Positions 1 through 64,000 of a DNA stretch of 64,000 bases are shown here, in pieces. Below the pieces are notes generated by a model, which had not been told where the DNA came from, searched no databases, and saw only the letters and a program-made list of their open reading frames with translations. The position numbers were made by a program, and so were the translations under genes. The stretch is from Chlorokybus atmophyticus (lineage: Eukaryota; Plantae; Mesostigma and Chlorokybus algae): assembly GCA_009103225.1 (NCBI GenBank), contig RHPI01001715.1, forward strand, positions 640,099 through 704,098, read 5' to 3'. How positions within the stretch are numbered: the first letter of the stretch is position 1; the number at the start of each line of letters is the position of its first letter.

Positions 1-14
1 ACACCCCATTCAAC

Positions 15-750
15 CTGACATCCAACACGCTCTTCCATGATGCTTGCTCCTCTTGCTGCGGCTGCTGCTTATCGCTGCTGCTGGGGTACCTTTCGGGCTT
101 GCGCCCGCGCTGCCCGATGTCTACATCGTCGGGGTGGTGGTAGCCGTATGACGCTCCCGTGACACATATGGCGATGATGGTAATGAACGCCATCACCACC
201 GCTGCTGTGACAACACGCGACCTGTGCACATATGCGCACTTTTGGTGCACAGCAGCAACAGCAAACTGACCAAAGCTGCTTGCATTGTGAGACACACTGC
301 TGCAACTGGAACACGCAAAGCTGATCAACCCTGCACAGATCAGGCAGTTACAGCTGCTTTGCCAGCAACTGTAACTGCCTGATCTCCGCTCAGGTAGCAG
401 ACGAATGCTTGCATAGACGCTTTGTGCATGTGTTGTTGTCACTTGAGCTTGCGCCTGGCTATGCAGGAGAAGCACGCAAGTGTAGCTAAAGTTACACGTT
501 TGAGCATTGCTAAGCGACAGCTGGCATGGATTACCAATTGACCAACAGCCAGAGCTACTCGTGCACATGCCCTGCATGCTTCTACGTAGCGATTGAAAGG
601 TCAATGCTGACGCTTGTATGCGACATGGCTAGCAGCAATGGCCCTCACCAGCCTACACAGACTACCAATGCCGCTTACGTGCTGCGTTTGGCGTGGGATG
701 GCGTGGGCGGCGGCGCCCATATCGCCGTCGCCGTCCGTTGTCGAGCCAGC
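15..750 (-). CDS. Partial (3'-truncated by window edge) gene for a probable type II membrane protein of unknown function
   Basis: Exon 221-15 (AG acceptor at 222-223, GT donor at 13-14) reads SRVVTAAVVMAFITIIAICVTGASYGYHHPDD..., a hydrophobic TM segment followed by a polar stem. An upstream GC-rich exon ends at a GTAAG donor at 678. The start codon and frame of the first exon are unresolved. Confidence 0.4.
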
Positions 751-1333
751 TTGACACGCACTCAACCCGCTGACCTCACTTCTCCACTCCAAACTTTGCC
801 TCTCAACGCATGCAGCAGAGCCGCTCGTTCCACAGCACCTGACACCACCTACTCCCTCTCGTCCTCCTCCTCCTCCTCCTCCTTTGCCTCGTTCACATAG
901 ACCACCAGACCACAGGCATCAACTGCTGCTCAACAGCGCTCCCCGTTTTCCAACCTGCTTGTCCACCTCAAGCCAGCGTCTTTACCAACGCCTCAACATT
1001 GTGGTCCAATCTGACAGACTGACCTAAGGCGACGACAACGTAACCACTGCCACCGCCAACGCCGCCGCCGACAATGACACCCGCCAGCTGCATGCTGGCT
1101 GAGGCAGCAGCAAAATGCAGTGAAGAGATGTGCTTTCGTTCTTTTTCACAATGTGCTTTTGTTCTTCTTCCTTTTTTTCTTGATTGTGGTTCTTCTAATC
1201 AGGGTTGAGACTTCAAGCTCTCTCGACCACGCTCGTTCAACACGGGTCGATCAACTACGGTCGGCTGTCTCAAGTTAACGACTTCAAGCGCTTAACTGAG
1301 GTGGCTGACTGCCTCGGCACGCAGGTGAACGCC

Positions 1334-2798
1334 ATGCACGCGGCGGCGTCGGCAGCGGTGGCGACGGCTGTGCTCGCTGTGGTCACCAGCGTCGCCCTGT
1401 TCGTGCCGCGGATCTCTCAGCCGCAGGAGTACCATGACTTTGCTGATCAGAGGGAGCTGATTCCAGGTGAGGTGGAGGACTGCGAGAGCGTTATTCAGCT
1501 AGTTGAAGTTATTCAAACGTGGCTTTGCCGCTTCTTGGCTGTTTCAGCATACACATCATGATATTGGTTGATAGCACAGTAACAGCAATATCATCAACAG
1601 TTGATGCTATGTGCAGGGGTGCCCAACACGCTTGATGTGTTGTCCAACGCACCGTTCCTGGTAATAGGCCTGGTGGGCCTCGCTTTCACCGCTAATGCAG
1701 GCGACAGCAAGTTCAGGTGGGCATTCTCTCATCCGCCACATCTTGTATGCACATGAGCGTGCGCATATGGTACACATCGGAGTCACAGCATGCACACATG
1801 TGGGTTGAGGGCGCGCGCACGTGCATAACCTCTTTTACATGTATTCTACCACAATTGCATTGCGCGTCATGCATGCGCGTGAATGTGTCAAATATGCCCT
1901 GTGCAGCTCGCAAGCAGAGCGCTACGCATGGGCGACACTGTTCGCGGGCGTGACAGCCACTTCCGCCGGCTCCTCGTACTACCACCTGGCCCCAACCGAT
2001 AGCACCCTCACATGGGACCGCCTCCCGGTGAGTGAGTTGTATCACAACATGTTGGCTCAGGGGCATTGTTCTCATGGCCAAACCTTTCATGCAGATGACT
2101 ATTGCCTTCACTGCGGTGCTGTCTGTGATGATCGGCGAGCGTGTGCACAAGGGACTCGGAGCCTCCATGCTGCTGCCGGCCGTGGTTGCGGGCGCGGCAT
2201 CCGTGTTATACTGGCGGTGAGAGTGAGAGTGTTAACATTCTGTGTAGGCGTAGGCGCGCGCGCACCCACACCTACATGCGTGTGCACATGCACGCGCGCT
2301 CATGTATGTGCACTTGCGCGCACTTGCGCGCACACGCGCCGCGTGTTGGGTGATGAGTGCTCTGTTTGAGCGTGCGCGTCTGTGCATGTATGTTGCATGC
2401 AACATCCCTCTTGTGCAGGTACACGGATGACCTTAGGTGGTACTTGCTGGTGCAGCTCGCGCCAATCGTTGCGTGTCCAGTGCTGCTTCTGGTCACCGAA
2501 GCTCGATACACCCACACGACGCACTGGTCCATGGCCGCAGGCAAGTAGTAGCACTGGCACTACACCTCACACGGATAATTTGCTTTATTGTCATCAGATT
2601 GTGATGTTTGAACCCACAACAGCGTTTTATGTGGGCGCGAAAGTGCTCGAGGCCGCCGATGGTCACGTGTTTGCTCTAAGTGGGAAGGCCGTGAGCGGGC
2701 ACACATTGAAGCACTTGGCTGCAGCTGCCACACCCATCGCACTGTACGATATGCTGCGCAAAAGGAGACCATTGCACATTGCTAGCAGACAATGCTGA
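1334..2798 (+). CDS. Alkaline phytoceramidase-related (CREST superfamily) membrane protein, 6 exons
   Basis: Exons 1334-1466, 1617-1716, 1907-2027, 2095-2216, 2419-2540 and 2623-2798 give QPQEYHDFADQR, NTLDVLSNAPF, GSSYYHLAP, WDRLPMTIAF, AKVLE and SGHTLKHLAAA, motifs typical of this plant/bacterial family. The last intron is GC-AG. Confidence 0.8.
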
Positions 2799-2815
2799 TG
2801 CATGAACTAGTACGG

Positions 2816-4311
2816 TCATGTCCGGTCTGTTCGTTGTTGTTGCTCTTGTGGTTGTGGTTGGAAGTTGTGTTCTTCATTGCTTTCAATTGCGTGCACGAGG
2901 GTTTGTAGCGGGGCGGTGGTGAACATGGTGGCGGGGTACACGCTGCTGCCCCATGTTGGGTGGAGGACCACCTTGCAGCAGCCGGCGTTGGCGGTCTTGT
3001 AGCCGAGGAGGGTCTGCAGGGCGTCCACCTCGCCGTAGGTGTAGTTGGCCCCGTCCCGGTGCACCATCGGGAGGCCGCTGCAAGGGTCGATGAAGTCCGC
3101 ATAGTGACCATCGCGGATGAGCGTGTCACACACACGCTGCGCCCACTCCATGAACACCTATTGTAATGCAAGGATCTTATACATGCATTATAGCAAGAGC
3201 ATATGACTTAAATGGTCATCCCATTGTGTGTTGCCACGACAACTAGCATGCGTGCATATGAATTTGTGAGCTTTATGCTTTTTGTGTGTGCACATGCATG
3301 TGCATGCGCGCGCGCACACAAGCAAGCGCACGTCTATGTGATTCTGCGCGTGCAATTGTGCAAGTGGGTTTGCATGCATGCATGCATGTTTCTCACCTCC
3401 AAACAGCGGTCCTTCTCTTCACTCACGTGGGGGCCAACCTGAACCAAGTCCACGGTCGACTTTTGGCATGTGGGCACGATCAGCAGTCTCTGCACGGGAG
3501 CGAAGACAACATTACAAGTCTGAGATTAGCGGCTTTGCCAACAACAGAGCAACTTGGCGTGACACATTGACGTGGGACAACAAGTCAGTACGCACCAATG
3601 CATCCACACATATAACAAGTAGCATGCGACGATGTCACGCAGATTGTTTGGCCTACAGTTGCACACACGCGCGCATGGGCGGACAACTGGACGCAAGCAT
3701 GCATGTACGCATACGCGTACGCACATATGCCAAATCCGGTTGATGTTGATGCAAGCATCCCAAACGAGATGTTCGTCCCATACGTGAAAGTAACAAGCAA
3801 TACCAAGTAGTAGTCTCCAGTACTCTACAATGACACAAAACAACTCATGGGGTACTAGCATTGCACTGGATGTCATGTTCACAACGACAACCATTTATTA
3901 ACCTGTCTACAAAATTCATTAATCTAACAATTTCACATTGCTCTTTCAAACTGCTTTGCCAACAGTGCGAACGACTGCTTACTGCACTGCCAGGCCAGTC
4001 AAAACCGAGACAAAAAGGTTGTAAAACCACCTGCTCGATGAGACAACTCTCACTGCAAGCAAGCACGCACTGCCGCAACTTGTTGCATGTAGCTGCACGC
4101 AGCATGCAAGGCATGCACAGCATTAATCAGGGCTGCAGTCACGCACGCACACATGCAGTCAGACAAGCCGTCCAGGCTGCTGAGGCGGCACCTGAGTGTC
4201 GGCAGCGGGGAGGAGGGCCCGCATCTCGGCGGCGTAGGACTTGGGGCAGCGGTGCACAGAATACTCCATCCCGGAAGCCAGCTGTCGCACGTCCTGCGCC
4301 TGGTACGCCAT
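2816..4311 (-). CDS. MMADHC: MMADHC/CblD-like cobalamin trafficking protein, 3 exons
   Basis: Exons 4311-4192, 3489-3397 and 3157-2816 give EYSVHRCP, IVPTCQ...EEKDRCLE, DFIDPCSGLPM, LLGY...GCCKVVLHPTWG...YPATMFTTAP. Confidence 0.8.
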
Positions 4312-5746
4312 CGGAAGCCCGCACCGCTCCGCCGCCGCCGGCAGCAGTCTAATTTGAGTTTGACCATTGAGTAGTTGGTCTATGTTGCCAAGCCTTGAAT
4401 TGCTGAAGCCAGATTTGTTACAACCTCTACTAGTGCAGTCACTGCAAGTTGGATTGAATGCACATCGTTGAAGTTGTACTTTACCCACCGCACCTTGCAG
4501 CGATGAGTGGCGCTTGTGTGCTGTCAACTGTTGTTGTCGCAAACCTTAGCGAATGAGGTGGTCGCGTACTACGAGTTGTGAGCGAGTCAAAACATGCTTG
4601 TGCGCACATGCTTGGTCTTGTATACATACAAACGCAGAGTTGTGGTATGACTGACATGCACACAGACATAGGGTACATTGCTAATGAAGGGTATATATCG
4701 CAATGGCAATGAGCACTCAAACACAAGCAGAGCATGGCAAGCAGGGCAGGCAGGGCAACACAACAGCCATCACTCCCGCGGCCTTCTTACTCACCTCACC
4801 ACCTGAAATCAAGTGCCCTATGTGCTGTGCAAGTGTAGAAGGAGGCAGGCAGTAGGAGGCAGGCAGTTTGTGTACATTGGCTGTAGTGCTTAGCGCTGCT
4901 CTGGGCCCCCAAATTTGTCTTGCTGCTTGTTGCTGGTTGTTGGTTAATAACTTGCCATGTGTTTGTGTGATTGCTTGGTTTGCACACGCACTGATGTTGC
5001 ACTCTTGAGCTTTGTACATGCATGCATAGGGTGTAGGATTGAAAGATCACAAGCATAACATAGTAGCAGGAAGTACATCCATGATTGCATGCGTGTGTGC
5101 GTGCACGTGCTTTTACGGACATCCCTGCGGGCCTGCACATGTATACCATGCGCCATTCCGCAATGGCACCCACACAGCTGTGTGTGAATCACGACAAGGG
5201 TATGCACCTGCCTTTAACAACCGTGCATACGTTGTTGGGTCACTCATAATCTATAGCAGCTTTGCAAATGTACATAAATCTCCAAGACTATTCTACACAT
5301 GCAATGAATGCATTACACACGTTGAACATGTCGAGCAGCAGCAAGTGTATACATAACTTGCTGGACACGTAGGTCTGACTTGAGCAGAAGTCAACAGGCA
5401 CATGCAGCTGTTCCTTACCTTACCTGCTCACACACTGCATCATAACTGCACACTGAAAACTTCACTTGATGGACAAGCATGGGTGGTCAACTGCTTCTGC
5501 AGACAGGTGCAGACTCCAATTCTGTTGCTTTTTGAAAAACACAGGTTCTGGCGTGCAAGAAGCTTTCAGCTACTACCACCAACATTGTAAATACCACGAC
5601 ACAGCACCACAGCATTGCAGCTAAACACTGACCCTACAGAGGGGGTTACGGCAACATTTGTAAATTACTGGCCAACGCCAAAACACCTAAGTAAACACCA
5701 ACAATAGCATAACAACATTATACTACCGCACGCCTTGCTGCGGACA

Positions 5747-6847
5747 TCACGCACTTGTCCACTTGTCCTTGATGCTGTTCATGCGCTTGCGATTGACGCC
5801 CATGTCGCCATACCCAACGCGCGAGGAAGACTGGACATGCAGCGTGCCGTCGCTGAAGAGGAACTCGACATCGTCTTTGAAACGCATTATCATTGAGGTG
5901 AACACCGCGTGCAAGTAGTTGCCATCTGAGCGCTCAATCTGCCAGAAAGACAGGTTTCTGTTTGACTTGCATACAGAAGCTCATCATGTTGGTTCAGTCA
6001 GTGACATCTGCAAAACATTCGCACCTGTACTCGGGGGAAAGTTTTGAGTGTGTCCTCAAGCTTCTTACGAGCAGTTGCCACATCGCCAGAGTAGGTCAAT
6101 GGCGCAAAGTAGTGCAGCTTGTCTGAAGGGTCCGCCTGGCTCGACACCCAGTTGGGCTTGTTCGGCAGTGGCCTAAACTTTCTCTGCACGCAGTGGAAGA
6201 GGTTCACCAACACACAGCATGCTTGACACAAACATAAGAGTATGTATGGGGCGTTCATACGAGCGACTTAAGCAACACCCTTGATGACATGCTGTATGTT
6301 AAACCCGACATCATGCTTGCACTTGCAGACAAGATGCATTGAGTTCATCAGTTTGTGGCTGTTGCTATGACCCGTGTATGCACGACTTACCTGAGCTACA
6401 AGGTCTGGAGAAGTGCCACCCATGCTGGTAGGAATGCGATTCGCGCACAGCACACCTGGCGCAAGCACAACTCCGCTATAGCTTCCTTCAATGTGAAAGC
6501 ATCAGCGACTAGAAGTCGTAAGCAAGCATGAAAGTGGCACATGCGTCATGGATGCTAAGCCACTACGCCTGGCGCTCGATTACATGTCATTGCTAACCTC
6601 CGACTGACTCTTCGCAGACTGAAAGTTGGCAGAATTCATGTGTAATGTTAAGCCCGGCCTTGCTGCTCCGCAAAACAGACTGAAAGTTGGCAGCACACTC
6701 ACCTCCAAAGCTACTAAACGACACAGTGGATGTGCACAGTAGCAATTGGACGATAGTGCAAAGGACTAGAAGGAGGACAAACAACCGACGTGCAGTCAGC
6801 TGCGCCGGGTTCAGGACGCCAGACGCAGCAGCAACGACAGCTTGCAT
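5747..6847 (-). CDS. DUF1499 family protein, 4 exons, N-terminal hydrophobic segment after RR
   Basis: Exons 6847-6703, 6455-6391, 6183-6025 and 5938-5747 give PNWVSSQA...YLHAVFTS..MRFKDDVEF...VQSSSRVGYGDMGVNRKRM, matching the DUF1499 pattern FVDDVEF...RSASRxGxSDLGVNRxR. The start codon is tentative. Confidence 0.72.
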
Positions 6848-7720
6848 GCGCTTTGCTCCGCACCTGTGCCAAAGGGGCGTGAGCTAAGCTGCAGCGGCTT
6901 GTTGCTTCTGCTCGCAGCTACTACGGCTCGGTGTCGCTCACAACGACTGCTTCCAAGCTGCTTGTGTCCACATCGAGCATCCGCACGCACAGGGCGAGCA
7001 ACCGCTAGAGCTGAAGCATGCACAGCTGGCATCAAGCCCCCCCTGTCCACCATGACGTTACACAAATACTAACCACAACTACTCGAGGTGGACAACAAGA
7101 GAGATGACACAGACGCTCTCACCTCTGTCTAGAGGGCGCTGGTCAAGTTGCAGACGCTGCACTCCGCCTACTCCTTCACCTCCTTCTCCTCCGTCTCCGC
7201 CTCCGCTTCCGCCGCTGCCAGAACAGCGCCACACAGTAGTGGCATGCATGGCCGTTGATTTGAACTGTTGAACCCTAGCTGGAATGGCAGGCGCAGACGG
7301 TATGGAGTCGGCGGTGCGGCTGGCGTTGTCGTCGTGGAGGCAATGGGCACCCAGGGCGTTCTGGGGCCTCGTCTTGGCCTGGCTAATCTATAAGTACGTC
7401 ACCAGACAAGCGATCTCCACCTCCACCTCATCCAGGTGTGTGTCTTAGCGAGCATGACACATGTTGTGTGTAGTGCAAGTTTCACGCTTGATTTTTTGGT
7501 GCATGCAGGACAGTCACAAGTAGAGAAGCTTCCATCGCCAAAGCAGGTATGACGTGCAGCGTTGCAGTGGCCAAGCAAGTGCTTTGTTGACAGAGCAAAG
7601 CATTCTGCCTGCCTTCAGGCATTCCGTATGCTCTGTTTGTTTGTTGAGCATTACGCCTCTGTGCGTACCTTGTTCTTGAGACCATCGATTGCACAGTAGT
7701 GACAGCTTTGTGGACTGCAG

Positions 7721-8999
7721 ATGCCTCGCTGTTTAAGGAAGCTGCTGCGTACGTCGCCAGCGCCATGTCTGGCAGCGGTAGTGTTGACGTAAAGCGTGCT
7801 TTGGGAGAGATGCAGCTCGAGCTGTATGGGCTGTACAAGCAGTCCACACAAGGCCCGTGCAAGATGAAGCAGCCTGCCAAGTTTGATCTTGTTGGGCGGT
7901 CCAAATGGTATGTCCATCAATTATTAAAACTGCAATTATTGTTTGTCTTGATCTACACAACCTGGTCGCCATACTACAAATGAAGACCAACGTATAGCTG
8001 AATCTGCTTGGCCGGCAGGCACATGAACGGCATGCTTATACACTGCATTACGTGGAACAGACACATTCGTTGCATGTAGATTCCATCTCTGCATGTTACG
8101 CACATCCTTGTGTGGGTTACAGGACAGCCTGGAGTAATCTGCAGGACATGACGAAGGATGAAGCCAGAAAACGCTACGTGGCCACTGTAACACAAGCAGC
8201 CCCTAACTGGAAGGTAGAAGGTTGTAAATTTTCTTGTTGCTTTCCTCAACACTTCAGGACTGTTGCTGTGCTCTGAGTTCACCAACGGAGTGTTAACGCT
8301 GCAGTTCTGAACTCCATGCAGATTGTGGTGAACGGCGCCATCGGCTGATTTGTCTGCCACCACACAGGATGGTGCAGCGGACAATCAACAGCCGTTGCAG
8401 CGGCGCACAGAGGCCACTGGCTTTGGCCCGGTGTTCAGCTCACTGAGTGGCGCTGAAGAACCAGAAGACAGTGCGGGGTGCGCATGCCATTGCAATTAGC
8501 CCACTTTTCCAGCACAACTTACGTCACGCCTTGATTGCCACATGTGCTGTGCAGTGCTTCAGAACTGTGGGTGCTGGCTGGCAAAGGCGACATTGCAATT
8601 GTTGAAGAGCTGCTCAAGTCTGGAGCGGCAGTAAACGATACTGGTGCGCTGGTCACTGCTGGTCACTGTCATGCACACACACACGCACTGCATTGACACA
8701 AAATGGTTCTCCGAACATTGAGTTGCGTTTGATGTGCTTTCTCAGATGAGTCAGGCAGCAGTGCCCTGCACTTTGCAGCGGATCGGGGCCATGCGCAGAT
8801 GGCCGAGCTGTTGCTCAAGCATGGCGCTGACATCGATGCACAGGACTCTGACGGTCAGACAGCGCTGCACTACGCTATCACATGCGGACAGCGTGCAGTG
8901 GCATCGCTATTGGTATCACATGGCGCCGCCACGAAACTTCCGGATCATGACGGGAAGACAGCAGCTCAGCTGAAACCTGCTGACTGGACAGAATGGTAA
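7721..8999 (+). CDS. ACBP: Acyl-CoA-binding protein with C-terminal ankyrin repeats (plant class II ACBP/ACBD6-like); 5' exon unresolved
   Basis: Exons ~7721-7908, 8122-8212, 8369-8478, 8555-8644 and 8747-8999 give an ACB domain (LELYGLYKQSTQGPC..KW.AWSNL), a GFGPVFSS linker, and ankyrin repeats SALHFAADRGH / GQTALHYAITCG. Confidence 0.85.
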
Positions 9000-9803
9000 C
9001 AAGCTGTTGCTCGCCAAGCATGCGCTTCGCAACACAAGAGCATCAACGTAGTGCGCCTTACATTGCATGCCAAGCTGCTTGTATCATGTGCAGCCACCAC
9101 TATGCCACTAGTCATGTGTCTTGCTTTTGCGTGGAGCAGGGGGGTACTCACAGTCTGTAGCAGCATCAAGTCGTAGCGCAGTGTTCCAGTTCTGTTGTGC
9201 ACGTCATGTTGGCGGTTTACAGGCAGTCTTTCATCAGCTCGAGTTGCTGTTACGTTTGCATACAGCATATAACAGCAAGTAGATTGGGAGTCTGTGTAGC
9301 CGCAGAGCGTTGTACAAAATTTGAACGAAACAGAAACACTGCATATGCAAGCCACATCGTCAAAAGAAGTGGGTGAAGCTGCGAAGGGAACATGCAAATA
9401 GAGTTCTTATCTCTGCATATGATGTGTCATACATCAGGCGGTGTACATTGTTGGGTTGGTTGGCGCAAGTATCAACACGAGTTAAACCCCAACCAATGAT
9501 GAACATATTTAAGAGCCTGCAGGCCGACTGACATGATACTCGCATTTGAGTGAGGGGTATATTGTGCTTTGTCCTTCTCATCCGGCAAAAGAGCACGTTG
9601 AAGCACATTGTCGCTAACTTGTTCACAGTATACATCTCTCAATTTGGGGGCGAGTTGTGCTCAACAGCACATCACAATCACATCAGCTTAACAATGCTAC
9701 TTGCGTGGTTTTTTTGTGATGTTGTGCGATGATCCAGGTTTTCAAATAGTACATTGTTTAGCGTTGCATCCAATTGGTGACATCGTTTCTTCAACTTATA
9801 GCG

Positions 9804-9834
<31 letters not shown>

Positions 9835-9835
9835 N

Positions 9836-9908
<73 letters not shown>
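9804..9908. other. C31-N-G73 homopolymer junction, probable assembly gap
   Basis: A run of C (9804-9834), a single N (9835) and a run of G (9836-9908). Confidence 0.8.
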
Positions 9909-9909
<1 letters not shown>

Positions 9910-11617
9910 GTATTTATGGGAAACCCTTCAAACAAGTTATCTTTAATAGAAAACTTCCTCGCGATTGTCAAATTCGACTTTTCGGAGCCCATGGCAATTG
10001 ACAAGGACTATATGCTCTTATGAAGTTGATTGTGAGAGCTTGTTCAATTGTGCATAGGCATGCCACCATTGTACATTGGTAAACAGAGCTTGTATTCAGG
10101 GGCTTCCCTTAACAACAAGAAGTGTTTACCAAACTTGTTTCATATATTTTTGATTTACCAAGTGCTTTAGAATGTTTACGATTATACAGTGTCACATGTG
10201 TAGCTCACTTCTTATTTCGCTTTTTATATTACTTATGCATGACAATAGTGCTTGAGGTTGAGTTGTTAATTGACATGCGCATCCATAGCTTGATCAGGTG
10301 TAATTTAAGCGCTGCAAATTTAGCCAGCCACTATAATTGTTTTTGTGGAAAGGGGTATCCTTATGTTAAAGATATAAATGTATAACTATCTGGTTGTGCG
10401 AATGGTTAACTTTCACGCATCGTATTGTTGCGCTACTGCATTCAATTGCTTAAACTGCCAAAATAGTGTGCCACTATAATGGCATTTATGTTAATGTCGC
10501 TGGAAACAAGATTTTGCAAGATAAGCACTTGGTTGTACGTTGGCTTAAACTCTACTACTTACACAGCCTCATGCAAAATGTTCTTGCATGCCAACGAACT
10601 TGTAGCTAACGAGGATGATTGTAAGCCGTTGCCCGTTTGGGCACCTACAGCTGTCGTAGTTCGTTGACAATGAATTTGACCCCAACCAATCAATGCAGTC
10701 GAGATTGTGTTGCAACTTTCGGTGGATCGGCGCCTGATTTCGCCCGCCGATGCGGGAAGCATCTGGAGCAACGATCGTTCGGACAAGAAACAAGTTCAAG
10801 TCTCGCTTGAAAGGTGGCCAGGCCAACCACAGTCACGTAACCTGGGTCATGGTCAATGCAAAGGGGTAACCTATAATGTAAACCTAACAGCCACCCTGCC
10901 GTTCCGAACCGCTGCACTGTTCAGTTGACCTAATTTTGCTTCAAAGTGAATGGGTGGTGGTCAATGGAAGCCCATTAGGGCCTGCGTGTTCATACTGATA
11001 CGCGTCAATTGTTTAAGACTCGCACGACCAGGCGCGTTGGACTGCCTGTGCGGCGTGAGTCAGGCACGCCCAACTGGCATGAAGCCGTTTGTAGTGCGTT
11101 TGAATGCTGCAGTATTCAAAAACCGTCGTCATCAGCAACCCAGCTTGGTCAACAACGCAGTTTAAGTAAATCACGTTTGGGTTTAAACCGTCTGACCTAG
11201 GCCTACTGTACTCCATTGTGTGCGTTGTCCCCCCCAACACTGCGGTCTCGACACGTGGCGCGCACCAGAATGGTCTTTTCGCTTGCCAAAATCGGCGCGC
11301 GCCTGTCCTTTCACGTGCTTTGAGCGACCTGCTGTGCCAACGTTAGAAAAAGCTGACATCGACGAGGCGGCCAGCCCTATCACTGGCAGGCTACGTCAGC
11401 CCTAAGTGTAAAAGCGACAGTTCAATCCCTACAAAGAGTGTTTTGCAAGGCGACTTCAAGGAGCCAATGTGGCTCTTTTCGTCATCAGCTCAGAAAGGGG
11501 TCTCAAGCATCGAAAGGTTTTGCTTTCTGCGCATCAATACGTGCGTAAGTAATGCAAAATGTAATACCAACAGTATGCAAGATTCTGTACAATGAAAGTT
11601 GACATATTCACATGTTT

Positions 11618-11794
11618 ACCGTTAAACATGGGGTTTATACTGCATATTGTGATCCATATTATATAATGGTATACATATGTATATGGTATATGTTGCTGTA
11701 ACATCAACCGTTAAACATGGGGTTTATATTGCATATTGTGTGATCCATACTATATAATGGTATACATATGTATATGGTATATATGTTGCTGTAA
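11618..11794. repeat. Two-copy tandem duplication, ~89-bp period, AT-rich
   Basis: accgttaaacatggggtttata...gttgctgtaa at 11618-11701 and 11707-11794; the copies differ by a few substitutions and dinucleotide slips. Confidence 0.85.
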
Positions 11795-11884
11795 ACTTGT
11801 GAACAGAATATAATATTATTAATACATTCAATTGACTTGTCCATCCGAACAAAGGGAGGGGCGCGAATAGCACAGTAGCTTGTT

Positions 11885-12016
11885 TAAATCGTACAAGCAT
11901 TGTAACAGCCCTTTGCAAACTCAACAATGATGACGTGCTTACGAGATCTGTAAATCGTACAAGCATTGTAACAGCCCTTTGCGAACGCAACAATAATGAC
12001 ATGTTTACAAGATCTG
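11885..12016. repeat. Two-copy 66-bp tandem repeat
   Basis: taaatcgtacaagcattgtaacagccctttgc...agatctg at 11885-11950 and 11951-12016; 60/66 identical, no indels. Confidence 0.9.
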
Positions 12017-13392
12017 TAAACAATCAGCGTAAGTTTGTATAGGCTTTTATATCATAAGCAATTTCGGTTACACCTAGTTTAAGGCTTGAAGCATATGATT
12101 ATCCACACAATTAAAAGATCATGTTGTTATAATGCCAACAATACACCAATGCAGCGTGTATTGTTACAAACACATTATAAAATTTAAAATGTACTTATTA
12201 CGCCTTCATACTGTTGCTGTGATAACACATTCATGATGCACACAACCATTGACAATTGCACAACGCTCAACATGACCCTTACATTGTAAACCTGGCTTAC
12301 AACTTGTAAGTTACAAGTGCAAATCAATAGAGGGCCAATGACCGCATGTATAAGAAGCAATTGAACCGTATGCACCGACAACGGCTGAAAAAGCGAGCCG
12401 CGCTGGGCTTGGCGGTAGGCAATAGTTTGACGAGTTCGCAGGTCATACCTACGACTCGTAGGCCATGAGGCAAGCAGTGGTTGACCTAATGAGTCAATAG
12501 ACGAGCATGCTGGCGACGAGTCCCCTGATGGAGCTGTTTCTGGGTTTTTGAACGCGGTTGATTAGGGCTAGGGCTAACCCTATCCTAGTTGCTGCGTCAA
12601 GGGAGGGAGAACTTGGGTTGCATGATGAAAAGCAGTTAACCATAGAAGCGTATGGACTGGCATCATGACTGGCAGTTGCCAGGTAGAGAGCTGCAAGCCA
12701 TTGCCCTGTACACGAAGCCTTCCGTCGTTAAGTATGCCGGGCGTCCATACCGTCCTGACCAGTAGTGCCATCGGCCACATGGTTTCCATTAAGTCAAGGG
12801 CCGGCAAACTTAACGACGTTTGCCGCTTACCGCTGCATCGATGGGAAGCCACGTCGTAGAGCCGATCAACGACGTTAACGACGTCGTTAAGAAAATGTTA
12901 CCAATGCATGGCACTGAGCAGGCTGCTTGCACAGTCGCTGAGCTGGATTTTCTAGGCACAGGATAACCTCCAGTATGACGTTAGCGTAAGGCACCACGTC
13001 AGCTCATTGGCGCGGCGCCGCCGAAAGGCGGCAAGATTTGCCGGTTTTCGCCGGGAAAACTGAGAATCGCAAACCACGATCAGCTCGCAACCCACTCTGC
13101 ACAGACGACTGCCGCCTAAAATGGGCCATCTATGGGTTCCATTCATCCAGTGGTCCCAGTAACCGACTCGGTCGGTTACTAAGACCGCAGTCTCGTGATT
13201 CTGGGAAACGTTAGGGACAGGGCGATAACCGTGGTCAAGCTGACCGCCGGACCGCCTTTTCTGATATTCGCCATTTTTTCAAGTCATTGTGACCATTAGC
13301 GAAGGCGCGGGATAGTGGCGGCGGCGGAAGTGGCGGTGTCGTTCGCGTCGGTGGCGAGCGGGTTGCTGGAGCTAGCGTGCACATCGGCTGTC

Positions 13393-13400
13393 TAGGGTTT
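13393..13400 (-). promoter_or_regulatory. Telo-box (AAACCCTA) in the 5' region of the EamA gene
   Basis: TAGGGTTT on + strand, ~330 bp upstream of the ATG. Confidence 0.35.
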
Positions 13401-13727
13401 GGCAAGTAGTCTGTCCTGTGTTTGTTTCTTTGTCCACGAGGGTGACGTGGTGTGTACTCGTTGCCGGCGGCGAGGAGCCTGGTGTCGAGGTGGTGGTCAG
13501 CGCCGTTGTAAGCGGCTAGGAGTGTCGTTTGCTCTTGTGTGACGTTGGGGGCGTGGAGTGATCAGTGCCAGCTGGAGACCGTGGCTGCGATTCGTGTGGT
13601 AGCTACCGCCCAGCAGGGCTTGGGTCTGGTTCGGCCAGGCTGCTCGGCCTGGCAGTCGGAGTCTCATGCTCGGTTCTGTGGAGGCAGCAGGCGTCGCCAA
13701 CAGCAGTGGTTTCCACAGCAGCACAGT

Positions 13728-16126
13728 ATGGTTCTTCCTGGACAGCTTGCTTCAATAACGGCTTGCAGCGGTTGCACGCGGCTCTTGTTGCACAAACACC
13801 AGCTCGCAGCCCCTGCACTACCGCTGAGGCGGTCAGTTGTCGCGGTAGCGTCGGGCCAGCATAATGCGCACAAACGCCCAAAATCACGCTCAAAGCGCAC
13901 ATCCCGAGCCAAGCCTGGTAGCAGGGCACGCAGACGGAGCTGTTCTGATCCTCGGCAGCCCAAACTGCCTCCATCACCCGCCATTCAGGTAGGCAGGCCA
14001 CCCCCAGCGGCTGGTCGGCGAAGTTGGTGTTTGGTTGAAGTTCTCTAGCTAAACCTAAATTTATGGACCATCAGGTGGACCGTGAGGGTGGGGCGAGCTG
14101 CAGTGGTCGGCCGGAGCTGACCAGGCTGCTGGTCGAGAAGCTGGTGCTGGGCGGAGAGGGGCAGCTGGTGCACCAAGCGGAAGCGCGCGCAGAACCTATT
14201 GATCCCGAGATCATGACTGATGAAGTGCCCAAAGTCCGGCAGCCTTCTTTCCTATCGCAGTTGACGATGCCTGATCTAACTCAGGTGAGAGGGCTACACT
14301 TCTGTGCAGCTGTTCTAGGTTATAGACGCATCAGTGTGTTGACGCCTTACACATCTACAGGGGCAAACTGCTGGAGTGTTGGCATTCTTAGCTGCGCTAT
14401 ATGGCACAAACTCAGCAGCTTGTAAAGTGATAGAGGAGACCTGCAAGATGCCTGCCACCCTAGCCTGCACACTTCGCTTTGGTCTGGCGACTATTACCCT
14501 ACTGCCCTGGCTGTTTGGCGAAGCTATCGAACAGGACTTGTTGCTTGCCGGCGCGGAGCTGGGTTTCTGGCTCTTTGCTGCTGTTGCAGCTCAGGTGGCG
14601 GCTTCGGCACACGCCACTGTCGCTGGGTCAGCCTCTATGAAGCTGTTGTTAACGATTGGGTTGGTGCTCGCCTTTGAAGCCGGCAATGTCTTCAGCAGAA
14701 AGCGGATATCCAAGCGCACCTGGTTGGCTGCGGGAGTGTCATTGTCAGGTCAGTGCCAAAGTGAATTGTCATGTGTTTGTGAGAGCTGGTACATGTGTCC
14801 GTTGCTAACCACCTTGTTTTCACAGGAATGTTGGTGCTTATGAGTATGGGCACAGACCTGACCGTTGGTCTGTTTCCGCTGAACGACCTTTGGAGTGTGC
14901 TTGCGGTGCTGCTGTTTGGTTTCCACACATGGCGCTGCGAGGCTATCTGCAGCAAAGTGGACGCCACCAGCATTGCGCGGCTGGCTGGCATCCAAATCGG
15001 TGTCGTCACCTTGCTGTTCGGCCTTTGGGAGGTGCAGGCGCTCAGTTCTGTCGGCAACTTGATGGACATTGCCAGTCTCCTGAACACTCAGCTCACTGGT
15101 CTGCCTTGGGTCTCTCTCTTGTACGCTGCCTTCATCTCAACCGGCCTGTGCCTGTGGCTTGAGCTGAACGCACTCAGAGGTGCCAAGGCTTCCACTGTAA
15201 CACTGATGTATAGTACCATCCCACTTTGGGGTGCATTCTTTGACTTCGCTCTGCGCGGAGAGTTGGAGCCTGCAGTCTCATCACTTGCTGCTGCAGCCGC
15301 TGCAACAGGCGCCATTAGTTACTGGCTATTGAAGCCCAAGACCCTCACCCAGCGGCTACCCCGAGCGGCGTCTCCCACACAAGAGAGCTTTTTGGACCAG
15401 CTGACAACTGCGTTCGTCACATCGCAGCTGAAGCTAACCCAGTACACGCGCCTGGTGCAGCAAGCTATCACTGGTCATGGCGCTGCAACAGCACTGCACT
15501 TCAAAGGTGTCACTGCATCCGCTCTGGCTGCAGCGGCCTCGATGAACTCCGTTGTGACAGAGGTGGCAAGAGATATCACTGGCGCAGTGGCTGATTTTGA
15601 GATGCGAGTTGCTTCAGGCATGCTCACAGCAGCAGTGTCTGCGCAAACCATGCAGCGCTTTGGTGACAATGTAGCTGCCCGTACTGCTAGCCCCGGCCAG
15701 TTCCTGTACTATGCAAGCTCCGGCTCAAGCGCTGTAGCAGAGAATGCTATGTCGAGTATGCTCAAAGCCACTGCTGCTGTGGGCATGCCAGACATGGCTG
15801 CAACAGTGGCAGCAGCTCTAATCCTCGCTGATGCTGGAGAGCTTCCAGATGTTGATGGCGCTACCAACACCGGCATTGTCCTGGCCAGTGCTGCGATTGA
15901 CTCTGTGGCGTCATCCCTCCAGCAAGCTGCAGGTGCCTCCATTGGCCACACCTTGGTCAGCAATACCGTTGGCACTGTGTTGGCTTCAATGCCAGACTCT
16001 GCACACGCCTTCGTCACCACAGCTGCGGATGTTGTGTCTTCTGGCGCTTGGGACACTGCTACTCTTGTGCAAGCTGCAGACGTCGTGAACGCCACCGTGA
16101 ACTCCATCTCCGACGTGTTCGGTTAA
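13728..16126 (+). CDS. EamA/DMT-family transporter with plastid-transit-like N-terminus and long Ala/Ser/Thr/Val-rich C-terminal extension, 4 exons
   Basis: Exons 13728-13989, 14076-14285, ~14361-14748 and ~14827-16126. Motifs ALYGTN, LRFGLA, AGAELG, STGLCLWLE...ALRGAKASTVTLMYSTIPLWGAFF are typical of plant/algal EamA proteins. Confidence 0.75.
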
Positions 16127-18671
16127 AGCCTGCGTAGTCAATGCCCTTTGTGAGATATACACCCTCATTGTTACCCAGCAAGCGAAAACCCTTGCATGGT
16201 TGTGTTAGCTGCCGTACCTAGGAGTGTGACGTGGCCCTCTGCTCTGCAGCTTGTTGAGCAGATTGCAACTGTCGGGTACATACACTGTTATGTGCCGCTC
16301 CTGCCCATTGCTGGCAGTCGGGGAATAAAGAAAAGACATTTGGTTAGGACTGTTGATTGCCCTCTGCTTATCACACTGCTTTTGCACATGGTCGGTTGCA
16401 TGTTTGCATGCATTGTGGTAGCCTGTGGTGGATTGGGTGCCTCACACAGTTGCACGTTAGGCCCCTCGAACTGTGCATGGCACAGACAAATGGTTTCGTA
16501 AATTTTGTTTGAGTATGAATGCCACATAAGACAATACTGCGAATACTGTGCTGAATGTCAGCTAGCAGTAACATTTGCATGCTTGCAGTTGGCAGTGGGC
16601 AATGGCTTGTCAGGTTGTGTGTTGCTTGTTGACACATGGTCCAACCTCTTTATCACCTTACATGATAAACTCGCATATAGCATTCTCGTCCACACTGTTC
16701 TTAACACCACTGGTTAGCATCCGCAAGGTTTAGCCTAGCGCACCTCAACATATACTCCGCACCTTACCATGCTGAGTATTCTTGCAGCGCACTTTAACAC
16801 AGACATCAATACTTGCGTGCATCTGCGTGCACAACAGCTTGTGGTGCGCGCGCACGCACGCAACCGGCATGAGTCCCTATGATATCAAATGTAGCACTAG
16901 GACAGCAGTTGGCTCAGCTAGGGCCCTCCCCATTTGTTCCCTGTGCTGTGAGGTTGGCTAAGCCGCTATGCGTTGCGTGTGTAGCATCGGGCATGTTGCC
17001 ATACCCTTGAAGTTATCTGTGTACACGAGTCAGTCTAGTAGGTCTAACCTTGCTGCACACACCGCACTCTGCCCATACCCAATGGCACCCGCTTCCTGTG
17101 ACAACAATAATCAGCGCAATTAGTACGCAATACGCTGTCCAAGCAAGACACAGTCATTTGCGAAGTAAGCACTTAAAAAGAGGGACATAAGGACATAATG
17201 ACATTCAGTACAGGTGCCGATGGGTAAGCCAAGTTGAACACAGGTACTTGCCGCGGTAATGTCACTGTTGCACGCAAGCCCACTTCATTGGTGGAGCATC
17301 TGCGCACATGTGGCTGTGATGTGTCCTCATCTATCATCTTGCGTGCGCATGAACGTGCGTTGCACATCAACTGGTAGGTGTGTCTGAGCGTGGGCGGGGC
17401 AGTCAGTGTATGTGTGCGGGCGCATTTTCAGTGTGAGCAATTGAGTTTATGTGAGTGTGTAAGCATGCGTGCAAGAGTGCATGCTTTCGCATGTGCCTGT
17501 GTGTGCGCGTGCGCTTGTAGAGCAGAACTGTGATGCAAGTGGTCGTAACACTTAGCACAGTCACAAAGGTTGGCAAACACGAACGGATGTGCAACAAACA
17601 CCACACCATGAGTCAGCGCAATACCCCAGCTGTGTACTCCCGTCCAGTTCAACGCTGCTTGCCAACGTGCGCTGCTGCTCTTGTACCAGCCCGGACATGC
17701 TCTTGATAAATACGCATGGCTGTGTTTAATGTCATTCCACATAGCAGAGCTGTGTTTTGAAGGGGGCAAGTTCATGAGCTCGACTTGAGGCTGAAGCTAT
17801 GCGCAACCTACTCATAGCATACGCTTGGGACCTTCCTATGGACATACCACGTTCACGTTACAGGTTGGGGGTGATAAGGATGGAACCTCAAGCCAACAGT
17901 AGTTACACTGTGTGTCGGCATGCTGGTTGTGGCCCAGCGTCAGCTGCCTTGTGGTTGACACTGCCCGCCGCTGATGTGTACCGTTCATGCATGTGTTGCA
18001 TGACTGTTGCCATGCTGCGCTGATGGCAAAGGCCTGAGCCTGTGTGCATTGCGTGCGAGCGGGTGTGCTAGGCGCCGTACTGTGCTATTGAGATGGCAGT
18101 GGCTGTTGCTGTTAACACGGTAAGTGGGTGTATACTGGTATGGTGTTGTGATCAATGAGGGCACTGTCTTTGTTCGCAAGAGAGAGTCTCTGCACACTCA
18201 CACGCGCACACATGTGTGCCTGATAGACCGACATGATTTATGTGCGCATGCGCTTAGATGTTTACTGTGCCGACCTGCTCATCACTGCTCATCACTGGAC
18301 CATATTCTGTTGTAGCGAACATGACGTGCGTCGGCACGAGAAAACTACCTGCGTCAGTACCTCATGTTGATTGGGCTGCAATGCGCGCGACCACAGCCCT
18401 TGATGCATCCCTTTGGTTGGGCTTGAATATCTAAGCAGGTGTGGCCAAACATGCAAGAATTACCCGTGTTTGTTGTGACAGCAGTCCCAGTGGAACCAAT
18501 AAGCTGAAGGAATTGCTTACCCAAACGACTCGCAGGAGAAAAGGCAAAAAGTCATGTACAGACTAACAAGAATTTGCATCTCTAAACTGCCGACCATGTA
18601 CAGCTTTCTCCAATACATAGCAGCTACCTACATATCTTGATTTGCAAACCACAGCAAACCGCGGTGATCCC

Positions 18672-20293
18672 CTACTTAGCTGCGGGTGCTCTGGTGGTGC
18701 GCTGCGTGGTGGTGTTGTTGGCAGCGCTTTGACGCTTGATACTCCACGCGAACGCAAACAGAACTACGTCCTCTTCAACTACCTGCAACCAGGAGGACAT
18801 GTCAACGGTTGTATGTCCAGCAACTTCGGCAACCAACTTGAGACAAAGTGTGCACACAACTACTTCCTCATCTGCACCACTGACCTGAGCGGCGAAATGG
18901 CGTGCAACAGCAGGCATGAGCTCCTCCTTGCCAGTGCCCGTGACATCGCGCAACTTATACACGCGCTTGTAGCGCCTGAGTGAGGACGTCTCCAGGCGGG
19001 AGAGGTCCACACGCAGGGAGCGGCGGCTCGCGCCTCGCGGACCGCTACTCCCCACCCCGTTCTTTGTAATCACAGGCATTGCGGGCAGAGCGTGGCCGAT
19101 GGCGCCGTCGCCGCTCTGCACGGATGGTTCCGGCGTCACCTCTGTACGCGTTGTGCGCGCACTCCGCACCTTGCGCTCCTCAATAAGAGGCCCGTCCTGT
19201 GAGCAAGCATATGCACAGATCAGTGGACTGAATCAAATACAAATTAACAGCAGCGAAGCAAGAGTTGAGTTGCATCATGCTTACCCCTCGACAAGCTGGG
19301 CAGAGGTAGAATGCTGTTGTATCTACAGGGTAACCGTTGGCGTGCTCGCAGTCGATGTGCACCCAGCGTCCGCAAGGGCGGGAGTCGCAACCAACCCACT
19401 CCTTGCCGTCAAAGCTGTCGGGATCACGCTCGCGATAGATCTGCACGCAGTAAGGGCAGTACCGCGCAGTGTCAAAGGACGCTTTGCATGCGGTGCACAG
19501 GGTCAGCACCCCGTCCTTGCAGTTCTTGATGGCAGTCGGCCCACCCTTACGGTCTCCTACCGGCACTATCGCACGCAAGTACCACCTGCAGGTGCTGCCA
19601 ACATACACACTGATCAGCCCGACAAGTCCCCAACACTGCTACGTGCATTGTGACAACATGTTGACACAACAAGACGCACACAAGCATGTTGGTAGCTGGC
19701 AACCCATTGCCACATCACAAACACCAGAGCAAGCAACAATGGTCATGCTTTAATGGCTCAACACGTACACGGTTCAGATGAGATGTGCGCAAAGAACGTG
19801 TCTACAGCATGAAGCTATCAACAAAGCTCGCAAAATGCGCAAGGTTGCTGCAAAGACACCACCTGTGCACCCAACAACAAGCAGACTGCATGCAGTACTA
19901 TGCCAACGGAGAACCGAGAGCCCGTTGACAAAGCTGCGCCAAGCATGTGAAATAAGCTGTGACTGCTCTGTCAACGAAGGTGATGGCACTATGAACCGCA
20001 GTGTTTTTGCAAGCTGGCTGGTGCAGCCGCAGCTAGGAGAAACAGCACCTGCCGTGCAACACCAAGAAACGCACAAAGCGAGGAGCAGAGTGTACACTCA
20101 CGGGCCAGCTCCGCTGCCGTTAGAGGTAGACCGCTTGCAGTAGGTGTTGGAGCAGACCTGCAGCTGCTGCGGCTGCTGATGACTGTTCTGCTGCTGTTTG
20201 GGTTCCTGGTCGGAGTTGCTGTCGTCGTCCGGAGACGCCACGGCTGTTGTTGCCGCCCCCGCCTCCTCCTCCTCGTCCTCCTGGTGGTGGTGG

Positions 20294-20332
<39 letters not shown>

Positions 20333-20337
20333 GTCAT
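18672..20337 (-). CDS. Zinc-finger/PHD protein with C-terminal SAP30/SAP30L Sin3-binding domain, 4 exons
   Basis: Exons 20337-20102, 19585-19285, 19196-18885 and 18782-18672 give a poly-Q N-terminus, CPYC...WVGCD..PCGRWVHIDCE...YLCPAC (PHD) and VDLSRLETSSLRRYKRVYKL...VARHF...VVEEDVVLFAF (SAP30 Sin3-binding). Confidence 0.78.
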
Positions 20338-21007
20338 CCAGCCATCGCCTTAAAGGCGCCCACGACTTCCCCGCCACGCACAATCTCAGAGCACACGAGA
20401 ACAAACACAGGCGCTGTTTCGCACATACACCAACCTCGTCGCCTCCACCCTCAAAGACGGCGACCACCACCGCAACAATACCGCCGCCCGCAGCAAGCAA
20501 CAATGCCGCTGCTTTGCCACTTCTTCGCACATTGCCGATACTCATGTTTAAGCTATATCCACGCATGCCGCCCCGTGCGGGGCTGAGAAAGGTACAACAA
20601 CGCCCGGCTGTGACGGTGATATCCACCATTGAAACGGTTTTGCTGCAGGCTGGGAGGCTTAACGTTTCCGTCAAACCTCTCCACTGCGCAGTTCAAATTG
20701 TTAGCCTTCTTGGACGGCTTATATTGCATGTAAGGGTCATCTAAAGGCGCCCAGCGCCTCACTCCGTCCGAGACCACCGTTAAAAAAGCAGACGGTAAGC
20801 ACTTGCCGTTGCCACCCCCGTCACACTCAGTCACATTTGCCGCGCTGCCGCAGGCTGGCAGGTCCCAAATGCATTCTTTCCTGAAAAGCTTGGGTTCGGA
20901 CTCCGGAGACGGTGCTTGAAGGTGTCCATTGGGACCTTGCTAAGAGATGTCCACGTTGCAACGCGTTACCTAGAGTGTCCACGATACCACTTTGCGATAC
21001 CGGCTCC

Positions 21008-21017
21008 AAACCCTAAA
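21008..21017 (+). promoter_or_regulatory. Telo-box (AAACCCTAAA) upstream of SDH2
   Basis: Exact motif ~125 bp upstream of the ATG, within a bidirectional promoter. Confidence 0.4.
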
Positions 21018-21140
21018 TAGTTGTTAGGTGCAAAAGCGTCGCGGACGTTTACGGGGTCGTCGTTGTTGGCGGCGGCGGAGGAGGAGGCGGCAGGGTTGGT
21101 GTTGGCAGTGAGCGTGTGGGTTTATTTGAGGTTACGGAAG

Positions 21141-22728
21141 ATGTTGCTCAGGCGAGCTGCGGCGCTGGCTGCGGGATCGGCTTCCAGACAGCTGCAGACT
21201 GCAAGCACAGCAGCCGGGGCTGTTCGGCAGATCTCCACCACAGCTGCTCTGTGCTCGGACGAGCATAGCCTTGCTTCATCGCCGGTGAGAAGTGTTTTCG
21301 GAGTTGCTAATGTGTACTCAGTTGGAAGTTGTAACTCGTAGTGTGTAAGGTGTGCTCGGAAATGTTTCATCTGTTGCACGTAGATGGACGCTGTAGATAG
21401 GTCGTCCATGCTTCTCCTTTTCGCATATATACAGTTTGTTCTGTGGTCCCGCAAATGAACAAGATTCTGACAAGAAGGACTAGGTTTTGCATGGCTGTGG
21501 TATGCTGACAACGTGGCTTGCAAGCCACGTTCTCAGCATACCACAGAAAGCCGTCAGCGTTGGCTCGCTTGGCCGCCTGTGTCAAGCAATTTTTTCTATT
21601 TGTGGCTGCCTGCCTGCCTGCACGTCAATTATTGTGGCGCGTGTTTGGCCAGTATAGCGTTTGTTCGGTGCGTTGCAGCAGCCAGTGCTCTTTTGCCTAA
21701 CTGGCTCTTGACCGTGCAGACAAAGAACTTCAAGACTTTTGAGATTTACAGATGGGACCCAGACAAGCATGAGAAGCCGAGGATGCAGAGCTATCAAGTG
21801 GATATCAACAACTGCGGCCCTATGATTTTGGATGTGCTGATCAAGATTAAGAATGAGACAGACCCTACCTTGACGCTGCGAAGGTCTTGCAGGTGCGGTT
21901 GTCAACCAAAGTTGTTGCCTTGATGACTGCAACAAAGAATAAGAATAATTTTTCGCAACTCTCTGCAAACCACTGAGCTCAACTTTTGCGTATTGCAGGG
22001 AGGGCATTTGCGGGTCATGCGCCATGAATATTGATGGCACGAACACACTTGCCTGCTTGGCCAAGGTCAAGCGTGAGGGCGCGCCACAAACAATTACCCC
22101 TCTGCCGCACATGTTTGTGGTTAAGGTAGGGGACTGAAGTGAACTAAGCTGACTCCTTGCGTTTAACGTAAGCTCAGCACTAATACATGCACACTTGGCC
22201 AGGATCTTGTCGTGGACATGACCAACTTCTATGCTCAGTACAAGAGCATTGAACCCTGGCTGAAAAGGACAGAGTTTCCTGAGAGGGAGGTCCCGCAAAG
22301 TAAAGAGCAGCGCGACAAGATCAACGGATTGTATGAGTGCATTCTCTGCGCTTGCTGCTCAACATCGTGCCCGTCATACTGGTGGAACCCAGAGCAGTAC
22401 CTTGGCCCAGCCGTATTGCTGCAAGCATACAGGTACGCTCTCAGTGTACTCAATGCTTGACACTCATTCACCTTTGCCATATTTGGCAATGCGTATCAGA
22501 CGTGTTGGTTAATGTGTACTTTATGTGACTGTGTGCAGGTGGATCAATGACAGCCGCGACCAGTTCACCAAGCAGCGACTGGAGGCTCTCGATGATGAGT
22601 TCAAGCTGTATCGCTGCCATACCATCATGAACTGCGCCAAGACTTGTCCCAAGGGCTTGAATCCTGGCAAGGCTATTGCAAACATAAAGAAGAAGCAGAG
22701 CCCAGTGCTTTCACAGCTGTACGCTTAG
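21141..22728 (+). CDS. SDH2: Succinate dehydrogenase iron-sulfur subunit, mitochondrial, 5 exons
   Basis: Exons 21141-21284, 21720-21892, ~21998-22125, 22203-22432 and 22539-22728 give a presequence, [41 protein letters not shown] and [17 protein letters not shown]. Confidence 0.97.
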
Positions 22729-23412
22729 TGGCGCGAAGCGCCTTGATACACCATTGTTTTCGCACGCACTTGTTGTGTAATAGCGCGTGTGGTTGTAGTG
22801 TTAGTGTTGTCTGGTGACTCGCGCCTGTTTGTATGTGTATACAGTCCCTTTGAAACTCAAAGCATCTTGCTAAAACCCAGAGTTAGCTGCGCGCCCGCTT
22901 GCTGGCAAACGAGTCTGCCTAAATCTTGTCACTAAGCAAGGCTGTAGTCAAGTTGGCTTGGTTTGCAACATAGCATCAGTTGTGCCGGCGGGATAACTCT
23001 GTTGTTGAGAGTAGTTCCGCATTGTTAGCATTGATGTTAACTGCAGTTTGTTAAAGACCCATGGTTGCAAAATCTGCAACTCAGCACATGCTACCTTGTC
23101 TTTTGTTTGTCTGCAACACTTGATGCATGGGACCTGTCCACACCTCAAGGTACGACAATCCTCCGCTCACGCTATTGTGGTTTGCGGCGCATGGCGCCAC
23201 TGTTGTCGCTTACATCCTTTCCAGCAACTGCTGTGTCGTGCCACTTACAAACTACCATCATCATGCCATCACCGCACAGGCCCCCAGGAACAAATCTGCC
23301 ACAGCAACGCGACAGCGTGAAATCTCATTCAGCTATATCATTACTTAAGTTGTGCTGCTCTGAGCCAATTAACACATCAGCTCTATCCACAAAGCAAGTC
23401 TTGTCTCAACAC

Positions 23413-23420
23413 TTTCCCGC
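23413..23420 (+). promoter_or_regulatory. Candidate E2F site TTTCCCGC upstream of the NUP50-like gene
   Basis: Canonical octamer ~140 bp upstream of the ATG; a single short motif, so it could be chance. Confidence 0.25.
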
Positions 23421-23553
23421 GCGATGATGATGTCTTGAGGGTTGCTAAGACGATCGCAAAGGTCGGTGTTGCTCTTGGTGGGCGGCGGCGGTGGCGGTGG
23501 CGGTGGCGGCGGTGGTGGGGAGGGTCGGCTGGGTGTTGGTCAGTAACAATACT

Positions 23554-25898
23554 ATGGCTTCCAAGAAGAGGAAGGAGGTCTTCAACGATGATGGCAACGG
23601 GCGGGCGGCGGTGGTGAGGGGGCGTTGCGACTGCTGTCTGTCTCCCGTTGGGGGCAGCTTGGCTTTTGTTGCTTCTCCCTTAACTCTGTCTATCCCCGAA
23701 ACAGCATGCTGGTTTAGTACTATGAAATAGCAAAGAACCATATGCTCGTGGGGTTCAGGGTCCTTACATGCTTCCCGTACGTCATTCACACAGTTCTTGC
23801 CAACAGCTGAAGCCAAGCGGCAGCATGGCTTTGGCGTGAGCGTTGAGTTGTTCCTCTAAGACGCCTTCAGACACAAGAATCATCACGTGGCACGTGGAGT
23901 ATTGATCTCGCAGTCTGTTGTGTCGGTTGTGTGTCTTTGCGACCCAAGAGAACGTGTATCTAGGATATATGTTTTGCGTACTCTTTATGGATGCGGTGCT
24001 CAGGGTAGCCGTTTGCACAGCCTCTGCACAGTACATAGACGAGTTCACGCATGACGAGTTGATACAACAAGGCTGCACTTTTGAAGCTGTTAGGCTTTGC
24101 AACTGCGTAGACACAAGCTCTCTATAGATTGTGTGCCATACGCGCTGTGAGGAAAAATATAGACACTCAACCCAGCATTGCCTGTCTTCTACGCATGCAG
24201 GGGCCATTGCGAGTGAAAGCCAGGGAAGAGACCGCTCAACCAACAAAGACGCACTCAATGCCGGAGCGGCAGGGACTGCTGCTGTTGCATGTCCGAGCAC
24301 TCAACACACAGTTCCAAACGTGAGTTTGGTTTGGGTTTTACCAAGTCTCTGCACGCACGTGTGCGTGCGTGTGTGTGTGTTTGTTTACTGCAGTTTGTGT
24401 GTCTCTCAGCAGGCTTGACCTACAACATGCACAGGTGGGTTGCCCAGCAGGCAACGAAGCACGGTGATGAGTTGTGGGTCGATGGTGTGAGGGACTACCT
24501 CAAACATGCGGACAAGCTGCGTGCTGATTTCTCCAGTGCGGCCGAGCGTGATACATCTGCACACGCCTCTGCAAAACCACCTTTGGCACAGGTATGCCAC
24601 AACAAAAAGAAGTACAAAGAGAATAGAACTAATTGCCACATTGTACCGCAGCCGTTTTCGTGGGCTGCAGCGGGCGCAACCACTGTGTTAGCAAATGATG
24701 TCACGCCTAATGCCACTGCGCCAACATTGGGTTGGTCTTTCAACGCGGCTGCTGCGCCACCTGCAGACAGCAAGCAGTCAATAAACGGCAATGGTGAGCT
24801 GCATTGATGAAGCATATGTGAATCATGAGGCACCTGTTACTCCATGGATCCATTGATCAGGTGGTGCAGCACCACAGCCAAATGCGCCATCTGCAACAGA
24901 CGCCAGTCAAGGTTTGTGGCCTTTGGGTTGCGTGTATCGGCGTGCGTGTGCGCGCGTCTGTCATTCTCATATGTGTGCCCAAGAATTGATATATTTGTGC
25001 GTACACAACTTGCACAGAAGAGGAGGAGCAGCCAGAGCAGCCCCCGTCTCCATCTCTGCGAGAGACCAACATGGACGGGGAGGACGTCACGCACTCTGTC
25101 ACGTGCAAGATCTACGCCATGGTTGATCGCAATTGGAAAGAAGTTGGCGGCATGGGCCAGCTGTCGCTGCGAAAGCTGAAAGACAAGGAGCTACCAGAAG
25201 CAAAACCTCGATTGGTGTTCCGCAATAATGTGAGTTCACATTGGTTGCATGTCAACCGAATACATCGACATGCGCAACTGCAAGGAAGTGCTTAAGCCAA
25301 GCACCAAGTTCAAGCCTTCGCAGCTAGCACACTCAACAACCACTGTATGAATGGCCAGGAATTTGTGTGTTGCATGTTTGGAGTGCAATTGCCACCAGCT
25401 AGGTTCCTGCGCATCCCCAGCGTAACTGCAGCTCAGTGGCTTGGTTGATGCTCTGTGCAGGTCGGCAAAGTGTTGCTGAATGCTGCTGTGTACACGGGTA
25501 TGAAGCTGCAGGTCAACAACAAGTCACTCGTGACACACCTGTTCACAGCGGTGCGTGACATAGCTCTCTCTTCTTTATCTGCATTGGGCGCTCGCACAGG
25601 CGTACACACGCACACGCACTTGCTGTGTTCTTACCACTTGCCATTGCCTGCTGCGCACATGTTTTCACACGGGCCTACACCTATGATGCAACATAAGCAT
25701 AGGAGCACGTGTGAGACCATTGTTATATGACAGGAGCCAATTGGCGTCCAAACGCAAACCAAAGAAGATGGCGATGCTCCGGTCGAAAAGCAGGCAGCAC
25801 AAGTTGAGACCATGGTGACCATCAGGACCAAAGGACCAGAAGATGTGGAGACCTTAGCTACTAAGATCAAGGAGATCATGCCTCCAGTAAGGACATAA
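23554..25898 (+). CDS. NUP50: NUP50-like nucleoporin with RanBP1/PH-like domain, 7 exons
   Basis: Exons 23554-23613, 24201-24319, 24435-24591, 24652-24794, 25018-25229, 25461-25550 and ~25734-25898 give HVRALNTQF..WV...DELWVDGVRDYLKHA (plant NUP50 motif) and a RanBD (WKEVGGMGQLSL...RLVFRNNVGKVLLNA). Confidence 0.8.
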
Positions 25899-28800
25899 CG
25901 CCGTAGCAAGGTTGCATTGCGACACAGATATTGTGACTTGTGACACGCAACCCTCAACATGTATCATGCTATATAACGCCATGCTTTGCAGCAAAGCTAT
26001 GCTAGCATCTCAGGCACGTTACAGGACAGACACACATGAAGACGTGTGATAATGTTTAAGATGTCTGAAGCTGTAAAATTATGCAATTAAGTGTATCATG
26101 AACCATAGAATTACCGTTAAAGTCATATACATTACCAGTTAACAGCATTTGACGTGCTGAGACCAATGATAGTATGAGTTTGGTTGTACATATATGTGTT
26201 TCATAACATGGCTTGAAAGATACCGTGCACCGGCTCATGTGTACAACATTAATGTCATTTAAGTTGGGTTTCTCAAAGTTTAAATACATGATATTGCACC
26301 ATACTATTTACCTCAAGTGGTCGCAATCAGCGATAAACTACTCATATTACCAACATATTCAGACAGCGTGTCAATTGACCATGATAAGACATGCACATAT
26401 ACAAGCATGCATAAATCTGAAGCTTTAAGGGGCTAGGTAGTGTGCAATGCATACTGACATTGCGTGATGCGAAGATAGTTTCCATGCACCAACTTTGTGC
26501 TTTGCCGATTACCATTCACAAACACCAACTGCCCTTGCCCACACTGCACAGTGCCTTGCTTTGCTGCATAGGTTGCTAGCGGTCTTGTTATGGTACTTGC
26601 ATATGCAACAACACAAGCAAACAAGCGTGCATACCATGTGGGGGCTAGTAGCGCTCAGCACAACATCAATTATGACCGCAATAAACCACACCGGACTTGG
26701 ACCACGAAGGCCCTCACTCAGCAATAGACAATTTGTACTTTTGATACATTTACAAAGCGAGCAAGTATCGAATACTTGATAGCAATGGCAATCTGCAACG
26801 CAGTGCATATGCGAGCATGCACCCTCGGCTGCTGCAGGTTGTTCTCCTACCCTTCTCTGCTTGCACCCATTACCGCATTGCATACACGTAAGCACTTGGT
26901 GTGGTGGGTTAGCTAGATTGTGACCCAATACAATAGCTCCCGGCCCAACTTGTAAGTGTCCACGGTTGCTGTGCATAGCCTATTGTGCCGAGCCTATCAT
27001 TGCTTTGTTGTTTTGCATCATCTCTCATGCCGTATGAATTGCATGTATAAGCGACTCACATGCGCACGGTAAGGTATATTTATGAATACAACAAAGTAAC
27101 TCACTGTATTGCTATGCAAGATTAAGGTAAGCTCTAAGCTTATAAGTAAAATAAAACAAATAAAGCAAGGTGACAAACGTGTGGAGAAAGATATAATTTT
27201 TCTCGACACGTTTATTCGGTATCGCCGTGTTTATTATAGTCTTGCAAAAGTATTGCAGTGTGTGCATGCTACACACACTTCTGCGCTCCATGCGTCTTAT
27301 TAGTGTTTGTTAAATATTACGTACATTTTCGTATGTGATGAGCAGCTCGCTCATCAGTCATGTTGAGGGGCCGTGGCCCATTAAATAGTAAAGGAATGAA
27401 GTTTACATTTAACGTTAACCCTAGGTTACTGTACATACATGCAACAACCGCAACAACATTATTTAAAACGGAGAGGGTCGTAGCTTGCAATTAACAAATC
27501 ATAATGTAATTAAGGTACGTTTACACTATGCTGGCCAGTAACTGTATTATATTCAGTATCAGTTTTATGCAACTTGGGTAACATGCTATAACAAATGTAG
27601 ACCTCTAAAATTAAATTATGTTAAGGAGGCATTCCTTATGACGCATACATTTATGAAAAACAACTTGTTAGGCTGGTTGCATATGGGCATGGTGTGGAAA
27701 TTTAAACATGCTTGTAAGTATGCAGCCTGCAGCTGCAATGTAATATAGTGTTATCACTTAAATAGCCTCTCAAACTTGGCAATGTGGCCACAAGTGAACT
27801 TAGCAAGTGTTGGCTAGCATGTATAGATTCTGTTGCAAACTTGGTAGCTATGATATGCTTAACACATCATTTGTAATTTTATGTAATTTTATGGCGGGTT
27901 GCAGTTTTGATGACTTAGAATTTCTAAAAATGCTACACCATATACCAATCATCCTCGACGTTAAGTTTCTCGTGTAGGCCTTTAAATCTTGCTGTAAACC
28001 ATATATGGCACGACTGTAGATCAATATCATATCATTACACAGTTTGTAATTGGCCAGGAGTCCGGTTTTAGCACTATTCTTAGTATTTGTTGGAAAAGAG
28101 TAAAGTAGCCATCCTAGTGTTAAACATTAAAATCCTTTCACTGTTTTTTGTTGGGATGAAAAACAGCAAGTGGTAAATTGTATTGCCGCATACTATTATG
28201 TGGTAGGCCAAACCGCGTGCACAATGGCATCATGCAAGTTGTACTTTTGTGTTGCGTATAAGCCTTTTTAACGTTAAACATACCTCGTCGTTTTTAACGT
28301 TGTTGACGAATTTTTATCTACCATGCTGTTGCAGATGATACATGGCGTGCGTGTGTCTTAATTATATATGTAACGTTACGGTGAGTGAGCGAGCGCGCAC
28401 TATTTGAAGAAAGTGGTGTGTTTTTTATTAGCGTATTGTTGCTTTGCTTCAGTTGCTGCGATATACGTGATTGCATACATCAGTTACAACCAGCGCAACA
28501 TGCATGTGATCCGCTTGTGTTGTGCACTTAGTTGCAAGCATATATTTTTGCTAAAGTTTTTACATCTATTCTTTTCAGCCTTATTGTTGCAGAGTTGAGT
28601 ACCACTTTGTGTTATGACTTGGATCATGAGACCACATTCAAGCATTGCAACTTGCAACGGTGCTCATTACGTGATACCAATATACAGCACTAGCTATTAC
28701 CCTATGAGAAGCTTGCATGGGGCCCATTGCAACATGCAGACACTGATTCTCAGATCCACACTGTCACAGCGTAGAATTGAGGTCTGAGAGAACACAACGG

Positions 28801-29799
28801 GCAGGCTGCGCCCACCATCATGGCCGGAGCCGCAGGATCATGTGTAGCCGTGACCCGAATGCGATATTTATGCAGGCGTTGACCAGCGGTGATAATATCA
28901 TCGTGGCAGCCTCTGCGATGAGAGCACGTCGGTCGGCACAGGCGTCCGTGCCGGTCTAACAAATTGTTGGCACAGGTCAGTGACGACACCCACTTGATGA
29001 GGTCATAAGCAAACCACTCAGCTGTCAGACCGTACGCAGCCCAGCTGCGATGCGGTCATCACCACCTGTTGTCAATGATCAGAACAACCTACGGGTGCTC
29101 AGATCGCATTCTTCTCATGATGGCCCTAGCAACAGCAGTCCCTGTGTCGGGGACAAGGCTCCATCACCCTGTCTCAGCCAACAACTCACTCTGTCGTGAA
29201 TCAATGTGAATCGCCGTTGACATTCTGAATCACAATGATTCAAGAGCGCGATCCTCCTTGCTTGAATGAATCACCTCTCCCGATAAACCCGAATCGGCGC
29301 TAGCAGATCCCCCGCATCAAGCCGTCTGCCCGCCAAAAGACCGGCACCGCGCTGAATGTCCGGTTCAAAGCGTAGACCAAGGGACCGTTTAGCTGCGATA
29401 ACGGCACAAGTACGCTGGATGACCGATATGGCTCCAACCGGTTCGTCGCTAACGATGCCGGTTCGGAAGTCCGAGTCCGTGCGATGGCCGTTGGACATCA
29501 GTGTCGTGAGGGGGGCGGATCGGCGCGTTCAATTTGCTACGGATCGCCCTGGTTGTGAGTGTCTTTCAACAAACACACAGCACATCTTGACTGGGCACGA
29601 CTAAGCTTACGTTTGGCAATACATTGTAGAGGCAGAACAAGTTGACGGATCAAGGTGTTTGTTGTAGGTGTTGACGTTGAGGGCGGCGGGGTGGTGTAAG
29701 CAGCTGCTTTAGCTGCTGCTGTACTGCGTGGTGTCTGCTTTGCGCAGTACGACTGTGTGTGAAGCTGGACTGCTGTAGGTGACACTTGCTGCTGCAAGA

Positions 29800-31468
29800 A
29801 TGCCGACCGTCTACACGCTGGACATCCAGGCCATGAAGCAGGGCGGAGGTGCGGGGGGAGGTTGTGGCTTGCCGTCGCCGGGGTCGTCCAAGCCCGGGAG
29901 CCCCTCAACAACGTCAGCAACGACGACGCCCTGCTCCTCGCCGGTGGTGCGGGACGACCCCACAGGAGTAGTAGCGCAGTCGGCCTGCTATGCCAGCAGG
30001 TGTGACGACGCCTCGGTATGCAGCACCGCCCCCGCCCACGACGGCGACTGCAACGCCACAAACGACGGTAACGAGGAGGAGTTCTGCTGGATTTGCATGC
30101 TCGGAGACAACGCCTGGGCTGATGAAGCTGCTGGCGAACGCTGCGGGCCACTGGTGTCAAACGTTTGCGGGTGAGCCAAGCCTTGGCTTACCTGTTTGGC
30201 CGTTGATGGTCATGATGTGTTACTACTGCAATTGGCGTGGCTGTACATATATTTTACACTATACATCGGGCAGCTGTACGCACTACTGATAAGAGTGACG
30301 CATTGTTGCACTGTGTGCTGTATGCTTTACAGAGCCTAGTACTGTTGACGCCTGAGGCTCGGTGCTTTCAAGCTGAGTGCGCTGAGAACCACAGCTTGCT
30401 GAGTCAATGATGCGTTGCATCCACACATGTGTTTCCGTGGTGTACCTTTTTCTGTTGGCGCTAAACTTGTTGTTCTTACTTGCACAGGTGCATCTCCTCG
30501 CGAGTGCATTTGCGTTGCCTGGCCAAGTGGCAGCTGTCTCGCCTAGGCACAAAGGAAGAAACGCACTGCAGAGTTTGCAGACAGGAGCTGCCTGAATGGA
30601 GAGACACACTGTTGCCAAGGTATGTCTCTACTGCATGTTGAGTGCTGTCATCTACGTTGTAAGCCTTATCCACGGAGCATAGAGATTATATATAACTTGT
30701 ACCTCCTGCTTGTATCATCAAAGGACGTCAAACTGATGACATTACGCAAACCTGTGTATCTTACACGTCTGTTGGTGCCCTGCCTGTGAGCAGCTTGTGA
30801 CATAGTTGTCTATGTTTCACAGGGACATGTCTTCAGCTCTGAAAGGGGTGGGCCAGCCTGGAATGCCCAGGACAGCTGTGATGCACATATCGTATGGTGG
30901 CCAGCGGCACTCCTTCCCCGTCACAGCCACGCGACGGGGTCTTGAGGACTTCAAGGCGCACATCAGACGGCTATGCAACGTGCCTTCTTGGTAGGTTTAC
31001 CTCATATGCTGTTAGCTTGATTGTTTGTCGGACTGGCCTATCACTGTGTCAAGGCCTAGTGTGGTGTCCAGTTCATCATATCAACTGTTGTTGATGAGAG
31101 TTGCAGAGAGTTGGAACACCTTGAGACTGGGGTTACTTCCGTTGGTCATATGTTCACTCTCTGTGTGTTACCTACTCAGGTATGAGATTCGCTTCTCTTT
31201 CTCGTATCCTGATCCCAACGGAGAGGGGACACTGCAGCTGACCGGCATCAATGCATTCTACTATGCGGTGCATCGGGCCGCAGTGGATGCTGCACTGGAG
31301 GGTATCAGCGCCACAGCCTTAATGGAGGAGGGCTCTTCGGTGACACGACACAACTCCACTAGCGTGGATGATAGACACACTCCATTGTCTCCCACGTCTG
31401 GGTTGAGACTCGTCAAGTGGCGCAGTCAGCTCTCGCAGCGGTTGAGGCAGGTGTTCTCGCGCGCATGA
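29800..31468 (+). CDS. RING-CH (RINGv, C4HC3) E3-ligase-like protein with algal-type C-terminal domain, 4 exons
   Basis: Exons 29800-30170, 30488-30619, 30823-30990 and 31180-31468 give CWIC...VCGC...VHLRCLAKWQ...CRVC...LPEW, then a domain ending PDP...LQLTGINAF..AVH.A. Confidence 0.8.
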
Positions 31469-32941
31469 ACTTTCTATTAATGCACAATTAAGAATCGCCT
31501 AGCATCGATCATGGCACAGGTTACATAGCGCAAGTGGCTGTAGAGTTTGGGCTTAGCTCTAGGGTTAGTTAGACAGGTAGCTGTGCATATCAATTTTTGC
31601 AATGCTGTTGAACCGTTGAATTGCTATCAGTGGGTTGGGATTCAACAGTTGACAACTTCAATGCTGATAATTATCTTCTGTGATAATGACCAGTGTGTAC
31701 AAAAGCTGAGCACGAGAGTGTGCACTTGCGCAGCTCAAATAGCGTCAAACTGCACTGTGCGTAACAACTGCGCAAAAAGTGGTAACTGTCAAAGCATCAA
31801 CGGTGTGCATCCTGACAGGTGCTGTGATACGTCCTTCTTTGCATATGTACAGGATATTTTCGAGGCAGTTTTGTACATGCATTATGCATAAGCACAAAAG
31901 CACATACCCAAAGAGCATGCAAGTATGATCATCCGCAACTCCCGGGCTGATATCCACTGCTGTGAAGCTAAGCACGTACTTGTACTTGTGTACCTGCATA
32001 CCAGTAACACTAACACTGCCAATCACTTACCTCTGCCCAGGTGTGTTTGTTTTTGTTGTTGCCGCGGTTACTGATGTTGTTATTGTTGTTATCATGTGCT
32101 TTATCAATTCTCATGCGACAGTATATGCATATGTGTGCATTCTTTGCACCGTCTCAGAGTTGCGGAAGGTGGTATACAATTGCACTGTGCAATCACGGCC
32201 CTATCAAGTCGCTGTACCCAAACACATCACAATTTTCATAGAAATGGCAGTGTAGGGTATCGGAAAACATCATGCAACACTCTATGCCAAACGCAAAAAA
32301 ACAATAAAAACACCTAGAGCACAACACTTGATTTGCACACCACCACCTCTAGCCTACAAGGCAGTGTGTCCCATGCCTAACCACCACATCATCGTCATGT
32401 ACAATGTCCAAGCGAAGAATGACTGCTGGCTGTAGGGTACAAGGGGTGTAGCGGATTCCTCTTGTGCACATAGTCATTGGCCCCAGCGCACTAACACCAG
32501 TCGTTGGCCTTGGTACTTTGACACAACTTACTACCAAACCAGCTGTGGAAAAGTTGTTGGAAGTAACAACGGCACAACAGATAATGACACTGTATAGGCC
32601 CCAAAACAAGCACATGCAGCTTCTAGACACATGCAAGCTGGTAGGCTTGCGCCCACTTTGCAGTCACCAGCATGACAGCAAGCTGCCCAGCACGGCAATC
32701 TGTACGTTCCAAGCTAAAGGCTGCTGCACAGGTGGAGTTGTGGAAGGAATAGTCATGTGTGTCAAGAACTGCAGTGCAGACCCAAAAGTTCACAAAACGA
32801 GTATCATGTAGCAACCGCAGTTGCCGCAGGTGTTACTAACTTAGTAGAGCCTTCTCAGTAGCGTAAGCATCGGTGCTGGCGTAGTGTATGGTAGTAGTAG
32901 ACAACAATGCGTTGTGCGCGAACAACAATAGGTGGTGGAAG

Positions 32942-34024
32942 CTAGTAGAAACATATCGTGTACGTTGGCCGTTTTCCTGTCTCCTGTGCAAACTTCGTCA
33001 CAATCTCTTCAACCTCATCCTCCCAACTCTCGCACGCGTTCAACTGACCAATCCAAATGTCACCTTACTCCTCTCACAATCACAACAAACAAAATAGGAA
33101 GGTATGGGAAAACAGCTGCTTACCATTTGACATAGCTGCAAGCAAAGCTGCGCCCCGTTCGCAGCCTCTTCATGATTGTCCTTCACGTCCAGATTGAGTA
33201 TCAACGCAGCCTTGATGCCTGTGCTGTGTCTTGAATGCATATCTGCACGCACATCCCGGCCATCCCATAACGACACTCACCCAGCTCAACCCAACTCAAC
33301 CCAAAAGATTTGCTACAAACAACTATGCAGCAAGGCAGATGACAAACATGTAACACACCTTCGACAACAAGGTCAAAGACGCGCTCCTCAAACGTGAAAA
33401 TGATGTCAAACTCGCCGTCCTTGGCATTGTCCTGCCAGCGTTGAGGAGCAAGCTTGACGGACCGATTGCGGTCCAGCATGGCCAGCAGACCATTCCTGGT
33501 GTAGCTGTCTGATACGTTAAGTAGACATGCCCTCACTGTAAGCCACCAAAAGAAACATGACCACACACAATGATCATCACACAGCAACCGTGTAGCAAAT
33601 TCCACATTAATCAGGGATACAGATCGTAGTCCTTGCGCCTCAACTCGTCGTACATGTTTGAGTACGGCGTACCGAACTTATACACGTTCGGCTCGCGTAT
33701 GCTTGGCCCCGGCAACTTGACCTGCAAGTAATAATCATTCATGTAATGCAGCAGCATACTAATCCACCAGCCAGTACAGCAAGCCCACCCAAAACACACG
33801 CGCGCACAAGTGCGCGCATGTGCACGCACGCACACACGTGATTATGCACGTTTGTTGATTGGATAGACAATGCTAGCTCTCATGAGACGCGAGCAAACAG
33901 AGACCTGGGAGCCTGTGCCGTAAGACTCGACAATCAACCCGTGCTTCGCAAGCAGCGCGTGTGCCTCCATGCTTCGGTTCTGATTGGACGCGCACACCAT
34001 TGCGAACCGCCTGCCCGCGCTCAT
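32942..34024 (-). CDS. SSU72: RNA polymerase II CTD phosphatase Ssu72
   Basis: Catalytic VCASNQNRSMEAH, SYGTGSQVKLPGPS..PNVY.FGTPY, YTRNGLL.MLDRN, FDIIFTFEERVFD and C-terminal TICFY, with GT-AG junctions. Confidence 0.95.
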
Positions 34025-34616
34025 GACTGCCGTCGTCTGCGTCGTGCGCATGAAGGACATATACATATACATCGTCAATGGTGCATACGCATGTGAACAC
34101 AAGATCCATGCGTACTGAATTTACTTTGACCAGCATGGAAAAGAGCTTGCTCAACAACAAGGCACTAAAGGAACTCAACCAAGACAGTCGAAAAGTATCC
34201 AGTTTTCTGCTGTGCAAGTTGCAGGTCTGCCACAGCATAACCAAACGCTGTCAACAGCATTGCTGCAGTCAAGCTGTTGATGAATTGAGGAAGTGCCACG
34301 TGAGACAGTGTCTGGCCGTGTTCAGCAGAATCAACGCCAGCTGCCAACTCAAATTGCAGAATAGATTCGAGCTAAGGTGTTGACTGATCAATCGGGACAT
34401 GCAGCAAACAAGCAGCAGCACACACGTGTTGTGCACCGTTTACCTTGGCTAGCGCGACCTCATGCCCGGCCGATGACGATGACAAGGATGAGCAGGAGGA
34501 GGGAGGGAACGCCTTAAGCAATGAGAACCGTCGCTGTGTCACAGCTAGAGCGTTCCATCGCCGCTGTCGCCGCCGCCGCTGCCCATCCTGGTTGTGTTCA
34601 CTGCGCTAACGTGTAC

Positions 34617-34624
34617 TAGGGTTT
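34617..34624 (-). promoter_or_regulatory. Telo-box in the Ssu72/NDUFB10 bidirectional promoter
   Basis: TAGGGTTT on + strand between the two divergent start codons. Confidence 0.35.
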
Positions 34625-34847
34625 TGGTGTAGTGATTGAGCTGGCTGCGGCGGACGTGGCGCAGGTGGAAGACAAGGAGCAGGAGGAGGAGGAGGAAGCG
34701 GTTTATAGGATTGCTGTCCGTAGATGATCCTGTGTGCACATTCTTAGTAGCCTTTGAGGCTGGAGCCTGAGACAGAATCTGGTAGAGTGGTCAGCGCAGC
34801 GTGTTTCGTCGTTGCAGGGTTGCGCAGCATTGACCTATTGCGCATCA

Positions 34848-35235
34848 ATGGGTTACCCGCGGGGAGGGCCGACTTTCGGCAACGCCGCTGACAACTACGA
34901 CCCTGCCGACCCCTACGGCGACCCCGTCGCCCTGCTCGAGCACCGCGAGCGCCAGGCCCGAGAAGGGTAAGCTGCTCCTTGTTTGCTTGCCCTCAAACTG
35001 CAACGCCCATTGACATCATCGTTGTGGTTGTTGCTGTTCTGTGGTTGTCATGCTCCTTGTTGTTGCGGTTGCCAGATGGGTTCAAGTTGAGGCGGCGAAG
35101 CTGGTCCGGCAGCAGCTGAGAGAATGCTATTGGCGTGCCGGCGTAAACCATCACGAGGAGTGCTCGGAGATTGCCAAGAAGTACCTGGCCACCGTCAAAG
35201 GCGCTGGCTTCCGGGGCAAAGCGTCCAACCCCTAA
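34848..35235 (+). CDS. NDUFB10: NADH:ubiquinone oxidoreductase subunit B10 (PDSW), 2 exons
   Basis: Exons 34848-34966 and 35076-35235 give YDPADPYGDPVALLEHRE...WVQVEAAKLVR..L.ECY..AGVNH..EC, the plant/algal NDUFB10 pattern. Confidence 0.88.
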
Positions 35236-37654
35236 GCATACAGAGCACTGCACACATAGGAATGGGGCAGAGACTGCCATTCAGGTTTGCGCCTCAGAAG
35301 CGGTACATTTGCTGCTTAGTAGTATTGGCATTGACATGCAGTGCTTGCATTGGCACGCATGTTGCTAGTCAATGTGCTGGTTGGCAATGGTGTGCTAGAA
35401 AGGGTGTGGATTTGTTAGCAAGTATGGTTGCGGTATTGCAGCTGAGTAAAGTTGCGGTGGTTGAACTCGTTCTGTACTGGTAGGCAGCGATGCAGCTCGG
35501 CCGTGAATGCGCAGCGCAGTAACAGGTGTACAGCAGACCTTTGTTGATGCACGCGGCAATCGGGAAGCTTGGTTTTACCTTTGTCAGTGCTACTATTTTT
35601 GTCAATTGTTGGCACTTGTCTAGTGACCACAAGTGTACAAAGTTTGCAGTGCGGTACATGTGAACATGCACCGCTCCATTACATCGGATGGTGGATCTTC
35701 TGCTCTTGCAAGCAATGCGCCAAGGTGACTTGTCGGCAGTGTGCGCATACACTCGATTATTGTGGAGTGCATACACATAGAAAAGATGCAGTGATTGCAA
35801 CACATCAGAGTTGTTATTTGTTATATACACCATGCGTGCAACATGCCCGCAACCGTGCATCATAATGGCACATTAGCCACGGTTAAGCAGCAACAGTACG
35901 ACAGCATACATACCAGCGTAAGCAAAGCTGCAAAAGGCTGGCATAAACCCTTTGTTTGCTAACACACCTGCAGGGTGGCGTAAACACTTCACCTACATGC
36001 ATCACCTACATGCACAAGCCGCACACGGGCAAAGTGCTAATGGGTGCGTTTGAGTAGGTGACTGCATGTGAAGTAACACAGTTGTATGTCTCCTCTTGTT
36101 GCTAGCCAATCGGCTGCTGCTGTAAACGAATTACCAAGCACGTGTGCAAGCATTAAGCCTAAGCAGCTGTATAAGGTTCATGCAGTCGTGCGTCATATAT
36201 ATATTGTCAAGTTTAAGCAAATTGAACATTTAATCATCAACATCTATTATACAACCACTTGTGAATATCAATATCATCCAAACCTTGAATTTGTGTAATA
36301 AGTTACACCTTTATGGAATGCCTGACCATAGACCCTAGGCACGGACCAGGTGACGTATGTACTAGCCAGCAATCGCTATTTTACCTGCAGCGTGAACGGG
36401 CATGGTCAACGGTTTGGCGATAATGGAAGTGCACTTATCATTTAAATAAATTCTAGTTCTTGATTCTGTTTCGGCATGTGGCTTTGCAACAATACAACAA
36501 CAACTTACATTGTTTTCCCTTTTTCAGAGTATTTTCATTCTTGTGCAATAACTTTTGTAAATAACGGCTCAATGTTTATTTTATACGTCGAAGGATACAC
36601 ATTATATAGGGTACATATATTGTGTATACCAATATAATGTATTGTACACATGTATATGTATATATGTATATATACATGTATATATGTGTGTGTGTGTGTG
36701 TGTAGATTTCTTTAAGAGGGTTCAAACGCATCTGTACAATTCGATCTTTAACACGTTGTCCTTGATGAAACTTGTGGTATGAGTTATTTACTTCTCTAAT
36801 ATAAAAATCTATTACGTTCATGCAGCGTGTACGTTGTGAGATACTTTTTATGCACATATGATGCAACTTGTATGCATAACAAATGTTGAGATGCATTATG
36901 TATAGACTGTTTGATAAACGTTAATGCAATGACAGCTTGTTGTATGCACAGCAAACTCGTTAGACAATCATGCTTATATACCGTGCACTTTGCAAATAAT
37001 ACAAGTAAACAAAGACGCGCAAACGTTCTTGATGTGATTAGCGCTATAAGGTTTATGCACATGATGATAAATCGAGCTTAACACCATTACATCTTGTTGA
37101 TTGCGCTATATATCTAAAAAATAAGCTGTGCCACATATGCGCTATTATGCAATCCATTCGCACACTTGAAACAAGCCAGCTAGCAAGCATGACATATACC
37201 GTGCTGCCACAAAATCTTCGTAAACCAAACAATTCAACAAGAGCGCTGTATAAAATTTTATAAACTTTTTGGCATTAGGAGTTATGCATTGCAATGCCTC
37301 TATACTGGATTGCATAAGTTGGCGGGGTTTTAACGACAATAAACCAAATTTTTGGGGCGGTGCCTTGAATAAACATTTCGTGGCACTACTGTATACCTAT
37401 ATACACCGGAGGGCTTGCTAGATGGTTAATGAAACTCAGTGCGAGCAAGTTGCAGTACTGTTCCATCCGTATCTGAACCGATCCATGGTTAAAAACATAT
37501 AAAACATATTCAAACAGGATTACACCACATTTTGTATATATACCAGTTGAAAACTCATCTTATGGAAATTAGCATTGTGATGGCGCATACATTTTCCACA
37601 TCTCAACGTGTGTAACTGTTACATGTCATGAAACTGCGCATGAGAGACGCCGCC

Positions 37655-37697
37655 GTGACACATCAGCGCACACCCAGTGTGTGCGCTGATGTGTCAC
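37655..37697. repeat. Perfect 19-bp inverted repeat with 5-nt loop
   Basis: gtgacacatcagcgcacac-ccagt-gtgtgcgctgatgtgtcac. Confidence 0.9.
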
Positions 37698-38416
37698 ATC
37701 ATCATGTGCGCACTGCTGACGAATTTGCCTCATCCACCCTTTGGCTCGTGCGCCCACTCACCAATCTTGCTATCCAGTGACTGCGGCCCTAAGCTTACTC
37801 GCTTGCCACCAGCGAGTAAATGCAAAACTGCTGACACAACCGGATGAGTCCAGTCACGTCATTTGTGCAATGCAATTGTTCAATGCGTCTCGACAACGAC
37901 GGGTACAACAGCTCCGTGTGAACTACTGACGTGACACAAGCAGTGGGTCGAGTGAATCAGTGTTTCACAAGGCCAGAGGCTGTCACATCGAGTTGCCAAG
38001 CGGGTGCGTGGAAGTAGCGGCGGCGGCGGCGGCGGCGGAAAAGGAGGCGGCATATTGGTGACATCGACGGTTGGTTTTGGTTGCGTGGGTGTTGAGAGGG
38101 CAGCTGAGGAGGTGCCTGCACTGGCTGTGCTGCAGCTGGACGGTTACTGTGCCGCCAGCGCTTATTTGCCATCCTTGACATGACTGGAGGTAAGCTAGCG
38201 CTAGCGCCCGGCTCGCAGGTGTGATCACAGTAGCACATTCCCCCAATCTGCGGGTGGCCAGCTGGTTGGCATTCTTGTTACAGGTTGTCTTCAACAATTG
38301 AAAGGCAAAAGCGCTAGCATACTGTAGCTGAGCACTGTTTCAGCTAACTGCAAGTGAGGCTGTGGATTGCTTGAGACACGGCTTGTGGGGCAGCTTGGGC
38401 GGGGAGGGGGTAAGCA

Positions 38417-41169
<2,753 letters not shown>

Positions 41170-41340
41170 AGCTGCTATGAATATGCTTTTGCAGCGGGTG
41201 TGAGCACACGTGACTTTCTCAGGTTACAGGCTTGAAGTGACAAAGACACAAGTAAAGTCTGGAGCGATTCTCAGGGACAATGCTAGCTCTGGCTGGCACG
41301 CATCCAACAGTGGCTATAAGGTTGTGTAGAGGGTCACAGC

Positions 41341-41372
41341 GTGTGTAACATATATGCAATGTTATGCATGTG
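41341..41372 (+). repeat. 32-bp direct repeat (left copy), probable target-site duplication of the Penelope-like element
   Basis: gtgtgtaacatatatgcaatgttatgcatgtg, identical to 45100-45131. Confidence 0.85.
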
Positions 41373-44300
41373 ACCCCATTGCATTGTGAACATGACATGC
41401 ACACACACACGCACACTTGCACACGCCAGCAAACAACTTCTTACACCACCGGGCTACCTATACAAACTAGGTAGCTACTTTCGCTAAGCCCTTGCCCCGT
41501 TAGTCCACATGCATGCGTAGTTACCTGTACACAAGTAAAGTCCCCACAGTTAGGCACCGGTGTGGCTGTAGTTGTGGCAGCAGCACAAAGCAGACGGACT
41601 CCCCCTCCCTCTGCTCTCTCGCTCTCTCTCCACCCGCCGCCCTGCTTCTCTCTTGGCAGTCTGCCCCTGCTGCTGTTGACGCTGCCAGGGTTGCAGTGTC
41701 AACGTCAGCAGTACGCAACTGCGTGCAAGGCTGTCGCGACTTGCCCGCATGGTCGTCAGTGGCTGAATGTCGCATGCTGTGCCCGTGCAGTCGGTTGTGG
41801 TTTGGGGCTGGCAGTTAGGTGCTGCGGTGGGGTTGGGTGGTGGGGTTGGAGCGACATTTGCTTCGCACGGGCAGGCTGCTTTTCCACGCAGCTTGCTCCC
41901 CGCGCATGATGCCTGTTGGGCAGTGTGTCATTGCCGGTGCTGCACGTCTTCAGCGCTGCGGGTGTTGCTTCACCTTCACCTTCTTGACGACCATCATGTA
42001 CAACAGCATTGGTGGTGTGCAATAGACGTACTCCTTGCTGCGCAGCAGCGTTTGCCTGAGGGTAGTGAGCAGCTTGTTCAAGGGGTGTCCATCACGCTGC
42101 ATGGCGTGAATCAAATCTGTCATGGCTGTCAGGAAGTGTGTTCTGTAGGTACACACGCGGGTGAAGCGCGCATACTGCGAGCTGATGACACCCAGCTGCA
42201 CTGTGCGCGGGGTGTTTGCGGTTGGCAACGGGGCTCGGTGGTGCGGTATCGTGCTGTAGGCTGGCAAGTCCCGTTTACTGTACAGTTTGGTACAAATGCC
42301 GTCCTTTGTTTGAAACACCTCCAAGTCCAGAAACGGCACTTTCGTACCCACAGCTGTTTGTGTCATGGTGAGGCTGTCCCGTGGGTACAAGCCTCCTCCG
42401 GGTACGTGCGGGTCCATGTAGAGCAGCCGCTCAAAGTCTGGGACTCCCACGACGAAAAGGTCATCAATGTAGCGCAAGATGCCGGTGGCGCATCGCTGCA
42501 ACAGTTGCACATGGCCCTGTTGTCGCAGGTGTTCCATAAAATCCAACTCATATGTCAGCAAGTCACCATTGGCTAAGTGCACCCCCGCACTGTTGTGCAT
42601 GGGGATGCCCACTCGCTGCTTGTACAACTCATCACTCGCCGTGCGTATATACAAGTTGTCCAACAGAAATGCCAGCACGTTGTAAATCAACTCCGCAGTG
42701 AATGTTCTCCAGGTGCCTTCCTCGTCCGTCCGGTACTGTGCTGCTGCTGTCCACCGGTGCTGTACCGATCTGTCCGGGTTCACGGTCAGGTGCAAGTGTG
42801 TGGCACGGGTACGCTGGTGCTGCATGTGAAATGTGGCATTGACCAAGCTGTGCATGCGCTCGAGCAGATATGTGTGCTGTATGCGTGTATAGCGGGTGGA
42901 GAAGTCAAAAGTCCGCAGCAACAAAGGTTGGCGCTTGTCTTGCACTGTGCGTGTGGTGTTAAATGCGGCTTGCAATCTGCCAAAAGCTCCGGAATCCTTC
43001 ATAATCCAGCTGTGGTGTACTGTTGATAGCCCCACTACTTCCTCCCACAGTTGATGCCAAATGGGTGTCATGCATTGATAGCCTCTGCTCAGCCACAAAC
43101 TGGCATCCGCCAGTGAACTGTCACGCGCCGCCGCTATGAAGCGTGGTTGAGGTGGAGTCTTGTGTAGTTTGAACAACAAGTACAAGTGCGGCAGCTTGGG
43201 CTGTTGGTGTAATTTCGCAGTATAGTAGTCATGCAGTTGATTCATCCATTGTGCATGCCGTTGCAGCACTGCCTGGGCCTGTGCATCTTCACGTTCATAT
43301 GTCTCCGTCAACAATTCTTGCGTCAAACACAGCCAGTAATGCTTCCTGCATACTGCTACCAGAGTCCCAGTGCACTTGTCCACTTCTGTAATGATAAAGT
43401 CCCGATGCAGCAACTGCAAAGCTGCAGCATCCCACGGCGCCATAGTATCCGGTGCGTGGTTTACATTTTGTCCCTGGTACTTAGGCATGGCGGTAATGGC
43501 ATCCGCACGTTGGCGTACCAGCGACAGCAACGTTGTCACCCACTGTTGCAAGACAAAAGGCAGGCCCCACTTGTTCTCTAGTTCGCTTGCAAAACGCGAC
43601 ACAGCAGATGTGATTGCTGGCAAACACACAGCGACGTCAGCCGGCACCTGGCTCCGGAACTTGGCCCCACGCTGCAGTATCCCGCGCAGCACGGTGGAGC
43701 ATGTCACGCGGTCGTAGTCACAGCTGACTACATGGTTCAGGTCTGCATGCAGCTGGCCTCTCCACTGCGGTTGTTGACACACGCACAGCGTTGCCGACAT
43801 GACCTGCACTTGCTGCAGGGCGGTCGATGCCAGGAGGTCTCTTGTGCGATTGCAGAGCATTCTTCCCACCGATTGACTACAACGCCACACCACCAGTGGC
43901 TGGCCCAGGCGTGCTTGCAGGTGTGCGGGCAGCGTTGCCAGCAGCAAGGGGTGTGATAGTAGCTTTTGCAGTTGCAGTTCATCAGCTGCGCCATTGGCAA
44001 ATGGGCATGCTATCAGCAGCCTTGCACTGCGGGTTTGCGGTAATGCAGTTGGGTAGTTGGCAAGCAGACGCGGCAGGGTTTCTGTGAGTGTAGCAGCATG
44101 ACTGGGTAGCACGCGCAGGTCTTGCGGCGCTGTATGCAGTAGCACATTCAACATCTTGCACAAGTTCAGCTGCTTGAACTTCAGCAGATTGGCAAGGGTC
44201 AGGCGCTGTTGTTGTACCCGCTCAGCCAGTCTTTGGATGCGCCTAAAGAAGTCTCTGTAGCCAAAAGTTCTGCCTGGTTGTTCATGTGGTCGTGGTTGTG

Positions 44301-45099
44301 GTTGTCTCCTCAACTGCTGGCGTCTCCAGTGTGGTAGTCTCGCACTTTTGTAGGGGCCATGTTCCACATTGTATCCGCGTGGTACATGTGTATGCAAACG
44401 CTGCGTCCACAACCATTCTTTCTGTGCAGCCCGGTGGTGCCAAGCATCATTGGTTTCATTGGGCAAGGGAGGTAAGTACTCTATTGGTGACACTCCCCAC
44501 GACTGCACGGGTATCTTGCACATGGTTTGTTCCAGCACAGTAGCAGTCGGACGATGTGCAGCTCCCCAATGCCCTTGATACCGCTCAAATGCCGAAGGCA
44601 CTGTCATGCCCACGTAACACTTCTTCGCGCTAGTCAGCAGATATATCACATAAATGACATGGTTGTCCTCGGTCGTCGACAGGCACCAGGGCGTGTGCAA
44701 AATGTGCAGCACTCGCTTGCGTAATCTTCTCAACACTGGCAGCTGCCAATGCCAATGCACGTCCAACACTTGCGCTTTGATGCTCTGCCAATCCCTTGCC
44801 GGTGATGCCATGGCGCTGTTCCCTTCGCAGCACTGCTATGTATGATCAAACGGGGTGGGCACTATTTCTAGCTAACAACACAGCAGCTGTCTAGATCAGT
44901 TCAACATGCAGAGTGCGCCCGGTCAAGCACTCACAACATACAAAGCGCATGTCACTCATGACATTCAGGACATCACAACGCATATGTGGCATGCACGAAC
45001 CCATGCCGAAGCATAGGGTAGCCAGCCGCTTACCCAAAATGGCGCAAGCGCGCTGGGCTGGCCTCTGGCTTGGGACGGTCGGACTGACCAACCAGGGCA
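41373..45099 (-). mobile_element. Penelope-like retroelement with N-terminal GIY-YIG endonuclease (Chlamys/Naiad-type), apparently full length
   Basis: Bounded by identical 32-bp direct repeats; a single 953-aa ORF with EN-CxC-RT order. Confidence 0.88.
41950..44811 (-). CDS. GIY-YIG endonuclease + CxC linker + Penelope-type reverse transcriptase (953 aa, intronless)
   Basis: EN motifs VIYLL..YVGMT, ERYQGH, KEWLW, RGYNVE; CVC..H linker; RT motifs LYLLFKLHK..PRFIAA, TFDFST, QRVGIPM, RYIDDLF, VPFLDL and C-terminal TKLYSKRD. Confidence 0.92.
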   Translation of the reverse strand: MASPARDWQSIKAQVLDVHWHWQLPVLRRLRKRVLHILHTPWCLSTTEDNHVIYVIYLLTSAKKCYVGMTVPSAFERYQGHWGAAHRPTATVLEQTMCKIPVQSWGVSPIEYLPPLPNETNDAWHHRAAQKEWLWTQRLHTHVPRGYNVEHGPYKSARLPHWRRQQLRRQPQPRPHEQPGRTFGYRDFFRRIQRLAERVQQQRLTLANLLKFKQLNLCKMLNVLLHTAPQDLRVLPSHAATLTETLPRLLANYPTALPQTRSARLLIACPFANGAADELQLQKLLSHPLLLATLPAHLQARLGQPLVVWRCSQSVGRMLCNRTRDLLASTALQQVQVMSATLCVCQQPQWRGQLHADLNHVVSCDYDRVTCSTVLRGILQRGAKFRSQVPADVAVCLPAITSAVSRFASELENKWGLPFVLQQWVTTLLSLVRQRADAITAMPKYQGQNVNHAPDTMAPWDAAALQLLHRDFIITEVDKCTGTLVAVCRKHYWLCLTQELLTETYEREDAQAQAVLQRHAQWMNQLHDYYTAKLHQQPKLPHLYLLFKLHKTPPQPRFIAAARDSSLADASLWLSRGYQCMTPIWHQLWEEVVGLSTVHHSWIMKDSGAFGRLQAAFNTTRTVQDKRQPLLLRTFDFSTRYTRIQHTYLLERMHSLVNATFHMQHQRTRATHLHLTVNPDRSVQHRWTAAAQYRTDEEGTWRTFTAELIYNVLAFLLDNLYIRTASDELYKQRVGIPMHNSAGVHLANGDLLTYELDFMEHLRQQGHVQLLQRCATGILRYIDDLFVVGVPDFERLLYMDPHVPGGGLYPRDSLTMTQTAVGTKVPFLDLEVFQTKDGICTKLYSKRDLPAYSTIPHHRAPLPTANTPRTVQLGVISSQYARFTRVCTYRTHFLTAMTDLIHAMQRDGHPLNKLLTTLRQTLLRSKEYVYCTPPMLLYMMVVKKVKVKQHPQR

Positions 45100-45131
45100 G
45101 TGTGTAACATATATGCAATGTTATGCATGTG
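45100..45131 (+). repeat. 32-bp direct repeat (right copy), probable target-site duplication
   Basis: Identical to 41341-41372; the flanking bases differ on both sides. Confidence 0.85.
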
Positions 45132-46016
45132 TGATAGATAACAGTCTGAGAGCGCGTGGAGCCGTCTAACGTACAAGTTTATGCTGCTGCCTTGTGTAGT
45201 ATTGTAATGCATGCAGGTTTTTGTGACATAGGATGTCAGCCAGTGTCACTGATATTTTCGGTGTGCTTGTCGTCGTGTCCATATTGGATTTTTTGTGTCA
45301 GCAAAAGAATGTGCAGCTCAGTATCACAACAAACTTGTGACTGACAAGTGATACCTAGCATCCATGTGTGAATCACTGTACAAAAGATGGTACGCTAGGA
45401 TGGTCACATGCACGGTGTCACAGCCACAACACATGCATGTTGTCAAGCACACAACGCATGCAGGCAGACACCACCACTTGTATTACCACCCACCACCAGG
45501 CCAAGGCTACCTCGCCAAAACTGTGGACAAGCTGCATATTGCCAAACAACAGATACAACAACATTGGTGCACTGTAGTAGACATCCAACTAGCTGTGCAC
45601 GCATACTACGCACACTGAGCGCGCGCAAAAAAACTGGCACACCGCAGCAGTAGAGCAGCGAACTGACTAGCGGCAATATTAAGTTACACCGTTACCTTGC
45701 TAAGGTACTGTACATAGCTGTCTAGACTGTGCAACAGTAGCATCCTCTGCTGCTCTTGCTGGCATACCAATGCAGGCAGATGATAAGAGTAGGAACAGGA
45801 AACACCCACCAGCTACGAAAGAGCTTGCAGTGGTGCCGGCTGGGACTTGTGATGTACACGTGATAAGTGTTATCCCAATTTGCTGGCGAAGTGAAGCTCA
45901 CACAGTAGCCCAGCCGTGCAGATGGACTCGCCGTTGGAAGAAGCATACGCTGGCTTGAGTATAGTGAAGCTGTGCGAGCTTAACTTGTCGTTGGTGCGGA
46001 CAAAGGTGGTCGCCCA

Positions 46017-48336
46017 TCAATTTGCCCACACATGCACCAAACCCTGTTTGTTGCCAGTGTAGATCTCATTGCGATCCTCATCGTAAAACAACGCGGTTAC
46101 TTCCTCCAGAGCATCGTGCGTGCGATAGCTCTTGTCAGACCCAGCTTGAATCTTTGCCAGACATTTGCCGGTGAGAATGCTGGAAATGTTGATGGAACCA
46201 ACCACTGCGCGCCACAGGCATGTGTCACCATATGTGTCAGCATTGCAAAATGCATAATTGGATCAGTGGCAAGGCAGCACCACTTACTGTGGCCTTCTAT
46301 CCTCCTGTCATCTGGATGCGGTTTGCAATACGAGATGATCAGGTCCTGGTCACTGGTGATGTAGATGTTGTTTGTGTTGCAGTCAGGGTACCAAAGCAAG
46401 TGATCCTCAAAACTGCCAAGCCGCAAGATATGTAAGTAGTAAAAGATAGGAAGCATGTTACTCAATGCATGCAGACTAATGTGCACAACGCATATCAGGA
46501 GATACCTAGTGACAATTTCACCGCGGAAGTTCCAGAGTGCCACTGTGCGATTTCTGAAAGTGAGAAACAACTGGTTCTCGTACAAAAATATGAAGGCTGA
46601 GGGTGTCATGAAGTCTGTCCTGCTGACTTCAACCAGCTCTGATGTGCGAACCTGAAAAGTCACAGGGAGACACAAGGAACCAGGAGTGTCAACAAGCATC
46701 CCAAGAAGACATAAAGGGCAGTGTCAACTGCAAAGGCAACAACATGCACTCACGTCGAGAATCTGGAGATTCTCGTTTTCTTGCTTCACAAGCAGCTTTT
46801 CATTAAACTGTTCAATGAAGTCCACTTTTTTGTTTCGGTGAAGCATGTGTGTAAAGTCCTTCAGCACCTGCACAAAAGTCGTTTTACATAAAACTTTTAA
46901 CCGCTGATGACTGCAGGACTCACCTTGCCATCTTCAATTGAAAGGATCTTCAGCGGCACATGACTTTGCGCTCGGTCAAAAATTAGCAGCATGATGCCGG
47001 GACTGCAAGAAGTTACAGGAATATAGTCCGTCTGACAGCAACAGCTTGGGAGCGGGACAGAAAACACACGCAGTACCTGATCTTGATCTCTTGGACATTC
47101 TTGTCCGAGATTTGGTACAACAGGTTGTAGTTCTTCAGATCAAAAACTTTGTACACCCTGAACGTGTGAAAAAATCAACGTTGGACCTAACAGTCATCAG
47201 CAAGCTGACGCGAGCTCCTTACTGGATTTACCTGTCTTGTGCAGAGTATGTCAACACCTTAGCATTGACATCATCAAACTCAACAAATCCAGGCCATCGT
47301 AGCAGCTCTGACTCAAATAAAGGAAACCCAGCATCTGGCTGGCCGCGTTTGATATACCTGAACGTCAAAATGATGTTGGAGGGGGTTGCACGCACAAAGG
47401 GATACATTCACCCACACAACGACATCGACATGCTGCAATACGCTTACTCTATGGGCGTTGTCCTGCACTTGAGGGAGCTGAAGTTGTCACTAGCATACAC
47501 TGACACTGTGATTAGTGAATTATTGTTCTTGTTGTAGAAGAGGCTCCTGATGACTTCATCTGAACTAATGTTGAGGAAACATATTCGCTTGTTGGTTTCT
47601 GCCACAAGCAACACAGATATGTCAGCTGAGGTGGTAAGTACTAAGCAACCACAGCATACGGACTTATTGCAAAATATGCACCTCTGCTAAAAGCCGCGCA
47701 AACACCGGAATGTGCAAGAGCAAAAACAATGTCCCTCGCCGCAACGATCTCAACAATCTTTGACCTATTCTTGAAAAACGACAACTTCAAAAAGGCATGG
47801 GACTCTGGGTCATATGTGTCGTACTCCTCCTGCACATAAGACTGGTCAGCTAAGCTTTGGCAGGTATCACACAACACGTTGCAGCACATGTGTTTCCTGC
47901 AAATTGAGAAGGCCTGATCCGACTTTAAGACTCCTAACTTTGGCCAGAGGCAAGCATTTGTGAACGAGCTCCCTCCAAAGCTAATATTATAGTTACATTG
48001 TTACACACCATCACCGACGTCCAGGATGTGGCCATCGGTGCATGCCTCATACGCCCAAAATTGTTGAAACACACCAAGAACAGACGCTACACACACTGCC
48101 TTGCAATGCACCTGCAGCGCGAGGTTGCGGAACTTCTCGGCAGCGTTGAAGCGGTTGAACTGCAGGTTGCCCTTGCGGGAGATCTCGCGGCAGAACAGCT
48201 TGCGAACGTAGTTCTGGCCGTCAGCAAGGTGGTCGCTAGCTCTTTGCCTCTTGCCTGGCACAGCGCCCATCACCCGCCGCCCGCCCGTGGGCCGCGGACT
48301 CCTCCTTGTGATGCCCACCCCGCTGCAGGCCTCCAT
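46017..48336 (-). CDS. Conserved plant/algal WD40-like beta-propeller protein (multi-exon)
   Basis: Spliced exons give VRKLFCREIS...FNAAEKFRNL, SFFKNRSKIVEIVAARDIVFALAHSGVCAAFSR, FMTPSAFIFLYENQLFLTFRNRTV.LWNFRGE, FEDHLLWYPDCNTNNIYITSDQDLIISYCK and TALFYDEDRNEIYTGNKQGLVHVWAN. Confidence 0.8.
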
Positions 48337-48654
48337 GGCCTCCTGCGCTTAGACTCCGGCCCCACTGGCACGCACAGAGCACACAGCTCCGCAGGTCCTT
48401 CACCTTCAGAATGCGCTGCAGCTAGGATTCAGCGTGCGGCAGCATGGCTAACCAGCTGGCTCCTCAGCACAGGCAAGGCCAGCTCAATCCCCTTCGCAGG
48501 TTCAACCAATCAGGCCACAATGCACCGCAACCATCGCCGGCGACAATTGCTCTCGTCCAGGGCCTTATCCAGCGGCTTGTACACCGACGAGGCCGACAAG
48601 GCTACCGATGCCTGCACTGCCGGCAACCCCGCCGCCGCCTCTGCCAGCGCCCAC

Positions 48655-48662
48655 AAACCCTA
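48655..48662 (+). promoter_or_regulatory. Telo-box in the WD40-like/SelM bidirectional promoter
   Basis: AAACCCTA between the divergent start codons. Confidence 0.3.
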
Positions 48663-49031
48663 CCGGCAATATCTCGCCACCTGCGTTGCAGAGCAAGAGT
48701 GGTGACAAATCTGCTACAAGAGCTCCGCTTCGTTTTCCCTACCAGTTCTCAAAAGCCACATTCCTTTAGCGCTGGCCGAGTAGGTTTCGCCCGCAAGAGG
48801 TAGAATTGTAGCAATGAAAAAGCCAGTTTAGAGCCAAGGAGCGGCAATGATGGTCGGCCGATTTTTCAAAAGGTTTCGCACCAACGGTCTACGCAAAAGT
48901 TGTACAAGCAGCAAAATTTATTTTGAATTGAATGGATCGGGGTGCAGAAAACAGGTTTGGACTCCAAGCGAGTCGATCGGGTTGCAGCTCACATGACGCT
49001 GCCGAGCAGCATGACGATCAGGCCAACGACC

Positions 49032-49680
49032 ATGGGGATGGCGGCGGCGGCGGCGGCGGGGGCGGGGGCGGGGGCGGCGGCGGGGCGCTGGCGGACGGCG
49101 TCGTGTGTGATGCTTCTAGCGACCTTGCTGGCAGCTGTGAGCCTGAGGACGGTTGACGCCAAAGCTGACTTCAGCAGGGCTGTGTTCGAGGTGAGGCTGC
49201 TGAGCCTGGCAGTTGTTTGCTGAAGGTTGGCGCAGCTTGGGGCATGGATGTTCCTTAACGCTTCATGCTTTGCAGTCATGCAGTGGGTGCAAGCTAAACA
49301 GGTTGCCGGAGCTCAAGCGCTTCCTGAAGCAAGAGGTGGAGGCGGGAGCATTCGGTGCAGCCGTCACAGTAAAGTACATCGGCGGGCACAACCCCGACCT
49401 TGTACTCTATGATGGCGCAGGGATTGAAGTGGTGCGCATTGATATTACCAAATACAAGGCGGAGGAGGTGAGTTGTGCTTGGCTTCAAGGGTGAAAGTGG
49501 TCGTGATGTTGAAGTATATCAAGTATGTACGTAGAAACAGGTGATATGCGCCAACAGCTGCTATGCCACACTGTGTACGTTTTGTGTACGTTTCCATGCA
49601 CGTGCTGACAGGTTGTTTTGTTGCAGTTAAGGCATTTACTGCAAGCTAAGGGATTTTCTCCACCCATCGATGAGCTTTAA
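49032..49680 (+). CDS. SELM: Selenoprotein M/Sep15-family thioredoxin-fold protein, cysteine form (CxxC), with signal peptide and C-terminal IDEL
   Basis: Exons 49032-49190, 49276-49467 and 49627-49680 give ...RAVFE|SCSGCKLNRLPELKRFL...VKYIGGHNPDLVLYD...E|LRHLLQAKGFSPPIDEL*. The start could be an upstream in-frame ATG. Confidence 0.8.
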
Positions 49681-51110
49681 GTGTCACATGCCAAGCAGCG
49701 TGTCTTTGCAGAGTTTGTATGTTTTACATTCGCATGCGATATGTGCTGTGCCTTAACATTTGGTGCTTATCAATTGTTCATGGTAAAATCATGACTATAA
49801 CATCGTGTTAACAATGTTATGTTACACGCATTGTTTGACATATACACACAATGCACAAGCCTTGTGCATTATACTATGCACTTTATGACATAATTATCGG
49901 CATGTCTACATGAATCCTACTTGAAAATGGTACCGAGATTACTTTACATACATGTCTACAATACATTTGCTTTGACATGTGAATGTCAGATCATATGTAT
50001 AGCTATATTTTATGCGAATCTATTTTGCATGTAAAGTGGGCTCGAACAAGTATATGGTAAAAACATCATTACCTTTAAGATATAGATAAAGGTTATCTCG
50101 ATTACCCCACGCTTTGTGCGCGCAAGTGCGCGCACACATGGCATCACCTCATGTAGATGTAGATGGCATTTTTGTGATTGATATAGAGATGATAACATTG
50201 CACGTTGCCATCTGTAAAGCATTTGAGGATACATGTGCATATCATAACAACGTTGATTCGATAATTGCACAGCATAATTGATGCGTTTAACTGATGATCG
50301 TATATGACAAAACACCCTACATAACACATATACCTTATACATAAATGTTATACACAAATTTAAGCCCCCCACCCATTTGGAGCCCCCCACTCAGACAGCA
50401 ACATCTTCAAAACGGGCAAGTTTTGAGTAGTGGTGTTGCAATATGTTAAGTTTACTCGCATTTGCACACTACGAGAGCATTTTGCCGTGGCCATGGTGCA
50501 ATTATTGAGGGACGTGCAAGCTGACGGATATACTACAAGTAGGATGTTGGCCAAGTTGCAAGCCAAGATGTACAACGCGCATGGAAACAACTACGACACC
50601 ACCCATTAACGACTGAACCTGCAGATAGCATGCAAGTGCACATTACCGGCATATGTAAGTAAGGTAAGCTGCTGGTTGTCCAAGGTGCGGGGAGCAGCTG
50701 TTACCGTAAGTGACTGCCCGTACATGTTTTATCGGCACGTATGACAAGTGCATGATTGCCTCTATGCGTGATGGCACATATGCATAAGCAATTGCGTATG
50801 TCATATGCAATCATACAATGTTGTTGACTGTGCCTAACTCCCAACGGCTTTGTTGTTGTTGTCCGCCCTACAATCCCCTGCAGCCATTATGGACACTTTA
50901 TCAATCTTACTATACACCGAATGGACCACACATACACCCTAAAGCCGCCATCTTGAGCAGCAGTTGCATAGCACCGCAAGCACCCCGCCCTCCGCCCTGC
51001 CTAACCTGCATGCACTTGCTGCTGCGCTACGCTCTTACCTTGCCTTGCACTACAGCCAACCTTACAAGCGCCTGTTGCACAGGCATGCTTGCTTCTTTGC
51101 CGTTCTTCTT

Positions 51111-51112
51111 TG

Positions 51113-51148
<36 letters not shown>

Positions 51149-51150
51149 CC
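51111..51150. repeat. (TGCC)10 microsatellite
   Basis: Direct reading of the sequence. Confidence 0.95.
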
Positions 51151-51309
51151 CGCCCCTTGCAATGCACTCAGCTACTTGCACATAGGTAAGTTGCAGGTGT
51201 GAAGCCCCCACATGAATTCATTGGCTTGCTGCCCTATTCAGTCTGCTTTTTGCTTGCTGCGTGTGCGTGTGTGCATGCATGACACTTTCCTCTGCCCTAT
51301 TGAAAAGCA

Positions 51310-53090
51310 TATACAAATTAAGGCCTTAGCAAAGACATGTGAAGCATGTGGCTTACGCAATGCAAAGCGGTCGTAAAAGTATAGCAAGTTCTGTAGGAAT
51401 GTGCTTACATGAACCCAACTTTTCACCTTTCCAAAATCTACTAGTAAGCCACAGCATGTGTAACAAGTGGGCTCCGACGAAAGCGGACGCTAGAGCTGCG
51501 CAGCTTGAGGAGGCCGCTGAGCATGCCGCTGGAGGTTGGGCCGATGGTGGGCAGAACGGCGCGGCCGACAAGAGGCGTGCTCCAAAGGCTAGGCCTACGC
51601 AGCCTGCCCCTATAGCTACGCAGCTGGTGCCGCCGCTGAAGTCACGTGCAAAGACTGGCTGAGCGTGACACTGTGATGGAGAAGCAGGGCGTGACCCTGG
51701 AAGACGCTGCACAGCCCGTTGTGAAGCTACCCAATGTGCCACGCCGTTGCTGTAGCAAAGGGGAGGCATTGTTATCTGAGGAGGAAGAGGAGGTGATGAA
51801 AAAAAGGCACAAGAACAAGGAGAACAAAAAGAAGAAAAAAAAGGTTTTCACACACAAAAAAAAACGCACGTCCTCATTGTCATCGACTTCGTTACGTCAT
51901 CAAGCTAATTCTCAAATGATGACAGCTATAACGCTTTTGCCCAGCATACAACATGCATCAAGGAAACCGGCTTTACCAAGCGACTGTTCAGGAACACGGA
52001 GGCGTGTGCATTGTGGGAAGAGCATCGTTCGCGCAAGCTCTCGCCTGGCGTGCAAGCCGGCTTTAAAGCAATCGATCGCGCCCTTTTCACAGGTCCTCCA
52101 GTGTTACAGATGGTGGCATTTCTTTATCAGATAGTGCTCACGCATGTGCACGATAGCCTGTACTTTGCAACAGCTTTTGCGTCGGGTGCGCGTGGTATTA
52201 TGATGCCCGCATTCATGAATGCCCGCATCGCCCGCGACAAGGAAGACAAGATCATCTCCCGCCTCACCAAGCTCGCCAACACCTTCCAAGGCAAAGCTGC
52301 TAAGGAAAAGGCAAAGACGTCCGCTTCTCTGTAAGTTTACTTGTTGTTTGCAAGCTAATATTGTCAACTTGTCAACTGGTTAATTACCACATTCGTTGCA
52401 AGTGTTGGCACTATTGTAAGTGCACAGTAAGCACCGCAATGCGCAGCTGCTATATAATATGTGCAATGCACACAAGACACTGAAAGTGCACAATGTGCAA
52501 TAATTAAGTTGCACAATGTGCGCATCACCTGTGCTTATGGCTGCACACAGTGTGCATGCAGTCCCTTATTAGTCATACAGCCGCACAATGTGCGCATGCA
52601 TCGCGCATAGCGCCTACTCACAAGGCTGCACACAATGTGCATGCAGCCCTTTGTTGGTGCAGCTACAAGGTACGCATGTAGTGGTCATTGTTGGCAATGC
52701 TTAGCTTGTAAAACATAAGAGGGCAGAGTGCTTAGCCGTGCCTCTTATGGCTGCACACAATGTGCATGCAGCACTGCAGCATGGCATGCTTACAAGCCTC
52801 ACGTGATATATGTGACACATCACGATTGTGTGCAGGCAGGCGCTCGGTCGCTGAAAAGGGAAATACCCAGTTCCAGCGTGGCCGCGGTGGTGGTGGCTAC
52901 AGTCGCGGTGGTCGTGGTAGTTACGGTTGCGGAGGCGGCTATTACGGTCAGCAAGCTGCACCCGCTCAGCAGGAAGCATACTATGTCCCCGTGCAAAAGC
53001 AGCCACACTTAGCATTACAGCAGCGAGTTGAGCCCAGTATAGCTGCTGAGTCGCTATATTGCAGTGGTAGTGCATGTCGAGAGGTGCCGG
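51310..53090 (+). pseudogene. Decayed gag-like/ORF1 region of the DIRS element, with an intron-like interruption
   Basis: Fragments: KTCEACG..NAKRS*..KFC (zinc-ribbon-like), K-rich and S-rich tracts, a helical core ...RDKEDKIISRLTKLANTF, and an RGG/Y-rich tail after a GTAAGT...CAG segment (52331-~52841). Assignment is by position upstream of pol and by composition only. Confidence 0.45.
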
Positions 53091-53519
53091 TGCTGGTGTA
53101 TATCATGACACAATGCGCACGCGCGCATGTATGCATGTGTGCGCAACCGCGCATGTATGCTGGTTTAGATCATGTACCATAGTGTATCATAAGTCCAGCT
53201 CTTCACTGTTGACAATGTCATGTGCATGATGCACAGCTGTATGTTGCGTAGCAGGTGCATTTCGTATCAGCTCACGCTGATACTGAATTCGGGCATGGTC
53301 TAATTGACTGGCATGTGTGCAGACATAGCACACCTATGACCGTTAGCTACTAGTGAGATTGGCGAGGATGACTGCATGCAGGCAGAGTGAGATCCTGTAA
53401 TGCCAGCATTGGCAGTAGACCCTTTATCCCCATCAGAGGAGCACACTTATGTGATGCCACTAGTGCAACACACTGCTGCGAGCAAACCCGCTGCACATCA
53501 AGAAGAAGACAATCGTTCC

Positions 53520-55611
53520 ATATATGCGGAGTTGCCACAAGTGGCGAGTGCCTTTTCAGAATGTCCCACCTCTACAACTTAATGGGCAGAGCAGCTATGC
53601 ATTGAAACTTTGCGGAGAACTTTATAGCAGCCTATTGCAGCAACAGCTTGCAGCCTGGAGCACTTGCGTCCAATTAAATATGCAAGGCAAAAAGGCATTT
53701 GCGCTTGACTGGTTGCGTTATGGGTATCGGATTACAATGGGTAGGCACTCAAGTATCGCATCGACTCAAGCGAGAAGAAGCACATGCGCTGTTAAAGGCC
53801 GAAGGCTTCGTTGTTGACGATATTACAACTATCTTGTCACGCAATTCTCCAACACTAGTGGTGAAAACTGCGAGTCCGCCTCTATACATTGCGATTACGT
53901 TGTCAATAAATTGGCGAATTTGGTGACAACAGCAGCAGCTCTTTGTCGTTGATGCGCATAGCGTGGTGGTGGTTATTAGCATAGGTGTGGTCCAGCAAGA
54001 AAAACGTTCAAGGCTCATTATGGATTTGAGGTATATCAACCACTTTTTGCGTAACATCCTTTCACCTATGAGCGTTTACGAGATGTTTTATTGAACACGC
54101 ACCATTTTCAAGCAAGTAATAGCGGATCAAAAGTCGGGTTATCGTCATGTGCCCATGAGGACAGCAAGCCTTACTTGGCTTTGCAATTTGTTGGAGTCAC
54201 ATATAGATGGAATGTGCTGCCATTCGGCCTGAATTAAGCATGCTGGTTGTTCACGAACAACTGTCTTCACGCCTTTACGGGCAAAGGGGTTTTTCGTGCC
54301 TTGCCTATATTGACGACATGCACTTTAGCCATTGCAATCGTTGGCATTTGTGCTAGCGCATTCGCCGCATGCTGCGCCTATTTACGACGCTTGGCATATA
54401 TATTTTTGTGAAGAAAAGACAATTGTGGCCCTGAGTAAGTGGTGCAGTTCTTTGGTCTGCTCGTAGACACAGTAACCAGCCTTTGTTTCCAGTCCCTCAA
54501 GCAAGCTGGCCAAGCTTTTGCAGCTGATAAAAGAATTAGCAGAGGCTCTGATATTTACGAAACGTCACCTAGCACGCATTGCTGGCAAATTGATCGCGTT
54601 GAAGCTAGCATTTGCACCTGCAAGCATTTATGCTCGCTAGTTGATGCGTCTGGCATTGGCCACACTGTCTCTCTGGCAGATGCATAGGACAATGTGATAC
54701 GGGCGCCTTCAGACACTTTCGTGATTGGCCTGCTGCTGGCTTGCAGACATTCAATGGCAATGCTTGGTGAAAGCCGCCTGTACTGTTGAAGCTGCATGTG
54801 GATGCTTCTGGTACAATTGGATGGGGGGCGACAGGGCCTTGGCCTTGCATGGCAGGCAGCTTCAAGCCCAAGTATAGGTCTACCTTTGGCCGTAAAGGAG
54901 GCACTAGCTTATGTGCAAACGTATATTGAAGTGGCGCGCACGCATGATCTCCAGCTTTATACAGTGCGCATCATTGGCAATCGTCAACTAGCAATTTAAA
55001 CAAGATGTCTGCTTCTGAGCCTCACATGCTGCAGGCTTTACATCAGCTGCGGTCTTTGTGCTGGGAGCGTGATATTGCACCAACATGTGTGTGGCGCTCG
55101 CGTGATGCGCTGCGCGATGCTGATGCATTGACCAAATTTATTGATTGAGGGAATTGGGCCCTGACTCAAGATGCAATTGCACATGTACAGCAGCATGTTG
55201 GACACCCAACATTGGATTGTTTTGCAGCTGATTGGAACAGCCAAGCACCCGCTTATTTCAATTACATACACATGCCTGGCAGCTTGGGTAATGCTTTAAC
55301 TACAAACCGGCTTAATTTCCACAGGCTGAAGAGGCGGCTTTGTTTTGTGTCACCCTTCATTAGCTCTCCTGCATGAAGCCATAGCGTTAGTGCAGTATTA
55401 CCAGCTGCCAGCTGTGATGTTGGTGCCTGAATGGCACCCTGTTGTGTGGTGGCCAGTGTTCCGCAACTGTCAATTTACTTATGTTGAGAGATCAGGCTCA
55501 CGGATTGAATGGTTTAAACGGGGTGCGCGAGTACCCCAAAACAGCATCAGCCCTGGACGCTATTCGTGCATTTGTGCTTTTGTGCAATGGGTAAGTGTAC
55601 CTTTCGTGTAG
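53520..55611 (+). pseudogene. Decayed RT-RNase H-DNA adenine methyltransferase-like (pol) ORF
   Basis: DWLRYGYRI, KRSRLIMDLRYINHFL, DQKSGYRHVP, RWNVLPFGL, AYIDD (54306-54317), FFGLLVDT, RNase H HVDASG..GWG (54801), and MT-like W.LT...TLDCFAADWNSQ...HPSLALL...MLVPEW..VVWWP. Confidence 0.88.
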
Positions 55612-57549
55612 ATAACGGTGCATGATGGCGGAACTTCTCCATGTACCTTGAGCTTGTATTTCTTTTAGAATAACTCCAGCATGGAAGGCGCTCTGCGCGG
55701 CAGTATGCCTGAAAGAGTGCAACCCCAGGTGCGGCCTGTATGTGCCACACGCCTTGCAGCATCGCACAACATGGCATGCACAGTTGCTGGATATGCTATG
55801 TTCTTCTCACTGTAACCTTTTCTTGGCAATCGGCCGAAATAGAGTACCAGCGGTGATGGCGAAGCAGCTTTCACAACAGTAGGTTGGATAGGCATGTAGC
55901 ACTTCAAAGGACCTCCACAAGCAGACCATTGCTGCGCACTTGTATCGTAACAGTCAAGGCCAAATTTCGTGATTTTCATGGCCATTTTAGGCCTTATTTG
56001 TGAGGTATCGTGTTTTTCATGACTTGTGGCGGATATCGGCGAGTTGCGAGTCTGCCGCAGATATCGTCCAGCCCAGGGCCAGTCTCGAAGACGCCAGGAA
56101 ACGGAGGGCCAGTCGAAAAGAGCTCGACCAGATTTTTGGAAGGGCTTGGCGCCAAGTAGTAAAACTTGACCATATAAGCAGCAAATGAGCATCTTTGGTG
56201 CGTCGGAAAAGTGTAGAAGTGTACTACAAGATTTTGCAAGAATATTTTAGCTTCTAGTTCCGTCTAGCGCTGGAATCATCTAGACAGTAGCATGTACTGA
56301 CTGGTAGGTAAAAAAGTGACATTCTACAATTTGCAATACAACCTTTAGCTCCCTAGTTTTTTGTGTGCAAGCCTGGTGGTGGTTAGCAGGGGTTGCTAGC
56401 GTGTGTCCACTGGTGTGTGCTTGCTTGTATGACGATCCAAGGCGCTAAACGAGTCGGTGTGTAGCTTGGAGCGCATGCGCATGCGTACGCGAGTGGCGGG
56501 GCGCGCATGTGTGCTTGGCAGAGGGGGCAAGATGCCGGTGTGAATACCGTGTCTTTGTGAGAGGGTTGTTGATTGGACCAACTCACAGATGACAAGGTAC
56601 GAGCACCGTCACATGTATGGTTCATACAATAACAGAGTACAGTGGCTGTGCTCTGGCGCGACTATGCACTTTGTGTGTACCTGTGGTGCACATGGCAATG
56701 GGGTGGTGAAGGGGCGCGTTTACGGATGCATGAGATACAAGCGGCAGGATCCGGGCTGTCGGCGACTGTATCCACTGTTGCCAGGAACCTGGATACAGTG
56801 GATACAGTGGCCGTCAGCCCGGATGCTGCCGCTTGTATCTCATGCATCTGTAAACGCGCTCCTTCACCACCCCGTTGCCATGTGCACCACAAGTACACGC
56901 AAAGTGCATAGTTGAGCCAGAGCGCAACCTTGTCACATGTGATTATCAATGGCTGAGGTAGGGTACACAGCTGCTGGAAGCACTGGATCAGCATGCGCAG
57001 GTCATCAATTGCCAATGACACAGCAGAAATAGGTTGAACGCCTTGCCGAGCGGCAATCTTGACATACCCTTGACGGAACTCGCGCACGTCTACAGACAAA
57101 AGCGAGTTTTCAGTAGACGTGTTGCTGTCCCGGGATGATGCGTTCTAGCAATCTGAACGAGCATGTGAGATGTGAGATCACACTGTCAAGTGACATGCTA
57201 GCGATCATGCAATGGCCATGGCGGTCGACCCTGAGAGCTTTGCCAATGTGTGTGTCGGTACAATGCTAAGCAAAGTAGCTTGTGATGGCAGCGGTAATGT
57301 TGAGCTCTGGATGTTGCAGGTAGTTGGTAAACTCTTGCCAACGCGATCGCGTTGATAGCGGGTGTCATTAGATACAGCTGCGCAGCTGATGCGCTCCATT
57401 TCCAGCAGCGTTGACATCACTCGCTCGTGCAGAATGCAGCTAATTACTTGTTGAGGACGAGCTGTTGCGCATGTCGCGCGTTGAGCGTTAATGTTGCATA
57501 CGTATTGATATTGTTGTGCGTTGAGCAAAGTGTTGCAAGCACTGTGCAA
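55498..57549 (-). pseudogene. Decayed tyrosine recombinase, split by a fold-back duplication and an intervening segment
   Basis: N-terminal part: REFRQGY...LW(R)DYALCVYLWCTWQRGGEGARL (box I Arg). C-terminal part: GLHSFRHTAA (HxxR, 55708-55719) and QGTWRSSAIMHRYL (catalytic Tyr ~55613). Confidence 0.85.
56644..56929. repeat. Long imperfect palindrome: 142-bp arms, 2-nt loop, 14 mismatches, no indels
   Basis: Arms 56644-56785 and 56788-56929 aligned by hand; centre ccagg-aa-cctgg. Confidence 0.92.
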
Positions 57550-58127
57550 AGTCCATTTGCAAAGGGATCAACCACGGTCAGACAACATAACACAAACATT
57601 GTGATTTTGCAACTTTGGCAATGCAGTGCAGGCTCCACATCTGCAACTCTTCCCTACCAACATATGCTTGAGAGGGTGAGGTAAAATGTTCACTGCATTC
57701 ACAGTTGTTCATCGTGTAAACCATAGTCATAACGATGAATGTGTTGCATTGCATGGCTTAGGTATTCTTGCCAAAGTTGGACTGTAGGTAGAATTATTGT
57801 TTGTGACAAAAGGATGTACATCGTTCATCGTGTGCAAAGTAGTATAATGGGCGTCGCAGGCCCAGACGTCCCGTTCAGCCTGGCGACATAATCAAGATTA
57901 CCGGTAGGTTGCTGTAAGGTGCACGCGGACCAATCATGCAAATTGAACCGCAGGCACTTTCACCTATTGTTATACGCACAAGGCAGCTTGCAACATGCCA
58001 CTCCTATAACCAGCTACCGACATGCACCAGGTCCAGTGCTGCTGGCTGGTTGCCGGTGGAGGAGGCGGCGAACGAGGCGGCGACCAACCGGCTGTCGGGG
58101 TCGGGGTCGGGGTCATCCCCTGCGGGA

Positions 58128-61100
58128 ATGCGACGGGTTACGCCCTGCTCAGCGAGCAGCGAACGGCTGGTGAGCGTGTCGCTTGAAGCGCCAAACGCGG
58201 CTTAGCACAGCCCCTTTCATCTGCCACGGTTGCTTGGGGCTGCGTAGCATTGCCGTAGAGAGGAAAGCGGAGCTAGAAAACAACATATCTGTCTGTATCA
58301 TGCTCGGCTGCTGCTGTCTATTCCTTGCATGGTGCTTGCACCGGCACAGCACGCGTGGTCATGTGATGTGACATTACCGCAAGGCTGTCACATCACACAC
58401 ACAGAACGCACGTCCACCCGACGCGCATGGGCAGCTGGAATACCCTCGGGCATTGGTCTTATCATGCGCAGTGTGCATGCAAAGCTGTCAGTTGGTTGGC
58501 ACTTGCGGTGCTCTCGGGCGGTGGTGGTGCACGCTTGTAGGCGTGCACACTCGTAGGCGGCACCTCGGGCTATCGTTGTTGTGTCGGACAGCCAGGCTTT
58601 GGGCAGAAGCCACTTAGAAGTTGTGTGGTTAGTGCGCCTGTGTGTTTTAGTAATTGTGCTGTTTCCGTCCGGCTTGCGAGTTGCAGCATAGCAAGCAATG
58701 GGCGTTACTCAGCGATGGTAAGCACTCTGGACGTCCTAACCATGCAGCCACGTTTTGTTGTCTTTGCCTGTGCCTGTGTAAACAACAGTCCTGCTGCCTG
58801 GTGCGATTTCTGCATTGCAACATCAGCGATGGCTTTCCTGTGGAACAATGACACATGCACTTTGTGACCCGCCAGCCTGACTGTGTCTTGCCTTAAGGCT
58901 TTGGTCTTGATGAACTGTGCTCAAACGTTGCGGGTGCTGGCAGGCTGAAGCCCAAGGCTTCCCACTGGCAGCCTGCTGTACAGCTGTCGCTGCTGCTTCA
59001 GCTGCTTCTGCTGACGGTGTCCAGCCATCCATATTGCGCTGCCGCCGCTGCAACGCCAAGGCGCCTGCTGCTCCAGCAACTGGCTGCAGATGTGCCACAG
59101 GCGACGGCTTCTGCGGCTGAAGCGCAGGCTTGCAAGCGGATTGATCCTGATGGAGACTATTCCATCTGGGAGTCCCCCAGCTATGCAAACTGGAGTAGGT
59201 GAGGGTGTACTATGCTTGCATGTAGCTTGATTCTTTCCATGGCAGGGGTGTGGTTACTGCCGTGTCCATTCTGGCAGTTCAATCCTGTCAGACGCGCTCA
59301 TAAAGTCCTGCGCTGATCCCGGTCGCTCTGCTCAGTCGTGCAGAGAGGTCGCGTGTACATGTGCACCATGCCAGCAGGGTGCTCTCATACTATTGAGTGT
59401 GTGTGCATGAATGCATGGGCGCTGTCTTGTGTCACTGATCTCTCATGGAAGTGCGGTGGCATCACTCGTTGTGGCGTTGAATGAGTATGCTGGTTTGCAT
59501 TTATCAGGAGGCTGCCTCATGGAGAAGGTGCAGAGGCCCATCCTGAGCAGTGGAGAAGGCATATGTATTGTGGAACAGGAATGTGGAATGCCCGTGGCAC
59601 GGACACTCCAGGTCAGTAGACCTCAGCACCCTGCTTGTCTGCAATAATAATAAGAACATAGTCCATGTCAGTTGAAGTTGGTCGTAGTTGATATACTGAC
59701 GTGCAGTTGGTCGCAGGCTTCATTCGCGCTATGCTCGGAGATGTTTTGTCTTATTTTGAGACCCCTGTCATGACTGCTGTTCGCTTGATTCTTCTGGTGA
59801 GCATTACATCACTATCCTAGAAAGTTTACCTGTCTCTGCCAGTGCTAAAGCGCATAGCGGCGCGCGCTTCGCGGGCTTTGTGTACAGCATTTCCCTAACA
59901 ACAACTGTTGTCTAGAACCAAAGTGACCAAATCAGCAAGTATGTGTACCCGTCTGAGGAAGATAAGCAATGGAAAGGCGAGAAGAACTACGATCGCTTCA
60001 TTCAGTGGCGCGTCCCCACTTTGCAGGAAAAGGTCTGTATACATCAGTCATGTTTGGCAGGTAACCGTGGTTGCTGTGGCTTAAAAGCAGTGCTTGTGCA
60101 TTCTCCTCAGTCGTTTTCTCTTTGCAGGTGAAACCGGTGCCAGGCTTGAGTGAGGCAGCAGCCATGTGCCGTGCGCGTGTGTACATGGACACGCGATTTC
60201 TTGCGGTCTCTCGCGGTCACGATGGCGAACTCCAAGCATCATTGTGGGAAGGGTCACTGGATGAAGGGCATGACACGGTGCGTTTATGTGCCTGCGTGAT
60301 GGAGTGCTACTTAGTGCACAAGTTGTCAATAGCCAGGGATACGCAATGCGCTTTAAGCCGCAACCGCCTGTCGCATCGCCCAAGTACACTATAGCAGGAC
60401 TTGAGCTGTGGTCTACTTGCTAGTGCCCCTCAACTTGTGCTATTTGCAGCTGTACACAACAGTCTGGCAACAGGCCACCATTGGTCCCAACCCGTATGGG
60501 CCAAACTCAGCGACTTTCTTCCCGGACGTTGACCACCGCGGCATTAATGTGGTGCGTTGAACATGTTTGCAACACCATCACCATTTGACACCATTTAAAT
60601 GCTTGCCTGGCAACGCGGGTTTGTGTCCGGTTGAAACTGCTTGTTCAAACATAGTATTGAAAACAAACTACTGTACGTCTTGTGTGCGTCGTCTCCAGGA
60701 GCAATGGGCAGATCAGTTTCGCAATATGAAGGGTGAGAACTCGTGCTCCGACCTGGGCGAAGTCCTCACTCCAGGGTACCTTGAGAGCAGCATGGTGTCG
60801 TCGTATGAGCTTCGCGACAAAAGGTTCCGCATCTACCCAGACAAGTTCTTCTGGCAGCCGCATGTGCTGCCCGTCGCAATACAGGCTGGTTTCTACAAGG
60901 TAAGGTTCCAGTTGTCACCACAGTGGCCACAGATCAGCCTCACCTGTGCTTGTGTTTGCATGCAACCTTCCCACAGAACATCTCTGCAAGAGTCTGCTGC
61001 ATCATAATGGGACCTTCATTACGCATCAGTGTCTGCCAACATGCATGGAGGGACAGGCACTTATGGGGGAGCTGACAGTGCTGCTTGCAGGTGTGGGAGC

Positions 61101-62044
61101 GCTATACTGGGTTGGCGAATGCACTGCTCGTGGATGGAACAGCAGATGCACAGAACCCCACCTTCTGCGTGGAACCCGATGCAAGTGGACGGCTGATGGT
61201 TTGCGACTTTATCCGCATGACTGGCTGTGGCGAAGTCGTGCCTGATGCACCTCCTCATCACGCGATCCTCAGCGATAAACCTGCCAATGTAATGCAATCC
61301 ACATGTCTAACAGCTCGCAGTAGAATCTCATGCTTCCGACCTATGTTGCTGTCAGGTCTGTTGCACCTAGTTGATGACTACCCTCATGGTTTTGTTGGTT
61401 TCAAATCTGTTTGCTGCAGGTGGTTGGCATAGTACTCGCAACTCCTATGGAAACAGGAGATGCTGCATCAGACGCCATTGCAAAGGTGCGATGGTGCGCT
61501 GCAGCGGAACTCCTGCGCGGTCACGCACCAACAGACAAGCTGCCTGACGGTTATGTCATCCCGCCAGCTGCTGAGGAAGCCGTGCACAACGCTGTCTACA
61601 TGGACAAGACCTTGAAGGCGCAGCTGCTCCGGGTCGGCGAAACTGGCTGGGCAGATGCCAGCATATGCCAAAGGGTAAGCTCATCCTGTCCCGCTGCTCA
61701 CTCCATCACACGTTGCAACAAACAAGTTGACCATACTGACTTGGTTGCGCATGCACGCACACACGCATGTGAGCATTGGCTTGATCATCTGTGTTGGACT
61801 GGGATAAGTCAGGGATGATTGCGCCTTCGTGATTGTGCCGTATCAGCGGTTTCTGAACAAGGTGATTTTCTAAGTGATGACGCTTCCTTCCTTCCCACAG
61901 GTCCTGCAGGAGTTTCACGCCAAGCAGCTGCCGAAAGCAGCGCTCCTACCCATGTCCGCATTCAGCCAGACGCTGGATGCTGCTGCTCTTCAGGGCGCAC
62001 ACACCAGCTTGCAGCAGATTGTAGGAAGCGCTGTGGCGCATTGA
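58128..62044 (+). CDS. Multi-exon hypothetical protein with N-terminal hydrophobic anchor/signal, no recognised domain
   Basis: About 12 GT-AG exons join in a consistent phase: MRRVTPCSASSERL|HSKQWALLSD|...LSLLLQLLLLTVSS...|...YDRFIQWRVPTL...|LYTTVWQQATIGPNPY...|...VLQEFHAKQL...AVAH*. Confidence 0.7.
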
Positions 62045-63337
62045 TCTTGAAGGTGGATCGCGGAAGGCCGAAACAAGGGGTACATGTTGGTGAACCTTTG
62101 TACAGACAACATTCTAGGAGACGTGTCGCTGGTCATTGTTTGGTTGATCCTCAGCTCTTGAGTTAGTCTTGGCTGATCACAGCCGTCCATCATGGTTGTG
62201 TTTATCTGTGTAGTTGCACGTGTTCAGCGTACTGGGTGCTAATTGTTGATGGTTGTAGAGTACTGACTGTTTTGCTCATCAAGGTCAGTTCAGTAGCACA
62301 TGGGATTCTACCTTTTATCAAGCCACCACAGTGTGATTATGTACCCGTGGTGAGTTGTGGGAAACGGAAATTGTAGGATGGGGCTGCTTGCATTTGATCA
62401 AGACAGTTGGTATGCATTGCTGTGCATGCACCATCATTTCGTGGAGGCAACACTTATTTGTATGGTGAAACTTACTCTGCATGTGAACAGAGATAAGCCA
62501 CTGCTCCCGTATCGTACGCAGGCAGCCACACAGGCAAGCATGCAAACAAAAGCCAGCATTGCGAGGTTGGCAAGCAACAATCCAATGCAGGCCTGCCTAG
62601 TTGCGTGCTCTTTGAAGCAACGAGAGGAGGATTGTCTGGGTGGGAGTGGTTGAACTACCCGAGTACAGAGGTAAGTTTGGCAGAACGTTGCATGCAGTGC
62701 AGTGGGCATGGCAGTAACACCGCCAGTAGCCCATGCAATGGTGATGGTGTAAAGTTCAGCGGGCCTGCCACGGAATAGTGCAAAGCCGCCATTGTGACAG
62801 TGGCAAAGTGGTCTTGAGTAAGAGCAGTGCAGGCCAGTGCCATCATCATCTTCAATGCCACTGCAGGGGGTAACATATGACCAAGACCACAAGCGTCATA
62901 CGTGCACAAGTGCTCCAATTGCGGCTTTGTTACAATGAATTTGTGCCACTACGCTCGCTTCCCATGCAGTTTGTGTCGCAACCACTACAGATATGTTGCT
63001 CACTTTGGTTTGCTGCGCTGACTGCAGCAAAGGAGTAGCGTCAGATATGGCAGATGCACAAGCTCTTGAACCTCATCACCATTCACATAGCATGACCGAC
63101 TGTGACCAACAGGGCTGTACATCTAGTTGCTTTCTTCACACGGTCACACGCAGTTCATTTATGGAAACCCCGTAAACTCCACCAAAGAACAGATGGTTAA
63201 CTCAGACTCAACACTGTGATGCCCGCAAGTGTGTATCATTCAGCTGACCAAAATCGGTGCCGCAACTAAACTTGCACGCACTACCCCTTGCTAATCACGC
63301 ATCTCTATAACAAACAACCACTCACACCAGTCCATAT

Positions 63338-64000
<663 letters not shown>

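Follow-up and report, generated by a model that had tools for sequence, protein, structure and literature searches.

In Poseidon PAc of Anolis carolinensis (Frangieh et al. [quoted passage not shown] These Penelope-like elements (PLEs) have a C-terminal nuclease with the CCHH motif, a hammerhead ribozyme, pseudo-LTRs (pLTRs) and AT-rich targets. The Naiad elements of invertebrates have the order nuclease, CxC, RT, with DK(A) and GxKF motifs and without a canonical hammerhead; they carry CCHH and a CX2-5CxxC linker, and their IFD is shorter. [quoted passage not shown] They are 3.3–8.2 kb in length and show a target bias towards (CA)n or (C)n; target-site duplications are often not discernible, and pLTRs, partial tandems and inverted 5′-truncated copies are frequent, although not obligatory (PMC8557442). 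Craig et al. 2021 curated Chlamys families from several hosts, the alga Chlorokybus atmophyticus among them, and deposited them in Dfam (PMC8557442).

We analysed a 64-kb stretch of C. atmophyticus DNA (64,000 nucleotides, hereafter the window) in which positions 41373–45099 form a 3,727-bp unit, inside the published Chlamys size range. Its minus strand carries one uninterrupted ORF of 2,862 nt (41950–44811) that starts with ATG and encodes 953 amino acids plus a stop codon. We consider it highly probable (about 0.92) that the unit is a single full-length copy of a Penelope-like retrotransposon of the Chlamys type, with an N-terminal endonuclease. The ORF alone matched nothing in Pfam, NCBIfam or the PDB sequences, and a profile of five sequences found nothing relevant in the PDB; an exact look-up of the 953-aa protein returned no record, and a scan of metagenome loci returned no relative. 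Homology searches gave 1,558 relatives at E ≤ 0.001, the closest being only ~30–35% identical, and Pfam matches among 32 full-length relatives were to GIY-YIG (19/32) and RVT_1 (13/32). Because the ORF alone is unmatched and its best relative is this distant, the assignment draws on profiles, motifs and predicted structure. The original prediction had described an intact 953-aa ORF with the order GIY-YIG, CxC, RT, a PLE-type, telomerase-related RT and a nuclease without CCHH, located between the convergent 3′ ends of two genes; all of this agrees with the results given below, and the interval that it proposed proves to be bounded exactly by a perfect 32-bp repeat. Its suggestion that such elements were undescribed in this lineage was mistaken: a 443-aa host ORF in the window matches, at 100% identity over 98% of its length, the C. 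atmophyticus protein jgi/Chlat1 Chrsp31S04892, and the Chlamys type was already described in this species in 2021. The copy is an ordinary one.

The protein was modelled with AlphaFold from an 88-row alignment (pLDDT 88.7, compared with 49.8 from five sequences). Motifs, profile and structure agree on the order of its domains. The GIY-YIG domain (aa 50–151; 44359–44664, minus strand), assigned from profile, VIA structural comparison and alignment, contains VIY (52–54) and YVG (66–68), and Y54, Y66, G68, R77, H81, E132 and N148 are all present; R77, H81, E132 and N148 line up with the relatives and with I-TevI in the alignment. The family profile matches I-TevI (E = 6e-5), and the modelled domain superimposes on its catalytic domain (PDB 1ln0 and 1mk0) with a VIA Z of 12.6 and an r.m.s.d. 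of 1.9 Å over 90 of 92 residues at 21% identity, sharing the fold and the positions of the catalytic Tyr, Arg, His, Glu and Asn, although I-TevI, which comes from a phage group I intron, acts as a stand-alone homing endonuclease and has a DNA-binding domain of its own. An Arg-rich, disordered linker follows (aa 153–184; 44260–44355, minus strand; pLDDT <50, 26% K+R over aa 151–200) and corresponds to the KR-rich/NLS block reported for N-terminal EN+ PLEs (PMC8557442). A confidently folded, mostly helical domain (aa 185–311; 43879–44259, minus strand) lies outside the range of the structural matches. Next comes the pre-RT helical domain (aa 312–470; 43402–43878, minus strand), recognized from motifs and from alignments to telomerase reverse transcriptase (TERT), with CxC (C343-V-C345, then H360) and GxKF (G382-A-K-F385). 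The RT fingers and palm (aa 471–865; 42217–43401, minus strand) include DK (D478-K479-C480), RT1/2 (K548, H550, K551 and R557), motif A (FDFS, D636), motif B (QRVGIP; Q732, G735 and P737) and motif C (YIDD, D783 and D784). Both CxC cysteines are conserved in 98–99% of 141 relatives, and G382, D478 and K479 in 98–100%. The spacing from motif A to motif B and the model place an IFD-like insert at aa 646–718 (42658–42876, minus strand), modelled as a helix, beta strands and a helix. A helical thumb, or C-terminal extension (CTE), completes the model (aa 866–953; 41953–42216, minus strand) and aligns to the TERT CTE.

The unit is exactly the stretch between the two copies of a perfect 32-bp direct repeat, at 45100–45131 (upstream in element orientation) and 41341–41372 (downstream). 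The 32-mer occurs twice in the window, against a chance expectation of 0. Between the repeats and the ORF lie a 5′ untranslated region (UTR) of 288 nt (44812–45099, minus strand; 55% GC) and a 3′ UTR of 577 nt (41373–41949, minus strand; 58% GC), the latter with an AC-rich tract and a (TG)n-like tract close to its end. RNA structure was not above that of shuffled controls in either the 5′ UTR (z = −0.98) or the 3′ UTR (z = 0.72), and an Rfam scan of 38000–48000 found no family above noise and no hammerhead ribozyme at E ≤ 1. The 3′ end of the element reads ...CAATGCAATGGGGT, without an A-run, and we found neither a poly(A) nor a simple-repeat tail there. A search in and around the copy for a pLTR, partial tandem or long direct or inverted repeat turned up nothing beyond the 32-bp terminal repeat, itself perhaps a minimal form of such a structure. 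The window holds no second (sibling) copy; a 59-aa remnant at 50367–50543 is the sole other trace of the element in it.

The element lies in a spacer on which two genes converge with their 3′ ends. On the side of lower coordinates are plus-strand exons of an NAD-dependent epimerase, the last epimerase-like reading frame of which ends at ~41166; on the other side is a minus-strand DUF7899 ORF (46097–46699). Both neighbours were judged solely from separate, unspliced reading-frame pieces. The flanking duplication together with the intergenic position indicates an insertion.

There are two candidate explanations for the 32-bp repeat: a long target-site duplication, or the 'tail' known from PLEs, an optional extension of 30–40 bp that is usually found at one end only (PMC8557442) and that, in vitro, corresponds to the interval separating two internal RT start sites of a multi-copy template. 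A distinct possibility, if short of an even chance, is that the repeat is element sequence, a tail or minimal pseudo-LTR, and not host DNA. On this reading, a tandem or read-through template would have been reverse-transcribed from a start ~32 nt past the unit boundary, and the unit would be 41341–45099 plus a 32-bp terminal redundancy. The length of the repeat fits the scale of the tail, which is also that of Poseidon PAc and Penelope; the target-site duplications of rotifer PLEs are shorter (8–10 bp), and there is no further short duplication around 41341–45131. However, the 32-mer resembles the surrounding spacer, being 34% GC and rich in TGCATG-like words; the adjoining UTRs are 55–58% GC. 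Published tails are mostly at one end. In element orientation, the first letters of the 32-mer are CACA and the last are ACACAC, and such CA runs at the bounds would accord with the published (CA)n bias of Chlamys elements (PMC8557442); the 32-mer is not itself a microsatellite, and a bias could show only across several copies. A duplicated target site would set this clean flanking repeat apart from the many Chlamys insertions in which no such duplication is discernible.

The original prediction had also called the element young and possibly active. A recent insertion would be consistent with the perfect flanking repeat. The case for activity is weakened by RT motif B. Residue 739, encoded by the codon CAC (42595–42597, minus strand), is His in this copy and Gly in 140 of 141 relatives, a difference from the other Chlamys elements; CAC is at least two base changes away from any Gly codon. 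Two further substitutions, L749G and Y/F750D, are also non-conservative. His739 suggests that the RT of this copy may be impaired, and a sibling may therefore have generated this copy, or may be what it relies on. That the element is autonomous and currently active is accordingly unlikely in our judgement. An intact 2,862-nt ORF, the perfect repeat, the complete set of nuclease residues and RT aspartates and a sequence that follows its family at 66 of the 75 strongly conserved positions speak for activity; against it stand the three motif B substitutions and the missing pLTR, which holds the transcription start in Penelope and Chlamys-3_cRei, and the repeat, by calculation, bounds divergence only at ≤ ~9%.

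Naiads share with this element the order of the domains as well as CxC, GxKF and DK. Taken with the IFD-like insert and the absence of CCHH, the CxxC linker and the hammerhead, these motifs fit Chlamys rather than Naiad. In the nuclease alignment, the query has neither C-x2-C between VIY and YVG nor an upstream CX2-5CxxC linker, whereas seven relatives in the same alignment clearly carry both. The A-to-B spacing of 96 aa lies close to the median of CCHH− relatives (94) and is longer than that of CCHH+ relatives (81). In an unrooted RT tree of 128 sequences, built by a quick method and labelled for CCHH by our own motif rule, the CCHH+/CCHH− label is explained by two changes, and the clade of the query (42 rows, SH-aLRT 94) includes 13 CCHH− members and no CCHH+ members. 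The position among CCHH− sequences and the green algal host also argue against a Naiad, and the N-terminal nuclease and the lack of a hammerhead argue against the canonical EN+ types (Penelope/Poseidon, Neptune, Nematis and Hydra). We therefore regard a Naiad or a canonical PLE with a C-terminal nuclease as very improbable.

The modelled RT resembles TERT more than any other solved RT. The 18 best Foldseek matches of the model are all TERT (E = 3.6e-10 to 1e-4), VIA comparison of model residues 312–953 gives TERT Z scores of 13.5–19.4, and a Foldseek-independent VIA scan of 48,161 chains places four TERTs on top. In that comparison, 350–490 residues align to TERT; the TERT alignments that begin at model residue 312 cover 409–493 residues, compared with ≤352 for any other polymerase, and sequence identity to the query is 9–13%. 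Like TERT, the query has an insert at the IFD position; unlike TERT, it is a mobile insertion, with a nuclease and without a TEN domain. Judged from the predicted structure, the RT of the element is of the PLE/TERT lineage. It is hardly credible that the ORF is a host RT gene that was domesticated, or that the element is LINE-like (non-LTR) or of group II type: group II, R2 and LINE-1 RTs do match structurally at Z of 11–13 (13.1, 12.6 and 12.0 in the VIA comparison), but TERT matches more strongly and over more residues, the nuclease is GIY-YIG and neither an APE nor a restriction-like endonuclease (RLE), the poly(A) or simple-repeat tail of a LINE is missing, and the flanking duplication and intergenic position point to an insertion and not to a host gene.

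The Chlamys-type protein may resemble telomerase beyond the RT core. We tentatively suggest, at less than even odds, that aa 312–470, with the PLE-specific CxC and GxKF motifs, could correspond in structure to the RNA-binding domain of telomerase (TRBD), and that the model from residue 312 to its end could form a TERT-like TRBD–fingers–palm–thumb ring. The domain lies within the range aligned to the TRBD side of TERT: the TERT alignments begin at model residue 312, which is paired with the first TRBD residues of human (322–325), Tribolium (4–5) and Tetrahymena (222–227) TERT. These are the ends of alignment ranges only, and the alignments of some viral polymerases and of HIV RT likewise begin near residue 322. 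No isolated TRBD chain was among the matches of the 48,161-chain structural scan, and the literature that we searched treats the TRBD as TERT-specific.

By analogy with its family, the Chlamys-type element would be transcribed, and the 953-aa protein would use its helical pre-RT domain and telomerase-like RT ring to bind the RNA of its own element. The I-TevI-like GIY-YIG domain would then nick chromosomal DNA, and the freed 3′-OH would prime reverse transcription of the RNA, an order of events that corresponds to target-primed reverse transcription. A second nick on the opposite strand, 32 bp away, would produce the 32-bp duplication; both nicking sites are putative.

The value of this copy is mainly in annotation, with exact boundaries and domain coordinates, because this type of transposon is known and has already been curated in the same host. 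The ends of the copy are unusually clean. Should the 32-bp repeat be a genuine target duplication, its length would tell how far apart a Chlamys nuclease places its two nicks, a spacing that matches the 30–40 bp of the PLE tail. The His at a near-invariant Gly of motif B is a natural variant that may mark a dead copy or reveal an unexpected tolerance. The high-confidence full-length model shows the degree to which a Chlamys protein is TERT-like outside the RT core; if the TRBD-like reading is true, the ring and its RNA-binding module would have existed before Penelope-like elements and telomerase diverged.

The element occupies 41373–45099 and carries an uninterrupted 953-aa ORF on the minus strand (41950..44811; reading-frame analysis of the window). 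The ORF alone had no Pfam, NCBIfam or PDB sequence match; the motif-based original prediction of a permuted-domain Penelope-like element (PLE), with GIY-YIG first, then CxC, then RT, therefore needed independent support. A word-index search returned four relatives, one of them colinear with 96% of the query, and an exhaustive HMMER search found 1558 at E ≤ 0.001 (95 below 1e-30), with a highest identity to the query of ~35%. Pfam GIY-YIG is matched by 19 of 32 full-length family members and RVT_1 by 13 of the 32, and a profile of these members matched the I-TevI catalytic domain (E = 6e-5) with GIY, YVG, R, H, E and N aligned. The AlphaFold model, built on an 88-sequence alignment, is confident (mean pLDDT 88.7, pTM 0.76), with disorder only at aa 1–5 and 153–184. 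A confidently modelled, mostly helical domain (aa 185–311; 43879–44259, minus strand; block pLDDT mostly 83–97) separates the basic linker from the CxC domain and had no structural match in the match lists obtained.

Comparisons of fold place the RT with telomerase. The best 18 Foldseek matches in the PDB are all telomerase catalytic subunits (TERT; E 3.6e-10 to 1e-4); DRT2, group II intron RT and R2 rank below them. With VIA-align, 17 TERT entries aligned with model residues 312–953 at Z 13.5–19.4 (350–490 aligned residues), one further entry, a low-resolution Tetrahymena TERT map, giving Z 10.9; the values for group II RT (Z 13.1, 274 residues), R2 (Z 12.6) and LINE-1 (Z 12.0) do not favour a non-LTR or group II grouping. 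For model residues 50–151, I-TevI aligned at Z 12.6 (rmsd 1.9 Å, 90 of 92 residues, 21% identity). A scan of 48,161 representative chains, run independently of Foldseek, put four TERTs on top (Z 14.6–17.7) and I-TevI next. Together, the profile and fold matches show that the ORF does contain a GIY-YIG nuclease at its N terminus and a telomerase-like RT. The TERT alignments start at model residue 312, which pairs with the first TRBD residues of human, Tribolium and Tetrahymena TERT, and cover 409–493 residues compared with at most 352 for any other polymerase. The TRBD is treated as TERT-specific in the papers searched. This weakly suggests that the CxC/GxKF domain sits where the TRBD would in a TERT-like ring, weakly because the alignments were given as range ends only and the matches of some viral polymerases likewise begin close to residue 322.

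PLEs with an N-terminal nuclease are defined by CxC, GxKF/Y and DK(x) motifs, an IFD-like insert and no canonical hammerheads; within them, Chlamys differs from Naiad in having neither a CCHH motif nor a CX2-5CxxC linker (Craig et al. 2021, PMC8557442). C343-V-C345 with H360, G382-A-K-F385 and D478-K479 are present in the query and conserved in 98–100% of the family, and the query's Arg-rich disordered linker sits where that study places a KR-rich block. In the nuclease alignment, seven relatives carry an upstream CxxC and a C-x2-C between GIY and YVG, neither of which occurs in the query or in the other 24 relatives. [quoted passage not shown] RT motifs A and B lie 96 aa apart in the query (medians 94 without CCHH and 81 with it), and the model insert there runs helix, beta strands, helix. 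An Rfam scan found neither a hammerhead nor any other family above noise. Judged by sequence, the element has every Chlamys-defining feature that was testable here, and the original classification holds.

This kind of element and its presence in C. atmophyticus are already known, as Chlamys elements have been curated from this alga, with consensus sequences and seed alignments deposited (PMC8557442); the idea of a lineage in which they were undescribed is therefore wrong. Among the relatives, a 1054-aa transcript product of Amoebidium parasiticum (P0157/P0006; EukProt EP00123) is colinear with the window protein (27% identity over ~980 columns, E = 1e-78) and has the Chlamys layout: GIY-YIG without C-x2-C, then CPC, GTKF, DKA, FDFST, GIPMGT and YIDDL. 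The text of PMC8557442 does not list Ichthyosporea as Chlamys hosts, and no paper in the literature searched mentions both 'Amoebidium' and 'Penelope'. Transcriptome contamination being possible, we regard the product as a candidate Chlamys-type element in Ichthyosporea.

The element is immediately flanked on each side by an identical copy of a 32-bp direct repeat (41341–41372 and 45100–45131), a 32-mer absent elsewhere in the window with up to 3 mismatches allowed (0 expected by chance). In element orientation, the unit begins with a 288-nt 5′ UTR and finishes with a 577-nt 3′ UTR (...CAATGCAATGGGGT) with no poly(A) run at its end; as RNA, both UTRs show no more structure than shuffled sequences do. 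The window contains no further copy of the element and no long repeats, whether direct or inverted. A 14-nt word, GACTTTACTTGTGT, read on the minus strand, occurs in the 3′ UTR (41540–41553) and in the host flank (41252–41265), ~80 nt beyond the downstream 32-mer, probably by chance. We favour, at a probability of roughly 0.6, a host target-site duplication made by nicks staggered by 32 bp: the 32-mer has 34% GC and abundant TGCATG-like words, like the surrounding spacer and compared with 55–58% GC in the adjoining UTRs, and its CACA start and ACACAC end (element orientation) fit the Chlamys bias for (CA)n targets (PMC8557442). A less probable but serious alternative is an element-derived 'tail' or minimal pLTR, since PLEs carry an optional 30–40 bp extension (PMC8557442), shown to match the segment that separates two internal RT start sites in a multi-copy template (Frangieh et al. 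2024, PMC11167929), and since reported PLE target-site duplications span only 8–10 bp. A pLTR or partial tandem is frequent but optional in Chlamys, and is absent from this copy. In an insertion route drawn by analogy from Penelope and PAc, the protein would bind its own RNA and the GIY-YIG domain would nick DNA; the freed 3′-OH would then prime reverse transcription, after which a second nick and repair would complete the insertion.

The insertion lies between convergent gene ends, as predicted, ~175 bp past the epimerase stop. On the plus strand are epimerase/dehydratase exons (Pfam matches 39464–39895), with the last epimerase-like reading frame ending at about 41166; on the minus strand, the neighbour originally called WD40-like is a DUF7899 ORF (46097–46699; Pfam, E = 2e-37). 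The match covers part of the profile, so the whole gene is probably longer, with this ORF as one large exon. A 59-aa segment at 50367–50543 (plus strand), preceded by stop codons, is what remains of another, divergent Chlamys-like PLE (39% identity over 59 aa to the thumb region of the main element, aa 856–913) and looks like a 5′-truncated, decayed insertion. Elsewhere, a 443-aa ORF (14795–16126, plus strand) with a weak EamA-transporter Pfam match (E = 3.4e-4, short of the curated threshold) aligns across 98% of its length, at 100% identity, with jgi/Chlat1/4864/Chrsp31S04892 (EukProt, C. atmophyticus, 719 aa), which carries an EamA domain on record; this identity confirms the host alga and points to scaffold Chrsp31.

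The element had also been predicted to be young and possibly active. The perfect 32-bp repeat limits divergence only to a calculated ~9% or less, and a young age is therefore plausible but poorly constrained. In favour of activity are the intact ORF, the retained catalytic residues of the nuclease and aspartates of the RT, and a match to the family at 66 of the 75 strongly conserved positions. Motif B, however, reads GIPMHNSAGVHLANGDLL in the query versus GIPMGTNCAPxLANLYL in the family: at position 739 the query has His, where 140 of 141 relatives have Gly; the His codon, CAC, differs from every Gly codon by two bases or more, and L749G and Y/F750D are non-conservative as well. In RTs this Gly follows the conserved Gln/Met of the PQG-type motif lining the template and dNTP site, a location that makes impaired polymerase activity of this copy a reasonable worry. 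Transcription starts in the pLTR in Penelope and Chlamys-3_cRei, and this copy is without one. The motif B changes probably predate this insertion, and the activity of this Chlamys copy in C. atmophyticus is doubtful.
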